64,000 nt of DNA from the NCBI GenBank assembly GCA_035946575.1, contig DASYZG010000025.1, positions 4,617 to 68,616 on the forward strand, given 5' to 3'. The translations under genes were made by a program, and so were the position numbers. Numbering within the stretch: the first letter of the stretch is position 1; each line of letters starts with the position of its first letter. The notes under the pieces were generated by a model. The model was not told where the DNA came from. It saw nothing but the letters and a program-made list of their open reading frames with translations, and ran no database searches. The DNA is from Terriglobia bacterium. Lineage in GTDB: Bacteria > Acidobacteriota > Terriglobia > UBA7540. Below are positions 1 through 64,000 of the stretch, piece after piece.

Positions 1-40
1 GGGCCGGGGATGATTGTTCCGAAATGGCTGGGACAGCCCA

Positions 41-2272
41 CTAGGGCAGCGACAAATCAAGAGCGTAAAGATCGTACAACCCGTGAATAAGCAGTGAAAC
101 AGGCGCGTCGTCGGGCGTCAGACCGGTAAAGGCGCTGTAGATGATGTCGGCTCGATGGAGGGCATCTGACCCCGCCACCCGCTCCACCCTGCCTGAGCTG
201 ATGGCGGTGCGATAGATGGGCTGGCCGGGGGCGCCGAGATCCTGGAAGTAGACCATCTTCCCATCTCGCGACCAAAGCGGATTGTGCAGAATTTCACCGC
301 GCGCGAGCTTCGTCCACTTTTGACTCTTGGTATCGAAGAGCACGAGCCGATGCGTGTCGAGGCTCAGGCAGACGATGTAATGACCATCCGGTCCCCAGCG
401 CGGCCAATACAGGCCAGCGGAATCAGGCAAGGCTGAAATCTTGCCGGTGTTCAAATTGAGGATCTGGATGGAAGCAGCAAGCTTGTTTTCCAAGCCGGCC
501 GAAGGAGCTTGTGGAAAAGCGGACTGCGGACCGAAGACCACGGAGCTGCCGTCGGACGACCAGTCCGGGTCGCCCCCATTCATTCCCCGCGGCAAAAGCT
601 TGTGTGGTTCTCCTCCTTCGGCTGAAATCAGGTCGATGTCTCCGGGGCTGTCACCGGCCACGAAGACGATCTGCTTGCCATCCGGCGACCACCTCGGCAG
701 GTCGGCGTGAAGTGGCGGAAAAGTGAGCCTCAGTTTCTCGCTGCCGTCGACTCTGCTCTTCCACAAGCCTCCATCGGGATAGGTTGTGTAGGCCAGCCAT
801 TTTCCGTCCCGGGTAAAAGCCAGCCTGTGGGCTGATAGCCCGGGAAGATAAGGGACAAACTCCGAGGAGCGCGGCTCGTAACGGGCCAGCTCCCCTCGAT
901 TCTGTCTGGAGACCACAAAAACGCGTTTGCCGTCGGGGCTCAGCGCGGGAGACAAAAGCTGGAGCGGCCCTGTTGTCAGGAGAACCGGTTCGCGATTGGA
1001 GTTGTGAAACAAGCTCCGTTGCTCGCGAATAGCCCAAATGCCGCTTTTCTGGTCCCGAGTGGATTTAAAGATGAAATATTTTCCATCGGGTGTCCAGCCT
1101 CCCGAGGTTTCATGAGGGGAACTGGTCCATTGCGGTATCAGCCGATGTGCATGGGAGCCATCGCGGGAGACTTCCCACAGGGAATCCATATTGGTGCCGG
1201 GATCGGTCACGGTCAAGCGCAAGACCCGGCCTGAGGGCGACCACCGGAAATCGGAAGCAAGGCCAGGGGCCGTCCAGAGCTTCCGTGGGTTGCTACCGTC
1301 CCGCCTGGCCAGGTAAATGTCTGCGCCAAGGCTGTAAATGATCCCCTGACCGTCAGGAGACCATTCCGCGTCGTACGCCTCAATGTCACCCACCCGGCGC
1401 GGTGAACCGCCTAGAACTGACACGATCCAGAGCGGGTGGTGAAGGGGCTTTTCCAGCGAACTCCCGACAAGGAGTTCCGAATGGTCCGGTGAAAGGCCAC
1501 ACAGGAAAACTCCTTTAAAGGGCAGTGGAATCCCGGCGGTCTCCGCCCCATCGGACGAAACCTGGTTCAAGGTGAGGTTGGCACCGCCGACAGGGTGCGC
1601 CACAAAGTAGACTCGGGTTCCATCGGTAGCGATTCTCGACAGGACGTCGATTCGCCCCGACCTGGTAATCTGCTCATAACGGAGCACGTGCGGCGGGGGT
1701 AAAGTAGGCCTCAGAAACGCGAACGCGAGAACCGCGACAACAGCCAGACCGCTCATCGCCATCAGCAGCAACAGGCGCGGGAACGGGGACGCGCGCGTTC
1801 CGGATTTCAGCAACCCGGACTCGGGACTCGCGGCCGGGGCGAGGGCTGGCGTTGTCCCGGGCTGCCGCTCTTCTTCAATTTCCTCGATCACCACCTCGCC
1901 GCGAGAGTGGTCCTCGACGATCAGCTCAGCCTCATATTGCTGTGACCATCCCCTGACCTCAGCGCTGAAGCGATAACCCCTGCCCGGAACCGTGACGATG
2001 TAGCGATCCTCGCCCGGGACTTCGCCGAGAGCCTTGCGAATCATCGAAATCTGAACCGTGAGGTTCGACTCCTCGACGAAGCTGTCAGGCCAAAGCGCCT
2101 TCATCAGTTCGTCCTTGGGAATCAGCCGCCCGCGGTTCTCCAGCAGGACCAACAAGGTGTCATAGGTTTTCGGCGTAAGGGGCACCGGCTGCCGCCGGCA
2201 CAGGAGAAGATGCTGAACGGTGTCCAGGACAAAGGGGCCGAACTCGTAGAAGTGCTGCCGTTTCTGTTCCAT
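41..2272 (-). CDS. CadC/OmpR-type winged-helix transcriptional regulator with one TM helix and a C-terminal TolB-like (PD40) beta-propeller
   Basis: The track ORF 41..2632 is trimmed to the ATG at 2270-2272 (MEQKRQHFYEFGPFVLD...), which has a purine-rich stretch upstream. Winged-helix motif 'LTPKTYDTLLVLLENRGRLIPKDELMKALWPDSFVEESNLTVQISMIRKAL...IVTVPGRGYRF'. Hydrophobic segment 'LLLLMAMSGLAVVAVLAFAFL'. Repeated 'SPDG/SRDG..(I/V)(V/Y)F' PD40-like blades follow. Confidence 0.8.
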   Translation of the reverse strand: MEQKRQHFYEFGPFVLDTVQHLLLCRRQPVPLTPKTYDTLLVLLENRGRLIPKDELMKALWPDSFVEESNLTVQISMIRKALGEVPGEDRYIVTVPGRGYRFSAEVRGWSQQYEAELIVEDHSRGEVVIEEIEEERQPGTTPALAPAASPESGLLKSGTRASPFPRLLLLMAMSGLAVVAVLAFAFLRPTLPPPHVLRYEQITRSGRIDVLSRIATDGTRVYFVAHPVGGANLTLNQVSSDGAETAGIPLPFKGVFLCGLSPDHSELLVGSSLEKPLHHPLWIVSVLGGSPRRVGDIEAYDAEWSPDGQGIIYSLGADIYLARRDGSNPRKLWTAPGLASDFRWSPSGRVLRLTVTDPGTNMDSLWEVSRDGSHAHRLIPQWTSSPHETSGGWTPDGKYFIFKSTRDQKSGIWAIREQRSLFHNSNREPVLLTTGPLQLLSPALSPDGKRVFVVSRQNRGELARYEPRSSEFVPYLPGLSAHRLAFTRDGKWLAYTTYPDGGLWKSRVDGSEKLRLTFPPLHADLPRWSPDGKQIVFVAGDSPGDIDLISAEGGEPHKLLPRGMNGGDPDWSSDGSSVVFGPQSAFPQAPSAGLENKLAASIQILNLNTGKISALPDSAGLYWPRWGPDGHYIVCLSLDTHRLVLFDTKSQKWTKLARGEILHNPLWSRDGKMVYFQDLGAPGQPIYRTAISSGRVERVAGSDALHRADIIYSAFTGLTPDDAPVSLLIHGLYDLYALDLSLP

Positions 2273-2437
2273 ACGTCCTTCGGAGATTTTTTGCAGAATT
2301 TTTAGTCCCCGTTTAGGACTTTTATTGTGACCTGCTGAGACGATCCCCCCGACATGACCAGACCCGTGATTGGTTGCTTCGCTTTGCGCGGTACTGATAC
2401 TACCACGCGCTGCCGGCGGCGGAAACAAGGGTGAAGG

Positions 2438-2698
2438 GTGGGTCCGAAGCAGATCCGAATCAGTTTCCGGACGGACCGGGTGCTGGTCGTCCGCAGGCGC
2501 GCCGCCTCCAGCGTGGCCTGGTGCAAAGCCTGTGCCGAGCAGACCACGCTTCTGACCGCCGAAGAGGCGGCGGCGACGGCGGGCGTCACGGCGCGGGTGA
2601 TTTACCGATGGCTGGAGGAAGGCAGGATCCATTTTTCGGAAACGTCCGAAGGAGCGACGCTGATCTGCTTGAACTCATTAACCCGAAACCGCACCTGA
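2438..2698 (+). CDS. small helix-turn-helix DNA-binding protein (excisionase/MerR-like HTH preceded by a CxxC)
   Basis: 86-aa ORF with a GTG start. 'WCKACAEQTTLLTAEEAAATAGVTARVIYRWLEEGRIHFSE...LICLNSL' resembles small HTH proteins. It is divergent from the regulator and 95 nt upstream of the tail-fibre-like gene. Start codon is uncertain. Confidence 0.5.
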   Translation: MGPKQIRISFRTDRVLVVRRRAASSVAWCKACAEQTTLLTAEEAAATAGVTARVIYRWLEEGRIHFSETSEGATLICLNSLTRNRT

Positions 2699-2792
2699 GG
2701 GGCATTGCAATTACGGGCGGACCGTCTGGTCGGGCGGGTACTATCCCGCAAATTCCGACAGAAGACTTGACCTATTCAAAGAGGAGGAAGAA

Positions 2793-5147
2793 GTGAAGAA
2801 GATCATCGAGAACTACAGCTGCAACGAAACGACGGGAAGAAAACGGGTACCCGGGCGGGTAAACATACCCTGCCCGAGGTGGCGCATCTTCAGCCTTTGG
2901 TGGCTGCTGTCGGCCCTGACCGCACTTCTCATCACGATGGCATCCGTGGGTGCCGCCGCCCAGGCACGCGGTGCGACCGAGGCCGCAGGCGCGATCGTCT
3001 TGTCGTCCGATTCCGTTGTGCCCCGCCTGATCCGTTTCAGCGGGACCATCAAAGATGCGGGCGGGAAGCCCGTCACCAGTTCCCTCGGACTCACCTTTTC
3101 ACTCTACCAATTTGAAGAGGGCGGGCGACCGCTCTGGGTTGAGACCCAGACCGTGCTGCCTGACTCACAAGGACACTACTCGGTTCTGCTGGGCGCGGCC
3201 TCAGCGGACGGCCTGCCTCAAGACCTCTTCAGCAGCGGATCCGCCCGATGGCTGGGTGTGCAGCCTGCGCTGCCGGGCGCCGGTGAGCAGCCAAGAGTGC
3301 TGCTGGTGGGCGTCCCCTACGCGCTTAAGGCTGCCGACGCCGAAACGCTGGGGGGCAAGCCCGCTTCTGCGTACGTCACCACTGAAGTCCTCAACGCCCA
3401 AAGCACGTCAAAGGCTCCAGGCAGCGCGATGCCCGCTATCGCAGCGTCGGCGGCTGCAGGCGCTCAGGATCACTCCACGTCTGCCGGTGCCGGTGGGCGG
3501 AAGAATGCGTCTGCCGTGAACCCTCCGACATCCTGCTCGAGCATCACGGCTGACGGTACAGCGACGGCGAACCAGCTGGCCAAGTTCACGGCTGCCTGCA
3601 AGATTCATCAATCGCTGCTCTTTGACAACGGCACCGACGTCGGCGTCAACACCAACAGCCCCGCGGCAACTCTGGACGTCAACGGGAACATCTCCGGCCG
3701 GGACAACCTCGGCCTGCCTCAGACTACCAAGTCGAGCGTGGGTGTGATTACACTGGGCGGCAGCTCCTTCCTGCATGCCTGTTGCTCTTCCTCAGCGGAC
3801 AACACGTTTCTCGGCGTCAAGGCTGGCAATTTCACAATGTCAGGGGTGGGACACAACACCGCCACGGGTTTCGACGCCCTCTTTGCCAATACGACGGGCG
3901 GCGAAAACACCGCTTCGGGCTATTTCGCGCTTTCTGCCAACACGACCGGCAGCAGCAACACGGCTGATGGCCACGAAGCGCTCGAACTCAACACCTCGGG
4001 CTTCAACAACACCGCCGTCGGCTTCAGCGCCATGCTCGATAACGGCTCGGGCACAGACAACACCGCGGTGGGCGACAGCGTGCTCAATTTCAACACCACC
4101 GGCAGCTTCAACACGGCCGTGGGCGAGACCGCGCTCGGGGGGAACACGACGGGCAAGTTCAACACCGCCCTCGGTACCGGCGCGAGCGTGAGCCCCGGGA
4201 CTGTGATCAACGCCACGGCGATCGGCGCCGAGGCTATCGCAGGCGAGAGCAACGCCATCGTGCTCGGCTGCACCAGCAGTACAGCATGCTCGGCAGGAGG
4301 CCTGAATCCCGGTGCCGTTCCGCCCAACGTAGGGATCGGGACAGGCGCTCCGGTGGCGCCACTTGATATCAACGGCAACCTGCTGCAGACCCTGATCGGA
4401 GATCCCGGTTGCGGATCAGGCTTCGCTGGTATCGCCTTCCAGAATACAGCGCTGAGCAATTGCCAGAACTACGCCCTCATTGGAGACAGCCAGGGCGACA
4501 CATTCGTCCAGGCTCCCGGCTCAGGCGCAACCCTTCACTTGCGCATCTCTCCGAATAAGGACGCCATGACCCTCGCCGACAGCGGCGTCAATACGATCTT
4601 CGGCAGTCTGAACGTTACAGGGACCCTGACCAAGGGCAGCGGCTCGTTCAAAATCGACGATCCGCTCGACCCGGCGAACAAGTATCTGTATCACTCATTC
4701 GTCGAGTCACCCGACATGATGGATATCTACAACGGCAACGTCACCACGAATAAGCAGGGTGTCGCGATCGTCGTCCTGCCCGCTTACTTCCAGGCGCTCA
4801 ACCGCGATTTCCGCTATCAGCTCACCCCGATCGGCCAATTTGCCCAGGTCATCGTTGCGAGAAAAATAGCGAATAACCGGTTTGTGATTCGCACCAGCAA
4901 ACCCGGCGTCGAGGTCTCGTGGCAAGTTACCGGTATCCGCCACGACGCCTTCGCCAACGCGCACCGCATTCCGGTGGAGGAGGAAAAACCGCCCCGGGAA
5001 CAGGGAAAGTACCTCCATCCGGAACTGTTCGGAGCGCGGCCAGAGGAAGCAGTCGGTTATTCGGCGCCGCCAGCCGTCCCGGCTCCCGTTCCGGCACCGG
5101 TCGCCTCAACCGTCTCAACATCGGCCAGCGCGGAGGCCCGGCGATAA
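2793..5147 (+). CDS. membrane-anchored/secreted tail-fibre-like repeat protein (YadA-head / Hep_Hag-like 'NTA.G..AL' repeats)
   Basis: GTG start with a GGAGGA Shine-Dalgarno. N-terminal hydrophobic anchor 'IFSLWWLLSALTALLITMASVGAAA'. About 10 tandem 14-15-aa repeats (NTASGYFALSANTTGSSNTADGHEALELNTSGFNNTAVG...). Conserved-looking C-terminal module 'FKIDDPLDPANKYLYHSFVESPDMMDIYNG'. Confidence 0.75.
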   Translation: MKKIIENYSCNETTGRKRVPGRVNIPCPRWRIFSLWWLLSALTALLITMASVGAAAQARGATEAAGAIVLSSDSVVPRLIRFSGTIKDAGGKPVTSSLGLTFSLYQFEEGGRPLWVETQTVLPDSQGHYSVLLGAASADGLPQDLFSSGSARWLGVQPALPGAGEQPRVLLVGVPYALKAADAETLGGKPASAYVTTEVLNAQSTSKAPGSAMPAIAASAAAGAQDHSTSAGAGGRKNASAVNPPTSCSSITADGTATANQLAKFTAACKIHQSLLFDNGTDVGVNTNSPAATLDVNGNISGRDNLGLPQTTKSSVGVITLGGSSFLHACCSSSADNTFLGVKAGNFTMSGVGHNTATGFDALFANTTGGENTASGYFALSANTTGSSNTADGHEALELNTSGFNNTAVGFSAMLDNGSGTDNTAVGDSVLNFNTTGSFNTAVGETALGGNTTGKFNTALGTGASVSPGTVINATAIGAEAIAGESNAIVLGCTSSTACSAGGLNPGAVPPNVGIGTGAPVAPLDINGNLLQTLIGDPGCGSGFAGIAFQNTALSNCQNYALIGDSQGDTFVQAPGSGATLHLRISPNKDAMTLADSGVNTIFGSLNVTGTLTKGSGSFKIDDPLDPANKYLYHSFVESPDMMDIYNGNVTTNKQGVAIVVLPAYFQALNRDFRYQLTPIGQFAQVIVARKIANNRFVIRTSKPGVEVSWQVTGIRHDAFANAHRIPVEEEKPPREQGKYLHPELFGARPEEAVGYSAPPAVPAPVPAPVASTVSTSASAEARR

Positions 5148-5264
5148 CAAGTCAGGTTTCCAGTCTCTCCCGGAACGCGGCCCAACAACGGCCCCAGTCG
5201 GCCACCCAAAGCGCCGACTGGGGGCTTCGATCAGCCCCCGGGAGGACGCGAGCTATCGCTGTGC

Positions 5265-6653
5265 TTACGGATGGGCTTCTGGGACAACCGGCTGGGTGGC
5301 CGTGGCGAGGCTTGCCTGCGGCTGCCGGGCGTAGCGCTTCCAGACGAGGTACGCCGGCAGGCCGGTCAACATCAACCCCAAACCGGCAAGCGCGGGCGCC
5401 GGTCGCGTCACCAGCATGTTGCCGAGGAACCAAACGGTCACGGCCAGAAACAAGAGCGGCGTCACGGGATACCCGAACATGCGGTAAGGTCGAGGCACAT
5501 CAGCCCGCGTCCGCCGCAGCACGATCACGGCCGCGACCATCAGACCGTAGAACACCCACATACCGAACAGCGCGTAGTCTGCCAGTGATTCGTACGAGCC
5601 GCTCAGCACCAGCACCGCCCCCCAGAGCCCTTGCACCAGAATGGCAAAAGCCGGGGTGCCGTAGCGGGAATGAACGTCGGCGAATTTGCGGAAGAACAGC
5701 CCGTCCCGCGCTTGCGCGAAATAGACGCGCGGAGTGGTGAGAAAGCAGCCGTTCAGCGTGCCCGCGATGGAAATCAGGATGATCAGCGAAACCAGCGAGC
5801 CGCCCGCCGCGCCCAGCACTCGTCCGGCGGCGTCGCCACCCACGTGATTACTGGCGGCGATTTCGGGAATGGAAAGCACGCGCAGATAAGCCAGGTTCGC
5901 GAGCAGATAGACGGCCATCACCGCCAGCGTGCCGAGGACCAGCGCCCACACGATGTTGCGCTGCGGATCGCGGATCTCACCCGCCACGAAGCTCAACTGT
6001 ACCCAGCCGTCGTAGGCCAGAAGGCAGGCGATCAGCGCCACTCCAAAGCTGCCGGGTGAGATTCCGGAAGCGCCCGGAGCCGCGGCGGCGAAATGTCGCG
6101 CATGGCCGCTGAGCAGCAAGGCAGCGGCAATGATGATGAGCGCACCTCCGATTTTTGCCAGCGTAAAGCTCTTCTGGATGGCAGCTCCCAGCCTTACTCC
6201 GCGGTAGTTCGCCGATGTAAAGGCGGCCAGAAGCGCCAGACTGAGGACCTTCGAGGCTAGCGGGCTAACCGGCGTGAAGTAGGAGACGTAGAGGGAAAAC
6301 ACGACCGCCAGCCACGCTACCTGTGCACTGCGTGACACCGTAAGAAACGACCAGCCGCAGAGAAACGCTGCCAGCGGCCCGAAGGCCTCGCGCACGAACA
6401 CGTACTGGCCGCCCGTCGCTGGAAACGCGGCGCCCAGCTCGGCGCAGGCCAGAGCTCCGACCAGCGAAATCAGGCCCGCCACCACCCAAACGCCCATGAT
6501 CATGGGGACGGAGGGAAGGCTGCGCGCCACCAGATTCGGCACCAGGAAGATGCCGCCGCCGATCATGATCCCCGCCACGATGGCGAGGGAGTCGCCGAGC
6601 GACAGGCGTCGCGCCAGTTCCCGGCCTCCGCTGCTGTCGCTCGCAATGGTCAT
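5265..6653 (-). CDS. APC-family amino acid permease
   Basis: About 12 predicted TM segments. N-terminal 'LSLGDSLAIVAGIMIGGGIFLVPN' is typical of the APC superfamily. Start set to the ATG at 6651-6653 (MTIASDSS) with a GGAGGA SD. The track start at 6746 remains possible. Confidence 0.85.
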   Translation of the reverse strand: MTIASDSSGGRELARRLSLGDSLAIVAGIMIGGGIFLVPNLVARSLPSVPMIMGVWVVAGLISLVGALACAELGAAFPATGGQYVFVREAFGPLAAFLCGWSFLTVSRSAQVAWLAVVFSLYVSYFTPVSPLASKVLSLALLAAFTSANYRGVRLGAAIQKSFTLAKIGGALIIIAAALLLSGHARHFAAAAPGASGISPGSFGVALIACLLAYDGWVQLSFVAGEIRDPQRNIVWALVLGTLAVMAVYLLANLAYLRVLSIPEIAASNHVGGDAAGRVLGAAGGSLVSLIILISIAGTLNGCFLTTPRVYFAQARDGLFFRKFADVHSRYGTPAFAILVQGLWGAVLVLSGSYESLADYALFGMWVFYGLMVAAVIVLRRTRADVPRPYRMFGYPVTPLLFLAVTVWFLGNMLVTRPAPALAGLGLMLTGLPAYLVWKRYARQPQASLATATQPVVPEAHP

Positions 6654-6916
6654 TGGTGGCGGCTTCCTCCGGCCAAGCGATGCTTGGATCGCCTGTGCGG
6701 ATCGCGACGGAGCCCGATCATACAGCCGGAGCCGGAGGGCGGGCAAGTGCGGGTACTGGTGTCAGTTGGAACGCGGGCATCCCTGGCGCGCGCTCCATTA
6801 CGACCGGGTAGCGCGAGCCGGCTCGAAACGGCGTAATGGACCAGTTTGGGGTAGAGGCGGCTTCACGCCGCCGCCGATGGCGGAGTAAACCCGCCTCAAC
6901 ACCTCAAACTGGCCCA

Positions 6917-9900
6917 CTACTCGAAACGGCCATACCGGAGCGCGAGAGCCGGTAGCACGAGAAGGTTGAGCGCCGTCGATGTCACCAGGCCGCCCAGGAT
7001 GACAATGGCCATCGGACCCTCGATCTCGCGGCCAGGGTCGCCGCTGCCGAGCGCCAGAGGGAGCAGGCCAAGCCCGGTTACGAGGGCAGTCATCAGCACG
7101 GGCGCCAGACGCTCCGATGAGCCGCGCATGGCCGCATCGAGGCCCCAGGTCATACCCTCGCGCTCCACCAGATGCTCGTAATGCGAGATCATCATGATGG
7201 AGTTGCGAATAGTGATCCCAAAGAGGGTCACAAAGCCGACGAGTCCTCCTAATGACAGATTTCCGCCCGTGGCCCAGGCCGCCGCTACGCCGCCGACCAG
7301 CGCGAAGGGAAGGTTCATCAGCACCAGCAGCAGGTTCCGGTAATTGCGCATCACGATGGATAGCAACAGGATGATTCCGAATCCGGCAAGCAGAGAATGC
7401 AGCAGTAACTCCTGGCGGGACCGGGCTTGCGCCTCGGTAGTGCCGGCGAAGGCCACGTACGCGCCGGCCGGGAAAGAAATACGGGACAGGCGGCGCTGCG
7501 CCTCGCGCAGGAAGGCACTGAGGTCTTCACCGGGAACGTTGAGGGTCACGGTCTCGAGGCGGCGGCCGCCGTCATGCTGGATCACATAACGGCCGGAGGT
7601 TTCATAAACATCAGCCAGTTGGCCAAGGGCGACGTAGTTTCCGTCCGGACCTCGCAGGCGCAGGTCACTGACGGCCTCCACACTCTGCCGGTCGGCGGGG
7701 TCGAGAAAGACCGAGACGTCAAAGATCTGGCTCCCCTGATAGATCTGTCCAGTCACGTCGCCGCCGAACGCCGTCCGCACCGCATCCAGAACGTCCACGG
7801 AATCGAAACCCCAGCGCGCCACGCCGTCGGGCCTGAGGCGCACCACGACCTGTGGCGTTCCCGGCGGAGACTGCAGGGTCACGTCGGCAACGCCGTGGAT
7901 GCCGCTCAGGGCACGTGCCACCGCGCGGCTCTTCTGATCCAGAACGTTGAGGTCGTTCCCGAATACGTTCACCGCCAGGCCCGCGGTGAATCCGGAGAGG
8001 ATCTCGTTGATTCTCTCCACCAGAAAACTGTTCATCGAAAACGTCACGCCGGCAAAACCGGCGAGGGTTTTGCGAATGCTCGCCTGAGCCGAGTCGTATT
8101 CCCCCCCGTTCAGCGGCTTCAATGCCAGTTCGAATTCGCTGGAATACGTTCCATTGACATCGTCGGCCAATTCCGCCCTGCCGACCCTTTGGGCCACGAG
8201 CCGGATAAACGGCAGCTCAACGAGCGCCCGGGTAACGTGCTGGCCCAGCTCGAGCGATTGCCGTACGGAGGTTCCTGGAACTGCCGTCATGTGCAGCGTC
8301 AGATTTCCCTCGCGCAGTTGCGGTAGAAATGAAGTCTTGAGGGATGGAAACAGCGAGACGCCGGCGAGAATGACGAGGCCGACAGCGGACATGACCAGAA
8401 GCGGCGCCTTCTCGACTCCCAGCAGCAGGCGCCGGTATCCCTGCTTGAGCAACCGGACCGGTGCCGGGTCGGGGACCGGAAGATCGCGATCGGCCAGCAG
8501 GACCATGGAGAGCGCCGGAGTTACGGTCAGGGCCACCAGCAAGGAAATCAGAATGGCCCAGATGTAGGCGATCCCGAGCGGGGCGAAGATGCGGCCGGCA
8601 ACTCCGGACATCGTGAGTACCGGAAAGAACACCAGAACCACGGCAAAGGTGGCGTACACGACGGCGCTGCGCACCTCGATTGAGGCGTCGAGAATAACGC
8701 GCCAGGCCGCGCGCGGAGCGGGCAAAGTCCGGTTCTCGCGCAGGCGCCGGTAGATGTTTTCCACGTCGATCACCGCGTCGTCCACGACCTCGCCGATGGC
8801 AATCGCCAGTCCTCCCAGGGTCATGGTGTTCACGCTGAGGCCCATGCGCTGGAGCGCGATGAGGGCGCCCAGCAGCGAAAGCGGAATCGCGGTGCAGGAA
8901 ATCGCGGCCGTGCGCAGGTTGAAGAGAAACAGAAAGAGCACCACCACAATCAGAACGGCGCCCATAAGCAGCGACGACCGGACGTTGTGCAGAGCGGTCT
9001 CAATGAAAGAAGCGGGTCGAAAGATGTCCGTCTCGAGTTGCACTCCCTGGGCGGCCAGGCCCGGCCGCAGTTCCGCGAGAGCCTGGTCCAGCCCACGGGT
9101 GACCTGCAGGGTATTGGCCCTGTATTGAGACGAGACCATCAGCACCAGCCCCTGCTTTCCCATGATGGAGGCGCCGCCGATGGCGGGCGCGGGCGCATCG
9201 ATCACCTTCGCAACATCGCCCAGGGTGAGATTGGCTCCCTGCTGGCGAATCAGAACCGTCCGGGCCAGTTCGGCCGGAGTGAGCGACTGTCCGCTGGTCT
9301 GGATGATGATTCGCTGGTTGGGCGTGCTGAGGAACCCGGCGCCGCGAATCGCCGTGGCGCGCTGGGTGGCCGCGATCACATCGCTCACCGCGACGTTGTG
9401 GAGGATCAGGCGCTCGGGGTCAAACTGCACCTGGATCTGGCGGGTTTGCGCTCCGAAGATCGCCACCTTGGCAACGCCCGGCACCGCCAGCAGCCGGCGC
9501 CTGACCACCCAGTCAGCCAGCGTCGTAAGCCGCATGAGGGAAAGACTGTCGGAAGTCATGCCGGCCACGAGCACGGTGCTGGTCGATGAAATGAGCGGCG
9601 TCATGACGGGCGTAATGCCCCGGGGCAGCTGCCCGGCGAGCGTCGCCAGGCGTTCCGATACCAGTTGCCGGTCCAGGTAGACATTGCCTTCGCCGCGAAA
9701 CACAACCGTGATCACGGAAAGGCCCTGGATCGATCCCGAGCGGATCGCGTCGATGCCGGTGACGCCGATAATGGCGTTCTCGATCGGCGTGGTCACGATC
9801 TGTTCCACCTGCTGCGGTGAGAGCCCTGGCGCCTCGGTCTGAATGGAAACCTGAGGAGGCGCAAACTCCGGAAAGACGTCGTAGTTCGCGGTCTTGAGCG

Positions 9901-9988
9901 TATAAGCGCCATAGGCCAGCAGCGCGCATCCCAGGGCTATGACGAGTGTCCGGCGCAGGATCGAAAAACGAACGATGGATTTCAACAT
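6917..9988 (-). CDS. czcA: RND efflux permease, CusA/CzcA (heavy-metal efflux) family
   Basis: 1023 aa. N-terminus 'YDVFPEFAPPQVSIQTEAPGLSPQQVEQIVTTPIE' plus a 12-TM RND architecture. Last gene of a three-gene OMF-MFP-RND operon. Confidence 0.9.
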   Translation of the reverse strand: MLKSIVRFSILRRTLVIALGCALLAYGAYTLKTANYDVFPEFAPPQVSIQTEAPGLSPQQVEQIVTTPIENAIIGVTGIDAIRSGSIQGLSVITVVFRGEGNVYLDRQLVSERLATLAGQLPRGITPVMTPLISSTSTVLVAGMTSDSLSLMRLTTLADWVVRRRLLAVPGVAKVAIFGAQTRQIQVQFDPERLILHNVAVSDVIAATQRATAIRGAGFLSTPNQRIIIQTSGQSLTPAELARTVLIRQQGANLTLGDVAKVIDAPAPAIGGASIMGKQGLVLMVSSQYRANTLQVTRGLDQALAELRPGLAAQGVQLETDIFRPASFIETALHNVRSSLLMGAVLIVVVLFLFLFNLRTAAISCTAIPLSLLGALIALQRMGLSVNTMTLGGLAIAIGEVVDDAVIDVENIYRRLRENRTLPAPRAAWRVILDASIEVRSAVVYATFAVVLVFFPVLTMSGVAGRIFAPLGIAYIWAILISLLVALTVTPALSMVLLADRDLPVPDPAPVRLLKQGYRRLLLGVEKAPLLVMSAVGLVILAGVSLFPSLKTSFLPQLREGNLTLHMTAVPGTSVRQSLELGQHVTRALVELPFIRLVAQRVGRAELADDVNGTYSSEFELALKPLNGGEYDSAQASIRKTLAGFAGVTFSMNSFLVERINEILSGFTAGLAVNVFGNDLNVLDQKSRAVARALSGIHGVADVTLQSPPGTPQVVVRLRPDGVARWGFDSVDVLDAVRTAFGGDVTGQIYQGSQIFDVSVFLDPADRQSVEAVSDLRLRGPDGNYVALGQLADVYETSGRYVIQHDGGRRLETVTLNVPGEDLSAFLREAQRRLSRISFPAGAYVAFAGTTEAQARSRQELLLHSLLAGFGIILLLSIVMRNYRNLLLVLMNLPFALVGGVAAAWATGGNLSLGGLVGFVTLFGITIRNSIMMISHYEHLVEREGMTWGLDAAMRGSSERLAPVLMTALVTGLGLLPLALGSGDPGREIEGPMAIVILGGLVTSTALNLLVLPALALRYGRFE

Positions 9989-10000
9989 GAGTTTTGCGGA

Positions 10001-11047
10001 TCAATCCTCGGGCTGAATCTGGGAACGGAATTCCTCCGAAAGGAGGAATTGCGCGCCGCGCACCACCAGCCTGGTCTCCGGCGTGAAATTCCGGCCGGCA
10101 AAGTAGCCGCCAGAGAGCGGCATGTCCGTAGGCGCTGCTTCGCGCACAAAATGCCCGTCACTCACCCGTTGATAGACCCACGCCGCACCCCGCCACCATA
10201 CGACGGCCGACTGCGGAATCAGGACGCCATGAAGCCGCCGGCCCACCGGCAAATGAGCCAAAAGGTTCATTGCGGGCTCGAGCGCCGGATAGGCTCGGGC
10301 GACATAAAGCTCGCTGACGCCCTGAATGCGAGGATCGACCTGGGGAAACGGCGAAACATAATCGGCGGTGGCCGTGCTGCCGCCGGGAGTGGAGAGAAGG
10401 ATCCGGCGCGGAGGTTGGAGTGAACCTCCGAGCGGCAGCGTAAGCTGGACCAGCACCGATTGCTGGTCCAGCACGCTCGCGAGCAGTGGCGAACCGCCCG
10501 CCACCCAGCCGGCCACGGCGCCACCCCAGCTTTGTTGGGCGGCGGAGGCCGCGGTGCTCAGCGTCTTCTGCGCGGCATCAACACTCGCGCGATCGATCTG
10601 CACCGCCCCGCGCGCGGCTTCCAGAGCCTTTTGAGATACATTCTGATTCTCGTTGTAGAGAGCCTGCAGCCGCTCGTATTCGCTGTTCGAGACCGCGAGT
10701 TGCGCCTGCGCCTTCTGCAATTGGGCGCCGGCAGCCACATAGCTGTTGCGGAGCGTCACCAGCGAGCCAGTCGCCAGCACGGTAGCCGCAGCCGGTTCCT
10801 GGCGGGTCGAGTCTACGGTCCGCACCCGGGCGACTTCGACTCCCATGCGTTGCCGGGTGGCGGCATCAAGGCTGATCGACGTCTGGCCGTTCGTCACCGA
10901 GACGCGCGAAGGCATCTTGACGGCTTCCTCTTCATCATCCGTATCCTGGGGCGGGTCGCCGCGGAATTGGGCATAGGTTCGGAGCAACACCGCCGCGGCA
11001 AGCAGAACGAACCCCAGAGCGGCGAGCCCTTTGATTGAAGCTTTCAC
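10001..11047 (-). CDS. RND efflux periplasmic adaptor (membrane fusion protein), divergent
   Basis: N-terminal signal/anchor, a coiled-coil-like 'AQLQKAQAQLAVSNSEYERLQALY' hairpin region, and a C-terminal beta-domain. It sits between the OMF and RND genes. Its ATG overlaps the OMF stop (ATGA, 11044-11047). Confidence 0.7.
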   Translation of the reverse strand: MKASIKGLAALGFVLLAAAVLLRTYAQFRGDPPQDTDDEEEAVKMPSRVSVTNGQTSISLDAATRQRMGVEVARVRTVDSTRQEPAAATVLATGSLVTLRNSYVAAGAQLQKAQAQLAVSNSEYERLQALYNENQNVSQKALEAARGAVQIDRASVDAAQKTLSTAASAAQQSWGGAVAGWVAGGSPLLASVLDQQSVLVQLTLPLGGSLQPPRRILLSTPGGSTATADYVSPFPQVDPRIQGVSELYVARAYPALEPAMNLLAHLPVGRRLHGVLIPQSAVVWWRGAAWVYQRVSDGHFVREAAPTDMPLSGGYFAGRNFTPETRLVVRGAQFLLSEEFRSQIQPED

Positions 11048-12450
11048 GGTTTTCCTCCTGCAGCCGCCGGGAGGACGGGCGGCACGTCGTCCTCAGGCTG
11101 GAGCGGCTTTTGCATGGCCGCCTCCAGCACGCCGAGCGCGCTCTGCGTTTGAAACAGCGCCTTGATCCACACCCCGGTTGCCGCCGACCCTTGCAGGAGC
11201 ACCGCGTTGAGCGAGAGCCAGTCGGCCTCGCCGGCCGCCACCTGCTCGCGGGACATCGGCTCCTGCAGTTGACGCAGATTCGCGAGCACCTGCTGCGCCT
11301 CGTCGAACTGCGCGTACGCCGAGCGGTATTGGGCCAGGGCCTGCCCGGTGTCGGCGATCACACGCGCCTCGGTGGCCACCAGATGATCCGCGGCCTGCTT
11401 GCGTCGCGCCTCGGCTTCGGCGATCGGCCCCTGGTTGCGGTTGAAGATCGGAAGCGTGACCGAGAGTACGGGCGAAAAGAAGTTGTCGCCCTGCTCATAG
11501 GTGTAGCCGGGGCCGAGGCTGAAGCCCGGCTTTTGCCTGGCGATTTCGAGTTGCAGGGCGGACTCCGCCACACCGTATTCGGCGAGGGCCTGCCGCACAT
11601 CGAGACGATTCAGAACGGCGTCGCGCCGGACTTCCGCGGCTGGGAACGATCCCGGCGCGGGAGGCTGGCTGAAGTCGTGCCAATCGAACTGCACGTTCTC
11701 GAGAGCGGCTTCCGGGATGCCGATGGCCGCCGCAAGCGCGGCCCTGGTTTCGCCGATACGCCCCAGCGCCGCGCGGGCAGCCAGCCGCGCGTTGAAAAGA
11801 TCGGCACGCGCCGATTCGACAGCCGGTCTCGCAGTCTCGCCGGCATCCAGGCGCTTTTCGAGCCGCCTCACCCGATCGGACTGTAACCCTTCCGCGACTC
11901 GCCACAAATCGACACTGCGCTCGGCCACCAGCACATCAAGCAGCGCGACCCGCACCCTGCTGCGCACCGTCCAGACGGTCTGCGCGAGATTGAGCCGCGC
12001 GGCCTCGCTGAGGTTCCTGGCAGCCTGGATTTGATACCTGCGCTTGCCGGCGGTCACCACCGGAATCGCGAAGCTCAGATCGAAAAGATAAGGGCTCGGG
12101 ATGCCGGGCGAGACGCTGAGCGTTGGATTGGGCTTCATGCCCGCCGTTACGATCGCGGCCTGCGCGGTCACCACCTGGGCGCGGGCCGCCTCGAGGTCGG
12201 GACTGAAGTAAAACGCCGCCAGAGTGAGCAACTGCAGATCCCATTTCGCGGGCGGCCAGGCAGCGGCCGAAAGAGCAGGATTCTGGCGAATGAACTGCTC
12301 GAGGCCGCCGTCGGAGAGGCTGCGTTCCTCGAGGTGCTGCGCCGTCAGCGCGGGCGAGAGCGGAACCGGATGGTACTGCTGCGGCGGCGCGCAACTCGCC
12401 GTCGGCAAGAGTACGGCGCAAACCAGGACCAGATTTTGCAGGGTCTTCAC
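11044..12450 (-). CDS. TolC-family outer membrane efflux protein (CzcC-like)
   Basis: Lipoprotein-like signal 'LVLVCAVLLPTASC'. Two-fold repeat of alpha-helical OEP-type sequence. First gene of the RND operon. Confidence 0.8.
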   Translation of the reverse strand: MKTLQNLVLVCAVLLPTASCAPPQQYHPVPLSPALTAQHLEERSLSDGGLEQFIRQNPALSAAAWPPAKWDLQLLTLAAFYFSPDLEAARAQVVTAQAAIVTAGMKPNPTLSVSPGIPSPYLFDLSFAIPVVTAGKRRYQIQAARNLSEAARLNLAQTVWTVRSRVRVALLDVLVAERSVDLWRVAEGLQSDRVRRLEKRLDAGETARPAVESARADLFNARLAARAALGRIGETRAALAAAIGIPEAALENVQFDWHDFSQPPAPGSFPAAEVRRDAVLNRLDVRQALAEYGVAESALQLEIARQKPGFSLGPGYTYEQGDNFFSPVLSVTLPIFNRNQGPIAEAEARRKQAADHLVATEARVIADTGQALAQYRSAYAQFDEAQQVLANLRQLQEPMSREQVAAGEADWLSLNAVLLQGSAATGVWIKALFQTQSALGVLEAAMQKPLQPEDDVPPVLPAAAGGKP

Positions 12451-12642
12451 TGCCGCACCTTAAGAGTTTCCCGGCGAGGCGGAGCGCGGGAGCGCGAGTC
12501 GTCGCGGCCGCCGGTTACCCGAGCGTCGCCACGGGAACGACGCCTGCACGGCGATAGGCCCAACGCCTTCGGAATCACTTCCGGCCCGGAGGGGTTCAGG
12601 AACAGGTTGAACGCCGGCGCATGCGTCTCGAAAAGGAGCGGT

Positions 12643-12966
12643 TTAAACGCGGAGCGGTGAAGGAGGAGAGTGTGAAGAGGCGGACGATGTGGCAAACACC
12701 CGCACAGGCGCAAGGGTGGGGACCGTTGCCGCCTGTTCGGCCAGTCTCCTGGCGGCGGATAGAACTCGCTCTCGCCACTTGCGGAAGAGCAACGAAACCA
12801 CGAAGAACACGGCCAGCACCAGGGTGACCGCGCCGCCGGCGTTGCGCTGCACATCATGCAACTCTTCGCGTGGGGAATCCCAGGAGTCAAAGCTCGCGGC
12901 GAGAGGACCCGAAAGATAGCATCCCAGCCACACCAGCAGCACGATCTTGATGAGGCGCAGCTTCAT
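12643..12966 (-). CDS. hypothetical small membrane protein (two hydrophobic segments)
   Basis: ATG-started 107-aa ORF upstream of the RND operon. No convincing SD and a low-complexity C-terminus. Weak call. Confidence 0.3.
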   Translation of the reverse strand: MKLRLIKIVLLVWLGCYLSGPLAASFDSWDSPREELHDVQRNAGGAVTLVLAVFFVVSLLFRKWRERVLSAARRLAEQAATVPTLAPVRVFATSSASSHSPPSPLRV

Positions 12967-13051
12967 CGGAGCTTCACTCTATCATGGCCAATCCTGCGCG
13001 GGCAATCGTGGGCGATGTCGAGTACTGGTGTCGTCCGATGACTCGCCAATT

Positions 13052-13136
13052 CGTCATCCCCGCGCAAGCGGGAATCCACGTCTTGAGATTCTCCTCGCCT
13101 GTTCGCTTGTGGATTCCCGCTTGCGCGGGAATGACG
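13052..13136. repeat. REP-like palindromic element (28-nt inverted arms, each with a CCCGC-GCAA-GCGGG hairpin)
   Basis: Arm 1 'cgtcatccccgcgcaagcgggaatccac' (13052-13079). Arm 2 'gtggattcccgcttgcgcgggaatgacg' (13109-13136). A related half-copy 'gtggattcccgcctcggcaggcatgctgacg' lies near 46082-46112. Confidence 0.8.
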
Positions 13137-13187
13137 GACGGGAGGGCGTCGTTCCGAGTCGAATTACACCAGTACCCGGCGGCGGGT

Positions 13188-15359
13188 TCATTCCCCGGGG
13201 TGGTACGTCCGCTCGGTGTGGCCCTCGAGCTGTGAGCGGTAGAAATAGACTTCGCGCAAATCGCCCGTCGCGTAGCGCTCCGCCTCATCGTCAAAGTGAG
13301 GCGACGCCGGATTTCCACTCTCGCCGCCGGCCGTGATGGCCCGCACCCGCACGGTCTTTCCGAACTCCACCGCGGCCACGAAACTGTTTCCGGCGGTGCC
13401 GTACCATTTCTTCGTTCCCGGGTAAGGCCGCGCGGCGAACGAGGCCAATGACCCCCACAGCGAATAGGTAAACCCGACGGGAATGCTCGGTCTCGAGTCG
13501 TCGAAGTGCGGAACGATGTCGTCGTCCAGACGCTGGAAGCGGTTGATGTCGCCCCAGGGTGTCTTCCACGTTCCGAAGTCCGCCGTCAGGCGATCCGACG
13601 CCGCCGCCAGCGATCGCAGCAACTGATCGGCCGGCACACGGCTCCCGGCAAAATCGTAGGCAGGAACGCCCGCGCTTCGTGCCTCGCGGCCCACGTGCCG
13701 CAGGAGGTCCGTCCCCCAGAACACCGCCAGTGACGTCGGCACGGAATCCACGCCCCAGCGGTAATCCCAGGCGCGCAGCATCTTGATCTGTTCCGCCAGC
13801 TTCGCTTTCAAGGGGTCCGAATCCGGGTCATGATCCCACGCCCGGATCAGCGCGGGCAGCGCCTTCTCGAACCACGGCAGATAGCTGTCGAAAGCGGTGG
13901 TAATCAGCGAATCGAGCGTGAAATCCTTCCGGTTCTCCAGGACCCTGACGGCGTGCAGTCCACGCGCCGATTCTCCGCCCGTCTCGACGTAGATTGGAAA
14001 GTCCTGCTTCTTCAGGCTGCCGGGCCCGGCCGCGTTCCAGGGCGCGTCGTTCGAGTTATAGATCCAGCCGCTCTTCGGATTCAGCAGGTGCGGCGTCTCA
14101 TCGAGGGAGAGCAGCCCGTGCCAGCCGGTCGCGGGATCGCTGCCGTCAACCGGCCTGGTCCAATCGAAGCGAGGATCGCGCCGGGGAATAAAGTCGCCGT
14201 GGAAGTAGGCGATGTCGCCATCGGAGTCGGCAAAGATCGTGTTATTCGACGAGTTTGTGTGCAGTTCCATCGTGCGGCGGAACGATTTGTAATCCCCCGC
14301 CTTGGTGCGGGTGAAATCCTGGATGAGCGCCTTGATCGGCTCCTGCATCAGGCGAATCGTGATCCATTTACCGTTCTCTGCGCCGATCACCGGCCCGTGC
14401 CCCGTGTAGTAGGTCGTGAAATCCTTCTCGGCCATGCCGTGATCGGTCAGGTACGGCACCCGGATCTCCCTGGCGATAACGGGAAGTTCCTTGTCGCCGG
14501 ACTTGTAGTAGTAGCGGTCGCCCTTCTTTTCCACGGTCTCCAGATATTCGCTGAGGTCGTTGGCGCCGCTCGTGGTGTGCATCCAGCCGATGTGTGGATT
14601 GAAACCCTGGTAGACGAAGAATTGTCCCCAGGTCACGGCGCCGTAAGCGTCGAGGCCCTCCTCGCTCGACATCTGGAGCTCGGAGCGGAAATAGAACGAC
14701 GTGTGCGGATTGATGAGCAGCAGTGCACGACGGTTGACGGTGTCTGCCGGCGCGATGGCGATGCCGTTCGATCCCGACAGTTCGGCGATCTCGTCCGGGT
14801 TCGCCGGCATCGCGCGTGCCAGGGGCTCGTTTCCGTAGAACGCCGCCAGTTGGTTGAGATCCACGTGGTCGATGTCGCCGCCGATGCTCCCTTCGGTGAA
14901 GCTCAGCGCCATCCACGGTTCGAATCGCTTGATGACCCTGGGCCTAACCTCGGGATGCCGGTACAGGTAGAAGTTCAATCCATCGGCGAAGGCTCTCATC
15001 AGCGACCGGAGCCACGCCGGACTCTCGGCATATTCCTTCTTCAGCGTTTCGGGATCGATGAAAAGCTTCATCCGCAGGTCTTGATTAATCTTCGACTCGC
15101 CTTCGGCCTCCCCGAGGCGACCCATGGCGTCGATGTAGTTCGTTTCCACCCGGTTGAAGTCATCTTCGGCCTGGGCGTATTCCATGCCAAAGACCGCGTC
15201 CGCGTCCGTCTTCCCATAGACGTGCGCGATGCCCCGGTCATCCCGGATGATCGTGACGTTCTGCGTTTCGCGCTCCCAGCGCGCCGCCTCCGCGTCCTGC
15301 GAGGCCCAGGCGCCCGAGGAAACCCAGGCAAAAACGAGAGTGAAAACGACCTTCTTCAT
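13188..15359 (-). CDS. penicillin acylase family Ntn-hydrolase (possible acyl-homoserine-lactone/beta-lactam acylase)
   Basis: Signal peptide 'MKKVVFTLVFAWVSSGAWA'. Candidate autoprocessing nucleophile 'ELSGSNGIAIAP'. Length and overall motif pattern fit the family. Confidence 0.85.
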   Translation of the reverse strand: MKKVVFTLVFAWVSSGAWASQDAEAARWERETQNVTIIRDDRGIAHVYGKTDADAVFGMEYAQAEDDFNRVETNYIDAMGRLGEAEGESKINQDLRMKLFIDPETLKKEYAESPAWLRSLMRAFADGLNFYLYRHPEVRPRVIKRFEPWMALSFTEGSIGGDIDHVDLNQLAAFYGNEPLARAMPANPDEIAELSGSNGIAIAPADTVNRRALLLINPHTSFYFRSELQMSSEEGLDAYGAVTWGQFFVYQGFNPHIGWMHTTSGANDLSEYLETVEKKGDRYYYKSGDKELPVIAREIRVPYLTDHGMAEKDFTTYYTGHGPVIGAENGKWITIRLMQEPIKALIQDFTRTKAGDYKSFRRTMELHTNSSNNTIFADSDGDIAYFHGDFIPRRDPRFDWTRPVDGSDPATGWHGLLSLDETPHLLNPKSGWIYNSNDAPWNAAGPGSLKKQDFPIYVETGGESARGLHAVRVLENRKDFTLDSLITTAFDSYLPWFEKALPALIRAWDHDPDSDPLKAKLAEQIKMLRAWDYRWGVDSVPTSLAVFWGTDLLRHVGREARSAGVPAYDFAGSRVPADQLLRSLAAASDRLTADFGTWKTPWGDINRFQRLDDDIVPHFDDSRPSIPVGFTYSLWGSLASFAARPYPGTKKWYGTAGNSFVAAVEFGKTVRVRAITAGGESGNPASPHFDDEAERYATGDLREVYFYRSQLEGHTERTYHPGE

Positions 15360-15746
15360 GGATGTCAGCCTCAGGCGGATACCTGCCCACGGTTCCGCGT
15401 CCCGTCATAGGTTATCAAACTGGCCGCATAGAAACGAAGACCGGCGTGGTTTCTTGATCGCGCTCCGTGGTTTCCCCGTGCCTCTCCGTGATCCCTGGGG
15501 TGAAAAACAGGTCTTGCTTTCGCCAGGGCCGAACTCGCGATCTCCACCGCCCGCCACATCTGCTTTGCAGGGCAAAAGATGCACCACGGAGGGCGCAGAG
15601 AGCCGGCCGGCAAGGCAGTGGCGCTTTCGGATCAGAAGGCCATCCCAAGACCGTCCACAATCGATGGCTGTCCTCAAGTAACATCGAGTTGGGGGAAATA
15701 TTTCCGTTGCACACGGAATACGGTCTGGAGCGATTAAGGAGTTCCG

Positions 15747-17027
15747 TTGCACCTGTCACTCGAACCGTGGCTCACCGCGATACTTTTCGTCCTGACCTAT
15801 CTCGGCCTGGTCCTCGGCGAGGTGCCGAAACTGCGCATGGATCGCGCCGGGATCGCTTTTGCCGGTGCCGCGCTCATGCTGTGCACGGGGGCCCTGACGT
15901 TCGCGCAGGCTGTTGGCCCTGGATCGATCGACTACCAGACTTTGGGGCTGCTGTTCGGCATGATGATCGTGGTCGGGTTCCTGCGGCTCTCGGGTTGCCT
16001 CGCCCGACTCACTCATTGGTCGCTCGACCGCATTCATACCCCGCACGCGCTGCTGGCGCTGGTCATCCTGCTGGCGGGTGTCCTTTCGGCTTTCCTGGTC
16101 AACGACATCGTCTGCCTGGCGCTCACGCCGCTCGTCCTTCACCTGTCAAAGCGGCTCAGGTTCGATCCTGTGCCCCATCTCATCGGCCTCGCGACCGGAG
16201 CCAATATCGGTTCGGTGGGCACCATCACCGGCAATCCGCAAAACATGATCATCGGCGTGCAGTCCCGGATCTCCTATGTGATTTTCGCTGCTCACCTGAT
16301 GCCGGTGGCTCTAGGGGGACTCGCGATCGACTTCTTGGTGATCAGCCTGGTCTGTCGCCCGGCTCTCACCGTCGAGCGTTCGGTCGAGATTGCCGCCGCC
16401 GGACCCGCCAGCGCCCAATTCACGGCGGGAGCGCTTCGCGGGCGCCTCCTGGGCCGGTTGCAGGGGAAAAGCGCGCTGGTGGCCGTGGTGACGGTGGCCC
16501 TTTTCTTCGCGGGCCTCCCGATGCCAGTTGTGGCGATCGGTGCCGCGGCCTTTCTGCTGCTGGGCCGCTTGAGGCCTGAACGCATCTATCGCGAGGTGGA
16601 CTGGAGCCTGCTGCTGATGTTCACCGGGCTTTTCGTGGTGGTCTACGCCTTCCAGGTTCACGTCGTCAGCCGCTGGAATCTCGCCGGCTGGAACGTCCTG
16701 TTGAATCACCCTGTCGGGCTTTTGAGCCTGGCGTCGGCGGGACTCTCGAACCTCGTCAGCAACGTCCCGGCGGTGCTTCTGCTCCGCCCCGTGATGCACG
16801 CCGTCCCCGCGGCCGCGCGCCAGCCGGCGTGGCTGGCCCTCGCCATGTCGAGCACGCTGGCCGGCAACCTGACGATCCCGGGCTCGGTCGCCAACCTGAT
16901 CGTGATCGAAAAGGCCAGACGCGAGGGGACAATCATCTCCTTCTGGGAATACTGCAAGGTTGGCGTGCCCGTTACCGTTCTGACGTTGGGTCTCGGGATC
17001 GGATGGCTGCTGTTCGTACGATTCTGA
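15747..17027 (+). CDS. ArsB/NhaD-superfamily (YbiR-like) anion permease
   Basis: TTG start 6 nt after AAGGAG. Polytopic membrane protein with 'GANIGSVGTITGNPQNMIIG' and 'SNLVSNVPAVLLL' motifs. Confidence 0.8.
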   Translation: MHLSLEPWLTAILFVLTYLGLVLGEVPKLRMDRAGIAFAGAALMLCTGALTFAQAVGPGSIDYQTLGLLFGMMIVVGFLRLSGCLARLTHWSLDRIHTPHALLALVILLAGVLSAFLVNDIVCLALTPLVLHLSKRLRFDPVPHLIGLATGANIGSVGTITGNPQNMIIGVQSRISYVIFAAHLMPVALGGLAIDFLVISLVCRPALTVERSVEIAAAGPASAQFTAGALRGRLLGRLQGKSALVAVVTVALFFAGLPMPVVAIGAAAFLLLGRLRPERIYREVDWSLLLMFTGLFVVVYAFQVHVVSRWNLAGWNVLLNHPVGLLSLASAGLSNLVSNVPAVLLLRPVMHAVPAAARQPAWLALAMSSTLAGNLTIPGSVANLIVIEKARREGTIISFWEYCKVGVPVTVLTLGLGIGWLLFVRF

Positions 17028-17070
17028 AGACGAGTTCTACAGACCGTTACCAAATAGAGTGACAGGCCAA

Positions 17071-17331
17071 CCCCTCACCCGGCCCACCGCAGCGGATGAA
17101 AGCGCTGGCGGCGGGCCACCCTTATAGTTCGGAGGAGAGGGCCAAAAACCAGAGGAAAACAGCCATCTCCCTTGGGAGAGGGTGCCCGAGGTACGAGGGC
17201 GGGTGAGGGGAGGCACCCGAAAACGATTGTTCACCGCATTTCTGGCTATCCAAAAAGATCAAACCCGAGTTCACGGAATCTCCGTGATCTCCGTGTTGAA
17301 AAGCTTTGAAAGCACAGAGGCCACGGAGATC
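17071..17331. repeat. cluster of REP-like hairpins
   Basis: Inverted 'cccctcacccg' (17071) and 'cgggtgagggg' (17200-17210) enclose a 'tctccc-ttg-ggaga' hairpin. At 17271-17331, 'atctccgtg' x2 sits next to a 'gttgaaaagctttgaaagcac' hairpin. This is the same family as 54909-54993 and 56361-56420. Confidence 0.7.
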
Positions 17332-17444
17332 TCGATTCGCGACAGCTTGGGCGATCGGACGGCACAAATCAGTTGACAGCCTGCCCGTAAGCACCGAAAT
17401 TAGATGACTCCCGCACCGGGCGTGGTCGCGCGGGAATCAAACGC

Positions 17445-18068
17445 ATGGTAACCCATCTCATCGAACTGGTCGGCAGCGCCATTGTCTCCGTAATCTCCGC
17501 CGGCGGCTACGCCGGCATCGTGCTGCTGATGGCCATCGAATCCGCCTGCATCCCGCTTCCCTCCGAAGTGATCATGCCTTTCTCCGGATACCTCGTGCTC
17601 GCCGGACGGTTTAAGCTCGGCTGGGTGGCCGTGGCGGGCGCGCTGGGCTGCAACCTGGGTTCGATCGTCGCCTATTACGTAGGCGCCCTCGGTGGACGCC
17701 CGCTCGCCGAGCGCTACGGCCGCTTTGTCCTGGTTTCACGTCACGATCTCGATCGTGCCGATCGCTGGTTCGCGCGCTACGGCAACAGCACCGTCTTCTT
17801 TGCGCGCCTCCTGCCTGTGGTCCGCACTTTCATCGCGCTCCCGGCCGGCATCTCGCGCATGAACTTCCTCCGCTTCAATGTCTATACCTTCCTGGGATCG
17901 CTTCCCTGGTGCCTCGTCCTCGCCTATGCCGGACTTCGCCTGGGCGACCGCTGGCCGGTGATGCGCGACTATTTCCATCGCTTTGACACCGTGATCGGCG
18001 CCGTAATCGTGGCTGGCGCGGTCTGGTTCCTCTACACGCACTGGAAGAATCGCGTCCGGACAGCGTAA
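17445..18068 (+). CDS. DedA family membrane protein
   Basis: 207 aa. 'ESACIPLPSEVIMPFSGYLV' and 'FFARLLPVVRTFIALPAGISRM' are DedA/SNARE-associated signatures. Confidence 0.9.
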   Translation: MVTHLIELVGSAIVSVISAGGYAGIVLLMAIESACIPLPSEVIMPFSGYLVLAGRFKLGWVAVAGALGCNLGSIVAYYVGALGGRPLAERYGRFVLVSRHDLDRADRWFARYGNSTVFFARLLPVVRTFIALPAGISRMNFLRFNVYTFLGSLPWCLVLAYAGLRLGDRWPVMRDYFHRFDTVIGAVIVAGAVWFLYTHWKNRVRTA

Positions 18069-18100
18069 AGCCTCATCTCCTACCCGAAATTGCGCAAGTG

Positions 18101-18385
18101 CTTGAAAAATAAGCGAAAAAAACTTTCCCAATTTTCTCACTTTTCTCACTTTTCTCCATTGTCCCAAATTTCGGGAGGACAATACTATCTTGGCCGGCCC
18201 GCCGGCCGCTTCGCGGGAGAGAGAAGTGAAGGGAATCGATTTTTGCGCAAAACAAAGCCATCAGATATTTGAAAACAATTGACTTACCATTTTTCATAGG
18301 GCCCGAAAGCCATCAGGTAGTTGAAAAGAAATGAGTTAGGCTTTTAAAGCCATCAGGTAATTGATGAGCAATGACTTAGACCGAT
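18101..18385. repeat. AT-rich ~285-bp dispersed element, full copy A
   Basis: Collinear with 53341-53625. Contains 'ttttctcac' x3, the hairpin attgtcc/ggacaat, a GC hairpin, and three 22-mers 'AAAGCCATCAGGTNNTTGAAAA' at 18254, 18306 and 18346 (spacing 52 and 40 nt). Confidence 0.85.
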
Positions 18386-18473
18386 TTTGAGAGCTGACAG
18401 ATGGCGCCGTCGATGCGAAGTGAGCGGGTTTTGCCCCTCATTCCGGCGGTCCGCATGTTCAACGGGCGCGGGC

Positions 18474-21125
18474 TCACTCGCAGCGCAGCGCCGCCAACGG
18501 ATCGATTCGCATGGCGCGCCGGGCTGGAATGTAGCTGGCGAGAAGCGCCACGCCCGCAAGCAGAGCGGCCACGGCGGCGAAGGTCATGGGGTCCATGGGA
18601 TGAACACCGAAGAGCAGGGTTCTGAGGAACCGGGTGAGAAAGAGCGCGCCGGTAAGGCCCAAAACGATTCCGGCGCCGGCACGGAGGGCTCCCTGCGCGA
18701 TCACGCTGCGCAGCACATCGCCGCTCCGGGCGCCGAGCGCCATCCGGATGCCGATCTCGTGCGTGCGTTGCGTGACCGTGTACGACATCACGCCGTAGAT
18801 CCCCACCGTGGCCAGCACGAGTGCGAGGCCGGCGAAGATCGCAAGCAGCGTGGTGTTGAATCGTGGCTCCGAGACGGAATTGTAGATGAGCTGCTCCATG
18901 CTGGCCACGTCATAGAGCGGCAGTTCCGGGTCCACGCTTTCGATGGCATGCCGCGCGGCCGGCACGGCGCTCAGCGGGTCGGAAGACGTCCGCAGGATCA
19001 ATGTCAGATAGGGCACGGGCAACTGCTCGTAGGGCAGGTAAATGGCGAGCGACGCCGACTTGTCGAGCCCGCGCTGCTTCACGTCCCCGACAACTCCGAC
19101 CACGGTGCACCATCCGGCGTTCGAAAAGCCGGCATCGACACGTTTGCCGACGGCCTGGCCGCGCGGCCAGAGCCGTCTCGCCAGGCTTTCACTGACGATC
19201 ATCACGTGGCGGCTCGAGCGGTTGTCCTGGTCGGTGAAGTACCGGCCGCTGCGCAGGGCGATACCGGCGGCGCGAAAGTAGTCGCCTCCGACCACGTGCT
19301 TCCCCGGCTCGATGGGCGGCGCACCGGGCGCCGTAGGGGGCGCGCCCTCCACGGTGATGTCGCCCCGAATATAAATGCTGCCGAGCGGCAGGCCCAGGAT
19401 TGCTCCCGTGGCGCGCGAGCCCGGGAGGGCGCTCAGGCGATCGAGCGCCTGCCGCTCAAAGGCGATCATCTCAGCCGGCGTCTGGTAGCGCGATTCCGGC
19501 AGCTGCAGGTTCATCGTAAGCACGTTCGCCGGGGCAAAGCCGGGATCGACGTTCACCAAAGCCAGGAAGCTGCGGATCAGCAACCCCGCGCCCACCAGGA
19601 TCACCAGAGCCAGGGCCACTTCGCCGGCGACGAGCAGATCCTGGAAGCGCCCGCGCTGGGTGCCCGAATCCGAAGCGCGCTGCTTCATCCCACCAGCGAC
19701 GTCGGGACGCGACGCGCGCAGTGCCGGCGCGAGGCCGAACAGCAATCCGGTCAGCAGCGAAAGCCCCAGCGTAAAGCCGATCACCCAGCCGTCGATGCCG
19801 GCCGCGGCGATGCGCGCGGCTCCGGTAGGCGAACCGAGACCGTGAGGCAAGTGCGACGCCGCCGAGGCGATCAGCGGGTAACCGCCGTAGGCCAGCAACA
19901 ATCCCAGCGCGCCGCCGAGGACGCCGAGCAGCGTGCTCTCGGTGATCATCTGGCGGACGACTCGTGCGCGGCCTGCGCCGAGCGCGCTGCGGATGGCGAT
20001 CTCACGCTGCCGCGTGGCCGAGCGCGCCACGAGCAGGTTGGCAACGTTGACACAGGCGATGAGCAGCACCAGACCCACAGCGCCGAGCAGCACGAGCAGC
20101 GGCGTTCTGAAATCGCCGGCGATTTCGTAGCTGAGAGGCATCAGCGTGACCACAGGTTGCTTGGGTCGTCCATCCTTGCGGTCCAGCGCGGCGCTCAGCA
20201 CGCCGACCTCGCTTCGGGCCTGCTCCAGCGGCACGCCGGCCTGAAGCCTGACCAGCACCCGCATGCCCTCGTTATGACAATCGCTGCCCAGCACCAGCGG
20301 CGTCCAGAAATCCGACTCGTTCGGGAATCCAAAGCCCGGTGGCATCACGCCCGCAACGGTGAAGAATTGACCGTCCAGCTTGACGGATTGACCTACCACC
20401 CCGCGATCGGCGGCGAAGCGGCTCCGCCACAGTCTGTCGCTCAGCAGAATCACCCGGGCATTGGCCGATTGCTGGTCAGAGGCCGAGAAGTTGCGGCCGA
20501 ACGCCGGCCCCACGCCGAGCAACGGGAAGAGACCGGAGGTTATCTCCGCGCCGATCAGGCGCTCGGGCGTGCCGCGTCCGGTGAAGTTCGCCGGAAGCGG
20601 CGCGAATCCACTGACACTGGCGAACAAGCGCGTCTGCCTGCTCCATTCCGCGTAGTCCGGCCCGCAAACCGCGGCCGGGCCCGAGTACACCACGCCCTGC
20701 CCGGTGCTGACCCACAACGTCAGGATTCCATCGGCATCGCGGAAGGGCAGTGGATGGAGGATCACAGCGTTAACGGCGCTGAAGATCACAGCATTCGCCC
20801 CGATGCCGAGCGCCATGGTGAGAATCGCAATCACGGCGAAGCCCGGGCTGCGGCGGAGCTGGCGCCAGCTATAGCGGAGGTCCTGCCCCAGCCGGTCGAG
20901 CCAGAGCCATCCCCACGCCTCGCGGCCCTGCTCGCGCAGCAGCAGGCTGTTGCCGAATTCGCGCTCGGCGGCGAATCGAGCTTCGTCGGGCAGGAGCCCT
21001 TGCTCGACACCGCTCTGCGCCTTCATCTCCAGATGGTGCCGGATCTCTTCGTCGAGTTCGCGATGAAGCCGGCCGCGGCGGAAGGCAGTGGCCAATCGTC
21101 GGAGGGTTTCACCGATCCAATTCAT
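18474..21125 (-). CDS. ADOP-family duplicated orphan permease (MacB/FtsX-like, two 4-TM modules)
   Basis: N-terminus 'RLHRELDEEIRHHLEMKAQ...EREFGNSLLLREQGRE...LRYSWRQLRRSPGFA' is the characteristic ADOP leader. 883 aa with duplicated FtsX-type permease domains. Confidence 0.9.
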   Translation of the reverse strand: MNWIGETLRRLATAFRRGRLHRELDEEIRHHLEMKAQSGVEQGLLPDEARFAAEREFGNSLLLREQGREAWGWLWLDRLGQDLRYSWRQLRRSPGFAVIAILTMALGIGANAVIFSAVNAVILHPLPFRDADGILTLWVSTGQGVVYSGPAAVCGPDYAEWSRQTRLFASVSGFAPLPANFTGRGTPERLIGAEITSGLFPLLGVGPAFGRNFSASDQQSANARVILLSDRLWRSRFAADRGVVGQSVKLDGQFFTVAGVMPPGFGFPNESDFWTPLVLGSDCHNEGMRVLVRLQAGVPLEQARSEVGVLSAALDRKDGRPKQPVVTLMPLSYEIAGDFRTPLLVLLGAVGLVLLIACVNVANLLVARSATRQREIAIRSALGAGRARVVRQMITESTLLGVLGGALGLLLAYGGYPLIASAASHLPHGLGSPTGAARIAAAGIDGWVIGFTLGLSLLTGLLFGLAPALRASRPDVAGGMKQRASDSGTQRGRFQDLLVAGEVALALVILVGAGLLIRSFLALVNVDPGFAPANVLTMNLQLPESRYQTPAEMIAFERQALDRLSALPGSRATGAILGLPLGSIYIRGDITVEGAPPTAPGAPPIEPGKHVVGGDYFRAAGIALRSGRYFTDQDNRSSRHVMIVSESLARRLWPRGQAVGKRVDAGFSNAGWCTVVGVVGDVKQRGLDKSASLAIYLPYEQLPVPYLTLILRTSSDPLSAVPAARHAIESVDPELPLYDVASMEQLIYNSVSEPRFNTTLLAIFAGLALVLATVGIYGVMSYTVTQRTHEIGIRMALGARSGDVLRSVIAQGALRAGAGIVLGLTGALFLTRFLRTLLFGVHPMDPMTFAAVAALLAGVALLASYIPARRAMRIDPLAALRCE

Positions 21126-21263
21126 TGCCGGCTCCTTTATTGCGCCTGTTCTGCCAGCAGCCTCACCACAGAGAGCACGGAGAGCACGGAGGAGCCAACG
21201 GTTTGCGCTCTCGAGTCTCTAAGCAAAGCCGTTGAGGGCATCGGTGCTAAAGCAAGCACTTCA

Positions 21264-23993
21264 CTAATCGCATCGCAGTGCCACCGTGGGCTCGACCTCC
21301 GAGGCCCGGCGTGCCGGGAAATAGCACGACGCCAGCGCAACCAGCAACACGGCGACGGGCGTGCCGGCCAGAATCCAACCGCTATGGATGCTGACCCAGC
21401 CTTGGAAACTCGCGTTGATAAGGCGCGGCAGGGCGAGCGAGATCAGAAATCCCACGCCCACACCCGCCACAATCATGGGTGTCGAACCGCGCAGGACAAG
21501 CAGCAGCACCTCGCGACGCCGGGCTCCGAGCGCCATGCGCACGCCCAGTTCGTGGGTGCGCCGGCCGACCAGATACCCGATCAGGCCATAGATCCCGACC
21601 GCGGCCATCACCAGCGCGATGACCGCGAAGGCGCCCATCAGATCGGCCATAACGTCGTCGCCCTGTCCGGAGTCATGGAGCACGCGGTCCATGGTCCTGA
21701 TGTTGGTCACAGGCTGGTCTTTGTCCACGCCCCACACGGCCTGGCGCAGCGAGGACGCGAAAGCGGCGGGGTCAGTGCGAACCCGAACCACCAGGTCCAT
21801 CGACCCGTCGGACGCCTGAAGAAACGGAACGAACACGTGAGGCCGCCAGGTGGTCTGCCCGACGTACTCGTTCACATCGCCTACAACGCCTACGATCCGG
21901 CGCCACGAAGCCTGCTGCGAATTCGGAAGCTCCGCTGCCGTCGCCGGGCCTCCTTCCGGGCTGAGGCTGATGTAGCCTCCCAGCGCTCCGTTCGAAAAGA
22001 ACTTCCGGGCGAAGGCCTCGTTGACGATTACCACCGGATTCGAGCTGGCGTCGTCCGCCGGCGTAAACTCCCGGCCTGCGCGCAACGGAGTCTGCGTCGT
22101 GTGGAAGTAACCCGGGCTGACGGCGAAATAGCCCGCAAAGGACTCCCTCCAATCCCTGGAATCCCGCCGGGATGCCGGTCTCCCTTCGATCAGGAAATGT
22201 GCGCGGCCTGGAAACGTATAGGGAAGATCGCTGGTAACCGCCGCGGAGTCCACCTCGGGAGAGTCAGCCAACCTGTGAAGCACGCCCTGAAAGAAAGCAA
22301 GCTGGTGCGCCGGGTCTTGATAGAACTTGCCTGTCAACGAGATGGTCGCCGTAAGCACGTGGTGCGGATTCATGCCCGGCTTCGACCGCATCTCCTCGAT
22401 GAAGTTGTTGACGAAGAGACCGGCGCCCACCAGAAGGACGAGCGAGAGAGCGAGTTGCCCGGCCACCAGCAGGTTCTGCAGGCGATGATGCTCGCGGCCC
22501 GCGGTTGTCGATCTCGAACCTTCCTTGAGGGCCGAATTAGGATCGCGGCGCGAGAGCTGGAAGGCGGGCGCCAGGCCAAAGACGAAGGCTGTGACCAGGG
22601 AGACCGCGAGGGTGAACAGCAGCACGTTGCCGTCGATGGACAACTGTTCCGCGATCAGGATCGACCACTCATTCCAGTTGAACAGGCGGCCGAGCAGGTG
22701 CAGGCCCCAGGTCGCGAAGAGCAGCCCCAGACCGCCGCCAAGGAGCGCCAGGAGAAGGCACTCGGAGAGCAGTTGCCGCACGACGCGGAGCCTTCCGGCG
22801 CCAAGGGCCGCGCGAATGGCGAATTCACGGTGACGGTTGGCGTTGCGCGCCAGAAGCAGATTGGCGAGGTTCGCGCAGGCAATGAGGAGCACGAACCCCA
22901 CAGCAGCCATCAGAAAAGCCAGCGCCGGCCCGGCGCTGCTTTCCTGGATTGCGTACTCCTGGAGAGTAAGGACGTTCGCTCCCCAATCCTTGCTGCTTTG
23001 CGGATGGGTGGCTGCGATTCGCCGGGCGATGGTCCCGAGCTCGGATCGCGCCTGCACCTCGCTTGCGCCGGGCTTCAGGCGTCCGAACACACTGAGGCTG
23101 CGTTGCGCGCGCCCGGCAGCGCTCAACTGTGCGGGCGTGAAGGTCAGGGGAATCCAGAGCTGCTCGGGAAACATCCAGAGCTGCCGCAAAGTGTCCGGCA
23201 TGACGCCGATCACGGTGTAGGCCTCTCCATTGACCTTCACCGTGCGGCCGAGAACACGCGGATCGCCGCCGAAGCTCCGTTTCCACAAATCGGCGCGCAA
23301 CACCATCACGCGGTCGTGACCGGCCCGATCCTCCCCCGGCAGGAAGGCTCGCCCGAGCAGCGGGGACACACCCAGCACCTCAAAGTAGTTTGCGGACACC
23401 TCTCCGCCCGGCACGCGCTCAGGTTCACTGCCTCCGCTCAGAGTGACGTGGGCATCGTCTTCGAACGAGGAGGAGGCCGTGATGGCCGAGAAAGAGGTGG
23501 CCTCTGCGCGCCAGTCCAGGAAATCAGGGGGCGATACGGGCGAGCGGCTGGCCACGTCGCCGGCCCCAAGATTTCTGCTGAACAACATCATCAGCCGGTC
23601 GGGGTCATGGACCGGAGGTTTGCGGAGCAGCATGGTGCTGATCACGCTGAAAATCACGCTATTGACCCCGATACCGAGCGCCAGCGTCAGCACTGCTACC
23701 GAGGCAAACCCGGGGTTGACGACCAGCATCCGCAGGCCGAAGCGCAGATCGGCGGCGAACTGCTCGACCCATCGATGGACCCAGAAATCACGGCTCTGTT
23801 CGCGGAGCAACAGCGGGTTGCCGAATTCACGCCGGGCGGCGTAGCGAGCTTCGTCGGGCGCAAGACCCTCCTGAAGATGCGTCCGGGTCTTAAGCTCGAG
23901 GTGAGTGCGCATCTCTTCGTCGAGCTCTCGATGGAACTCCTCGCTTCGCCCGAAGAATCTAAGACGCCGTCCCAGCTCACCCAGCCAAGCCAT
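21264..23993 (-). CDS. ADOP-family duplicated orphan permease (second copy)
   Basis: Start set to the ATG at 23991-23993 (MAWLGELGRRLRFF...). Same leader pattern 'FHRELDEEMRTHLELKTR...REFGNPLLLREQSRD...LRFGLRMLVVNPGFA'. Confidence 0.9.
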   Translation of the reverse strand: MAWLGELGRRLRFFGRSEEFHRELDEEMRTHLELKTRTHLQEGLAPDEARYAARREFGNPLLLREQSRDFWVHRWVEQFAADLRFGLRMLVVNPGFASVAVLTLALGIGVNSVIFSVISTMLLRKPPVHDPDRLMMLFSRNLGAGDVASRSPVSPPDFLDWRAEATSFSAITASSSFEDDAHVTLSGGSEPERVPGGEVSANYFEVLGVSPLLGRAFLPGEDRAGHDRVMVLRADLWKRSFGGDPRVLGRTVKVNGEAYTVIGVMPDTLRQLWMFPEQLWIPLTFTPAQLSAAGRAQRSLSVFGRLKPGASEVQARSELGTIARRIAATHPQSSKDWGANVLTLQEYAIQESSAGPALAFLMAAVGFVLLIACANLANLLLARNANRHREFAIRAALGAGRLRVVRQLLSECLLLALLGGGLGLLFATWGLHLLGRLFNWNEWSILIAEQLSIDGNVLLFTLAVSLVTAFVFGLAPAFQLSRRDPNSALKEGSRSTTAGREHHRLQNLLVAGQLALSLVLLVGAGLFVNNFIEEMRSKPGMNPHHVLTATISLTGKFYQDPAHQLAFFQGVLHRLADSPEVDSAAVTSDLPYTFPGRAHFLIEGRPASRRDSRDWRESFAGYFAVSPGYFHTTQTPLRAGREFTPADDASSNPVVIVNEAFARKFFSNGALGGYISLSPEGGPATAAELPNSQQASWRRIVGVVGDVNEYVGQTTWRPHVFVPFLQASDGSMDLVVRVRTDPAAFASSLRQAVWGVDKDQPVTNIRTMDRVLHDSGQGDDVMADLMGAFAVIALVMAAVGIYGLIGYLVGRRTHELGVRMALGARRREVLLLVLRGSTPMIVAGVGVGFLISLALPRLINASFQGWVSIHSGWILAGTPVAVLLVALASCYFPARRASEVEPTVALRCD

Positions 23994-24053
23994 GCCGTCA
24001 CCCCGCTTGCCAGCCGTCACTTGTCACTCGTCCCTTGTCACTTTCGCCCGGAT

Positions 24054-24398
24054 TCACGCCGTTTCGAGCACGCGCACAATCGCCTGCATGACCCGGTCGA
24101 ATTCAGAGACTTCGGCGCCAAGCTGCTTGCGGCCGGCGGGAGTCAACCGGTAGAAGCGCGCGCGCCGGTTGGTCTCCGATGTCTTCCATTCCGCCACCAC
24201 CCAGCCCTTGATCAGCATTCGCTGCAAGGCGGGATAGAGCGACCCTTCTTCCACCTGGAGCACGTCCTCGGAGAGTTGATGAATCCGCTGCGCGATACCA
24301 TAACCGTGCCGCGGCCCCGCCTCGAGAGTCTTGAGGATAAGCATGTACAGAGTACCCGGCGGGATTTCGCTCTTCGAATCGTGGATCGGCTTTGCCAT
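24054..24398 (-). CDS. PadR family transcriptional regulator
   Basis: 114 aa. 'GTLYMLILKTLEAGPRHGYGIAQRIHQLSEDVLQVEEGSLYPALQRMLIKGWV...RRARFYRLTPAGRKQL' is the canonical PadR winged helix. First gene of the PadR-ADOP-ADOP string. Confidence 0.9.
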   Translation of the reverse strand: MAKPIHDSKSEIPPGTLYMLILKTLEAGPRHGYGIAQRIHQLSEDVLQVEEGSLYPALQRMLIKGWVVAEWKTSETNRRARFYRLTPAGRKQLGAEVSEFDRVMQAIVRVLETA

Positions 24399-24427
24399 CA
24401 GTTTCTCCGCCCCATAGATTCCCTAGA

Positions 24428-24442
24428 CATAGGTAGACTATG
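24428..24442. promoter_or_regulatory. candidate PadR operator palindrome
   Basis: 'CATAG-gtaga-CTATG', 30 nt upstream of the padR ATG, inside a larger imperfect palindrome (24422-24448). No experimental or comparative support. Confidence 0.3.
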
Positions 24443-24521
24443 CTTAGGTTGGCGCTGAATGTCAAGAGGATTTTGGGGGCGACTCCAGCCGCCGGGCGGA
24501 AGGGGGGAACCGGGTGCGCGG

Positions 24522-24567
24522 AAAAAAGAAGCCGGGTCCAAGCTCGCGCGCGAGCTTGAAACCCGGC
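24522..24567 (-). terminator. Rho-independent terminator candidate for the small Lys-rich gene
   Basis: The minus strand reads gccgggtttcaagctcgcgcgcgagcttggacccggc, followed by cttctttttt. Confidence 0.5.
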
Positions 24568-24593
24568 ATGACCTGCTCGAATTGAAGAACCCG

Positions 24594-24788
24594 TTACTGC
24601 TGCGGAGCAGCCTCGGTCTTGCTCTTCTTCGCCTTCTTGGCCTTGTGCGTCTTGGCTTTCTTCTCTTTCTTACCGCTGGACATCGACTGATCGGACGACT
24701 GGGCTGCGCCAGAATCCTGAGCGAACACAGGCAGAGCCAGCGAAACCGTCAGGGCCGCAGCGAAAAGCAGAGTGAACAACTTCTTCAT
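24594..24788 (-). CDS. small secreted lysine-rich protein (64 aa)
   Basis: ATG at 24786-24788 preceded by GGAGG. Signal peptide 'MKKLFTLLFAAALTVSLALPVFA', then 'SSGKKEKKAKTHKAKKAKKSK'. A terminator candidate lies downstream. Confidence 0.55.
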   Translation of the reverse strand: MKKLFTLLFAAALTVSLALPVFAQDSGAAQSSDQSMSSGKKEKKAKTHKAKKAKKSKTEAAPQQ

Positions 24789-25090
24789 AGGGGTCAGACC
24801 TCCTTGGATTTTACAGCCACCGCGCTGGTAGCATGGGTCTTGCCAAACCGAAGCCGTGAGGGTGAATTTAATCACAACCCAAATGGAGACAGCGGGTTAG
24901 GTCTGCGATGCTGATGATCATCTGATTCGTCGTCTTACACCCCGGTCGTTGGGAAGCGCGGGCCGCTGCACGAGATCGTGTATCGCATACCAAATAAGAC
25001 GGCAGGCCGTGCCGGAATATCGGCACCCGCTCCGCTGGAGCAGCAGCCGGCGTTGACCTTGAATCCTTGGAGTCGTAGCATCGAAACCAT

Positions 25091-26284
25091 ATGTCGGACT
25101 TTAACGCCGTGGTGATCGGCGCCGGGAGCTTCGGCGCCTGGACCGCTCTGGCATTGCGGCGCCGCGGATATCGCGTCCTGCTGCTCGACGCCTGGGGCCC
25201 GGCGCACAGTCGCGCCAGTTCGGGGGGCGAGTCGCGGATCATCCGCATGGGTTACGGCGCGAACAGCGTCTACACCCGGTGGTCGATGCGCTCCCTGGCC
25301 CTGTGGCAGGATTTGTTCGCGCGTACCGGACGCCCGCTCTTTCATCGCACGGGCGTCTTGTGGATCAGTCATCCGGGCGACGAGTATAACTCCCGAAACC
25401 TGGCGGAGTTTGAAGCTGCCGGCATCCCACACGAGACGTTTTCGCAGACCGATCTTGCTCACCACTATCCCCAGATGTCTCTCGACCCCGCCACCACCTG
25501 GGGCCTGTTCGAACCCGAGAGTGGCGTGTTGATAGCGCGACGCGCGGTAGCAACGGTGGTGGAAGAAGCCAACCGTCAAGGCGTCGAATATCGGCGCGCG
25601 GCCGTGCAGCCCCCAGCCGACACGAGGACGGATCCAGCGCCGGCAAAAGGAGGATCAAAGAGCCGTCTTGAGAGGATCACCACCGTTGATGGCGAGTCCG
25701 TTTCCGCGGACAGGGACGGAATCTATGTGTTCGCCTGCGGGCCGTGGCTCGGCAAGCTCTTTCCCGCTCTGCTGGGCGAGCGGATATTCGTCACGCGGCA
25801 AGAGGTCTTCTTCTTCGGAACCCCGCCCGGGGACCGGCGCTTCGCGCCAGGCGCCCTTCCCACCTGGATCGACCTGGCGCACGAGTCGTATGGCATGCCG
25901 GATCTCGAAGACCGCGGGCTGAAAGTGGGCCTCGACCGGCACGGACCAGCGTTCGATCCCGACACCGGCAGCCGCCAGCCTTCGCCGGACCTCATCGGCC
26001 AGGTACGGGATTACCTCGCGCGACGCTTCCCCGCCCTCGCCGACGCGCCTCTGGTCGAATCGCGCGTCTGCCAGTACGAGAACACTTCCAGCGGTGACTT
26101 CCTGCTCGACCGGCACCCGACGTTCGAGAACGTCTGGCTGGCGGGCGGCGGATCGGGGCATGGATTCAAGCACGGGCCCGCGGTCGGCGAGTATCTGGCC
26201 GGCCGGATCATCGACGGCGCCCCCGGCGAGGCTCGATTCAGCCTGGAGACAAAGCAAGTGGTCCAGCAGCGGGCAATCTTCTAG
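25091..26284 (+). CDS. FAD-dependent oxidoreductase (DAO family, sarcosine/amino-acid oxidase-like)
   Basis: N-terminal Rossmann 'FNAVVIGAGSFGAWTALALRRRGYRVLLLD', 'SSGGESRIIR', C-terminal 'GGGSGHGFKHGP'. Confidence 0.85.
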   Translation: MSDFNAVVIGAGSFGAWTALALRRRGYRVLLLDAWGPAHSRASSGGESRIIRMGYGANSVYTRWSMRSLALWQDLFARTGRPLFHRTGVLWISHPGDEYNSRNLAEFEAAGIPHETFSQTDLAHHYPQMSLDPATTWGLFEPESGVLIARRAVATVVEEANRQGVEYRRAAVQPPADTRTDPAPAKGGSKSRLERITTVDGESVSADRDGIYVFACGPWLGKLFPALLGERIFVTRQEVFFFGTPPGDRRFAPGALPTWIDLAHESYGMPDLEDRGLKVGLDRHGPAFDPDTGSRQPSPDLIGQVRDYLARRFPALADAPLVESRVCQYENTSSGDFLLDRHPTFENVWLAGGGSGHGFKHGPAVGEYLAGRIIDGAPGEARFSLETKQVVQQRAIF

Positions 26285-26290
26285 CTGCAG

Positions 26291-27031
26291 CTACAGCACC
26301 GACTGTCCGCCGTCGACTGGAATCACCTGGCCGGTTATGAATTCCGCCGTGGTGGCCAGGAAGAGGACCGCCGCGGCCACGTCCTCAGGTCGTCCGGACT
26401 TGCGGAGCGGCGTCAGCGGGATGGACGCCCTTTGTCCTGGGCTCGGCTTCTCACCGGGAAACAAGATCGTGCCCGGCGCCACGCTGTTGACCACGATCGT
26501 CGGGCCGAGCGCCTTCGCCAGGCACCGCGTCAGCATGATGAGTCCGGCCTTGGAGCTGCAATAGTGCATGTACGTTGGCCAGGCACGCAGACCGCCGAGC
26601 GACGAGATATTGATGATCCGGCCCTGACCCTGACGCATCATGATCCGCGCCGCTGCCTGCGCGCAGAAGAACGGGCCCTTCAGGTTCGCGCCCAGGACGC
26701 GATCCCAATCGCGCTCGCGCAGCTTGTCCCACGGCGCGGGGAAGAAGACACCGGCGTTGTTCACCAGCACGTCCAGACGTCCGAACCGGCGCTCGATCGC
26801 GCGGAACATGGCGCGGACCTCACCCGGCCGCGACACATCGGCCTGCAGCGCGACCGCATCGACGCCAAGCGCGCGGATCTCGCGCACGGTATCGCGCGCC
26901 GCGGCGGCGGACCGGTTATAATTCACCACGACGTCCGCGCCGGCCCGCGCCAGTTCGAGCGCGATCACCCGGCCGAGGCGGCGACCGGCGCCGGTGACGC
27001 AGGTCACGTTTTTGCACAATCTCGCAGACAT
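26291..27031 (-). CDS. SDR-family oxidoreductase
   Basis: 'VTGAGRRLGRVIA' (TGxxxGxG), 'NNAG', and the catalytic 'YCSSK' (YxxxK). Confidence 0.9.
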   Translation of the reverse strand: MSARLCKNVTCVTGAGRRLGRVIALELARAGADVVVNYNRSAAAARDTVREIRALGVDAVALQADVSRPGEVRAMFRAIERRFGRLDVLVNNAGVFFPAPWDKLRERDWDRVLGANLKGPFFCAQAAARIMMRQGQGRIINISSLGGLRAWPTYMHYCSSKAGLIMLTRCLAKALGPTIVVNSVAPGTILFPGEKPSPGQRASIPLTPLRKSGRPEDVAAAVLFLATTAEFITGQVIPVDGGQSVL

Positions 27032-27199
27032 GAGATTTCAAGGGGTCGAATTTTTAACGCTTCAGGCATTACCTGCTCGATTTAAATGCTTGATTTTCCG
27101 TGATTCCGAACTGTCGAAAACCAGCGTGTTTTTGGCGTTTTGGGCGCAAAAAAGAGCCGTTTTTCGCCTCTTTCCGCTGAAATACGAGTCTAACATCCT

Positions 27200-27913
27200 A
27201 TGAAACTCGACTTGCTGGCAATTGCGGCGCATCGTGACGACATCGAACTGACGTGCGGGGGCACGGTGATCAAGATGGTTGAGGAAGGCTACCGCGTTGG
27301 CGCCCTCGACCTCTCCGCGGGCGAGTCCGGCACGCGGGGCAGCGCCGCCCTGCGCGCCCGCGAGGCGGAGAAAGCCGCCAAAGTGATGGGCCTGGTTTAT
27401 CGCGAGAACCTGGGCCTGCCCGACGCCGCCATCGAGAACGTGCGCGCTTACAAGATGAAGATCGCGGAGAAGATCCGCGAGCTGCAGCCGCGCACCGTGA
27501 TCCTGCCCTACTGGGAGGGCCGCCATCCCGACCACTACACTACGGGGCAGATCGGCTACGAGGCCTGCTTCCTGGCCGGCCTCGAGAAACTACCGATCCC
27601 GGGCGCGCCCCACCGGCCGTTCAAGATCGTCTACGCCTCGGTCTACGTCCCGGCCGTGGTGCCGAATTTCGTGGTGGACGTTACCGGCCAGTTCGAAAAG
27701 AAGCTGAAGTCCATCCTCTGCTACGGGTCGCAGTTTTCCGCCGACAAAGACACGCGCAACCTGTTCCCTTCCCGCAAAGACTTGCGCGAACGCGTCGGAT
27801 CGCTGGCGCGTCACTTCGGATTGATGATCGGCGCGCGCTACGGCGAGCCCTTCGTCACCCGCGAGGTGGCGGCCGTGGACGACGTGGTCACCATGCCGGT
27901 GCGGTCGGTATAG
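27200..27913 (+). CDS. bshB1: bacillithiol biosynthesis deacetylase BshB1 (PIG-L/LmbE family)
   Basis: 'LLAIAAHRDDIELTCGGTVIKMVEEGYRVGALDLSAGESGTRGS' and 'GRHPDH' are LmbE/BshB1 signatures. Confidence 0.8.
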   Translation: MKLDLLAIAAHRDDIELTCGGTVIKMVEEGYRVGALDLSAGESGTRGSAALRAREAEKAAKVMGLVYRENLGLPDAAIENVRAYKMKIAEKIRELQPRTVILPYWEGRHPDHYTTGQIGYEACFLAGLEKLPIPGAPHRPFKIVYASVYVPAVVPNFVVDVTGQFEKKLKSILCYGSQFSADKDTRNLFPSRKDLRERVGSLARHFGLMIGARYGEPFVTREVAAVDDVVTMPVRSV

Positions 27914-27988
27914 TGCCTCGTAGGACATGTCTGAACGGCAATGCTCGACTGTCAACCGCTGACTTTTGCCCGGAGGGCAACGCCGCGA

Positions 27989-28025
27989 GTAGCCGTAGGT
28001 GGAGCGCAGCGGAACCTACGGCTAC
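27989..28025. repeat. REP-like hairpin (11-bp stem gtagccgtagg / cctacggctac)
   Basis: Perfect 11-bp inverted repeat around 'tggagcgcagcggaa', read directly from the sequence. Confidence 0.7.
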
Positions 28026-28071
28026 GGGTCGCAAGAATTGAGTGACGGCCGTGAAAGGGTCGGACAACCGC

Positions 28072-28170
28072 TCAAAGCATGTAACGTTCATCAAATTCGA
28101 TTCCAGCTTCAACCAATAATTTCCTGTATTCCTCTGCGAACGTCGCCCTGACAGGGTTCCGAAACTTTTT
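28072..28170 (-). pseudogene. possible remnant of a REP-associated (RAYT/IS200-like, COG1943-type) transposase C-terminus
   Basis: Stop-bounded 32-aa fragment 'KKFRNPVRATFAEEYRKLLVEAGIEFDERYML'. The 'NPVRA..(A)EEYR' spacing recalls 'NPVRAGLV..AEDYRWSS'. Upstream frames are broken. It is flanked by REP-type hairpins. Very short, so weak. Confidence 0.25.
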
Positions 28171-28313
28171 TCAACAAACTGTTAAACCTGCGAGGGCGTT
28201 ACGTGGATCAAGGTCGTGAAGACCGAAGAAGATTCGTTTCCGGCCGGGATGGCCTCATGGGCTGGCTGGCGCATCAGACCTTGCTTTTCAGGTCCGTGAC
28301 GGCAACACTTCGG

Positions 28314-28421
28314 TTGCCACCATAGCGCGGGCATGGCGCTCGCACACTCGTGACTATCGGATCGCGGTCCGATGAGAACGTCCGGAGGCGTGCGAGCGCC
28401 ATGCCCGTGCTATAGTGGCAA
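28314..28421. repeat. 108-nt near-perfect inverted repeat (32-nt arms, 30/32 complementary) with a nested hairpin in the loop
   Basis: Arm 1 'ttgccaccatagcgcgggcatggcgctcgcac' (28314-28345). Arm 2 'gtgcgagcgccatgcccgtgctatagtggcaa' (28390-28421). The loop contains 'atcgga-tcgcgg-tccgat'. Confidence 0.85.
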
Positions 28422-28432
28422 GCGCCACAGGG

Positions 28433-28466
28433 ACAAAATTGAAAACGGGGAGCGGAAAGCCGCTCC
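28433..28466 (-). terminator. Rho-independent terminator candidate downstream of the YVTN propeller gene
   Basis: The minus strand reads GGAGCGG-CTTT-CCGCTCC followed by CCGTTTTCAATTTTG, 30 nt after the stop at 28496. Confidence 0.5.
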
Positions 28467-28495
28467 TTGAGATTGCTTTGCCAGAGACTCTGCGG

Positions 28496-29557
28496 CTACA
28501 GCTTGGTGACCGTATTGCCGTTTTCGTCCACGGCCCAGATGTCAGCTCCGTCAAAAGCCAGCCAACTTGGGCCGCTTCCAGCCGAAAAGGTCCCTAGCAC
28601 CGTCCCGCTGCCCGACAGCTTCGTGACCGTATTGCCTGCCAGATTGCTTACCCAGATGTTCGCCCCGTCGAAGACCACACCCTGAGGATCGCTCCCTACG
28701 GGGAAAGTTCCCAAGTTGTCGCCCGTGGAGGCTTTGAGCTTGGTAATTGTGTTGTCCACGCTGTTGGCCACCCAGATGTTGGCGCCGTCAAATCCAAGCC
28801 CGGTAGGCCCGTTTCCCACCGTGAAGGTTCCCAAAACGGTACAGTCGCCCGCCAGCTTGGTCACCGTATTCGTGGACTCATTCGTGACCCAAATGTTGGT
28901 CCCGTCAAAGGCTACACTGCGTGGGCCGAGTCCTACGGTGCACGTCGCCAGATTCGCGCCATCGCTGGCGCGGAGTTTGGTTACGGTGTTGCCCGATCCG
29001 TTGCCATTGTTTGCCACCCAGATGTTTGCCCCGTCGAAAGCGAGGCCATTCGGGAAGAGTCCAACGGCAAAGGTTCCCAGTATCGAACCGTCACGCGCAC
29101 GAAGCTTGGTCACGGTCGCATTTGAAAAACTGGCAACCCAGATGTTGGCGCCGTCGTAAGCCAAGGGAAGTGGCCCACCACCAACGTTGTAAGTTGCGAG
29201 CACGGTGCCGTCGCTCGGCGCGAGTTTTGTAACCGTGTTGCTGCTGAAATTGCTCACCCAGATGCTGGCTCCATCAAATGTCACGTATTGTGGAGCGGCG
29301 CCGACGGCGAAGCTCGTGGTCTGGTTGGCGCTGTACCAATGCAAGATCGCTATCTGGAATGGGTTTTTGGTGGAGGTTGTTACGCCAACGAGCGGAGAGC
29401 TGGGCGTTCCGGGTCGCTGTCCGCTTCCCGCTCCAGCTTCATCCTGCGCCTGAGCCGGATTCGGGGCGATAGCCATCAACCCCAAGAGGCCCAACCCCAG
29501 TAAGGCGAATCTCAGTCGTTTCGGCCTGCCTCTAACTGCACGGTTTTGTGCATGCAT
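28496..29557 (-). CDS. secreted 7-bladed YVTN/NHL-like beta-propeller repeat protein
   Basis: Start set to the ATG at 29555-29557 (AAGGGGG SD). Signal peptide 'LRFALLGLGLLGLMAIAPNPAQA'. Seven ~40-aa repeats 'NTVTKL...G..LGTF.VG..P.G.AFDGANIWVAN'. The ORF ends exactly on 'GNTVTKL'. Confidence 0.75.
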   Translation of the reverse strand: MHAQNRAVRGRPKRLRFALLGLGLLGLMAIAPNPAQAQDEAGAGSGQRPGTPSSPLVGVTTSTKNPFQIAILHWYSANQTTSFAVGAAPQYVTFDGASIWVSNFSSNTVTKLAPSDGTVLATYNVGGGPLPLAYDGANIWVASFSNATVTKLRARDGSILGTFAVGLFPNGLAFDGANIWVANNGNGSGNTVTKLRASDGANLATCTVGLGPRSVAFDGTNIWVTNESTNTVTKLAGDCTVLGTFTVGNGPTGLGFDGANIWVANSVDNTITKLKASTGDNLGTFPVGSDPQGVVFDGANIWVSNLAGNTVTKLSGSGTVLGTFSAGSGPSWLAFDGADIWAVDENGNTVTKL

Positions 29558-29851
29558 TCTAACCCCCTTGACCGGAATTCCCAATGAGGGCTCAAAGCCC
29601 GGGCGACAACGTATCACCTGGCCGCGCCGAGTGCAACCGGCGGGGCGGGCCGGAGCTTGAAGGGCCCACAACAGCCCGGTTTTGCACCTCCAGGTGGCAG
29701 GGAATTTTGTGTGAGGCTCAGTTTGCCGGGCTGGGGCAGGAATCGGGATTAGGCCGCGGCGGAAAAGAACGCGAGCGGAGGGTCCGGACGGCAATCGCGC
29801 GGTGGAGAATCGCCGGTCCGGGGACTGCTCCCGCTCGCGTTCCGTGGACTG

Positions 29852-30022
29852 CTAACTGGCGCTGAGATTGGCTGCGGCGGTGCTGAATACGGTCTTGATC
29901 CCGTTCGCCAGCGTGCTCATGGAAGTGATCGCCGCGAGCGCCACCAGAACCAGCAACAGGCCGTATTCGGTCAGGTCCTGGCCTTCTTCCTCCCGCCACA
30001 ACCTGGTCATCAAATTCTTCAT
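29852..30022 (-). CDS. flp: Flp-family type IVb pilin (56 aa; not in the ORF track)
   Basis: My own translation of the minus strand gives MKNLMTRLWREEEGQDLTEYGLLLVLVALAAITSMSTLANGIKTVFSTAAANLSAS*. ATG at 30020-30022 preceded by GGGGAG. Flp prepilin motif G/xxxxEY ('EG-QDLTEYGLLL') followed by a hydrophobic helix. Confidence 0.75.
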   Translation of the reverse strand: MKNLMTRLWREEEGQDLTEYGLLLVLVALAAITSMSTLANGIKTVFSTAAANLSAS

Positions 30023-30216
30023 TTTGCTCTCCCCTCTGGTCTACGATTCGAGGCAGCTCGCCGTCGCGATGCTTGCCACGAGAGCCATCATAGGGAGTCG
30101 GCCGGCGTTTGCAAAGTGACAAACAGCTAACTGTTAAAGGTGGGTATACCGAGAGCGGTAATACACTTGGCCGGCCGGGGGGACGATTTGTTAGCAGAGC
30201 TTTCGAGGATAACGGT

Positions 30217-32145
30217 CTAATCCGCGCTTGCGTTCGCTTCAGCCACCAGGCTCGGCAGCAGCTCAAGACCGTAAGCGTTCTGCACGTACTGGTTCAGCAT
30301 GCGGTGGGTGTTGAAGAATGACCCGTTGAAAGCGATGGTGCCGCGCATCACCTCGGCGAAGCCGGCGGGCTTGGCGTAAAAGAGCGGCGCGATCACGGTG
30401 CCCAGCTTGTTGTAAAGGGAAGCCAGCTCGCTCGACGGATTATCGCCCCGGCTGTCCTCGCCGATGCTCCAGCCCGTGATTCCCTCGCCGTGCCCTTCAA
30501 TCCACCAGCCGTCCAGCACGCTGAAGCTGGGCACGCCGTTCAAGGCCGCCTTCATGCCGCTCGTCCCCGAGGCTTCGTGCGGCTGCAGGGGCGTGTTCAC
30601 CCAGATGTCCACGCCGCTGGTCAGAAGCTGGCCCCAGCGCATGTCATAGTTGGGGATGTAAAGCACGTGCACATCGTCGTCGAACTGCGAGGCGCGCTCG
30701 ATGACGCGCCGGATAATCGCCTTGCCCTCCTCATCGGCGGGATGCGCCTTGCCGGCATAGATAATCTGCAGGGGTCCGGCCCGCTTGGCCACCTTCTTCA
30801 GGCGCTCAGGGTCGGAAAGCAGCAGCTCGGCCCGTTTGTAGGCTACAGCGCGGCGCGCGAAGCCGAGGGTCAGCCTGGACTCGTCCAGGGCCACGCCGGT
30901 TTCGGCACGGATGGCGGCGAACAGGGCCCGCTTGGCCGTGGCATGAGCCTTGAGGATCTCGTGCAGCGGCACGCCCAGCACGCAGCGCAGATAAAGGTTA
31001 TCGCGGCGCCACTCCGGGATGTAACGGTCGTACAGCTCCTGAAAGGGCGGAGAGGTCCAGGTGCGCGCGTGCACGCCGTTGGTGATGGAGCGAATGGCGA
31101 AGCGCGGAAACATGGCGCGCGAAACCTCGCCGTGGCGCATGGCGACGCCATTAACGTAGTGGGAGCAGGCCAGCGCCAGCTCCGTCATGTTGAGCCGCCC
31201 CTGCGGCAGCAGTCCGCGGGCCTCCAGGCCATGGGTCCGCTTCTCGCCGAGCACCCGGCTGACCAGATCACGATCGAAAGCGTCGTGACCCGCCGGTATG
31301 GGAGTGTGCGTGGTGAATACGCAACGCTGCCGCAGGCGCTGAAGCTCCTCGAGGAAATCGGAAGTCCCGGGCAGACGCTCGCGCATCTGCTCCTCGAACA
31401 GGGCCATGGTCAGGAGGGCGGAATGCCCCTCGTTCATGTGGTATTTTCCGATATTCGCATGTCCGAGCGCCCGCAGGAGACGCGCGCCCCCCATGCCCAG
31501 CACCACCTCCTGGGCCAGGCGATAGCGGCGGTCGCCGCCGTAGATGCGCTCAGTCAGCGTACGATCCTGCGGATCGTTTTCGGGCAAAGCCGTGTCCAGG
31601 AGATAAACCGGGACCGTGTGGCCTCCGATTCCGGGCACGTCGTACTTCCAGGCGCGAACCAGAACGCGGCGGCCCTCGATGGTGACCGTCGTCCTCGCCT
31701 CGGCTTCTTTCAGCGTATTTTCCGGCGCCCAGGCGGAAGGGGTCTCCAACTGCCGTCCTTCGCCGTCGATCTGCTGCTCGAAATAGCCTCCGCGGTAGAC
31801 CAAGGTCACAGCGACCATGGGCAGTCCGAGATCGGCGGCGGACCGGAGCATGTCGCCCGCCAGAATCCCCAGGCCTCCGGCGTAGGTCGGTATGCCCGGC
31901 TCAAGGGCGATTTCCATGGAGAAGTAGGCGATGCGGGGCAGTCCCAGGTCAATCGCGCGCTGCTCTCCCTCGGGCTGCGGCGCGGCCGCCAGGTCCGAGA
32001 TTTCGCCGGCGATTCCCGCCGCCATGTCACCTGTTACCGGAATTGTTGAACTCAAGCCTTCTCCCTCGTTGCCAGTCTCGCGGTTTGTGGTGCGGGCATC
32101 CTGCCTGCCCAGGGCGTGAGGCGCAGGCTGGGAAGCCTGCACCAC
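30217..32145 (-). CDS. glgP: alpha-glucan (glycogen/maltodextrin) phosphorylase, GT35
   Basis: 'IAYFSMEIALEPGIPTYAGGLGILAGD' and the PLP-lysine motif 'EASGTSGMKAALNG'. Start is uncertain: GTG at 32145, or ATG 120 nt downstream. Confidence 0.85.
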   Translation of the reverse strand: MVQASQPAPHALGRQDARTTNRETGNEGEGLSSTIPVTGDMAAGIAGEISDLAAAPQPEGEQRAIDLGLPRIAYFSMEIALEPGIPTYAGGLGILAGDMLRSAADLGLPMVAVTLVYRGGYFEQQIDGEGRQLETPSAWAPENTLKEAEARTTVTIEGRRVLVRAWKYDVPGIGGHTVPVYLLDTALPENDPQDRTLTERIYGGDRRYRLAQEVVLGMGGARLLRALGHANIGKYHMNEGHSALLTMALFEEQMRERLPGTSDFLEELQRLRQRCVFTTHTPIPAGHDAFDRDLVSRVLGEKRTHGLEARGLLPQGRLNMTELALACSHYVNGVAMRHGEVSRAMFPRFAIRSITNGVHARTWTSPPFQELYDRYIPEWRRDNLYLRCVLGVPLHEILKAHATAKRALFAAIRAETGVALDESRLTLGFARRAVAYKRAELLLSDPERLKKVAKRAGPLQIIYAGKAHPADEEGKAIIRRVIERASQFDDDVHVLYIPNYDMRWGQLLTSGVDIWVNTPLQPHEASGTSGMKAALNGVPSFSVLDGWWIEGHGEGITGWSIGEDSRGDNPSSELASLYNKLGTVIAPLFYAKPAGFAEVMRGTIAFNGSFFNTHRMLNQYVQNAYGLELLPSLVAEANASAD

Positions 32146-32157
32146 AAAACTGAGGCA

Positions 32158-33561
32158 CTATCCACTCACTATTCTCTCAAGCGCCCGCACAATCTCGGAT
32201 TCCTCATGCTCGTCGAGCACGGTACGCAAATCAATCAGCACCCGATCCCGTTCCACGCGCGCAATCACCGGCGGACGATTCTGGCGAAGGCGTTCGGCAA
32301 GCTCGCCTGACGAGAGCCGGGCGTGCTGCAGCGCCACGAGAGTTGTGGGCAGCGACTGGCCGGGGCTGGAGCCGCCTCCCGCCACAGACTCACCGCGTTC
32401 GAGGTCCGCCGCCAAATCGCGCACGGTCCCGAGGCGTTCCTGGAGATGGGCGGCACGCACCGCGATCGATTCCGCCGAGGCGCGGATCATGGCGAGCGCC
32501 GGGATGCTGTCGATCTGCCCGCTGCGGTAAAGCCGCGCCGTCGCCTCGAGCGCGGCGATGGTCATCTTATCCACCCGCAGGGCCCGAAACAAAGGATTCC
32601 GGCGAATGCGCCGCAGCGGCTCGCGCGCCCCGGCGATGATTCCGGCCTGAGGTCCGCCCAGAAGTTTGGCACCGCTGAAGGTCACCACCTGCGCGCCGGC
32701 CGCGAGGCTCGGGCCGGCGGGGGGCTCGTCTCGCAATCCGCAGGGATCGAGATCCACCAGGCAGCCGCTGCCGAGGTCCTCCATCACCGGGATGTTGTGG
32801 CGATGCCCAAGCTCGACGAGCTCGGCGAGCGCGGGGCGCTCGGTGAAGCCCACGATGCGAAAATTGCTGGGGTGGACCCGCAGCAGCAAGCGGGTGCGCT
32901 CGTTGATCGCTGCCGCATAGTCCGCCAGACGGGTGCGATTGGTTGTGCCCGCCTCGCGAAGCACGGCGCCGCTCTTGGCGCAGATGTCCGGGATGCGGAA
33001 CGACCCTCCGATTTCAATCAATTCGCCGCGCGAGACAACCACCTCGCCACCCTCGGCCAGGGTGTTCAGCGCCAGAAACACGGCGGCGGCGTTGTTGTTC
33101 ACCACCAGGGCCGCTTCCGCACCCACCAGGCTGGCAAGCAGCCGGTCCGTGTGGGCGTCACGCTTGCCGCGCTCTCCCTGCGCGAGGTCGTATTCCAGGT
33201 TCGAATAGCGCGCCGCGACTTCGGCCACGCGCTCCACAGCCTGGCGCGCGAGCGGCGCCCGGCCCAGATTGGTGTGCAGGATCACGCCCGTGGCGTTGAT
33301 CACGGCGACGAGCGAAGGAACGAGTTCGGCCTCCACGCGCCGACGGACCTCGCGCTCAACTCCTTCCGCGCTGAATGGGCCGTCCACGCCCCGAGCCACC
33401 CGTTCGCGCAGCGCCTGCAGCGCGTCGCGCACGGCCTCCCGGAGAAGGGCGTGACCCGCCAGCGGCTCCAGGGCCCGAATCGCCGGGCGGTGGAGCAGTT
33501 CATCCACCGAGGAGATCTGCCGGAGCAAGTCTTCGGGTTGGGTCCGGATCTGCGAAGCCAT
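32158..33561 (-). CDS. selA: L-seryl-tRNA(Sec) selenium transferase
   Basis: 467 aa. N-terminal 'LLRQISSVDELLHRPAI', 'INATGVILHTNLGRAPL', and the PLP-lysine region 'FSGAKLLGGPQAGIIAG'. Confidence 0.9.
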   Translation of the reverse strand: MASQIRTQPEDLLRQISSVDELLHRPAIRALEPLAGHALLREAVRDALQALRERVARGVDGPFSAEGVEREVRRRVEAELVPSLVAVINATGVILHTNLGRAPLARQAVERVAEVAARYSNLEYDLAQGERGKRDAHTDRLLASLVGAEAALVVNNNAAAVFLALNTLAEGGEVVVSRGELIEIGGSFRIPDICAKSGAVLREAGTTNRTRLADYAAAINERTRLLLRVHPSNFRIVGFTERPALAELVELGHRHNIPVMEDLGSGCLVDLDPCGLRDEPPAGPSLAAGAQVVTFSGAKLLGGPQAGIIAGAREPLRRIRRNPLFRALRVDKMTIAALEATARLYRSGQIDSIPALAMIRASAESIAVRAAHLQERLGTVRDLAADLERGESVAGGGSSPGQSLPTTLVALQHARLSSGELAERLRQNRPPVIARVERDRVLIDLRTVLDEHEESEIVRALERIVSG

Positions 33562-33859
33562 AACAAAAGCCAGGGACAGCCGAATTGTTAAGTATACAAG
33601 ATCGGGCAGCCCTGGCAGCTGAGTGGAAAGTCAAGCCGTTCCGCGAGGCAGGCGGCAAAGCCGCGGAGGGGCTCCGAAAGCTTCCCGTCGTTCGGCCTGG
33701 ACCAAGCGGCGTTCCGCTCGACAGCTCCTCTCATCGGCTTCATTGCGGAGTTGCTATCTCTCAGTTTTGTAAGGCTTCATCACCGGCCTCGGTGACCCGA
33801 ATCACAGCTGGTATTCACATCAGCGACGAGAATCAAGCGCGGCGGGAGGTAAACTGACC

Positions 33860-36796
33860 ATGAAAAAGGTTGCGCTTGCAGTTGCAGGACTCGCGCTCGC
33901 TGCATGCTTTGCCCCCCGGGCAGCGCTCGCCGACATCACGCTTCAGGAAAGCCTGTTCAACGTCAATGGAACCCAATACTACAACACGTTCAGCGTGCCG
34001 GGACTGAATTCGAGCGGCTTCGACCCATCGACCGGATTGGGCAAGCTCGTCCTCACCTTCAATCCAGGCCCTGGAACCTATTACGTGGACGCTTACTTCG
34101 ATCTCGAGTTGGGCGTGCCGTTCTTCAATGAATACGGCAGCCTCTCGGGATCACCGGCTGCCGGTCAGAGTTGGCAGATCGACGATCCCATCTATGGAAC
34201 CATTTACGGCAACACTCAGGGCAACACCCTCGACAGCACAAACCACATACCCGGCACCGTCGACAACTTTCTGGGCGTCTGCTCGGGCTCGGATTGCAAC
34301 GGTGACGTCTCCTGGGCCATGGGATTCGCCTTCACGCTGGGCGCCCAGCAGGAGGAGGTCATCACCCTCGACGTCCTCCAGACAGCGCCCAATGGCGGCT
34401 TCTACCTGCAGCAGGTTCACCCGGTGGATCCCAACAACGCCTCGGAAGTGGACGCCTACTTCAGCGGCACCGCCGTTACTCAACCTGTGAACAGCGGAGT
34501 GCCCGAGCCCGGCACCTGGGGTCTTCTGGCGACAGGTGCGCTCCTGCTTCTGTTCGTCGGGCTTCGCTCCAAAATGAGGTTGGGCATAAGCCGGGGCGGG
34601 GCGAGTCTGCTGGGGCTGGCGGTGGTGTTTTTCGTCCTACCGCAGGTCTCTCGGGCGATAACACCGCAAGTGTTGACCGTTCCCGAGGTGCCCACAAACA
34701 CCAGCATCCCGCATACGACGTATCCCAATGCGACCCTTATGTTGGGGGCAACGGTTCCGAATGTCACCGGATCGAGTGACACCTTTAACGTTACCTGGAA
34801 CTTCGGAGACGGCACCGCGAACACGACTTTCTCGTTCGTGGGCACAGCGACGTCCCAGCCGTACCCTTACGATATCTCGACCACGCACGTTTACAACGGC
34901 CCGGCAGGCACCACGTGGACCGCAACCGTGACGGTCAAGGACTCGAACACCAACCAGAGCGGTAGCGGCACTTATCTGGTGCTCATGCAGGCCAATACCC
35001 TCGCCGCGCGCGTGGACGTGGCGATCGACAACGGCTTGTGGTACATGCACCAGACCATGTGGCGCAGCACCACAACCGTCGGCAGTAACACCGTCAACTG
35101 GGGAGGATGGGACTCCGAATCCGGATCGACGGGCTGCCACACCCAGGGCGGCTATGCGTGGGATTGCATCAGCTATTCCGTAATCACCGCCGCCAATGTC
35201 CAGGCCTTCGAAGTCAGCGGGCATTACGCGAGCGGACCGAACAGCAGTCCCACCGACCCTTACACCGATGACGTGGCGCGCGGGCTGGCGCGGATTTTCT
35301 ACTTCTTCACACCCCACTCCGTCTTCGCGAACACGTACAACTACAACCCGGCCACGCTGGATTTTGGGTGCACGAGCGGCTATCCGACAACCAGCTACCC
35401 GAACTGCCAGCCGCCGGCTACGCAGATCTTCTACAATCCCGGCTCGACGGCTTGCCCCTCAAGCAACTGCAGCTACACGTTTGACGGAAACAATAACCTC
35501 CAGTATCTCAGCGCCGATCTCGATGGAGAGCCTCATTATGAAGGCGGTTCGTTCATCGACGCCATCGTCGCCAGCGGAACTCCGACCGCCACGTCCCCAA
35601 CCGGAGTCACTGGAGTCCTCGGGCTGACTTACCAGAACATTGTCCAGGACCTGATGGACGAGTACAGTAATTGCCAGTGGAACCAGGACTTGGATTCGAA
35701 CGTCGGCTACAACCACGGGTCCTATTATGGTGGTGGCGCCTGGCTGTATTCGTGCCTCCAGGGGAACGACAATTCCGTTTCCCAATGGGCCGCAATCGGC
35801 TATATCGCGGGCTATCGTGGCTTTGGCCTGACGATCCCCCAGGCCGTAAAGGATTTCAACGGGGTCTGGGTGACAAACTCTCAGGACGTCCAGGATCCTG
35901 CTCCGACCGGTACCGATCCCTGGGCCGTGGGCGCTAACCTCGGCTCTTATGGGTATCGAGGATCGATGTATTGGTCTAACGCCTGGGGGCCCTTCGCGAC
36001 CACGCCCTCGGGCCTCGTCCAAATGGCGATGGACGGTGTCGGCCGGACGCAGAACACGGTGTTCGGCGATCCGACAACAGCGCCTGATCAGCGATGGAAT
36101 CTCACGGAGTCGTACTACGCCGACAACTTCTGCAACGCTAACAGCAACGGCGCTTACTATGCTCCGCGGGCCTACACCTACGGCCTGTTCTCGTTCACCA
36201 AGGCCATGCTTCTGCACAGCCCCGGCGGCGTCTTGACGCCCATTCAATACCTTCGGACGTTAACGCCGAACGTCTTCACCACCAATTCGTCCGTGCCGCC
36301 GAACACGATTGACTGGTACGCGGCGCTGTCCTCTGCCAACGGAGGGACGGATCCTTGTGACGGCGTCGCCCAGACCATCGTACAGAGGCAGAATCCCGTC
36401 GGCTATCCCTGCCTTGGATGCTGGTATGGAGATAACTACTACGGCTATCAGGACCCGTTCGAGACCGCCTGGTCGATCATCATGCTGCGCAAGACGGTGT
36501 TCGTCCAGTGCATCAGCAATCTCTACGGACGTGGAACACCGGGTGGTCCCGGTATCGCGCCCCGGGTTGATCTCACCTGGAGCGCGCAATCGGGGGCAAC
36601 GTCCTACAACGTCCTGGTCAGTACGACGAACGGCGGGCCCTACACGCTTGTCGGGAACACCACGAGTTCCGCCTACTCTGACAGGACGGGATTGGTCGCC
36701 GGCAAGACCTACTATTTCGTTGTCGATCCGCTGAATGGCACGACCGAAATCTGTCAGTCGAATCAGGCAACGGTTACGATTCCGAAGAGTCGCTAA
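33860..36796 (+). CDS. large secreted multidomain protein: N-terminal domain + internal PEP-CTERM-like segment + second signal-like helix + PKD + alpha/alpha-toroid-like region + FN3
   Basis: GGGAGG SD. Signal peptide 'MKKVALAVAGLALAACFAPRAALA'. 'VPEPGTWGLLATGALLLLFVGLRSK' at aa 214-238. PKD-like 'NVTWNFGDGTANTTF...TATVTVKDSN'. C-terminal FN3-like 'LTWSAQSGATSYNVLVSTTNGGPYTLVG'. Confidence 0.7.
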   Translation: MKKVALAVAGLALAACFAPRAALADITLQESLFNVNGTQYYNTFSVPGLNSSGFDPSTGLGKLVLTFNPGPGTYYVDAYFDLELGVPFFNEYGSLSGSPAAGQSWQIDDPIYGTIYGNTQGNTLDSTNHIPGTVDNFLGVCSGSDCNGDVSWAMGFAFTLGAQQEEVITLDVLQTAPNGGFYLQQVHPVDPNNASEVDAYFSGTAVTQPVNSGVPEPGTWGLLATGALLLLFVGLRSKMRLGISRGGASLLGLAVVFFVLPQVSRAITPQVLTVPEVPTNTSIPHTTYPNATLMLGATVPNVTGSSDTFNVTWNFGDGTANTTFSFVGTATSQPYPYDISTTHVYNGPAGTTWTATVTVKDSNTNQSGSGTYLVLMQANTLAARVDVAIDNGLWYMHQTMWRSTTTVGSNTVNWGGWDSESGSTGCHTQGGYAWDCISYSVITAANVQAFEVSGHYASGPNSSPTDPYTDDVARGLARIFYFFTPHSVFANTYNYNPATLDFGCTSGYPTTSYPNCQPPATQIFYNPGSTACPSSNCSYTFDGNNNLQYLSADLDGEPHYEGGSFIDAIVASGTPTATSPTGVTGVLGLTYQNIVQDLMDEYSNCQWNQDLDSNVGYNHGSYYGGGAWLYSCLQGNDNSVSQWAAIGYIAGYRGFGLTIPQAVKDFNGVWVTNSQDVQDPAPTGTDPWAVGANLGSYGYRGSMYWSNAWGPFATTPSGLVQMAMDGVGRTQNTVFGDPTTAPDQRWNLTESYYADNFCNANSNGAYYAPRAYTYGLFSFTKAMLLHSPGGVLTPIQYLRTLTPNVFTTNSSVPPNTIDWYAALSSANGGTDPCDGVAQTIVQRQNPVGYPCLGCWYGDNYYGYQDPFETAWSIIMLRKTVFVQCISNLYGRGTPGGPGIAPRVDLTWSAQSGATSYNVLVSTTNGGPYTLVGNTTSSAYSDRTGLVAGKTYYFVVDPLNGTTEICQSNQATVTIPKSR

Positions 36797-36926
36797 CCCC
36801 TGTGTCCCCGCAGATTGAGCACGATTTACAGGCCCTCGGGACCGCCTCGCCGGCGGTCCCCGAGGGCATTTTGTTTTGGCGGAAACGAGTCATCTGTCCG
36901 AACTTCACATCAGCGTGGAGCTTAAC

Positions 36927-38834
36927 ATGAAGCCACTTTTCAGCCTCAGAATCGCCTTTTCAGTTTTGGCTATGCTGGCTGTCAGCACTGTTTTCGATCC
37001 GGTCGCGGTGTGCGGACAGGATACAACGGCGGCCCCACAGAAGCCGCCACAAAAGATGGCTCTCCCGCCCGCGGAACAGGCTGCGCCTCCCGGGGGTCCG
37101 GCCCAGCCGGTGTACATCTACCTGTACTCACGCTTCACGGACCATGTGAACCTCGAACTGGAAGAAGCCCGGCTGCGCCAACTCCTTCCCATGCTGGAGA
37201 AGTACCGGCAGCGGCATCCTGAGGCGCATGTGTGCGCCACGATTTTGTTTTCGGGCGCGATAAGCCGGTCTCTGGCCGAACGAGATGCCAGCGGCGGAAC
37301 CGTAGCCTACGTGAAGGGTTTTGTGCGTCGAGGAGTGATTCAGGTTGGCTACGACGGAATGGACGAGCCGACTTACCAGAAGCGCCCCCTGGTCGATCTG
37401 TCCACGGCGAAGTCTCCCGAGGAGCGTTGGCTGATTCACGCAGCGGCCGCAAAGGATCTGCTGGTCCAGGGGCACGATCCTCTAACAGGCGAGCTTCAAC
37501 CCGGCGTCTCTGGCGGCCTTAAGGAAGCGCAGGCAGTCTTTGGAAAGGCCGTGGCCGTCAATGCGGCACTAAGCGTTCCCTCCCCCTTCGGTCCCAAGGC
37601 GACGCGCGTCGTCACCCGAGCAGTGAATCTGGAAACCTCCCCACCCTCGGCTCGCGGCGGACCTGAAATGAGCATGGTGCCGGAAGTGGGCGATGATCGC
37701 GAAGTGGCCGAGCAGGTAGTTTGGCAAAGCTCGCAAGCGATCATGTTCGGGCTTCCGGATGCGAATCCGGCTCAACTGGCGGGTTTCTGGGGTGCAGAAA
37801 CGGGGTTTAGCCGCCTCATAAGTCCAGCTCCGGACACGTCACCCGAACTCTACTGGCAGAACAACGTGCTGCGGTCTTCGGAAGGCAGCGACGAGATGGT
37901 GCGCCTGATTCCCGCTTCCGCGGGACCGGAAGGAATCCAGAGGGTTCTTTCCGGCATTGCTCGATCGAAGGTCCGCATCATTCACGTTGAATTGGGAAGC
38001 GAGGAGGACTATGTGCAGCCGTGGTGGGTCAAGCAGGGTCACACGCCGCTGCGCTATGCCTACGATCATCCTGAACAGCCCCGGATTCCGCCGAACGCGG
38101 TTCGCGACCGGGCACGCGTTGAGGCAGCACAAGCCAGGCAGGAAGCCGTCCTGCGATTGCTCGCGGAGAACTTCTTCCCTGCCAACCCGGGAAGCCGGTT
38201 CGTTTCGAGCACCGATCTCAAGAGCATGACGCCGTCCAATGACGGTTTCAGCGTCTCGGTGGAGAACCTTCGCTCCGCTTTGTCGGCGCTCCTCGAAAAA
38301 TGGGGCAACGACACGTTTCCGCCTCCCTTTCTGTTCGCCGACGGCCATTATCTTTCGCTGGCCAACCTGTTTCAGGTCATGACGGACGCGTGGACGGAGT
38401 TCAATCGCACGGGAAGTCTCCCTTCGTCAGTCCCTGTGATCCCGGTGAACGGACCTCTGGTCACTTTGATGGGACACGGTCCGAACGCCGGTGAAGTCAC
38501 GGTAGCCGACATTGCCGCCAGCTGTCCGGCGATTTCGCAGCGATTGCATGATCAAACAGAAAGTCCGGTCCCGAAAAACTCCATTCCTTCCGGCATTACG
38601 GCGGGCGGCATTGATATGAACGCGGCCCAGTTCCTTCGGCTGATGGCGACTGCCATCGTTACGCCGGACCGGCAAGCTAGGTTCAGGGTCAAAATGACGT
38701 ACCTCTCCCCAGGTACCGCCATGCTGACACCGAAGACCCGCGCTCTTGTGGACATGGGAGGCGCTTGGACGATCAAGCCCGCCCCCATCGTGGCAAGTGC
38801 GCCGGAACAGGGCGCTGGCGGCAAAGCCCGGTAA
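36927..38834 (+). CDS. hypothetical secreted protein
   Basis: ATG at 36927 (GTGGAG upstream). Signal peptide 'MKPLFSLRIAFSVLAMLAVSTVF'. I recognise no family. Confidence 0.6.
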   Translation: MKPLFSLRIAFSVLAMLAVSTVFDPVAVCGQDTTAAPQKPPQKMALPPAEQAAPPGGPAQPVYIYLYSRFTDHVNLELEEARLRQLLPMLEKYRQRHPEAHVCATILFSGAISRSLAERDASGGTVAYVKGFVRRGVIQVGYDGMDEPTYQKRPLVDLSTAKSPEERWLIHAAAAKDLLVQGHDPLTGELQPGVSGGLKEAQAVFGKAVAVNAALSVPSPFGPKATRVVTRAVNLETSPPSARGGPEMSMVPEVGDDREVAEQVVWQSSQAIMFGLPDANPAQLAGFWGAETGFSRLISPAPDTSPELYWQNNVLRSSEGSDEMVRLIPASAGPEGIQRVLSGIARSKVRIIHVELGSEEDYVQPWWVKQGHTPLRYAYDHPEQPRIPPNAVRDRARVEAAQARQEAVLRLLAENFFPANPGSRFVSSTDLKSMTPSNDGFSVSVENLRSALSALLEKWGNDTFPPPFLFADGHYLSLANLFQVMTDAWTEFNRTGSLPSSVPVIPVNGPLVTLMGHGPNAGEVTVADIAASCPAISQRLHDQTESPVPKNSIPSGITAGGIDMNAAQFLRLMATAIVTPDRQARFRVKMTYLSPGTAMLTPKTRALVDMGGAWTIKPAPIVASAPEQGAGGKAR

Positions 38835-38877
38835 CCAGGGATCGGCCAGATTCACGAAAGCTGAAGGGACTGCGCGC

Positions 38878-41800
38878 ATGACAGCAAAGAGTCGTCAGTA
38901 CGCCAAAGGCAGCCCGTCGCGGGTACCTGCTGTTCGTCAGTATTCGAGAAAGGCTGGCAGGCACGTTGCCTTTCTCCTGGTCGCGGTGATGGCGCCGGTT
39001 CCATCCCTCAGAGCTCAGGTATCCAGCGGATCCATCGTTGGTTACGTCTATGATCCCAGCGGCGCCCTCATCGCCAATGCCGAAGTCACCGTTTCCGACG
39101 CTGACCGGGCACTGGTTCGCACCACCAGGACGAATGCTTCAGGCGCATATGCCGTGCCCGAACTCACGCCGGCGGTTTACACCGTGTCAGCCTCGGCGCC
39201 GGGTTTTGCCGAGATGACCCAAGCCGGCATGCAAGTGGAAGTGAATGGTCAACTGCGGTACGATTTTCATCTTTCCATTGCCCCGGTCAGGAAGGCCGTG
39301 GTGGTTACCGCGAGCGCCCCGCCCATGCAGGCGGGATCCCCCGAACTGGGAGCGGTAATCGATCAGGAGCAGATCGCCTCCGTCCCGCTGAACCGCCGTG
39401 CCTTTCTGCAACTGGCGCTGCTCGCGCCCGGCGTGACCCCGCCGGTGCAGGACTCCGAGTTGTCCGGTTACGGCGCCTTTTCGATGAACGCAGGCGGCGG
39501 GCGCGAGGAATTCAACAATTATCTTCTCGATGGAGTCGACAACAACGACCCTTACGTGAACCGCTACGACGTGGAACCGCCGGTTGACAGCATCCAGGAA
39601 TTCAAGGTCGCCACCAACACCTACAGCGCCGAATATGGGCGCAGCGGCGCGGGACAGGTCAACGTCATCACACGGCAGGGTAGCAACAACTTCCACGGCG
39701 AGTTGTATGAGTATGTGCGAAACCGGGTGTTCGACGCGCGCAATTTCTTCGACCCCTCCTCGCTGCCGAAACTGGTCCGCAACCAGTTCGGATTTGCCGT
39801 GGGCGGACCGGTCATCCGGAACAAGACCTATTTCTTCGCCAGCACCGACTTCTTCCGGGATCGTGAGGGCTTGAGCGAACTCAGTTCGGTTCCCACGGCG
39901 GAGGAGCGCCAGGGGAATCTCTCCGCGCTCGGCGCCACCCTGGTGAATCCGTTCACAGGTAAGCCTTTCGCGGGTAATGTGATTCCTTCAAGCTTCATTT
40001 CGCCGCTCGCTCCCGCCGTTCTCAAGATGTTTCCCAGTCCGAATCTCCCGGGTCTTTCCAACAACTACCTGGCCAGCCCGCTGCAGAGCGAGAATGACAC
40101 GCAGGGAACGTACCGCGTCGATCACCGCCTGAGCGCTTCCGGCGATCTCATGATCCGCTACAGCTTTGGCACGGTTGATCTGTTTGAACCTTGGGGCGGA
40201 AGCTCCAACGGCGCTCCTTCAACCAACACCACTCCGGGTTTTGGGGATTATGTGCGGGATCACGCCCAGAATGCCATGTTTCAGTATCGGAAGTCGTTTT
40301 CGCCCCGGGTCATCAATACCGCCATCCTGGCGTTCAACCGGTTCTCGCGCGATATCCTGCCCCAGAACTACAACGTGAATGTGGGCCAGCTTTGGGGAGT
40401 GAACTGGCTCAAGGTTCCGGCGGCGGCCTACGGGTATCCCGGGATCAGCGTGGCCGGTCTTTCGGGCATTGGCGACAACTACACCTATCCGGACTACCGT
40501 CACACCAACACCTATGAGGTCTCGGACAGCCTGGCGATCGATCGCGGATCTCATCTGTTGAAGCTGGGCGGAGAGGTGCGCGACCTGCAGTTGAACGGGA
40601 TCTTGTATTACTTCAGCCGGGGACTTCTCGGCTTCACCGGTGCTCTCTCGGGCTCCGGTATCAGCGATCTCCTGCTCGGGCTCCCCACCTTTGGGCTGCA
40701 GTCGCAATCGACAAACCCCATCACCCTCCGGACTCGTGACTACAACGCCTACTTCGAGGATGACTGGAGAGTCTCACCCAGGCTCACCCTCAACCTGGGG
40801 GCACGCTACGAGTACAACGGTCCGGCGTTTGACCCGACGAATCGCATGTCGACGCTGAACTTCACAAGTAATCAGGTGATGACCGTGGGAACCGGCGGCG
40901 TCTCCCGCTCTGGAATAAAGCCCGATTGGAACAACGTCGCGCCGCGCGTTGGTTTCGCCTGGAGCCCCGACAAGTCGCTGGTGGTTCGCGGCGGGTACGG
41001 CTTCTACTACGATGCCGGAATGCTGGAAGTCAATTCAGCCATGTACTTCAATCCGCCTCAGTTCAACTTGCTGCAGTTCTTCCCCTCGGCTGCAGGACTG
41101 TTGACTCTCGGAAACCCGTTCCCCACGGACACCGCGTATACTCCGCCGGCCTCCCTCAATGTGCTCGAGCCCAATATCGTTACGCCGTATATGCAACAGT
41201 GGAACCTTACGGTGGAACGTGCCTTTCCGTCGATCGGAACTTTCACGCTCGGCTACGCGGGTTCGGGAGGCAGAAACCTGGTTCGCGGGATCGATCTGAA
41301 CCAACCTGCCCCGGGACCCGGCGACGTCCAACCCCGGAGGCCTTATCCCCAATACGGGGATATTTTCCTGATCTCAAGCGACGCGAATTCTGCCTACAAC
41401 TCGCTGCAGGCCACGTTCCGCCGGGAGATGGGGTCGCACTTCTCGGTGTGGGCCGCGTACACCTGGTCCCATTCGATCGACGATCAGTCGGCATTTCTCG
41501 CCTCCACACCCGATCCGAATTTCCCCCAGAACAGCCAGGACCCCAACGCCGAGCGCGCCAATTCGAGCTTCGACATGCGCCATCGCCTGGTGCTGACGTA
41601 TGTGCTAAGGCTGCCACAGCAGAATCGCTGGACGCGCAACACCGAGCTTCATGGAATGACCACGGTTCAATCAGGCCGGCCCCTCACGCCGGTGCTCACG
41701 TTCGACAACAGCAATACCGGAAATACCGGCGGCCAGACCGGCTCTGATCGTCCGAACCTCGTGCGCAACTGGAATCTTCCGAATCCCACGGCCACCCGGT

Positions 41801-42084
41801 GGTTTGACCCGGGCGCCTTCGCGGTTCCGCCCGCGTACACCTTTGGCAACGCCGGACGGAACATTATTTTCGGACCAGGCCTGGCGTCTTTTGATTTCGC
41901 CGTGGCGCGGTCCTTTGCGATTACGGAGCGATTCCGGCTCAAATTCGAAGCCCAGGCCTTTAATCTGTTCAACCGGGCAAACTTCAACCTGCCCCAGGCC
42001 TATGTGGACCAGCCAACGTTCGGGCAGATCCTGTCCGCACAGGCGCCGCGGCAGATTCAGCTGGCGTTGAGATTCAGCTTCTGA
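38878..42084 (+). CDS. TonB-dependent receptor-like outer membrane protein with N-terminal carboxypeptidase-regulatory-like domain
   Basis: Signal 'VAFLLVAVMAPVPSLRAQ'. 'GSIVGYVYDPSGALIANAEVTVSD' (CarboxypepD_reg). Plug-like 'VPLNRRAFLQLALLAPGV'. Terminal 'QLALRFSF' beta-barrel signature. Confidence 0.85.
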   Translation: MTAKSRQYAKGSPSRVPAVRQYSRKAGRHVAFLLVAVMAPVPSLRAQVSSGSIVGYVYDPSGALIANAEVTVSDADRALVRTTRTNASGAYAVPELTPAVYTVSASAPGFAEMTQAGMQVEVNGQLRYDFHLSIAPVRKAVVVTASAPPMQAGSPELGAVIDQEQIASVPLNRRAFLQLALLAPGVTPPVQDSELSGYGAFSMNAGGGREEFNNYLLDGVDNNDPYVNRYDVEPPVDSIQEFKVATNTYSAEYGRSGAGQVNVITRQGSNNFHGELYEYVRNRVFDARNFFDPSSLPKLVRNQFGFAVGGPVIRNKTYFFASTDFFRDREGLSELSSVPTAEERQGNLSALGATLVNPFTGKPFAGNVIPSSFISPLAPAVLKMFPSPNLPGLSNNYLASPLQSENDTQGTYRVDHRLSASGDLMIRYSFGTVDLFEPWGGSSNGAPSTNTTPGFGDYVRDHAQNAMFQYRKSFSPRVINTAILAFNRFSRDILPQNYNVNVGQLWGVNWLKVPAAAYGYPGISVAGLSGIGDNYTYPDYRHTNTYEVSDSLAIDRGSHLLKLGGEVRDLQLNGILYYFSRGLLGFTGALSGSGISDLLLGLPTFGLQSQSTNPITLRTRDYNAYFEDDWRVSPRLTLNLGARYEYNGPAFDPTNRMSTLNFTSNQVMTVGTGGVSRSGIKPDWNNVAPRVGFAWSPDKSLVVRGGYGFYYDAGMLEVNSAMYFNPPQFNLLQFFPSAAGLLTLGNPFPTDTAYTPPASLNVLEPNIVTPYMQQWNLTVERAFPSIGTFTLGYAGSGGRNLVRGIDLNQPAPGPGDVQPRRPYPQYGDIFLISSDANSAYNSLQATFRREMGSHFSVWAAYTWSHSIDDQSAFLASTPDPNFPQNSQDPNAERANSSFDMRHRLVLTYVLRLPQQNRWTRNTELHGMTTVQSGRPLTPVLTFDNSNTGNTGGQTGSDRPNLVRNWNLPNPTATRWFDPGAFAVPPAYTFGNAGRNIIFGPGLASFDFAVARSFAITERFRLKFEAQAFNLFNRANFNLPQAYVDQPTFGQILSAQAPRQIQLALRFSF

Positions 42085-42094
42085 GGGGGGGACC

Positions 42095-45000
42095 ATGCAC
42101 CCTTCCCATTGCCCAACTCTGACTCCGTCAGCACCGCAGCTGGCTCGGATGACGGCACTCTGCGTCGCTTTCCTTATACTCCCCGTATTCTCTTCATGCC
42201 TGTGGGCCGCAGTGAGCGGGAGCATCTCCGGGACTGTGACGGACTCGAGTGGAGCGGCGGTTCCGGGCGCCAAGGTCATCGCCCTCAACGCCGACACCAG
42301 CGTGCCGCAGGTAACCACGGCCGATGAGAAAGGCTCTTATTCGCTGCCCGCGCTGGCGGTCGGCTCCTACGCCCTGGTGGTGGAGGCGCCCGGCTTCAGG
42401 CCTTACCGGCGCACCGGTGTGATGGTAGACGCTGACAGCGCTCAGATTATTGACATGCCCCTCGCACTGGGCGGCAGGAAGGAAACGGTCACGGTGTCGG
42501 GAACCGGCATGCACGTTGAGACCGCCGACACCCAACTCGGAGAGGTGATCGGTGGCACGAAAGTAAGCACCGTTCCTCTGAACGGGCGCAGCTTCACCGA
42601 CCTGCTCGCGCTTCAGCCCGGTGTGGCGCCGCTGACGACGATCACCACCACCTCGGTTCAGGCCGCGGGCGCCACGACGTTTTCACCGAGCGGCGACCTG
42701 AATCCGGGGACCCTTTCCATCAACGGACAGCGCGAATATGCGAACGGCTTCCGGGTGAACGGCGCCGACGCCACGGAGCGGTTCACCATGGGTGCGGCGA
42801 TTATCCCCACTCTCGATTCCATCGCCGAGTTTCGCATCCTCACCAGCAATTTTGACGCGCAGTACGGCAACTATGGTGGAGGCCAGATTGACGTTGTCAC
42901 CAGGTCGGGCGGGAACCAGTTTCACGGCGAGGCATTCGAATTCCTGCGCAACACTGCTTTGGACGCCAGAAATTTCTTCTCGGGCACTCGCGGCGTGTTC
43001 CAGCAGAACCAGTTCGGTGGAATGGCCGGCGGTCCCCTTGTCCGTGGCAAGGCGTTCTTTTTTGCCGATTACCAGGGCACGCGGATGAACCAGGGCGTCG
43101 ACACACCCTTGATCCGGGTACCCTCGGCGCAGGACCGCACCGGGAACCTTTCAGATCTGGCCGGCCAATTGACCGGAATCGTGAAGGGTCCCTACTGGGC
43201 CGATCTTCTCTCCGAGCGGCTGGGCTACACGGTCTCGCCCGGAGAACCTTACTATACGCCGGGCTGCACGACGCCGGTGCAGTGCGTGCTTCCCAACGCG
43301 GCGGTCCCGCAGAGCGCCTGGTCTCGGCCGTCGCAGAATTTGCTGCCCTACATTCCGGCCCCCAACACGGGAAGCAATCTCTTTACCACGTCGTCTTTCG
43401 GCCAGGCCCTCCGCGACGACAAAGGCAGCGCGCGCATTGACCTCAACACGAAATGGGGCATGCTCTCGGGATTCTATTTTGTTGACGACTATTCGCTAAA
43501 TAATCCGTACCCTGTCCAGCAGGGAGGCTCGAGCGTGCCTGGCTTCAACGCTCTGAATATCGGGCGCGCGCAGCTGATCAGCTTCAGCGCTACCACGCCC
43601 TTCGGTGACCGCACCCTCAATGAACTGCACGTCTCCTACGTGCGCGACGTCAATAACATTGGTGTTCCCGCAGGCGGCGTGGGAGTCACCCAGGCCTCTC
43701 AGGGCTTTCTGACCGCACAGGGGACGCCCAGTATTCACCCCAATCGCCCGACAATCGAAGGCGTCGAAAACGTGCAATTCAGCAACTTCACGTTCGGCAT
43801 CGACATCACCGGGCTCAACCAGGCTGACAACACCTTCGAATTGCGCGACACCCTGGCGCGCGTGGCGGGCTCCCATACCATCAAGCTCGGCGGCGAGTTG
43901 CTCGACAGTCAGGTCAACGCCTTTCCCGACGTTCAGTCGAATGGCGTCTTTTACTTCTTCGGGTCTGAGACCGGCCTTGATTTTGCCGATTACCTGCTCG
44001 GAATCCCGAGCCTCTACAAGCAGGGGGATGCGCAGGCATTCTACAACCGCAATCGTTACGGGGCGCTCTTCGGACAGGATAGCTGGCGCGTGAAGCCGCA
44101 GATCCAGGTCAACTACGGCGTGCGTTGGGACGTCATCATGCCTTGGTACGAAAAATACAACCAGATCCAGACGCTGGTGCCGGGACAGCAGTCCATCGTC
44201 TTCCCGGGCGCTCCCCGGGGGCTGGTGTTTCCCGGCGACCCCGGCATTTCGCGATCGCTCGCGCCCACGCGGTGGAACAATATCTCGCCGCGGCTGGGCC
44301 TGGCCTATTCGCCCACGGCGCGCGCCGGCCTCCTCGGTCGACTGTTGGGCGGGCCCGGCAAGACGAGCATCCGTGCCGGCTTCGGACAGTTCTACACCTC
44401 CATCGAAGGCTTCTCCGCAGGAGTGATGGCCGGCGATGCGCCCTACGGCAGCACCTATAGCAGCCCCGCTCCGCCGCTGTTCAACAGCCCCTTTGTCACC
44501 GCGGCCACCGGCTACAACAACGGGCAACGGTTTCCCCTTCGTTATCCGCCGCTCAACGCCTGGTCGAATAATCCCAATTCCAATATCGACTGGGCTCCTT
44601 TTCTGCCGATTTCCGGCTTGCCCGGTTACTACCCGGGGAGCGTTACACCCTACACCATGCAGTACAACCTCTCCCTTCAGCGGCAATTCGGAAGGAACAC
44701 GCTGCTGACGGCCAGCTACGTGGGCAGTCAGGGACATCACCTCCTGGTCCTTCTCCAGGCAAACCCCGGCAATCCCGCGCTTTGCCTCAGCCTGAGCCAG
44801 ACGAGCGCAGTGATGCCGGGTAGTTCCGCCTGCGGTCCCTTCGGAGAGGGCGGCGTTTTCACCACCCGCTCCGGGCAGGTGATCAACGGCGCACGCGGGC
44901 CGTTTGGCTCCAATTTCGGCAGTGTCGACTGGCTGATGACCATGGGAAACTCGAGCTTCAATGCCTTGGAGCTTACGCTCCGCCACACGGGCGCCCGCCA

Positions 45001-45667
45001 CGAGATCCTGGCCGGCTACACCTACTCCAAGTCCATGGACCAGTCCTCCAGCATGTCCGACCAGCTCAACCCGCTCAACTACCGGGCCACCTACGCGCTC
45101 TCGGCGTTCGATCTCACCCACAACTTCGTGGCCAGCTATCACACTACCCTGCCCTTTGATCGTCTTCGGGGCGGCCGGAACCGGCTAGCCCGGAACTGGG
45201 TGCTCTCCGGCACCACGCGGTTCAGTACCGGGTTCCCCGTCACCCTCTCTAATGACAGCGACCATTCGCTCCTCGGCACGCAGCCAAATGGCGTCAACGC
45301 TTTGGGTGTCGATTTGCCTGACGTCCTGGCCGGTCCGCTCGGCCTGAACTCTAACCCGCGCAACGGCCGGCCTTACTTCAATACCTCCCTCTTCAGCCTT
45401 CAACCTCTGGGCCAGCCCGGGAACGCGTCTCACCGCTACTTTCACGGCCCGGGAATGGTGAACTTCGATCTGGCGCTGCTCAAGAACTTCGAGCTGGGCG
45501 AATCGCGTTCCCTTCAATTGCGGCTGGAGTCTTTCAACACCTTCAATCAGGCGCAGTTCTTCGGTCCGGCGGTGGTCAACGGCGACATCAGCAGCACCGC
45601 CTTCGGCCAAGTCGTCAGCGCACTGCCTCCGCGACTGCTACAAGCGGCGCTCAAGTTGACATTCTGA
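42095..45667 (+). CDS. TonB-dependent receptor-like outer membrane protein with carboxypeptidase-regulatory-like domain (second copy)
   Basis: ATG preceded by GAGGGGGGG. 'ISGTVTDSSGAAVPGAKVIALN'. 'VPLNGRSFTDLLALQPGV'. Terminal 'AALKLTF'. An alternative start at 42149 is possible. Confidence 0.85.
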   Translation: MHPSHCPTLTPSAPQLARMTALCVAFLILPVFSSCLWAAVSGSISGTVTDSSGAAVPGAKVIALNADTSVPQVTTADEKGSYSLPALAVGSYALVVEAPGFRPYRRTGVMVDADSAQIIDMPLALGGRKETVTVSGTGMHVETADTQLGEVIGGTKVSTVPLNGRSFTDLLALQPGVAPLTTITTTSVQAAGATTFSPSGDLNPGTLSINGQREYANGFRVNGADATERFTMGAAIIPTLDSIAEFRILTSNFDAQYGNYGGGQIDVVTRSGGNQFHGEAFEFLRNTALDARNFFSGTRGVFQQNQFGGMAGGPLVRGKAFFFADYQGTRMNQGVDTPLIRVPSAQDRTGNLSDLAGQLTGIVKGPYWADLLSERLGYTVSPGEPYYTPGCTTPVQCVLPNAAVPQSAWSRPSQNLLPYIPAPNTGSNLFTTSSFGQALRDDKGSARIDLNTKWGMLSGFYFVDDYSLNNPYPVQQGGSSVPGFNALNIGRAQLISFSATTPFGDRTLNELHVSYVRDVNNIGVPAGGVGVTQASQGFLTAQGTPSIHPNRPTIEGVENVQFSNFTFGIDITGLNQADNTFELRDTLARVAGSHTIKLGGELLDSQVNAFPDVQSNGVFYFFGSETGLDFADYLLGIPSLYKQGDAQAFYNRNRYGALFGQDSWRVKPQIQVNYGVRWDVIMPWYEKYNQIQTLVPGQQSIVFPGAPRGLVFPGDPGISRSLAPTRWNNISPRLGLAYSPTARAGLLGRLLGGPGKTSIRAGFGQFYTSIEGFSAGVMAGDAPYGSTYSSPAPPLFNSPFVTAATGYNNGQRFPLRYPPLNAWSNNPNSNIDWAPFLPISGLPGYYPGSVTPYTMQYNLSLQRQFGRNTLLTASYVGSQGHHLLVLLQANPGNPALCLSLSQTSAVMPGSSACGPFGEGGVFTTRSGQVINGARGPFGSNFGSVDWLMTMGNSSFNALELTLRHTGARHEILAGYTYSKSMDQSSSMSDQLNPLNYRATYALSAFDLTHNFVASYHTTLPFDRLRGGRNRLARNWVLSGTTRFSTGFPVTLSNDSDHSLLGTQPNGVNALGVDLPDVLAGPLGLNSNPRNGRPYFNTSLFSLQPLGQPGNASHRYFHGPGMVNFDLALLKNFELGESRSLQLRLESFNTFNQAQFFGPAVVNGDISSTAFGQVVSALPPRLLQAALKLTF

Positions 45668-45981
45668 TTCCTCGGGAGCGTACGGCTGACCCCCCGAGAG
45701 CGCGACGGGTTCATGTGGCTCGTTGTGGCACTGTCTCCCCACCTCGCGTTGTGGCACCTCGGGTGGCGTAGGGCCCGGCCCTTGGGCCGGCCAGAATCGG
45801 CTGGAGCAAACGCCCGGCCCAACGTAACCCCGCACTGTATTATCGAAATGGTTGATTTTGAGCCCATAAGAGATTGTCCACGTTGTGGCGCGATCTCCCG
45901 ACCGCGCCGCGCTCTCGACCGAAGGTCTCCCTGCTCTTGCACACCAACCGGACTGGTTGACCTCGTCTCTGCTCTCAACCC

Positions 45982-46050
45982 ATTGAAAACACAGAGAAAA
46001 TAAACTTTCCCGATTTTCTCACCTTTCTCACTTTTCTCCATTGTCCCATT
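45982..46050. repeat. partial copy B of the AT-rich dispersed element (5' core only)
   Basis: 'gaaaataaactttcccgattttctcacctttctcacttttctccattgtccca' matches the first ~65 nt of copies A and C, then diverges. Confidence 0.75.
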
Positions 46051-46359
46051 TTTGAAGTTCATAATGTCTTGAGGATGCGGTGGATTCCCGCCTCGGCAGG
46101 CATGCTGACGGGACGGCGGCCAGTCCCCGGAGCCGAATTTTCGCAATCGATGATCGTCGCGCCCAAGGAGGCCTATCATGTTGCGTCAATCTCCCCGCCG
46201 CACGGCCGGGATGATGACCGCCAACGCCCAAGAATCCATCCCCGAGGGTAAACAGCGCTCTCTCGCCAATCTGAAGCGCCATTTCGGACGCCTGCTGGCC
46301 GTGCCGGAACCGCCGGAAGCGCCCAAGAAGTCTACCGAAAAACATCCACACGCCGAAAC

Positions 46360-46500
46360 CCGGAATGTGCCATCGAATGAGCAGGATAAGCCAAAAACGG
46401 GGGCTACATCGAAAGCCGGAATGTCCTTTAGAATGAGTAAAAGGGGGGCTACATCGAGGTTGCGCATACCGTCGCATTCGGCCGGAATGCGCGTCGGAAT
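46360..46500. repeat. tandem direct repeat, three units starting at 46360, 46416 and 46482 (periods 56 and 66 nt)
   Basis: Units share 'CCGGAATGT..T.GAATGAG..AAAA..GGGGGCTACATCGA'. The third unit is truncated ('ccggaatgcgcgtcggaatcgac'). Confidence 0.7.
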
Positions 46501-46502
46501 CG

Positions 46503-46660
46503 ACAAGTCGACCGTAAGCAAGTCGACTGCGAGCAAGCCGACAGTTAACAGTCGACAGTTAACAGCCAGCTACCCGAAACTGGATTCTCACCGCCGCGCG
46601 GAAGGACGAAGCGCGGAGCCGGTTGCGACTGCCACTGTCAGCTGTCGACTATCAAGTGGC
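46503..46660. repeat. inverted pair of 7-nt periodic arrays rich in GTCGAC/GTTAAC palindromes
   Basis: 46503-46568 reads '...gtcgaca|gttaaca|gtcgaca|gttaaca|g'. 46628-46660 reads 'ctgtcag|ctgtcga|ctatcaa' on the opposite polarity. Confidence 0.7.
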
Positions 46661-46720
46661 TACGCTACTCTGGCATTGCGTTTCGACGGAGGCGCCTCTG
46701 TGGACTCCGTGAGGGCGTTA

Positions 46721-47809
46721 ATGGCTTTTACCACAGAGGCACAGAATCACGAAATTATGGGTAGCCTTGACATCGAGGATTTCGGCGCCGCGGCGGACTA
46801 TCTCGCCCGGCGCGGCGTGAGCGAGGGCCGCGGAACGCCCGCGTTTCAGAATCTTGCCGGAGGTGTCTCCAACCGGACGGTGCGGGTCACCTTCCCTGAC
46901 GGCAGCGCCTGGGTCCTCAAGCAGGCCCTGCCCAAATTGCGCGTGGCCGTCGACTGGTTCAGCGACCCGGAGCGGATTCATCGTGAAGCTTTGGCCCTCG
47001 AATGGTACGCCCGGCTGGCGCCCCCGGGTTCAGTTCCCCGTCTCCTGTTCGAGGATCGCGAGCAGCATCTGCTCGCCATGGAGGCCGTTCCATTCCCTCA
47101 TCGCAATTGGAAAAGCGACCTGCTCAGCGGGCGTCTGGACCTGGGCTACTTCGAGCAGTTCGGAGCCATGCTGGGGTTCATCCATCGCCGCGCCGCTGCG
47201 CACCTCGAACTCACAGGGGTCTTCGCGGACACTTCCTTTTTCGAGTCACTGCGTTTGGAGCCTTATTATCTCTATTCCGCCGGGCAAGTGCCTGAGGCCG
47301 CGGACTTCCTTCACCAACTCGTGGCCGATACGCGTGCGCGGCGGGTCACTTTGGTTCACGGCGACTACAGCCCGAAGAACATTCTGATTCACGACGGCCG
47401 GCTCGTGCTGCTCGATTACGAAGTGGCCCACTTCGGCGATCCCGCATTCGACCTCGGTTTCTCGCTGTCGCACTTCTGCAGCAAAGCGCATCACTTGCCC
47501 GACCGCCGCTCTGACTTCGCCTATGCTGCCGGACTTTACTGGGGAACCTACTGTGCGACCCTGGAAGACTCCGGAGACACCCCGGCAGGCGTTCCCTGGC
47601 TGGGGGACCTGGAACCGCGAGCGGTGCGGCATACGCTGGGGTGCCTTCTGGCGCGTGTCGCGGGCCGTTCGCCGCTCGAATACTTGGGCGCCGGGGAACA
47701 GGCGCGGCAGCGCGCCGCGGTCATTTCACTCATGGCTGATCCACCTACGAGCGTGCCGAGCGTTATTTCCGAATTCCTGGCGCGATTGGAGTCCTGGCAC
47801 GGCCGGTAG
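46721..47809 (+). CDS. APH/choline-kinase-family phosphotransferase (methylthioribose-kinase-like)
   Basis: 'GGVSNRTVRV', Brenner motif 'LVHGDYSPKNILI', and 'LLDYEVAHFGDPAFDLG'. Start is uncertain: ATG 46721 (GAGGG SD), ATG 46757, or the far upstream ATG 46178, which has a perfect AAGGAGG SD but a repeat-derived low-complexity N-terminus. Confidence 0.75.
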   Translation: MAFTTEAQNHEIMGSLDIEDFGAAADYLARRGVSEGRGTPAFQNLAGGVSNRTVRVTFPDGSAWVLKQALPKLRVAVDWFSDPERIHREALALEWYARLAPPGSVPRLLFEDREQHLLAMEAVPFPHRNWKSDLLSGRLDLGYFEQFGAMLGFIHRRAAAHLELTGVFADTSFFESLRLEPYYLYSAGQVPEAADFLHQLVADTRARRVTLVHGDYSPKNILIHDGRLVLLDYEVAHFGDPAFDLGFSLSHFCSKAHHLPDRRSDFAYAAGLYWGTYCATLEDSGDTPAGVPWLGDLEPRAVRHTLGCLLARVAGRSPLEYLGAGEQARQRAAVISLMADPPTSVPSVISEFLARLESWHGR

Positions 47810-47857
47810 CACAGCCACTCTTGGCTGTGCCCAATTTCTGGCGCGATTGGAGTCCTG

Positions 47858-49141
47858 ATGCCAAAAGTCGAATCCGTAACCGCTCGTGAAATTCTGGACA
47901 GTCGCGGCCGGCCCACCGTGAGCGCCACCTGCACGCTCCACTCCGGTGCCTCGGGCACCGCGTCGGTTCCGAGCGGCGCTTCCACGGGCCGCGGCGAGGC
48001 GCGGGAGCTGCGTGACGGCGATCGCTCGCGCTACCGCGGGCTCGGCTGTCGCAAAGCCGTCGAATCCGTGAATCGCGACATCAATGCGGCCCTTGCCGGT
48101 GTCGAGTTTCCCGATTCGCCTGAGGGTCAGGCACAGGTCGACAAGGCCATGATCAAGCTAGACGGCGCGCCCGATAAATCGCGGCTGGGCGCCAACGCCA
48201 TTCTGGCTGTTTCGCTCGCCTTTGCCCGCGCCGCCGCCATCGAGCGCGGCCTGCCCCTTTTCCGCTACTTCGCCGCACTCGTGACGCGAGAACCCGATTC
48301 GCTGCCCCGGCCGACCATCAATCTCTTCAGCGGCGGCAAGCATGCCGGCGGCCAGGTTCCAATTCAGGACGTGCTCATCATCCCGCTGTACACGGCAACC
48401 ATCGACGCCTCGCTGGTTGCAGCTTACGAGGTCTACCAGACCGCAGCGGAGCTGATTTTCAAGCGGCATGGAATGCGGTTGCTGACGGCCGACGAGGGAG
48501 GATTGGCGCCGCCGTGCCGCACGGCCGAAGAGATGATCGCGCTGGCAGTGCAATCGATTGGCGCGGCCGGATTCACACCCGGAAAAGACATCGCACTTGG
48601 AATCGATGTGGCGGCCAGCCATTTCTATCATGACGGCTGCTACGAGCTCGATGCGCAGCCGCTCGACAGCCCGGCGATGATCGAACGGCTCCGGACGTGG
48701 GTCGAGCGCTATCCGATCATCAGTGTCGAAGACGGCCTCGCCGAAGATGACTGGCAGCACTGGCCCGAACTTCGCAAAGCGATCGGCGGCAGGGCTCTGG
48801 TGATCGGAGACGACCTCATCTGCACGAACTCGGATCGCATCCGGCGGGCTGCCGATACCGGCGCTTGCGACGCGCTGCTGTTGAAAGTGAATCAAGCCGG
48901 CACGCTCACGGAGGCCGCGCGCGCGCTGAGTCTGGCCAGGGCAGCAGGCTGGACGGTGGTCGTCAGTGTGCGCAGCGGCGAGACCGAGGATGACTGGGCG
49001 GCAGATCTGGCCGTGGGCTGGGGCGCGGACTGCTTCAAAAACGGCTCCATCACGCAGTCCGAGCGGCTCGCCAAGTACAATCGCCTGCTGTTCATCGAAG
49101 AGGAGAATCGATGGCCGGTACGCGGCTGGACCCGGATCTAG
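47858..49141 (+). CDS. enolase-family protein, divergent paralogue
   Basis: 'REILDSRGRPTV', 'PSGASTGRGEARELRDGD', 'ADEGGLAP', 'SVEDGLAEDDW', 'IGDDLICTN', 'LLLKVNQAGTLTE', 'SVRSGETED'. The usual QEF(M) motif reads QDVL, and the SHRSGETED motif reads SVRSGETED. Confidence 0.85.
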   Translation: MPKVESVTAREILDSRGRPTVSATCTLHSGASGTASVPSGASTGRGEARELRDGDRSRYRGLGCRKAVESVNRDINAALAGVEFPDSPEGQAQVDKAMIKLDGAPDKSRLGANAILAVSLAFARAAAIERGLPLFRYFAALVTREPDSLPRPTINLFSGGKHAGGQVPIQDVLIIPLYTATIDASLVAAYEVYQTAAELIFKRHGMRLLTADEGGLAPPCRTAEEMIALAVQSIGAAGFTPGKDIALGIDVAASHFYHDGCYELDAQPLDSPAMIERLRTWVERYPIISVEDGLAEDDWQHWPELRKAIGGRALVIGDDLICTNSDRIRRAADTGACDALLLKVNQAGTLTEAARALSLARAAGWTVVVSVRSGETEDDWAADLAVGWGADCFKNGSITQSERLAKYNRLLFIEEENRWPVRGWTRI

Positions 49142-49195
49142 TTGACAGGTACCGCCGCGGATTGCGACTCGCCTTCGCCTGCAATCCTCGAGCAA

Positions 49196-50161
49196 CTACT
49201 CCGGGATCATGCCGATGGTCCTCAGCCAGATCTCGACCAGCCGGGGCCACGCGGTTGCCGGAAGGTTCGTGCGCCGCAACCCGAAAGCATGCCCGCCTCG
49301 CGCGTACGAATGGATCTCCACGGGAACACCGGCGTTCTTCAGGGCGATCCAGTAAACCAGCGCGTCGTCTACGTTGTCCACGTGGTCGTCTTCGTTCTGC
49401 AGCAAAAAAGTGGGCGGCGTCTCCCGGGTAACCTGGAGATGCGGATTCAGCTCAAAATCATGATTGGAGCAATGATGCCCCGGCCAATCACAGAGGTGTC
49501 CCGGATAAAGCGCCACCGCAAAATCCGGGCGGGAGCTTTGTTGGTCGGCCGCATCCACGGCGGGATAGGAACGCTGGTCGAAATGGGTGCTGGCGGCTGC
49601 CACCAGAAACCCGCCTGCCGAAAACCCCAACACTCCAACCTTGTGTGGATCGATATGCCATTCCGCGGCGTGAAAGCGCACCAACCCCAGCGTCCTCTGC
49701 GCATCTTCGAGAGCGGCCGGTGATTTTGGATTCACTTCGCAGTTACATCGCCGATCCCAATGCGGCCCGGAATCCGGCACGCGGTACTTCAACAGCACGC
49801 AGGTGATCCCCCGGGAAGTCAGCCAGTCACAAACCTCCGTGCCTTCGAGATCGATGGCCAGAATCTGAAAGCCCCCGCCCGGAAACACCACCACCGCTGC
49901 GCCGGTGTTCTCTTTGCCGGGCGCATAGACCGTCATCGTCGGCCGCGAGACATGGCCCACTTCCACCCACGTCCTGCCCGCGACCAGCGCGTCATTCACG
50001 GTCGCTCTGTACTCCGGCCCCGCCGCAGGCTGCGCATCCGGCGGCACGCCCGGCCATATCGGCACCTGACGATGTCCCGGTGAGGGCTGCCAGGCGGACG
50101 TCTGCGCGCGCGCACCACCAACCGCGCACACCACCACAAAAGCAAATATCAAAAATTTCAT
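49196..50161 (-). CDS. secreted alpha/beta-hydrolase (esterase/lipase type)
   Basis: Signal 'MKFLIFAFVVVCAVGGARA'. Oxyanion-like 'VVVFPGGGF'. Nucleophile elbow 'GFSAGG'. C-terminal 'GGHAF'. Confidence 0.8.
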   Translation of the reverse strand: MKFLIFAFVVVCAVGGARAQTSAWQPSPGHRQVPIWPGVPPDAQPAAGPEYRATVNDALVAGRTWVEVGHVSRPTMTVYAPGKENTGAAVVVFPGGGFQILAIDLEGTEVCDWLTSRGITCVLLKYRVPDSGPHWDRRCNCEVNPKSPAALEDAQRTLGLVRFHAAEWHIDPHKVGVLGFSAGGFLVAAASTHFDQRSYPAVDAADQQSSRPDFAVALYPGHLCDWPGHHCSNHDFELNPHLQVTRETPPTFLLQNEDDHVDNVDDALVYWIALKNAGVPVEIHSYARGGHAFGLRRTNLPATAWPRLVEIWLRTIGMIPE

Positions 50162-50283
50162 TTAACGGAAACCGTGGACCTTCTGCCTTCGCTAGTGTAG
50201 CGCCGGGCTTTCGCCCGCGCCTGCCGGCCTGAAGGCCGGGCTCTACGAGCCGGTCAACGTTGCAGTCTGTGCGGCGCACTAAA

Positions 50284-52749
50284 CTAGCGCAGCGGCTCTT
50301 CGACCTCGGCCAGCCACTCCGGACGCTTCAGCACCTCGCGCGGACGCGCGCCGTCCGGGGCGCTGATGATCCCGTCGCGCTGCATCAGATCGAGCAGCCG
50401 CGCCGCGCGTCCGTAGCCGAGCCGCAGCCGTCGCTGCAGCAGTGACGTTGAAGCTTTGCCGGACTCCACCACGATCTGCACCGCCTGCTGGTAAACTTCG
50501 TCCAATTCGCCGGGGTCGGCCTCTTCGTCTTCCAGGTCCGGCGCGTCACGATCGCCGATCGGACGCAGGAAATCCTCGTTGTACTGCGGACCGGACTGCG
50601 CCTTCCACCACTCCACAACCTTGTTGATCTCCTTCTCGGTGACGAGCGAACCGTGCAGGCGCAGCAGGCGCGCCGTGGCCGGCGGCAGAAAGAGCATGTC
50701 GCCGCGGCCGAGCAGCGCTTCCGCGCCGTTGGTGTCCAGGATGGTGCGCGAGTCCACTTTCGAGGCCACGCGGCATGACATGCGCGAGGGCAGGTTGGCC
50801 TTGATCAGCCCGGTGATCACGTCCACTGACGGGCGCTGCGTGGCCAGGATCAGGTGGATGCCCACGGCGCGCGCCATCTGGGCCAGACGCGTAATCGACT
50901 CCTCCACGGTCTGCGGTTCCACCATCATCAGGTCCGCCAGCTCGTCAATCACGATCACCAGGTACGGCAGCGGACCTTCCGACTGCCCGTTGCTGTCGAA
51001 CAGGTTCAGGGTCGATTCGGATTCGAACAGCCGGTTGTACTGTTCGATGTTGCGCACGCCGTGCTCAGCCAGCTTCTTCAGGCGTTCTTCCATCTCGAAC
51101 GTGGCGCGCCGCAGGACGTTGGCCGCCACTTTCGGCTCCGTCACAATGGGCGTGTAAAGGTGCGGGATATCTTCGTAGAGGCTCAGCTCCAGGCGCTTGG
51201 GATCGATCATGATCATCCGGACTTCGTCCGGCGTGGACTTGTAGAGCATGGAGACGATCATGGAATTGATGGCGACACTCTTGCCCGAGCCGGTGGAGCC
51301 CGCGATCAGCAGATGCGGCATCTGGGTGAGTTCGCCCATGCGCATCTTGCCGGTGATGTCCTTGCCCAGACAGAGCGTCAGCTTCGAGGGCGAGGTCGTG
51401 AAATCCGCCGACTCGATCAGCTCGCGCAGGTAGATCACCTCGCGGTGCAGGTTCGGCACCTCGATGCCGACGGTTGACTTGCCGGGCACCCGCTCGATGA
51501 GGATCGACTCCGCCTTCATGGCGAGGCACAGATCGTCCACCAGGTTGGTGATGCGGCTGTACTTGATGCCCTTGTCCTGCAGGAATTCAAAGGTGGTAAC
51601 CACCGGGCCGGGATGGATCTGCGTCACCTGCCCGGTCACGCCGAACTCGGCCAGCTTCTCCACCAGGCGTACAGCGCGGTCCTTGAGCTCGTCTTCATCG
51701 ACGCCCTGCTCTTCCTCCGGCGGACGCAGCAGCGAGGGGCTGGGCAGTTTGTACTTCCGGGATCGCGGCGCCACGCGCGGCGCGCGCTTGCCTCCCGCGG
51801 CCGCAGCCGGAGCGATCATGGCAGCTCCGGTGCTCACGCCAAGTCCCTGGCCCTCAACCACGCGAGGCTCGCCTGCGGGCGCGGCTCCGAACAGTTCTTC
51901 ATCCTGCTCGGCGCTGTCGACTTCACCCGCCGGGACAGGCTTGCGGCGATAGATCTCCGGCTCCACCCGTTCGCGAGGCGCCGGCGTCGCGGATACCGCC
52001 TCCAAGGCCGACTTGGTGCTCGCTGTCGCGCCGCGCTCCCCGCCCACCGGAGGCTTGCCCGTCTTGCGTTCGACCTCGAGCTTCTTCTTCAGCCGCCGGC
52101 GCTCCCGCTCCTCGCGCCAGGCCCGCCAGCTTTGGCCGAGGCCGGCGAGCGGCGCAAATTGCGACTGGAAGAACTGTCCAATGGTGGCAAACGAGAACCT
52201 GGTCACCAGAAACAGCGATGCCAGGAACAGGGCGGACGCGACGATTCCGGCGCCCAGCGGATTGAGCGCCGACACCAGAGCCATGGCGATCAGGTAGCCG
52301 GCCAGGCCCCCGCCCCGGATCAGACCGGAGACAGCAGGCGCGATGGGCGCCAGATCGAGCAGCGCCGCCAGCGACACCAGAAGCAGCACGGCGCCCACAG
52401 CCTTCGTGCGCGGCGCGTGGAAAGGCCGCAGGAAGATGCGGCGCAGGCCGATTACCAGCAATCCGGCCGGGAAGAGGTATGCGGTCCAGCCGAAGCCCTG
52501 CAGAAGCGCATCGGCGAGATAGGCGCCGGCCCGGCCGATCAAGTTGTGGGCGGCGGACGCGGAAACGGTGTCGAGAGAAGGATCGAGTGACCGGTAGGAA
52601 ATCAGGCTCAGAAGGACGAGCAGCCCGGCCACGGACAGCAGGAAGCCTTCGAACTCGGCGCGGCGGCGCGAGTCGAAATGGCTCCCCACTGGCGCGTCGC
52701 TTGCACCGCGGGGTCTAAAGCTGGTTACAGAACTAGGCATTTCGTGCAC
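50284..52749 (-). CDS. ftsK: DNA translocase FtsK
   Basis: N-terminal TM helices, Pro/Ala-rich linker, motor domain 'PHLLIAGSTGSGKSVAINSMI' (Walker A), 'LPYLVIVIDELADLMM' (Walker B), and a C-terminal winged-helix gamma domain 'ASTSLLQRRLRLGYGRAARLLDLMQ'. Confidence 0.92.
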   Translation of the reverse strand: MHEMPSSVTSFRPRGASDAPVGSHFDSRRRAEFEGFLLSVAGLLVLLSLISYRSLDPSLDTVSASAAHNLIGRAGAYLADALLQGFGWTAYLFPAGLLVIGLRRIFLRPFHAPRTKAVGAVLLLVSLAALLDLAPIAPAVSGLIRGGGLAGYLIAMALVSALNPLGAGIVASALFLASLFLVTRFSFATIGQFFQSQFAPLAGLGQSWRAWREERERRRLKKKLEVERKTGKPPVGGERGATASTKSALEAVSATPAPRERVEPEIYRRKPVPAGEVDSAEQDEELFGAAPAGEPRVVEGQGLGVSTGAAMIAPAAAAGGKRAPRVAPRSRKYKLPSPSLLRPPEEEQGVDEDELKDRAVRLVEKLAEFGVTGQVTQIHPGPVVTTFEFLQDKGIKYSRITNLVDDLCLAMKAESILIERVPGKSTVGIEVPNLHREVIYLRELIESADFTTSPSKLTLCLGKDITGKMRMGELTQMPHLLIAGSTGSGKSVAINSMIVSMLYKSTPDEVRMIMIDPKRLELSLYEDIPHLYTPIVTEPKVAANVLRRATFEMEERLKKLAEHGVRNIEQYNRLFESESTLNLFDSNGQSEGPLPYLVIVIDELADLMMVEPQTVEESITRLAQMARAVGIHLILATQRPSVDVITGLIKANLPSRMSCRVASKVDSRTILDTNGAEALLGRGDMLFLPPATARLLRLHGSLVTEKEINKVVEWWKAQSGPQYNEDFLRPIGDRDAPDLEDEEADPGELDEVYQQAVQIVVESGKASTSLLQRRLRLGYGRAARLLDLMQRDGIISAPDGARPREVLKRPEWLAEVEEPLR

Positions 52750-53340
52750 CGGCTACGTTTGATGCGCCCCGCGATGCAAGCATCTACCGGGCGCCTGGCG
52801 GTGTGGCCTCGTGCGCGAACAATCCCCACGTCAAGGTAACATAGTTGCCGGGTGAAGAAAAGTAGAAAGTGGGCGGCCGCGGAAGGCGCTGTGTCCGGAT
52901 TTCGACGTAGGGGCGCACCGCCATGCGCCTTGGTGTGGGGGCAGGTTTCAAACCTGCCCTGGGCGGTGGACGACCCAGGAAGTCCGTGCTACGGTCGGCG
53001 CCCCGGAATCGCGCTGGCGAATCAGGCCGTAGTGACTCAATTTGTGGTCCAGGCTGCCCAGCCTGCGTCTCGCGCACGGCAGGCAAGATGTCTGCACCCA
53101 CAAACTGAGCTCCTTCCACTCGAGCCTTTGGCGTCAACAACCAAGCTGGGATATTACGCCGGCAAGTTCACCACAGGGTTGCATCGACGCCGGTCCGATA
53201 ACGGGCAGGCTACAGGATCGGTGTCCTGTGTGGCGCAAGCAATGGCTCTGGTCACCTGCCAACCGGAGACACGGCCGACCCCGCAACCCCCTATCGAATC
53301 GGCCTCTCCGGCTGTGGGCAACGATAAACCCGTCTAAGTT

Positions 53341-53625
53341 ATTGAATCTATTGCGAAAATAAATTTTCTCAATTTTCTCACTTTTCTCACTTTTCTCCAT
53401 TGTCCCAAATTCAGGGAGGACAATATGAATGTCGGGCCTTTGTGTCCGACGGCTTTGTGGGAGAGAGAACGAAGGGGAATCGGTTTTTGCGCCAAACAAA
53501 GCCATCAGGTGCTTGATAAAATGCGACTTACCATTTTTCATAGGACTCGAAAGCCATCAGGTACTTGAAAAGAAACGAGTTAAGCTCTTAAAGCCATCAG
53601 GTTATTGGTAGAAAAAGGTTTAGGC
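53341..53625. repeat. AT-rich ~285-bp dispersed element, full copy C
   Basis: Collinear with 18101-18385. The 22-mers lie at 53498, 53550 and 53590, with identical 52/40-nt spacing. The GC hairpin is replaced by a different hairpin (gtcgg..ccgac). Confidence 0.85.
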
Positions 53626-54216
53626 GTGTTTCGAAAACAGAAAAACCATGTTCTACAGGGTAAAAAGAGGCCGATTTGGCCGGATAACGACGGTTTACTT
53701 CTTCAGCTCTAGCCCGCGAAGGGGTAGAGGTCCCGTAGCCCGGCGCGACTGCTCTTGGAGCCGTGGCACAGATGCCGATATCCGCCGCGAAAGCGAGGGT
53801 AGAGTCCGGTTTTCGTTGTGGTGCAGGCTTCAAGCCCGCATTCCCAGCCGCAGTCAGCAGGCAGGACGCATACACCACAACAAAAATCGGACACTACCAG
53901 ACCGGACCCCGGCGGGGCGTCATCAGGCTGGGTTTTCAGGTCCGGACGCCGGCCTAATGGGGCTGCTGAGGTACATTGCTCTGGCCCGTGTTGCCTATGC
54001 CACCGGCTTGCGGCGATGCAGCTTGCGCCCGCATCTAATGGAGGAGGTGAGCCAAAAGGCCGCACTCTCGGTCGTGCCACGACCCCGCCCGGCGAATGTG
54101 TGTAGCGGCGGGTTTACCCCGCCATCGGTGGCGGCGTGAAGCCGTCTCGACGTCAAACTGGCCCACTACGGCTCGGTTGGTCATGGCAAGAAATCTCGAT
54201 ATACAATAGAGGACCT

Positions 54217-54813
54217 ATGAACCACCAGACAGACCCTGATGCCGTGGGCGCGGCCTCTGCCACACCGTCGCCGGCGGCGAACGAACAAGCTGCGCCGGCC
54301 GGAGCCGCACCGGCGAACGATCTGCCGCAGGATCTGCCGGGCGCCTATCGCAAGCTCCTCGCCGAAAAGCAGGACCTGTATGATCGGCTGCTGCGCAAGC
54401 AGGCTGAGCTTGAGAACGTCAAGAAGCGCACCGAGCGCGAGAAGGAAGATTTCCTGAAGCATGCCACGGCCGACCTGGTGCGGGCGCTGCTGCCTGCCCT
54501 CGACAGCTTCGAGCGCGCCCTGAAGCATCGCGACCCGCGGGTGCCGGCGGATTTTTACAAGGGCGTGGAGCTGATTCATCGCGAGTTCGTGGAGGTGCTG
54601 AAGCGCGCCGGCCTCGAGCCGATCGAGACCAAGAGCGCGCTGTTCGATCCGCACCTGCACCAGGCGGTGGAGCGGGTGGAGTCTCGCGATCATCGGGACC
54701 AGGAGATTGTGGAAGAGTTGCAGCGCGGCTACAAGCTGAAGAGCCGCCTGCTGCGGCCGGCGATCGTGAAAGTGGCGGTGCCGCCGTCGCCGGGCAGCAT
54801 CCGCGGAGAGTGA
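54217..54813 (+). CDS. grpE: nucleotide exchange factor GrpE
   Basis: Start at the ATG 54217 (AGAGGA SD). 'YDRLLRKQAELENVKKRTEREKED' coiled coil and 'FDPHLHQAV...VEELQRGYKL..RLLRPA.V.V'. Confidence 0.9.
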   Translation: MNHQTDPDAVGAASATPSPAANEQAAPAGAAPANDLPQDLPGAYRKLLAEKQDLYDRLLRKQAELENVKKRTEREKEDFLKHATADLVRALLPALDSFERALKHRDPRVPADFYKGVELIHREFVEVLKRAGLEPIETKSALFDPHLHQAVERVESRDHRDQEIVEELQRGYKLKSRLLRPAIVKVAVPPSPGSIRGE

Positions 54814-54908
54814 CGGGTCCAGGGGGTCGCAGGCATAGAACCCCGAAGTGCCGCCAGGCGGCATTCGTACGAAGTTTGGGTGGTGTCCTGATTTCGAAAT
54901 AGAGCGGC

Positions 54909-54993
54909 CTCCGTGCCCTGTGGCTCCTCCGTGCTCTGTGTGTTGAAAGCTTCTAACACAGAGGCCACAGAGGACGCACAGACCGCGCAGAGA
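54909..54993. repeat. REP palindrome with 9-nt periodic arms around a ctctgtgtgttgaaagcttctaacacagag hairpin
   Basis: Left arm 'ctccgtgcc|ctgtggctc|ctccgtgct|ctgtgtg'. Right arm 'cacagaggc|cacagagga|cgcacagac|cgcgcagag'. Related copies lie at 56361-56420, 17271-17331, 15462-15500 and 21165-21200. Confidence 0.8.
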
Positions 54994-55099
54994 CTCTCCG
55001 GAAGCCCTGCACCGAAATTGGGACACCACCGGGGTTTGGGAGAAGGATTGGAGTGCGCACGGCGCGCCGACTCCCGAAAGCTCGCAACCACCGATTAAA

Positions 55100-56230
55100 A
55101 TGGCTCAAAAACGGGACTACTACGAAATACTGGGCGTTGAGCGGAGCGCGTCGGACGCGGAGTTGAAGAGTGCCTACCGGAAGCTCGCCCTGCAGTACCA
55201 TCCCGACCGCAATCCCAGCAATCACGAGGAAGCGACCGAGAAATTCAAAGAGATCACCGAAGCCTACGGCGTGCTGGCCGACGCCGACAAGCGCGCGGCC
55301 TACGATCGTTACGGTCACGCCGGCGTCTCGGGCGCGGCCACCCAGGGCTGGCCGGATTTCTCATCCACGGTCTTCACCGATTTCGAGGACCTTTTCGGCG
55401 AATTCTTCGGCGGGGTGTTCGGGCGGCAGCAACGAGGTCCGAGGTCGCGCGCCCAGCGTGGCGCGGATTTGCGCTACGAGGTCGAGATCGCCTTTGAGGA
55501 AGCGGCGGTGGGCCTGGAGACCAAGATCAAGATCCCGCGCTGGGAGAGCTGTCCGGAGTGCGGCGGGCGGGGCGCCAAACGCGGCAGCGAGCCAACCGTC
55601 TGCACGGTGTGCGCCGGGCGCGGACAACTGCGCCACCAGCAGGGGCTCTTCACCGTCAGCCGCACCTGCCCGGAGTGCAAGGGCCTCGGACAAGTGATCC
55701 GCGAACCTTGCCCGGCATGCCAGGGCCAGGGCCGTACGCGGCAGGAAAAGGTGCTGGGCCTCAAGATACCTGCCGGAGTGGACGACGGCATGCGCCTGCG
55801 CGTGAGCGGCGAAGGCGAGAGCGGCGTTTACGGCGGTCCGGCGGGCGACCTCTACGTGGTGCTGCACGTCCGCGAGCACTCGTTTTACGAGCGCGACGGC
55901 AGCGATCTCTATTGCACGGTCCCGATCTCGATCTCCCAGGCAGCACTCGGAGCCGAGCTGCAGGTCCCCACGCTGAAAGGGCGGGAGCGGCTGCGGATTC
56001 CCGAGGGCACGCAGTCCGGCTCGGTCTTTCGCCTGCGCGGCCTCGGCATGCCCCGCGTGGAGGAAAGCGGCCGCGGCGATCTCTACGTGAAGATCCAGGT
56101 GATGGTGCCCACGAACCTCTCGCGCGAGCAACGGCGATTGTTCGAATCGCTGGCCGCGGCCGTGCGCGTGGACAACAAGCCGCTGGGTCGCCAGACGGAG
56201 GGCCGGGCGAAGGGCGGGTACGCCCGATAG
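55100..56230 (+). CDS. dnaJ: molecular chaperone DnaJ
   Basis: J-domain '[33 protein letters not shown]'. G/F region. Four CxxCxGxG zinc motifs ([32 protein letters not shown]). Confidence 0.95.
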
Positions 56231-56360
56231 CTTAGCCTAGATTACAAGGCTAGATAAAGCTGGCTGCGATTCACGTCATTCCGAGCGGAGCGAGGAATCT
56301 GCTTCGGCGAGGGGAAAAGCAGATTGCTCGCTGCCACGAAACCAGGCCGATCTCGCCCGA

Positions 56361-56420
56361 ATCCTTCCGTGACCTCTGTGTTGAAGGCTTTTAACACAGA
56401 GTCCGCAGGGGAGCCACTGA
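56361..56420. repeat. REP palindrome, same family as 54909-54993
   Basis: 'ccttccgtg|acctctgtg|ttgaaggcttttaa|cacagagtc|cgcagggga|gccactgag'. Confidence 0.75.
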
Positions 56421-56475
56421 GAGCGACTGTCGGCTTTAACCGACGGGAAGCAACGAAGGGTACCGAGGAGCAGAA

Positions 56476-58614
56476 TTGATCGGCGACGTACTCGGCCACT
56501 ATCGCATCGTCTCGAAGATCGGGCAGGGCGGGATGGGTGTGGTCTATCGCGCTCACGATGACGTCCTCGAGCGCGATGTGGCGCTCAAGCTGGTGCGCGA
56601 AGAGAAGCCGGTCGAGAAATCCGGCAAGCTGCTGCACGAAGCGCGGGCCGCCTCGGCCCTGAGTCATCCCAACGTCTGCACCATTCACGAAGTCGGCGAA
56701 TTCGCGGGCGAGCTTTACATGGTGATGGAGCTCGTCGACGGCGTGACGCTGAAGACCCGCCTCGGAGAGCTGGGGCTGCCCATCGAATCCGTCCTGCATT
56801 ACGGAGTCCAGGTGGCCGCCGCCCTGGCGCACGCCCATAGTCGCGGCATCGTTCATCGCGACATGAAGAGCGCCAACGTGATCATCACGCCCGAGGGCCT
56901 GGTCAAGGTGCTCGATTTCGGGCTGGCGCGGCGGCCGCCCAAGCCGGTGGCCGGCGATGCCACGGCGAGCATCGCGCCTGGCGAAGGCGAAATCGCGGGC
57001 ACGCTCGCCTACATGGCGCCCGAAGTCCTGCGCGGCGAGCCGGCGGATCACCGCAGCGATCTGTGGGCCATGGGAGTGGTACTCTACGAAGCCGCCACCG
57101 GTCAGTTGCCGTTCCGGGGATCCACGAACCTCGAAGTCAGCTCCGCCATCCTGCGCGAGCAGCCGGAACCCTTGCCCGAGCGCCTGCCACCCGGGTTGCG
57201 GGCGATCATCCAACGGTGTCTCGCCAAGGAGCCTGCGCAGCGATATCAGCAGGCGGGCGAGGTGCAGGCCGCCCTCGAAGCCGTCGAATCTTCATCCAAA
57301 GTCATCATCACTCAGCCTGGCGAACAACGGGGACCTCTCACCACCACCCACCACGGCGTCCGGCACCTCCGGGTGCGGGACGGCGACGTTCTGCTGATGG
57401 TCGGGACCATCAAGGGGGCGTTCCTGCTGCGCGCTTCCGCAGACCGCCGGCGTTGGGATGTGGCCGGCCCCTATTTCCACGGCCAGTTCGTTTATGCGAT
57501 GACGTACGACGGGCGCGGAGACCGGCATCGCCTGTGGGCTTCGACGGCCGCCTTCTGGGGCACGTTTCTGCGATCGAGCGACGATTTCGGCAGGATCTGG
57601 ACGAATCCGCCGGAAGCGAACGTAAAATTTCCCTTTGAAACCGGCGCCGTTCTCAAGAACATCTGGCAGATTTATCCGGGCCCGGCCGATCAGCCGGACG
57701 TGATGTACTGCGGCGTGGAGCCGGCGGCGCTGTTCAAGTCAAGCGATGCGGGGGAGACATGGTCGCTGGTCCGCGGCCTCTTCGATCATCCGCATCGCCC
57801 GCGCTGGATGCCGGGCAACGGCGGCCTGACGCTGCACACGATCGCTCAGGATCCGCAAGACCGGCAACGTATGTACGTCGCCATTTCCGCCGGGGGGATG
57901 TACCGCACCGACGATGGCGGATGCACCTGGCAGGCGCGTAATCACGGCATCCGGGTGATCCACCAGCCCGACAAGTACCCCGAGTTCGGCCAATGCGTTC
58001 ACAAGTTCGCCATGCACCCGGCGCGGCCGGAACGCCTGTTCCTGCAGAACCATTTCGGCTTGTATCGCTCCGATGACAACGCGGACAACTGGAAGGACAT
58101 CGCCAACGGCGTGCCGTCGGACTTCGGGTTTCCCATCGTGGTTCACCCTCACAACCCTGACTGCGTCTATATTCTGCCGGTCGAATCAGACATGTTTCGC
58201 TGCACTCCCGAGGGCCGTCTGCGCGTCTATCGCAGCCGCAACGCGGGAGCGTCATGGGAGCCGCTGGCGCGGGGCCTCCCGCAGAAGGGCGCGTACGAGA
58301 CCGTCCTCCGCGACAACATGGCGGCCGACACGCTCGATCCGCATGGTCTCTATTTCGGGACGCGCAGCGGCCAGGTCTTCGCCTCCTCAGACGAAGGGAA
58401 AACCTGGAAGAAGATCCTGGAAGGACTGCCTGCGATCGTGTGCTTGAAGAGCGCCGTGGTCGGTGAGCCGCGGCGGACCCGCAGAGTTCAGGGGCCAGGG
58501 ATCAGGGGTCGGGGGCCAGGGGTCAGAAACCAGAAGTCAGGAACCAGAAGTCAGAAGCCAGAAGTCAGAAGTAAGAAGACGCCGAGGGCCAGACCACGCG
58601 CAGCAAGTCGCTGA
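56476..58614 (+). CDS. Hanks-type Ser/Thr protein kinase fused, with no TM segment, to an Asp-box (BNR) beta-propeller domain
   Basis: TTG start after GAGGAG. Kinase motifs 'GQGGMGVVY', 'VALK', 'HRDMKSANV', 'DFGLA', 'YMAPE'. The C-terminal ~370 aa carries six SxDxGxxW boxes. The last ~45 aa are read-through into a 7-nt periodic array. Confidence 0.85.
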   Translation: MIGDVLGHYRIVSKIGQGGMGVVYRAHDDVLERDVALKLVREEKPVEKSGKLLHEARAASALSHPNVCTIHEVGEFAGELYMVMELVDGVTLKTRLGELGLPIESVLHYGVQVAAALAHAHSRGIVHRDMKSANVIITPEGLVKVLDFGLARRPPKPVAGDATASIAPGEGEIAGTLAYMAPEVLRGEPADHRSDLWAMGVVLYEAATGQLPFRGSTNLEVSSAILREQPEPLPERLPPGLRAIIQRCLAKEPAQRYQQAGEVQAALEAVESSSKVIITQPGEQRGPLTTTHHGVRHLRVRDGDVLLMVGTIKGAFLLRASADRRRWDVAGPYFHGQFVYAMTYDGRGDRHRLWASTAAFWGTFLRSSDDFGRIWTNPPEANVKFPFETGAVLKNIWQIYPGPADQPDVMYCGVEPAALFKSSDAGETWSLVRGLFDHPHRPRWMPGNGGLTLHTIAQDPQDRQRMYVAISAGGMYRTDDGGCTWQARNHGIRVIHQPDKYPEFGQCVHKFAMHPARPERLFLQNHFGLYRSDDNADNWKDIANGVPSDFGFPIVVHPHNPDCVYILPVESDMFRCTPEGRLRVYRSRNAGASWEPLARGLPQKGAYETVLRDNMAADTLDPHGLYFGTRSGQVFASSDEGKTWKKILEGLPAIVCLKSAVVGEPRRTRRVQGPGIRGRGPGVRNQKSGTRSQKPEVRSKKTPRARPRAASR
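58488..58578. repeat. 13 consecutive heptanucleotide units (purine-rich strand)
   Basis: 'tcagggg|ccaggga|tcagggg|tcggggg|ccagggg|tcagaaa|ccagaag|tcaggaa|ccagaag|tcagaag|ccagaag|tcagaag|taagaag'. Purine-rich heptads continue loosely to ~58680. A pyrimidine-rich partner 'cttcgac|tttggac|tttcgac|tttcaac|tctcgac' lies at 58704-58740. Confidence 0.85.
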
Positions 58615-58746
58615 GAGCAGAATGGACGTGGAGGTGTAGAAGCGAAAGGACGGAAGGCGGAAGTCGGAGGCGTCGGCGGTCAGGTAAACCCTTCGAAGGC
58701 ATGCTTCGACTTTGGACTTTCGACTTTCAACTCTCGACTTAAACCG

Positions 58747-59241
58747 ATGCCCCTCACCTTCAACATCCCGGGACCCTTGCGCGGCTTCGCTGCGGGCCGC
58801 CGGCAGGTGGAAATTGGAACGTCGGCCGCGACTTTGTCGGAGGCCCTCGAAGCCCTATGGATCGTCTGTCCGGGTCTGCGCGACCGGGTGATGACCGAAC
58901 AAGGGCAGGTCCGGGAGCACGTGAACATCTTCGTGGGCAAGGAAGATGTCCGCTACATGGACGGACTCAAAACCAGGGTCCCGGCGGAAGCCGAGATCTC
59001 GATTCTGGCCGCGGTAAGTGGCGGCTGTGGCCCGGGCGTCGCGCCCGCGACGCGCCCGGGACAAGCGCGCATCGGAGGTGAGAATGCAAAAGATCAATCC
59101 ATTCCTGTGGTTCGACAATCGGGCCGAGGAGGCCGCGAACTTCTACACATCGATCTTCAAGAACTCGCAAATTCGAACCGTGGCCCGTTATCCCGAAGGA
59201 TCGCCGGGGCCGGCAGGAACGGTGATGACCGTCACCTTTGA
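58747..59241 (+). CDS. MoaD/ThiS-family ubiquitin-like beta-grasp protein (aa 1-93 end in GG at 59020-59025), with the ORF reading through for 71 more codons
   Basis: '...LSEALEALWIVCPGLRDRVMTEQGQVREHVNIFVGKEDVRYMDGLKTRVPAEAEISILAAVSGG' matches the MoaD/SAMP-like pattern. The next codon is TGT (Cys), not a stop. The extension overlaps the VOC gene out of frame. No obvious SD. Confidence 0.7.
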   Translation: MPLTFNIPGPLRGFAAGRRQVEIGTSAATLSEALEALWIVCPGLRDRVMTEQGQVREHVNIFVGKEDVRYMDGLKTRVPAEAEISILAAVSGGCGPGVAPATRPGQARIGGENAKDQSIPVVRQSGRGGRELLHIDLQELANSNRGPLSRRIAGAGRNGDDRHL

Positions 59242-59557
59242 GCTCGACGGGCAGACGTTCATCGCCTTGAACGGCGGCCCGGTCTTTAAGTTCACCGAGG
59301 CGATATCCTTCTTTGTCAATTGTGAGACTCAGGAGGAAGTGGACCAGTTGTGGAGCAGGCTGTCGGACGGCGGAGAAGAGAGCCGGTGCGGGTGGCTGAA
59401 GGACCGATTCGGCGTCTCCTGGCAGATCATTCCCAAAGCGCTCGGCGAGATGCTTCAGGACAAGGACGCCGCACGAGCGAAACGAGTGGTGCAGGCGATG
59501 CTCCAGATGAAGAAGATTGACGTCAACATCTTGAGGCAGGCGTACGAGCAGCAGTAG
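59084..59557 (+). CDS. VOC/glyoxalase-superfamily protein, PhnB-like (3-demethylubiquinone-9 3-methyltransferase-domain type)
   Basis: ATG preceded by GGAGGTG. 'INPFLWFDNRAEEAANFYTSIF...TVTFELDGQTFIALNGGP.FKFTEAISF.V.C..QEEVD.LW..L...G....CGWLKDRFGVSWQI'. Confidence 0.85.
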   Translation: MQKINPFLWFDNRAEEAANFYTSIFKNSQIRTVARYPEGSPGPAGTVMTVTFELDGQTFIALNGGPVFKFTEAISFFVNCETQEEVDQLWSRLSDGGEESRCGWLKDRFGVSWQIIPKALGEMLQDKDAARAKRVVQAMLQMKKIDVNILRQAYEQQ

Positions 59558-59611
59558 TACAAGCCGGAGCAAACTGGCAGGACGGACGCACAAACTCAAA
59601 GGGAGGATGGG

Positions 59612-60784
59612 ATGAGCAAAGTACGAGTACTGGCGGGAACGCGAAAAGGCGCTTTCATTCTCGAATCCGACGGCAAGCGCGAGAAGTGGGAAGTCAGTGG
59701 TCCGCATTTCACAGGGTGGGAAATCTATCACATGAAGGGATCGCCCGCAGACCCCAACCGGATTTATGTCTCGCAGACGAGCGGCTGGTTCGGGCAGATC
59801 ATCCAACGCTCGAACGACGGCGGCAAGACATGGGAAGCGCCCGGAGGCGGCGTGCAGATGTCGCCCCAGGGCTGGCCCATGGGCGAGAGCAACCGTTTCG
59901 TCTACGATACGACGGCGGAGACCGGCAAACCTCTGACCACGCACCAGCATTATGACGGCACGCAGCGTCCCTGGGAATTCAAGCGCGTGTGGCATCTCGA
60001 GCCGTCGCTCACCGATCCTGATACCGTCTACGCCGGAGTCGAAGACGCGGCCATTTTCAAGACCACCGACGGCGGACACAGTTGGCACGAGATGTCCGGG
60101 CTGCGCGGCCATGGCACCGGGCCCAAGTGGCAGCCGGGGGCGGGCGGCATGTGCCTGCACACCATCATCCTGAACCCGAACGGCCAGATCGTGGTGGCCA
60201 TCTCGGCGGCAGGCGCCTTCCGGAGTGATGACGACGGCAAAACGTGGAAGCCAATCAATCGCGGACTAAGGTCCCAGTACATCCCGGATCCGAACGCGGA
60301 GACCGGGCACTGCGTTCACCACATCGCCCGGAACGCCTCGCGCCCCAACGTGCTCTTCATGCAAAAGCACTGGGACGTGATGCGCAGCGACGACGCCGGC
60401 GACAACTGGCGCGAGGTCAGCGGCAATCTGCCCACCGATTTCGGCTTCGCCATCGACGTGCACGCGCACGAGCCGGAGACCATCTACGTGGTGCCCATCA
60501 AGAGCGACTCGGAGCACTTCGTTCACGAAGGCAAGCTGCGCGTCTACCGCAGCCGCACGGGCGGTAACGAGTGGGAGGCGCTCACCAACGGCCTGCCGCA
60601 GAGCAACTGCTACCTTAACGTGCTGCGCGACGCCATGGCGGTCGATTCGCTCGACAAATGCGGAATCTATTTCGGCACTAGCGGCGGGCAGGTGTACGCA
60701 TCGGCCGACGCCGGGGATACCTGGGCGCCGATCGTGCGCGATTTGCCGCCGGTACTCTCGGTCGAGGTGCAAACGCTGTCATGA
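59612..60784 (+). CDS. stand-alone signal-less Asp-box (BNR) beta-propeller protein, paralogue of the kinase C-terminal domain
   Basis: AGGGAGGA SD. Six Asp-boxes ([51 protein letters not shown]). Roughly half the residues are identical, by eye, to kinase residues ~300-665. No signal peptide or TM. Confidence 0.85.
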
Positions 60785-61077
60785 TCCGCGTCGAGCTGCC
60801 TTATCATCTCCGCAAGCTGGCTCACCTCGACGGCGAAGTGCAACTCGAAGTCGCCGGCGAGGTAACGCAGCGATCAGTGCTTGATGCCCTCGAGGCGCGG
60901 TATCCCGTGCTGCGCGGAACCATCCGCGACCACGACAGCGGGAAGCGTCGCGCTTTTCTGCGATTCTTCGCCTGCCAGCAGGACCTTTCGCACGACTCGC
61001 CGGACGCGCTGCTGCCCGAGGCGGTGGCCTCCGGCGCCGAGCCCTTCATGGTGATCGGAGCGATAGCCGGCGGTTAA
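60781..61077 (+). CDS. MoaD/ThiS-family ubiquitin-like protein ending in GG-stop
   Basis: 98 aa. '[14 protein letters not shown]...[28 protein letters not shown]...[12 protein letters not shown]...[12 protein letters not shown]'. The ATG overlaps the propeller stop (ATGA at 60781-60784). Confidence 0.85.
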
Positions 61078-61153
61078 CCTTCCGCCACGGGATGCATCCC
61101 ACATAAAATACATTCTGCCCCTCGACCATAAGGGCAGAATTGTGGGCCCGTGC

Positions 61154-63556
61154 ATGCGTGAAGAGCTTGTCGATAACCCGGCCGGGCGCCGGCGCGACCA
61201 CGGAGTGTCGAAGAGCGTTCTTTCTGGAGCCTGGCTGGCCTTGCTCTGCGTGTTGGCCGGTCCGCCCGCGAGCGCTCAGCAGCCCGAGATTCCCGCCGAG
61301 TTCAAGAATCCCTTCAACACGGTGACCGTCTATGCGGACTCGCAACAAGCCGCGCACAACATCCTCACCTTGACCGGCCACGTGGAGATCGACTCGCGCG
61401 GGATGTCGCTGGTTGCCGATGAGGCCGTCTATGACCAGTCTACCGGCGAGATCGACGCCCGCGGTCACATCGCGTTTACCAATCCCAAGGCGTACCTCGA
61501 GGCCGCGAGCGCGAAATACAACGTGAAGACCGAAGTCGGGGTCTTCTCCAAGGTGCACGGCTACCTTCGCCTGGAGCCTCGCGCCTCGCGGGTGCGCGTC
61601 ACGGTACCCATGTCAAACGCCTTCTACATCGAGGCTCGCGAAGTTGATCGCGAGGGTCCGGACACTTATCGCCTCGTTGACGGCCGGATCAGCTCCTGCC
61701 AGCAAAAGGAGCGCTTGGGCTGGTGGCTGAACGTTCACAGCGCGCAGGTGAACCTGGGCGGCAGAGCGGTCAGCCACGGCGACGTCTTCCATTTCCTCGG
61801 CCTGCCGATGTTTTACGCGCCCGTGCTCGTCCATTCGGCGTCGCGTACGCCGCGCCAGACCGGATTCCTGCTCCCGGAAGTCGGCAATTCCACCCTGAAG
61901 GGACGCATCCTCGGCGACGCGTTCTATTGGGCCATCAATCGGAGTGCCGACCTCATGGCGGGCGCGGAGGACTACAGCTCGCGAGGGACGGCTTTCATCG
62001 GACGGTTTCGCGCCCGGCCCAGTGACACCAGCTCGCTCGAGGTGAACTATCTTCAGGTGAACGATCACGGCACCGGCCCGCTGCCCACCCAGCGCGCTCC
62101 CGGCGAAGACCTCCGCGCCGTCGGCGGCGACGATGATCTCGGCTGGGGATTTCGCGGCGTGGTGGATGTTGACTACATCAACTCGCTGGCCTTCCGGCTC
62201 ACCTGGAGCGGCAACTTTAACGAAGCGGTGACCTCGGAGGCACGGCAAACGGGTTTTGCCACGAAGAGCTTCGACGGATACAACCTGAGCTTCTATGGTC
62301 ACCGCTATGAGGACTTTCTCAACAGCGTGGAGGTGCCGAACCCGGCGGTCATCATCCGGCAGACGCCCAGCATCAACTTCGGCGGCATGGACCACGAATT
62401 GGGCTCCTCGCCGTTTTACCTGCAGTTCGACGCCTCGGCGGCGGGCGTAGGCCGCGAGGAGCCCGGGTTCAGCACGCCCGCCCTCACCGAGCGCCTCGAT
62501 TTCCATCCCGAGTTGACGATGCAGGTTCCGGAGTTCTGGGGATTTCACCTCACGCCCACCGCCGGACTGGACGGCACGCGCTACGGCACCAGCCTTCTTG
62601 GGCCTCAGAATCCTATCAACCGGCTGCTCGGCGAGGCCTCCCTCGACCTGCATCCTCCCACGCTCGAGCGCGTCTTCAACCGGCGGTTTCGTCATTACCG
62701 CCTGAAGAACGTGATCGAGCCCGACATCCGCTACCGGCTGGTGCGCGCCTCTGACGCCGAGCAAATCAGCGACATTATCCGTTTCGACGAGACCGACGTG
62801 TTCACGGAGACCAACGAGATCGAGTATTCGCTCAAGAGCACACTCTACGGGCGTGCCGATGCCGGCTCCGACCCGACGGATACGCCCCAGGCCCGCGAAC
62901 TGATGTCGCTGAGCGTGAGCCAGAAGTACTACTTCGATCCGACTTTTGGCGGCGTGCTGAAGCCCGGCGCGAATAACGTCTGGGAGCCCACCCTCGACCT
63001 GACGGGCTTCGCTTTCGCCGACGGACAGCGCCTTTCACCCGTGGTCTCGGTATTCAAGGTGGCGCCCTTTTCAAACTACGACACCGAAGTGCGCGCGGAC
63101 GTCAACCCGTACGACGGAGGCCTGCTCGATGCGGGCATCACCTCGTCCGTGCACCGGGGCAACTACATCTTCGAGGCCACGGATTTCTTTGTCGATCGCG
63201 AGCAGGGACTGAACATTCTGCCGCTGGTCCTGCCGGTCGTCCCGACCTCGGCCCTGAGTTCCTCCAATCTCATGAACGCCCGCTTCATTTGGGGTCACAG
63301 CGATCGCAAAGGGCTGAGCGGAGCCGTGGGAGTAAACTACAATATAACGGCGGGCCTGGCGGATGGCGTGGTGGGCCAGTTGACGTACAATTTCAGCTGC
63401 TTCGGCATCGACGTGGGTTACAACCGGTTTTACCTGGGTCCGCTGCGCGATGAAAACCAGTTTCGCATCGCGATTACGCTTTCGAACGTGGGATCGTTCG
63501 GCAACTTGAAGGGTCGCGACCGGCTGTTCACGCAGAACGGTCTTACGAGTCAGTAG
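61154..63556 (+). CDS. lptD: LPS-assembly outer membrane protein LptD (OstA family)
   Basis: Signal 'SGAWLALLCVLAGPPASA'. OstA N-domain 'LTLTGHVEIDSRGMSLVADEAVYDQSTGEIDARGHIAF'. Large C-terminal beta-barrel region. Confidence 0.8.
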   Translation: MREELVDNPAGRRRDHGVSKSVLSGAWLALLCVLAGPPASAQQPEIPAEFKNPFNTVTVYADSQQAAHNILTLTGHVEIDSRGMSLVADEAVYDQSTGEIDARGHIAFTNPKAYLEAASAKYNVKTEVGVFSKVHGYLRLEPRASRVRVTVPMSNAFYIEAREVDREGPDTYRLVDGRISSCQQKERLGWWLNVHSAQVNLGGRAVSHGDVFHFLGLPMFYAPVLVHSASRTPRQTGFLLPEVGNSTLKGRILGDAFYWAINRSADLMAGAEDYSSRGTAFIGRFRARPSDTSSLEVNYLQVNDHGTGPLPTQRAPGEDLRAVGGDDDLGWGFRGVVDVDYINSLAFRLTWSGNFNEAVTSEARQTGFATKSFDGYNLSFYGHRYEDFLNSVEVPNPAVIIRQTPSINFGGMDHELGSSPFYLQFDASAAGVGREEPGFSTPALTERLDFHPELTMQVPEFWGFHLTPTAGLDGTRYGTSLLGPQNPINRLLGEASLDLHPPTLERVFNRRFRHYRLKNVIEPDIRYRLVRASDAEQISDIIRFDETDVFTETNEIEYSLKSTLYGRADAGSDPTDTPQARELMSLSVSQKYYFDPTFGGVLKPGANNVWEPTLDLTGFAFADGQRLSPVVSVFKVAPFSNYDTEVRADVNPYDGGLLDAGITSSVHRGNYIFEATDFFVDREQGLNILPLVLPVVPTSALSSSNLMNARFIWGHSDRKGLSGAVGVNYNITAGLADGVVGQLTYNFSCFGIDVGYNRFYLGPLRDENQFRIAITLSNVGSFGNLKGRDRLFTQNGLTSQ

Positions 63557-63597
63557 TCGGTTGTCAGTTGTCGGTTGTCGATGATCGTAGATCGTCG
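63549..63597. repeat. heptanucleotide array spanning the lptD stop codon
   Basis: 'gtcagta|gtcggtt|gtcagtt|gtcggtt|gtcgatg|atcgtag|atcgtcg'. An opposite-polarity partner at 63638-63687 reads 'caacgga|caacggg|ctattga|cgacgga|aactgac|gactgag'. Confidence 0.8.
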
Positions 63598-63694
63598 AAC
63601 GTTGCCGGTGGTTCCACGAGCTGCGAATCGGCCACTTAACTGGCAACGGACAACGGGCTATTGACGACGGAAACTGACGACTGAGAGTTTCATT

Positions 63695-64000
63695 ATGCCA
63701 TTCCCAACCCATCGTCCCCGCCGTCTGCGACGCACCGAAGCGCTGCGGGATCTGGTGCGCGAGACGCGCCTCGGCGCGGGCTCGCTCGTCTATCCCCTGT
63801 TCGTCTGCCCGGGCTCCGGCGTCAAGAACGAAATCAGCTCCATGCCCGGGAATTACCGCTGGTCGACCGATCTGCTGGCCGAGGAGTGCCGCGCCGCGGC
63901 CGGCCTCGGCATTCCCGCCGTGATCCTCTTCGGCATCCCCGAGCATAAGGATGACGTCGGCTCGGGCGCTTACGCCGCTGACGGCATCGTGCAGCGCGCG
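63695..64000 (+). CDS. hemB: porphobilinogen synthase (5-aminolevulinate dehydratase), 5' partial; runs off the window
   Basis: My own translation gives [82 protein letters not shown].... This is the canonical HemB N-terminus ('RPRRLR....R.LV.E..L....LI.PLFV'). Confidence 0.85.

Follow-up and report, generated by a model that had tools for sequence, protein, structure and literature searches.

Within a stretch of 64,000 nucleotides (the window), two genes for Asp-box beta-propellers, one of them fused to a Ser/Thr kinase, are each followed by a small MoaD/ThiS-type gene (Ubl) with a diglycine. The locus raises the question whether propeller and Ubl belong together and, if so, what they do. 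Our analysis indicates that a self-contained module of two genes, one for a propeller and one for a Ubl, is present in the window in two copies that diverged long ago. The features are:

56476..58614, + strand: kinase-propeller fusion gene, 712 aa (ORF, Pfam, inspection of motifs and composition)
Residues ~1-290 of the fusion: Hanks Ser/Thr kinase domain, followed by a linker
Residues ~305-660 of the fusion, nt ~57388-58455: seven-bladed Asp-box propeller domain (prop1)
nt ~58456-58611: basic disordered tail of the fusion, 52 residues, 17 of them K/R
58488..58740, no strand: runs of 7-nt tandem repeats (TCAGGGG, GTCAGAA, GCGGAAG, TTCGACT; Tandem Repeats Finder)
58747..59028, + strand: Ubl1, ThiS/MoaD (CysO/SAMP1-like) beta-grasp protein (Pfam, NCBIfam, PDB sequence match)
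59029..59241, + strand: extension of the Ubl1 frame by read-through, with 70 more sense codons (59029-59238) and then a stop codon (59239-59241) (ORF, alignment)
59084..59557, + strand: PhnB-like VOC protein (Pfam PF06983, 171.7 bits)
59612..60784, + strand: prop2, stand-alone cytoplasmic seven-bladed Asp-box propeller belonging to the 3b7f family (PDB), 390 aa
60781..61077, + strand: Ubl2, divergent ThiS/MoaD-type beta-grasp protein, 98 aa, ending GAIAGG-stop

The fused and the stand-alone propeller

Residues 9-258 of the fusion protein match Pkinase with 175.8 bits (Pfam), and the kinase motifs GQGGMG, VALK, HRDMKSAN, DFG and APE are all intact. Since the Kyte-Doolittle maximum over any 19-residue stretch is at most 1.26, the protein lacks a membrane segment. 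Judged from its sequence, this is a cytoplasmic, catalytically intact kinase, joined to the Asp-box domain without a hydrophobic segment, as stated in the initial annotation. The six Asp-boxes counted there are present in part as strict motifs: five conform to SxDxGxxW and the others are degenerate. The domain also matches Sortilin-Vps10/BNR (Pfam), and the identical kinase-propeller architecture occurs in 80 of 80 metagenome relatives.

Prop2 aligns with the fused propeller over 387 columns at 41% identity (E 8e-100), which bears out the proposed paralogy, though not the estimate that the two are roughly half identical. Its N-terminus is likewise free of a hydrophobic stretch, in agreement with the earlier assignment, and a cytoplasmic location of both propellers is thereby supported. 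Prop2 matches 3b7f_A at the sequence level (E 5.8e-62, phmmer), and its AlphaFold model (pLDDT 90.2) matches 3b7f with a TM-score of 0.84-0.89 (Foldseek); this propeller family is uncharacterised. Orthologues of prop2 in 80 species are 76-84% identical.

Two divergent Ubls and a lost stop codon

The diglycine Ubl described after each propeller is indeed there, and both belong to the MoaD/ThiS type of beta-grasp proteins. Ubl1 scores 28.6 bits against Pfam ThiS, above the cut-off of 22.5, and 56.4 bits against NCBIfam SAMP1, under the cut-off of 60; its closest PDB sequence match is CysO (3dwg_C, E 1e-8). Ubl2 has no Pfam match, and its AlphaFold model (pLDDT 90.4) resembles SAMP1, CysO and MoaD with TM-scores of 0.76-0.83, SAMP1 being the closest structure (Foldseek). 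The last ten residues of the model reach a mean pLDDT of only 66, as would be expected of a flexible tail. No similarity between Ubl1 and Ubl2 is picked up by BLASTP, whereas the two families align end to end (94.8%, E 5e-8; hhalign); at ~25% identity, their kinship is detectable at the profile level only. The cassettes described as duplicated are therefore paralogous by ancient divergence, not by local duplication. Each pair is conserved independently of the other, and just 2 of 80 related loci have the two cassettes next to each other. Throughout both Ubl families the GG is invariant, with the tail consensus A-x-[A/S]-G-G.

In Ubl2 the GG codons (61069-61074) are directly followed by the stop codon. 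Its start lies on the stop codon of prop2 in an ATGA overlap at 60781-60784, read directly from the sequence, so that the translational coupling proposed for the second pair stands. In Ubl1 the GG of the invariant SGG (codons 59020-59025) is not C-terminal in this window: the following codon (59026-59028) is TGT, in place of the TGA found in the relatives L082 and L106 by DNA alignment. The reading frame consequently continues 71 codons beyond the GG, giving an ORF of 164 aa that reaches 59241. The extension is unconserved and overlaps the VOC gene in a different frame. With the window's gene included, 38 of 71 Ubl1-family genes carry such unconserved extensions, of 1-132 residues. In most relatives the start of Ubl1 touches the upstream stop codon or overlaps with it; here a 132-nt spacer is present instead. 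The 7-nt repeats span this spacer and the 3' end of the fusion gene, which codes for the basic tail.

Conservation of the pairing

A Ubl1 homologue follows the kinase-propeller gene in all 71 metagenome loci that are informative, that is, with enough downstream sequence. Likewise, ~70 of 80 species-representative genomes have a Ubl2 homologue downstream of their prop2 orthologue; they come from at least 7 phyla, among them Acidobacteriota, Myxococcota, Nitrospirota, Planctomycetota, Verrucomicrobiota, Binatia and others; the adjacency is thus conserved well beyond this genome. Among these 70 Ubl2 homologues, 66 end in GAIAGG-stop and 33 have a start codon overlapping the prop2 stop codon, whereas in six prop2 loci no Ubl2 was found within 2-8 kb of downstream sequence. 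More distant propellers (30-41% identity) with an adjacent Ubl, upstream or downstream, occur in Burkholderiales and Actinomycetota (Ralstonia, Cupriavidus, Burkholderia, Mitsuaria, Arthrobacter and Nonomuraea) and on contig L168. Moreover, one metagenomic contig encodes a natural ThiS-propeller fusion (P0198), and ThiS-PNPOx fusions are found in L083, L084 and L088.

The propeller and Ubl genes are thus inherited together, diversify together and are often translated together. That the Ubl has the propeller as its dedicated partner, as the initial annotation had suggested, is well supported by their adjacency, seen in either type of cassette and also in distant subfamilies, by translational coupling and by the P0198 fusion. 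We found no paper describing this pairing, which spans many bacterial phyla yet has no known function.

A conserved pocket and the possible role of the Ubl tail

Residues H183, H236, Q251, H253 and R339 (prop2 numbering) are invariant in 17 diverse family members, prop1 included, and H167 and C234 are additionally conserved in most subfamilies. The invariant polar cluster thus comprises three to four His, one Gln and one Arg in all subfamilies, the kinase-fused one too. In the secondary structure of the prop2 model, these candidate pocket residues map to the starts of inner strands and to the strand 2-3 loop, which predicts a location on the canonical functional 'top' face, the one that all known Asp-box enzymes use (PMC2716378). 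Among prop2's structural neighbours (Foldseek) are 1jof as well as two precedents for binding of tails or ligands, namely Ycf48, which grips the C-terminal tail of D1 (PMC10403576), and sortilin, which binds its ligands inside the tunnel (PMC2716378).

We tentatively favour, at somewhat less than even confidence, a self-contained Ubl/sulfur-carrier module with the propeller as dedicated partner, in which the fusion would couple the state of the Ubl to a kinase. The chemistry of the Ubl tail can only be inferred. Propeller and Ubl would form a complex, and the Ubl tail would reach the propeller's 'top' face and engage the His/Gln/Arg pocket. A housekeeping E1 of the MoeB/MoeZ/ThiF type would activate the Ubl C-terminus in trans, through an acyl-adenylate to a thiocarboxylate, and the propeller may be the acceptor enzyme or the reader of the activated end. 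In the fusion, the propeller would serve the Hanks kinase as sensor domain, and Ubl state (presence, thiocarboxylation or processing) might thereby be converted into Ser/Thr phosphorylation. Such in-trans action of an E1 is established in mycobacteria for MoeZR with CysO and MoaD (PMC3227635). The recurrent neighbours (HxlR regulators, VOC, YCII, DinB, AHSA1 and DoxX proteins) weakly suggest a role in thiol, electrophile or redox stress, although this stress-related context varies between loci and is no more than suggestive.

Activation by an E1 is assumed rather than observed, because no E1, JAMM peptidase or rhodanese, nor a known sulfur-acceptor gene, recurs near either module in 160 related loci. 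In line with the earlier observation, the substantial ORFs of the window also contain no ThiF/MoeB, JAMM, rhodanese, MoaE, ThiG or CysM domains. A sulfur carrier requires a free GG. The post-GG extensions of Ubl1 therefore imply that a peptidase is required or that the tail chemistry differs from our assumption. Furthermore, Streptomyces and Rhodobacterales propellers retain the same pocket without an adjacent Ubl, so the pocket's ligand may have nothing to do with the Ubl.

The same observations bear on the alternatives. It is unlikely, though still to be weighed seriously, that the Ubl is a protein modifier whose GG is conjugated to target lysines as in SAMP, Urm1 or TtuB, with the propeller as E3-like receptor, reader or main target and the kinase fusion signalling conjugation. 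SAMP1 is both the top NCBIfam match of Ubl1 and nearest to the Ubl2 model, and eukaryotic WD40 propellers bind ubiquitin (PMC5663479, PMC4828692). SAMP, Urm1 and TtuB double as sulfur carriers and modifiers, and Urm1 conjugation is linked to oxidative stress (PMC9574740). The recurrent neighbours likewise suggest redox or electrophile stress. However, no linked E1, E2 or deconjugating peptidase was found, Ubl1 stays under the SAMP1 cut-off, read-through tails are common in its family, and a Ubl paired so strictly, one to one, with one propeller looks less like a broad modifier than like part of an enzyme-carrier or receptor-ligand pair.

We consider it rather unlikely that the Ubl is a non-covalent structural or regulatory subunit or folding partner, similar to TmoB-type beta-grasp proteins, whose unadenylated GG tail plugs or gates the pocket while the real propeller substrate is a small molecule. 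Translational coupling suits stoichiometric subunits, and the lack of a nearby E1 or peptidase, the tolerance of post-GG extensions in half of the Ubl1 genes and the pocket kept by propellers without an adjacent Ubl all agree with this reading. Yet a GG that is invariant in both families and exactly C-terminal in nearly all Ubl2 genes is the hallmark of chemistry that activates the C-terminus, and hard to square with a purely structural tail.

It appears improbable that the propeller is a metal-dependent hydrolase replacing the missing JAMM peptidase, which trims post-GG extensions, frees the Ubl from fusions or hydrolyses thiocarboxylates or conjugates. The invariant His3/Gln/Arg cluster could hold a catalytic metal, propeller hydrolases and lactonases exist, with 1jof among the structural matches, and internal-GG forms are frequent where JAMM is absent (the extended Ubl1 genes and the ThiS-PNPOx and ThiS-propeller fusions). 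Nevertheless, Pfam and NCBIfam give neither a peptidase motif nor a match to a peptidase family, Ubl2 almost never needs trimming although its linkage is the tightest, and the argument leans on a lack of evidence for some other peptidase.

It is barely credible that the small ORFs are the cell's usual MoaD/ThiS, the propellers glycosidases or sialidases and their adjacency incidental, as public annotations would have it ('molybdopterin synthase sulfur carrier subunit', 'exo-alpha-sialidase', 'sialidase family protein'), since the pairing is kept in more than 140 loci of several phyla without moaE, thiG or thiF nearby, GH74 needs two propellers where only one is present, and the sialidase label is unsupported by propellers that lack a signal peptide, have seven blades like 3b7f where sialidases have six, and score 27.0 against BNR_2, below the cut-off of 31.4 (Pfam).

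The PhnB/VOC-type protein noted between the cassettes was confirmed by its PF06983 match. Of 80 prop2 loci, 17 have a VOC homologue nearby; the gene is a variable neighbour, not a module component.

The two propeller-Ubl cassettes

The open reading frames that the initial annotation had assigned to two cassettes are present in the window as described. Each cassette consists of an Asp-box beta-propeller and a ThiS/MoaD-type beta-grasp protein (Ubl) encoded 3' of it; prop1 denotes the propeller domain fused to a kinase, and prop2 its stand-alone paralogue.

Features of the two cassettes
56476-58614, + strand: kinase-prop1 gene, 712 residues
start 58747, + strand: Ubl1, between the two propeller genes
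59084-59557, + strand: PhnB-like VOC gene (PF06983, 171.7 bits), between the propeller genes
59612-60784, + strand: prop2 gene, 390 aa, stand-alone paralogue of prop1
60781-61077, + strand: Ubl2, sharing an ATGA overlap with the prop2 stop codon and ending in ...GAIAGG-stop

The flanks of the cassettes are ordinary, with ftsK, grpE and dnaJ upstream and lptD and hemB downstream. The prop2 and Ubl2 proteins of the window are each identical to an NCBI protein from a Terriglobia (Acidobacteriota) metagenome-assembled genome. No exact database entry exists for the window Ubl1, whose best match is 90% identical.

The Pkinase domain of kinase-prop1 covers residues 9-258 (Pfam PF00069, 175.8 bits versus a cut-off of 31.7) and its catalytic motifs are complete (G-loop, VAIK Lys, HRD...N, DFG and APE); by profile and motifs, the protein is a predicted Hanks-type Ser/Thr protein kinase. 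The kinase is followed by a linker of ~45 residues, the propeller (~residues 305-660), with five strict and further degenerate Asp-boxes, and a basic C-terminal tail of 52 residues. Since the Kyte-Doolittle hydropathy does not exceed 1.26 over any 19-residue window, kinase-prop1 is soluble and cytoplasmic. As prop2 lacks a signal peptide, the cytoplasmic location initially proposed for both propellers is borne out. The two propellers are 41% identical (E 8e-100).

The small open reading frames had likewise been read as MoaD/ThiS proteins, which holds for Ubl1 by a Pfam match and for Ubl2 by its AlphaFold model and a profile alignment to the Ubl1 family. Ubl1 scores 28.6 bits against Pfam ThiS (PF02597, cut-off 22.5), and its best sequence matches in the PDB are CysO of M. 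tuberculosis (3dwg_C, E 1e-8) and BexX-bound CysO (4n6e_B). Ubl2 has no Pfam match and no BLASTP similarity to Ubl1. Its model (pLDDT 90.4, pTM 0.82, the last ten residues being modelled less confidently) matches SAMP1, CysO, MoaD and Urm1 at TM 0.76-0.83, including the same two CysO chains that are found with the Ubl1 sequence. Moreover, hhalign aligns a profile of 70 Ubl2 homologues end-to-end with one of 58 Ubl1 homologues (94.8%, E 5e-8, 91 columns), and the two families have a P-x-LR...R...F-[FV] core and an A-x-[AS]-G-G end in common. On the strength of the Pfam ThiS and CysO matches of Ubl1, the structural matches of Ubl2, the profile alignment and the shared motifs, we consider both to be diverged members of one Ubl lineage. 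The cut-off of 60 bits of the NCBIfam SAMP1 equivalog (NF041918) is not reached by either, Ubl1 lying just under it with 56.4 bits and Ubl2 at 16.3 bits. In the Ubl2 family, moreover, one Cys is nearly invariant (C65, motif FFAC) and numerous Arg residues are invariant, none of which occurs in Ubl1.

The only solved structure matched by the prop2 sequence is 3b7f (Reut_B4987; phmmer E 5.8e-62, residues 4-385, 32% identity). The AlphaFold model of prop2 (pLDDT 90.2, pTM 0.90) returns the same entry with Foldseek (E 1.5e-35, TM 0.84-0.89). By full-length sequence and modelled fold, prop2 is assigned to the 3b7f-type single seven-bladed Asp-box propellers. The structure, available since 2007 and named by structural genomics a 'putative glycosyl hydrolase with BNR repeats', is listed as a seven-bladed Asp-box propeller of unknown function in the one paper found to mention it (PMC2716378). 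Single GH74 propellers, Ycf48 (including its D1-peptide-bound form) and the Vps10 domains of sortilin and SorLA are more distant structural neighbours of prop2. A subfamily-specific insert of ~50 residues in prop2 (~76-125) is modelled with low confidence. Propellers of the 3b7f type also carry the JGI name 'photosystem II stability/assembly factor-like'.

Several family assignments were rejected. The public names 'sialidase family protein' and 'exo-alpha-sialidase' (GH33) find no support, as BNR_2 gives 27.0 bits for prop2 versus a cut-off of 31.4 and no match for prop1, the closest structure, 3b7f, has seven blades and not six, and there is no signal peptide. A GH74 xyloglucanase requires two tandem seven-bladed propellers, whereas a single one of ~360-390 aa is present here (Foldseek TMt 0.18-0.33). 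For Sortilin-Vps10 (PF15902) the whole-protein scores of 53.7-54.9 bits exceed the cut-off of 33, but the best stretches cover model positions 2-60 or 3-114 of 446, which is a repeat-level similarity, and there are seven blades instead of ten. Ycf48/HCF136 models stay below threshold (PF14870, 20.7 and 23.8 bits versus 27; NF010237, ~20-22 bits versus 326), as does the F510_1955 family glycosylhydrolase model (NF045728; prop1 61.5 and prop2 80.5 bits versus 175).

Conservation of the pairing

The proposed adjacency of propeller and Ubl is strongly conserved beyond this genome, for either cassette on its own. When one genome per species was scanned with a 7-sequence alignment as query, close prop2 orthologues only were returned, 80 of them at 76-84% identity, in Acidobacteriota, Anaeromyxobacter, Manganitrophaceae, Planctomycetota, Verrucomicrobiota, Binatia, Syntrophobacter and others. 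In ~70 of these 80 loci a Ubl2 homologue (57-79% identical) is encoded downstream of prop2; in 33 of 70 cases the prop2 stop codon and the Ubl2 start overlap, and in the remainder the two genes are 5 nt to ~5.6 kb apart, including loci with inserted genes. In four Acidobacteriaceae (L037, L043, L071 and L073) the insertion comprises a KaiC-like ATPase and a histidine kinase, both on the opposite strand. The identity of prop2 over at least seven phyla is unusually high for an accessory gene, which points to horizontal transfer, to very tight constraint or to a combination of the two. Database searches returned at least 8,000 clusters at 90% identity each for prop2 and Ubl2.

For the second cassette, a metagenome scan with the prop1 domain gave 80 loci. 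The kinase is fused upstream of the propeller in all of them, and a Ubl1 homologue is present in every one of the 71 loci that offer more than ~200 nt of downstream sequence, its start usually abutting or overlapping the kinase-propeller stop codon. The prop2 cassette accompanies this module in only two of the 80 loci (L082 and L106), and the side-by-side arrangement is therefore occasional. A recent local duplication was rejected, given this rarity and the divergence of the propellers (41% identical) and of the Ubls (~25%).

More distant members of the propeller family, at 30-41% identity to prop2, were sampled separately through a plasmid/chromid collection and a search for encoding contigs; the latter returned nothing for the prop2 protein of the window itself. 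In Ralstonia solanacearum, Cupriavidus metallidurans CH34, Burkholderia cenocepacia and Mitsuaria, a Ubl ending in ...QAL[ST]GG-stop lies directly upstream of the propeller and is named 'MoaD/ThiS family protein' where annotation exists, and in Arthrobacter and Nonomuraea the Ubl lies downstream. A Pfam-ThiS gene lies 10 nt upstream of the propeller on contig L168, and a ThiS-propeller fusion with an internal GG (P0198) occurs on a single contig. No Ubl adjoins the propeller in two Streptomyces plasmid copies, in three Rhodobacterales copies or on contig L169. One Ubl-less propeller, on a plasmid of Rhodobacter sp. CZR27 (L173, 589-4116), is divergent from egtB-egtD of ergothioneine biosynthesis, a single case that may be coincidence.

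Clustering of all open reading frames around the 80 prop2 loci revealed no consistent companion of the prop2-Ubl2 pair. The variable neighbours, mostly co-directional with the pair, are HxlR-type regulators (20 loci), PhnB-like VOC proteins (17), DUF4760 (12) and YCII (10) and, less frequently, DinB, AHSA1/SRPBCC, RibD_C, DUF4440 and DoxX. With a presence in only 17/80 loci, the VOC gene was rejected as a component. The kinase-prop1-Ubl1 module shows no recurrent neighbour whatever in its locus set. In line with the initial annotation, ThiF/MoeB, JAMM, MoaE, ThiG and CysM domains were not found in the 64 kb of the window, nor were rhodanese domains, and neither locus set (160 loci in all) has a recurrent E1, JAMM peptidase, rhodanese or known sulfur-acceptor enzyme. 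Since no companion recurs, both modules are self-contained two-gene units, and an E1 or a peptidase, if involved, must work in trans. It is highly probable that propeller and Ubl are functional, and probably physical, partners dedicated to each other.

A candidate pocket and possible roles of the pair

Across 17 diverse propellers, among them prop1, 3b7f-type proteins and members without an adjacent Ubl, five residues are invariant (H183, H236, Q251, H253 and R339 in prop2 numbering), and outside the Burkholderiales conservation extends to H167 and C234. In the strand pattern of the prop2 model the conserved polar residues fall at the starts of inner strands and in the loop between strands 2 and 3, and the His, Gln and Arg residues would lie on the propeller's 'top' face. 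Such a cluster of three to four His with Gln and Arg could constitute a metal site or a pocket for a carboxylate or thiocarboxylate. Two structural relatives of prop2 provide precedents for an Asp-box propeller reading a flexible C-terminus: Ycf48 grips the C-terminal tail of D1 (PMC10403576), and sortilin binds ligands inside its propeller tunnel (PMC2716378). Ycf48/HCF136 and sortilin/SorLA are, however, extracytoplasmic or lumenal, in contrast to the cytoplasmic propellers studied here; moreover, sortilin has ten blades instead of seven, and the Arg patch of Ycf48 is not conserved. The protein in 3b7f, from Cupriavidus pinatubonensis JMP134, retains all five invariant residues, and in its relatives in Cupriavidus, Ralstonia and Burkholderia the gene directly upstream encodes a Ubl. 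It represents a Burkholderiales subfamily in which Asp replaces C234 and the Ubl gene precedes the propeller, whereas it follows prop2.

As prop1 keeps every pocket residue, the kinase-fused copy would share the activity of the free propeller. Hanks kinases usually have sensors as their fused soluble domains, and a role in binding or reading is therefore favoured, at least for the fusion. There are cytoplasmic Hanks kinases that carry a propeller sensor at the C-terminus, for example the WD40-fused PkwA. Kinase-prop1 resembles PkwA in that the kinase precedes a soluble propeller without a membrane segment, but the propeller is of a different type and comes with a conserved, translationally coupled ligand-like protein.

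A plausible, if tentative, mechanism combines these elements. The Ubl would be activated in trans, in the way described for MoeZR, which is presented as the E1 in trans for both CysO and MoaD (PMC3227635). Its tail would then be offered to the propeller pocket, with the propeller serving as acceptor or reader, and the fused kinase would turn the state of the Ubl into phosphorylation. A more far-reaching reading, possible but doubtful, is that of an unrecognised bacterial Ubl signalling and transfer system, in which a dedicated cytoplasmic propeller with a His3/Gln/Arg pocket, possibly holding a metal, reads or accepts the activated ThiS/MoaD-type C-terminus and the fused kinase directly transduces the thiocarboxylation or processing state of the Ubl into Ser/Thr phosphorylation. 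If true, this system would be the prokaryotic equivalent of the propellers that read ubiquitin and would tie sulfur or redox status to Hanks-kinase signalling. Eukaryotic WD40 propellers such as Doa1/Ufd3 and COPI subunits recognise ubiquitin (PMC4828692, PMC5663479), and as in these readers and in E3 substrate receptors, a beta-propeller would be dedicated here to recognising a protein of the ubiquitin fold. The likeness is one of analogy only and implies no evolutionary link; the propellers here are of the Asp-box class, and the WD40 domains bind a surface patch of ubiquitin and not its tail.

The arrangement is shared with the carrier-acceptor pairs CysO-CysM, MoaD-MoaE, ThiS-ThiG and CysO-BexX, where a GG-ended ThiS/MoaD protein is encoded beside its partner, often with translational coupling, and where fusions with an internal GG occur occasionally. 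It departs from them in that the partner is a beta-propeller, in one copy fused to a kinase, and that it lacks a linked PLP, MoaE- or ThiG-type enzyme as well as a linked E1 or JAMM peptidase. We know of no beta-propeller fold that serves as a sulfur acceptor.

A protein-modifier system like that of SAMP or Urm1, with the propeller as receptor or target, is an unlikely alternative. SAMP1, Urm1 and TtuB, which are both modifiers and sulfur carriers, have the same fold and GG tail, provide the nearest structural and NCBIfam matches to the Ubls, and have a link to stress that the genomic context hints at here as well; in contrast, no conjugation machinery or conjugates are known for the present system, to which the propeller pairing is unique.

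Further alternatives turn on the tail itself. The diglycine that had been noted in both small open reading frames is indeed present in each; however, it is C-terminal in Ubl2 and internal in Ubl1. Correspondingly, 66 of 70 Ubl2 homologues end in ...GAIAGG-stop, as does the window copy. In the window Ubl1, the GG codons (59020-59025) are followed by TGT (59026-59028) instead of a stop, and the frame runs 71 codons in all past GG, into the VOC gene in another frame. The two closest relatives (L082 and L106) have TGA exactly at this position, and the single-base stop loss may be either genuine variation or an error in the consensus of the metagenome-assembled genome. Extension as such is common, as 38 of 71 Ubl1-family genes run past the invariant SGG by 1-132 unconserved residues, a class into which the window Ubl1 falls; sequencing errors are not the cause, since the extensions are found in identical form in independent contigs. 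Three loci (L083, L084 and L088) even encode in-frame fusions of ThiS to a pyridoxamine-phosphate-oxidase-like domain (PNPOx), with an internal SGG, downstream of kinase-propeller genes. For a protein to work as sulfur carrier or modifier its GG has to be free, so that an extended Ubl1 would be trimmed by an unlinked peptidase, be trimmed by the propeller, or function without C-terminal chemistry. The last option would suit a Ubl that is a purely non-covalent subunit plugging or regulating a small-molecule enzyme, which we consider quite unlikely in view of the GG-stop end of Ubl2; trimming by the propeller would suit a Ubl-processing hydrolase, an improbable role given that Ubl2 already ends in GG. 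That an ordinary MoaD/ThiS protein and a glycosidase are neighbours by accident, as their RefSeq names ('MoaD/ThiS family protein' and 'exo-alpha-sialidase', on adjacent genes) might suggest, is highly improbable in view of the conserved adjacency.

Full-text literature searches returned no paper on a ThiS/MoaD-propeller pair, the two classic Aravind-lab surveys of prokaryotic Ubl neighbourhoods make no mention of it, and a Geobacter paper matching the search terms did so by coincidence and was discarded; the pair thus appears to be unstudied. New here are the class of partner in a Ubl/sulfur-carrier module and the kinase-coupled form of the module, which would be the first Hanks kinase whose sensor domain brings its own Ubl-type ligand. 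ThiS/MoaD-type proteins are the prokaryotic roots of ubiquitin, and to our knowledge each new class of partner has so far led to chemistry not known before (Moco, thiamine, cysteine, thiosugars, tRNA thiolation) or to a new mode of protein modification. The association is solid and surprising, is very widespread among soil bacteria as the prop2-Ubl2 pair, and defines a two-gene module for experiment that makes the 2007 orphan structure 3b7f testable. Because the pair also exists in the tractable genera Ralstonia, Cupriavidus, Burkholderia and Arthrobacter, the question can be addressed directly. The assignment also corrects a large annotation error, as 3b7f-type propellers are misnamed 'sialidase' in thousands of genomes.

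Further observations in the window

The 3' end of the kinase-prop1 gene and the spacer before Ubl1 (58488-58740) consist of successive 7-nt tandem arrays, namely TCAGGGG x5.6, GTCAGAA x8, GCGGAAG x4.4 and TTCGACT x5, which encode the Arg/Lys-rich tail. The spacer is missing in most relatives, where Ubl1 abuts the kinase-propeller stop codon. Further upstream, the 1.4-kb interval between ftsK and grpE (52750-54135) is without a convincing open reading frame and contains a 9-nt tandem repeat, AATTTTCTC x4.4, at 53362-53401. The genes grpE and dnaJ are adjacent, dnaK not lying between them. Scans of the window, including this interval, detected no Rfam families, tRNA or CIRCE elements, and a promoter/terminator scan of the locus gave background level only.

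Among the PADLOC defence models, none matched Ubl1, Ubl2, prop2 or the VOC protein and the kinase domain hit generic kinase models only, on which ground a known anti-phage defence system was rejected. An apparent reading frame of 2,023 aa (18387-24458), which is Arg/Ala/Gly-rich and without a Pfam match, was discarded as it looks like an antisense artefact. Unlinked to the propeller-Ubl finding, a selenocysteine synthase gene (SelA) is located on the - strand at 32158-33561 (Pfam, 464 bits), and the organism therefore probably uses selenoproteins.

What the first reader, a model, noticed from the sequence alone, without database searches (positions are those of the whole stretch)
58747..59241. 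First Ubl lacks a stop after the diglycine: GG is followed by Cys and a 71-codon extension overlapping the VOC gene
The codons read AGT GGC GGC TGT GGC CCG..., giving '...AAVSGG-CGPGVAPATRP...'. The frame stays open to 59241, running 158 nt out of frame into the VOC gene, which has a strong SD-ATG at 59084. Sulfur-carrier and modifier Ubls need a free GG carboxylate. As I recall, some, such as QbsE of thioquinolobactin biosynthesis, are made with extra residues after GG that a JAMM peptidase removes. This ORF is therefore one of three things. It may be a precursor requiring C-terminal processing, although no peptidase is encoded here. It may be a decaying copy, which fits its missing SD and its separation from the propeller by a repeat insertion. 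Or it may reflect a sequencing error that removed a stop.
Basis: partly seen in the sequence, partly recalled or inferred. Interest (0 to 1): 0.6.

Follow-up and report, generated by a model that had tools for sequence, protein, structure and literature searches.

The report
Ubiquitin-like gene that lost its stop
A small ubiquitin-like protein gene in a soil acidobacterium has truly lost the stop codon after its Gly-Gly end, yet selection has kept the gene intact, so it is most likely made with a throw-away tail that is clipped or tolerated.

Summary
ORF 58747-59241 encodes a 93-aa ThiS/MoaD (CysO/SAMP1-like) core ending SGG. A TGT (Cys) codon follows, then 70 more codons that run 158 nt out of frame into the VOC gene.

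It is not a sequencing error. Contigs from two other soil studies carry the same TGT. A sister lineage (L025) shares TGT and the spacer.

GG-stop is the rule: all 8 related species genomes and 57 of 72 protein clusters have it, mostly as TGA. This copy is therefore a TGA-to-TGT stop loss.

It is not decaying. The two TGT lineages are sisters, and since the loss the core has evolved at dN/dS 0.07, like its neighbours. The tail is incidental: a 10-nt indel gives the two lineages different tails.

Stop loss recurs in this family (15 of 72 clusters tailed, plus five in-frame PPOX fusions), against 2 of 120 for the paralogous Ubl2 family. SGG stays invariant throughout.

No JAMM peptidase is in this 81%-complete MAG. 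All 25 relatives have one, beside a CysO-like Ubl that nearly always carries a tail.

Best reading: a functional tailed pro-form, probably clipped after GG. The main rival is a tail that is tolerated uncut. Interest is modest.

The parts
58747..59025 (+). Ubl1 core: a 93-aa beta-grasp ThiS/MoaD (CysO/SAMP1-like) domain ending in the invariant S91-G92-G93
   Evidence: Pfam PF02597 scores 28.6 bits over residues 9-93. NCBIfam SAMP1 NF041918 scores 58.5 bits, just under its cut-off of 60. The family profile hits M. tuberculosis CysO 3dwg_C at 4e-19. There are 74 orthologous clusters. SGG is invariant in 43 aligned orthologues.
59026..59028 (+). TGT (Cys) codon at the position where orthologues have the stop codon (mostly TGA)
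   Evidence: all eight propeller-linked orthologues in related species genomes stop directly after GG (seven TGA, one TAA). The alignment shows GGCGGCTGA in G004 against GGCGGCTGT in the window and L025. The codon is unchanged in contigs from independent studies.
59026..59241 (+). 71-codon read-through tail plus stop (TGA 59239-59241). It crosses the Ubl1-VOC spacer and the first 158 nt of the VOC gene, out of frame.
   Evidence: The tail is not conserved. The sister lineage L025 has 10 more spacer bases, so its 22-aa tail is in another frame and stops at TAATG of the VOC gene. A population variant, 59032 C>A, changes the tail.
59031..59060 (+). GC-rich imperfect palindrome in the spacer, now translated as part of the tail
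   Evidence: Fold: MFE -34.1 kcal/mol, z = -0.75, so no better than shuffles. The sequence is unique in the genome and so is not a REP family member.
59084..59557 (+). VOC/glyoxalase-fold gene (PF06983) with its own SD at 59074-59080. Its 5' 158 nt are overlapped by the tail.
   Evidence: Pfam hit at 6.2e-51 from residue 2. The Ubl1-VOC order is conserved in G004, G003 and L025.
56476..58614 (+). Ser/Thr kinase fused to a BNR/Asp-box propeller: the conserved upstream partner of Ubl1
   Evidence: Pfam Pkinase plus Sortilin-Vps10/BNR. This gene lies directly upstream of every Ubl1 orthologue examined. Complex prediction of the propeller (57361-58470) with the Ubl1 core gave ipSAE 0.71 against a best control of 0.00.
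59612..61077 (+). Second cassette, used as comparator: stand-alone propeller (59612-60784) plus Ubl2 (60781-61077), which ends AIAGG-stop
   Evidence: In the Ubl2 family, 118 of 120 listed clusters end in GG.

Best explanation
Ubl1 is a functional CysO/SAMP1-type ubiquitin-like protein. It works with the Ser/Thr-kinase-propeller protein encoded just upstream.

In the common ancestor of this organism and a sister lineage, the stop after the C-terminal Gly-Gly was lost (TGA to TGT, or replaced along with the spacer). Ribosomes now read on through the spacer. In this genome a 10-nt spacer difference also removed the next in-frame stop, so they continue 158 nt into the VOC gene. The product is a 164-aa pro-form with a 71-aa tail that has no conserved sequence.

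The core is still needed and still under selection. The most likely way it keeps working is cleavage directly after the invariant Ser-Gly-Gly. The probable enzyme is the lineage's Prok-JAB (Mec+/QbsD-type) metallopeptidase, which would restore the free diglycine end.

Shown: the stop loss is real, it is inherited, the core is under purifying selection, the tail is not conserved, tails and fusions recur in this family, and a JAB peptidase is present in all relatives.

Inferred: that the tail is removed, and by which enzyme.
For: Real, not an error: the TGT is unchanged in contigs of two other studies. It is shared, with a homologous spacer, by L025 from three further runs.

Derived state: all 8 related species genomes and 57 of 72 protein clusters end GG-stop, mostly TGA.

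Shared by descent: in the flanking genes the window and L025 are closest. Propeller dS is 0.50, against 0.66 and 0.88 to G004. VOC dS is 0.62, against 1.07 and 1.08.

Still selected: the Ubl1 core has dN/dS 0.07 at dS 0.72 between the two TGT lineages. The propeller shows 0.07 and VOC 0.09 for the same pair.

Tail incidental: the 10-nt indel puts the two tails in different frames.

Blocked C-termini recur and persist. 15 of 72 clusters carry unrelated tails. The tail NTTGFFSPH(S/R)T is kept between P0007 and P0011, which are 86% identical overall (tail included). Five clusters are in-frame Ubl1-PPOX fusions that follow the kinase-propeller gene wherever their context was read. SGG is invariant in all 43 aligned orthologues, including tailed and fused ones, as expected for a cleavage and activation site.

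Peptidase available in the lineage: Prok-JAB is present in 25 of 25 relatives, 7 of 7 in the same genus. It always lies beside a CysO-like Ubl, 33-38% identical to Ubl1, which carries a post-GG tail or fusion in 19 of 20 species examined.

Precedents from the literature: QbsE GG-CF with QbsD, and CxnE GG plus a decapeptide with CxnF (PMC5925218); the D. radiodurans MoaD-MoaE fusion cut by DRJAMM, and HvJAMM1 cutting linear SAMP fusions (PMC8832034); and the prediction by Iyer et al. 2006 (PMC1779556).
Against: No JAB/JAMM peptidase was found in this assembly, by two Pfam models or by the G004 JAB protein. The MAG is only 80.7% complete, and the JAB-linked Ubl is missing from it too.

No peptidase sits in any Ubl1 neighbourhood read, unlike the QbsE or CxnE clusters.

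If a promiscuous JAB clipped any Ubl tail, the paralogous Ubl2 family should tolerate tails as well. Only 2 of 120 Ubl2 clusters have them.

The predicted Ubl1-propeller interface lists residues 88-89 but not the GG. The tail might therefore simply protrude and be harmless.

No expression or protein data exist.
Confidence: 0.5

Rival explanations
1. The tail is tolerated without cleavage. Ubl1 acts mainly as a non-covalent beta-grasp subunit of the kinase-propeller protein. Its C-terminus points away from the interface, so a tail or a fused domain does little harm and stop loss is nearly neutral.
For: The complex model scores ipSAE 0.71 against a best control of 0.00. The three runs agree in at least 91% of contacts, and the partner's pLDDT is at least 86. 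That mark was reached by 58 of 80 solved complexes and 2 of 110 mismatched pairs. The predicted Ubl1 interface (residues 10-11, 14, 42-43, 46-48, 50-52, 56, 58-59, 88-89) coincides with the invariant residues L11, P42, R47, T50, E51, R56 and H58 and does not list G92 or G93. Tails of arbitrary sequence, and a whole PPOX domain, are accepted. The Ubl2 family, in the same genomes with the same peptidase repertoire, almost never has tails, so the tolerance is specific to Ubl1. No peptidase is present in any Ubl1 neighbourhood read.
Against: S91-G92-G93 is invariant in all 43 orthologues, tailed and fused ones included. That is hard to explain if the diglycine end has no chemistry to do. The closest solved relatives are sulfur carriers that use the GG carboxylate: CysO at 4e-19 and SAMP1. 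Residues not named in the model's interface are uncertain, not shown to be free. 79% of clusters still keep GG-stop.
Confidence: 0.3
2. Inactivated gene on its way to decay. The stop loss blocks the diglycine end, and the copy is now functionless or only weakly expressed.
For: GG-stop is the rule in orthologues. No SD precedes the ATG, and a 132-nt repeat-filled gap separates it from the propeller gene. The 71-aa tail overlaps the VOC gene. The gene appears to have been dropped by gene calling: no 100%-identical protein turned up in either length range, whereas the window's own Ubl2 is listed.
Against: dN/dS is 0.07 at dS 0.72 between the two lineages that share the stop loss, equal to the flanking genes. 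There are no frameshifts or internal stops. All 13 family-invariant residues are intact. The same gap, and where read the same lack of SD, occur in G004, L025 and L010, whose copies are likewise conserved.
Confidence: 0.1
3. Sequencing or assembly error removed a stop.
For: The genome is a metagenome-assembled draft of 130 contigs. A single base, TGT against TGA, makes the difference.
Against: The possible source run covers the site at depth 11.4 with no variant. Contigs from two other studies (X2, X5) carry the same letters at 59026-59028. Three further runs encode the sister protein P0001 with GG-Cys.
Confidence: 0.02

Closest known systems
QbsE/QbsD (thioquinolobactin, Pseudomonas fluorescens) and CxnE/CxnF (chuangxinmycin)
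   Same: These are MoaD/ThiS-type sulfur-carrier proteins made with residues after the GG: CF in QbsE, and the decapeptide SEAARAEESR in CxnE. The extra residues must be removed to expose the diglycine (PMC5925218). In QbsE, as here, the first residue after GG is Cys.
   Different: In those clusters the JAMM peptidase is encoded next to the carrier and the tail is a fixed feature of the family. Here no peptidase is in the operon or in the assembly. The tail is a lineage-specific stop loss and is much longer (71 aa). It has no conserved sequence and overlaps the next gene. The Cys is one of only a few residues that a single change of TGA can give.
CysO / Mec+ / CysM of Mycobacterium tuberculosis (3dwg)
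   Same: CysO is the closest solved sequence relative of the Ubl1 family, at E 4e-19 over the full length. The relatives of this organism carry a mec-cysO-like pair: Prok-JAB directly upstream of a CysO-like Ubl.
   Different: The solved M. tuberculosis CysO chain (93 aa) aligns with Ubl1 end to end, so it carries no tail; its partner is a cysteine synthase. Ubl1's conserved partner is a Ser/Thr kinase fused to a BNR propeller, not CysM. Mec+ is known for hydrolysing the CysO-cysteine adduct (my own knowledge), not for trimming a precursor.
MoaD-MoaE fusion of Deinococcus radiodurans cut by DRJAMM; HvJAMM1 with SAMP1-3
   Same: These are linear Ubl-GG-X fusions that a stand-alone JAMM/MPN+ peptidase, encoded elsewhere in the genome, cleaves to generate the C-terminal Gly (PMC8832034). 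They are the best precedent for cleavage in trans and for the Ubl1-PPOX fusions found here.
   Different: Those are Moco-synthase subunits or archaeal modifiers. Cleavage has not been shown for any Acidobacterial protein.
Eukaryotic ubiquitin and UBL precursors
   Same: They are translated with C-terminal extensions or as fusions and matured by cleavage after GG.
   Different: Eukaryotic precursors are the universal state of those genes. In the Ubl1 family, tails are a minority state (about a fifth of clusters) that arose many times.

Membership tests
ThiS/MoaD beta-grasp Ubl superfamily (PF02597) | Profile match above Pfam's gathering score | tested here: met
   28.6 bits against a cut-off of 22.5, over residues 9-93 and profile positions 5-76 of 76.
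ThiS/MoaD beta-grasp Ubl superfamily (PF02597) | Diglycine at the end of the domain | tested here: met
   S91-G92-G93 is present and invariant in 43 orthologues.
ThiS/MoaD beta-grasp Ubl superfamily (PF02597) | Free GG carboxylate in the primary translation product | tested here: not met
   TGT follows GG, giving a 71-codon tail. Independent contigs confirm it.
SAMP1 equivalog (NCBIfam NF041918) | Score at or above the curated cut-off | tested here: not met
   58.5 bits against a cut-off of 60. The protein resembles SAMP1 but does not pass as a member.
Precursor-type sulfur carriers (QbsE/CxnE-like) | Residues encoded after the GG | tested here: met
Precursor-type sulfur carriers (QbsE/CxnE-like) | JAMM/MPN+ peptidase encoded in the same cluster | tested here: not met
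   None is in the window. None is in the 80.7%-complete assembly, by PF14464, PF01398 or the G004 JAB protein. None is in the orthologous neighbourhoods read. One is present elsewhere in 25 of 25 relatives.
Precursor-type sulfur carriers (QbsE/CxnE-like) | The tail is a conserved feature of the family | tested here: not met
   57 of 72 clusters end GG-stop. The tails are unrelated in sequence and length.
Precursor-type sulfur carriers (QbsE/CxnE-like) | Demonstrated cleavage after GG | not testable with these tools
   This needs MS of the expressed protein, with and without the peptidase.
Pseudogene | Relaxed selection (dN/dS near 1), frameshifts or internal stops | tested here: not met
   dN/dS is 0.07 between the two stop-less lineages. 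The core frame is intact.

The most novel reading that the evidence does not exclude
The kinase-propeller-linked Ubl1 family may be a bacterial ubiquitin-like module in which a blocked C-terminus is a regular, usable state. Tails, and even whole enzymes such as PPOX, would hang on the invariant SGG as pro-forms. Cleavage by a JAB peptidase acting in trans would release an active diglycine Ubl that binds, and perhaps regulates or is regulated by, a Ser/Thr kinase-BNR propeller. On this reading the stop-less copy here is one snapshot of a family evolving towards ubiquitin-style precursor processing coupled to kinase signalling.
Probability: 0.12. Interest if true: 0.7.

Novelty: new member of a known kind. 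Interest (0 to 1): 0.36.

Why it matters
Taken alone this is a small event: one stop codon lost in one soil lineage. It has three uses.

- It corrects annotation. A conserved, selected gene is probably dropped by gene callers because its read-through frame overlaps the next gene by 158 nt.
- It works as a natural experiment. This particular Ubl family survives a blocked diglycine end again and again (tails in about a fifth of clusters, plus stable PPOX fusions). Its paralogue in the same genomes does not. That points either to Ubl-specific processing by a peptidase acting in trans, or to a role that does not need the free carboxylate.
- It supplies ready substrates. The 164-aa form and the PPOX fusions can be used to test whether the Acidobacterial Prok-JAB peptidases mature Ubl precursors, which would link an uncharacterised kinase-propeller-Ubl module to ubiquitin-like chemistry.

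Tried and rejected
- Sequencing error. Rejected by independent contigs.
- REP or mobile-element insertion destroying the stop. The spacer palindrome 59031-59060 is unique in the genome. Its fold is no better than shuffles (z = -0.75; the sister's spacer gives z = -2.25). The spacer does differ wholesale from that of G004, so replacement of the spacer rather than a point mutation remains possible.
- Long heptad-array hairpin bringing the kinase-propeller stop next to the Ubl1 start. The fold of 58480-58765 is no better than shuffles (z = +0.75).
- Programmed frameshift producing a Ubl-VOC fusion. The VOC frame is open from 59018. But the frame relation differs in the sister lineage, which has 10 extra nt and a tail that stops at TAATG. 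Nothing is conserved, so this is rejected as chance.
- Selenocysteine (orthologous TGA against Cys here). Considered and rejected. The sequence after the TGA is not conserved between orthologues, and the tails change frame.
- RNA evidence. No RNA holder is listed among the public runs. This says nothing about expression.
- Literature search for a described BNR-propeller/MoaD association. Nothing was found, and Iyer et al. 2006 do not mention it.
- The E1 locus of this genome (L030). It shows a stand-alone 342-aa ThiF/MoeB-type protein with no JAB beside it.
- The complex prediction passed, but it cannot tell whether the C-terminus must be free.

Full report
**1. What is in the sequence**

ORF 58747-59241 on the + strand encodes 164 aa.
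- Residues 1-93 are a ThiS/MoaD beta-grasp domain. Pfam PF02597 scores 28.6 bits against a cut-off of 22.5, matching residues 9-93 to the end of the profile.
- NCBIfam SAMP1 scores 58.5 bits, just under its cut-off of 60.
- A profile of the family hits M. tuberculosis CysO (3dwg_C) at 4e-19 over the full length, then SAMP1 structures.
- The domain ends ...ISILAAVSGG (GGC GGC at 59020-59025). The next codon is TGT. The frame then stays open for 70 more codons, to TGA at 59239-59241.
- The VOC gene (PF06983, 6.2e-51) starts at ATG 59084 behind GGAGGTG. The overlap is therefore 158 nt, out of frame.

The length of the open tail is not remarkable in itself: in this GC-rich DNA, one search lists many spurious overlapping ORFs of 100-400 aa. 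The event that matters is the missing stop.

**2. It is not an error**

Public runs were laid on 58400-59600.
- The possible source run (X1) covers the site at depth 11.4 with no differences.
- A 426-nt contig from another study (X2, record 12, 58906-59331) spans the site. Its differences are listed at 58947 and 59178 only.
- A 392-nt contig from a third study (X5, record 22, 58908-59299) also spans it. Its differences are at 58947, 59032 and 59178.
- Neither contig differs at 59026-59028.
- Protein P0001, 90% identical in the Ubl1 core, was assembled in three further runs and reads ...AAVSGG-CGAGVTPATCAPG....

**3. GG-stop is the rule, and this is a derived stop loss**
- The eight orthologues in related species genomes all lie behind the kinase-propeller gene and all stop directly after GG. 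Seven use TGA and one uses TAA.
- Among 74 protein clusters, 57 end in SGG, 15 carry something after SGG, and 2 are truncated.
- The DNA alignment shows GGCGGCTGA in G004 (same genus) against GGCGGCTGT in the window and in L025 (the P0001 contig).
- The window and L025 also share a homologous GC-rich spacer that G004 lacks.
- In the flanking genes the window and L025 are each other's closest relatives. Propeller dS is 0.50, against 0.66 and 0.88 to G004. VOC dS is 0.62, against 1.07 and 1.08.
- TGT is therefore a shared, derived state.

**4. It is not decaying**
- Between the two stop-less lineages, the 93-codon core has dS 0.72, dN 0.05 and dN/dS 0.07. The propeller gives 0.07 and VOC 0.09 for the same pair.
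- All family-invariant residues are intact: L11, P42, R47, T50, E51, R56, H58, F62, R69, G73, S91, G92 and G93.
In L008, L012 and others the kinase-propeller stop overlaps the Ubl1 start (GTAATG). That is classical translational coupling and needs no SD.
- In the window, L025, G004 and L010, heptad repeats have spread the two genes 104-161 nt apart. Those copies are equally conserved.

**5. The tail is incidental**
- L025 has 10 more bases in the spacer. After nine shared residues its tail is in a different frame, is 22 aa long, and stops at TAATG of the VOC gene.
- In the window that stop is out of frame, so translation runs on into the VOC gene.
- A population variant (59032 C>A, in X5) alters the tail.
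- The spacer palindrome (59031-59060) is unique in the genome and folds no better than shuffled sequence.
- A frameshift fusion to VOC, and a Sec/Cys reading of TGA against TGT, were considered. Both were dropped because nothing downstream is conserved.

**6. Blocked C-termini recur in this family, but not in its paralogue**
- The 15 tailed clusters have unrelated tails of 1 to 35 aa. I count roughly 13 independent events.
- One tail, NTTGFFSPH(S/R)T, is kept between P0007 and P0011, which are 86% identical overall, tail included. P0011 lies on 9 contigs, coupled to its kinase-propeller gene.
- A search for longer proteins found five clusters in which Ubl1 is fused in frame, after SGG, to a PPOX/PNPOx-like domain. 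Their cores are 73-93% identical to one another. P0076 lies on 16 contigs. In each context read, the fusion overlaps the end of a kinase-propeller gene.
- SGG is invariant in all of these.
- In contrast, Ubl2 (60781-61077), the partner of the stand-alone propeller in the same cassette, ends in GG in 118 of 120 listed clusters.
- Fisher's exact test gives p of about 1e-5. Clusters are not independent, and the Ubl2 list spans less divergence.
- The tolerance is thus specific to Ubl1. It is not a gene-calling artefact or a general habit of these genomes.

**7. Is there a peptidase?**
- None is in the window. None was found in the assembly with Prok-JAB (PF14464), JAB (PF01398) or the JAB protein of G004.
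- The MAG is only 80.7% complete.
- All 25 relatives searched have a Prok-JAB gene, including 7 of 7 in the same genus.
- In the 23 relatives where both were located, it lies directly upstream of a CysO-like Ubl that is 33-38% identical to Ubl1. That Ubl's C-terminal strand (SIVPSIAGG) resembles that of most Ubl1 orthologues (SIVPAISGG).
- That Ubl carries a post-GG tail in 18 of the 20 species I read, and in a 19th it is fused to an E1-like domain. About half of the tails end in a conserved ...RCIC(S/R/H) motif.
- Both the JAB gene and this Ubl are missing from the assembly. That looks like a missing contig rather than a gene loss, but it cannot be settled here.
- The literature supports the principle. 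QbsD trims CF from QbsE. CxnF is proposed to trim a decapeptide from CxnE (PMC5925218). DRJAMM cuts the MoaD-MoaE fusion, and HvJAMM1 cuts linear SAMP fusions, both acting in trans (PMC8832034). Iyer et al. predicted this role for JAB where ThiS/MoaD is fused to other proteins (PMC1779556).

**8. The partner**
- Every Ubl1 orthologue examined follows a Ser/Thr kinase-BNR propeller fusion.
- The closest solved structure to the propeller is an uncharacterised structural-genomics entry, 3b7f, at 9e-125.
- A complex prediction of the propeller domain with the 93-aa core supports binding. ipSAE was 0.71 against a best control of 0.00. That mark was reached by 58 of 80 solved complexes and 2 of 110 mismatched pairs. 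The runs agree in at least 91% of contacts, and the partner's pLDDT is at least 86. My own alignments were used, so these counts hold only roughly.
- The Ubl1 side of the interface (residues 10-11, 14, 42-43, 46-48, 50-52, 56, 58-59, 88-89) coincides with the invariant residues of the family. G92 and G93 are not listed, which the tool warns is not evidence that they are free.
- I found no solved complex of this kind, so the pass is unlikely to come from memory. It remains a model, not a measurement.

**9. Verdict**

The finding is a real, inherited loss of the stop codon in a functional Ubl. The product is a tailed pro-form whose tail is evolutionary noise.

Two mechanisms can explain why it works:
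- Cleavage after SGG by a JAB-type peptidase acting in trans. I favour this, at about 0.5, because SGG stays invariant even in tailed and fused forms and the lineage has such a peptidase serving a related tailed Ubl.
- Simple tolerance of the tail by a Ubl that acts as a non-covalent subunit, at about 0.3. This is favoured by the Ubl1-specific tolerance and by the predicted interface.

Decay (about 0.1) and error (about 0.02) are unlikely.

Compared with known systems, this is another member of the class of sulfur-carrier or modifier Ubls made with residues after GG. It differs in three ways: it has no cognate peptidase in the operon, its tail is not conserved, and its partner is unusual. Interest for this particular finding is modest. 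The family-level pattern and the kinase-propeller partnership are the more interesting leads.

Noticed in passing
L038-L057 (JAB-adjacent Ubl genes of G001-G034, e.g. G004:C601:737-997): A CysO-like Ubl sits directly downstream of the Prok-JAB gene in the relatives. It carries a post-GG tail of 1-27 aa in 18 of 20 species and is fused to an E1-like domain in a 19th. About half of the tails end in a conserved ...RCIC(S/R/H) motif followed by TAG. This looks like an obligatory tailed precursor, or a CxC sulfur or metal motif. I found no description of it.
   Followed up: partly
P0075-P0079; L059:1639-2331, L060:3004-3696: A subclade of Ubl1 orthologues is fused in frame, after the invariant SGG and a linker that is (K/R)TAExPEP in three of the five, to a PPOX/PNPOx-like (PF01243) domain. 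In each context read, the fused gene still overlaps the end of a kinase-propeller gene by 4 nt.
   Followed up: partly
L002:733-1011 (G000:C26): Another MoaD-like gene of this genome lies next to the C-terminal part of an aldehyde-oxidase/xanthine-dehydrogenase-type molybdoenzyme. It ends ...AAISGG-AQAAR, so it also has a 5-aa tail after GG.
   Followed up: no
window 58470-58614 and orthologous loci L006-L013, L025, L028: All kinase-propeller ORFs read cleanly end in a 30-55 aa Arg/Lys-rich low-complexity tail after ...GLPAIVC(L/V)K(S/C)AV(V/I)GEP. In the window, and apparently in several relatives, it is encoded by the GTCAGAA-type heptad arrays. The 'intergenic' heptad repeats are therefore partly coding (three heptads make seven codons).
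   Followed up: partly
window 58747-59241: No protein identical to this ORF or to its 93-aa core appeared in the protein collection in either length range. The window's own Ubl2 is listed there. The 158-nt same-strand overlap with the VOC gene probably makes gene callers drop Ubl1, so it may be missing from the MAG's annotation.
   Followed up: partly
window 59084-59557; L028:4561-5106; L006, L007, L025: A PF06983 VOC gene accompanies the kinase-propeller/Ubl cassettes in several genomes but at different positions. It lies between the two cassettes here, in G004, in G003 and in L025, and upstream of the kinase gene in L028. In other genomes the slot after Ubl1 holds an ankyrin-repeat gene or, in fused form, PPOX. 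The slot after Ubl1 thus takes variable small-enzyme cargo.
   Followed up: no
window 57361-58470 and 59612-60784: The cytoplasmic BNR propeller family is large: 1210 representatives at E 1e-30 or better and 14022 at 1e-10 or better. It has a solved but uncharacterised member, 3b7f ('glycosyl hydrolase, BNR repeat'), at E 9e-125.
   Followed up: no
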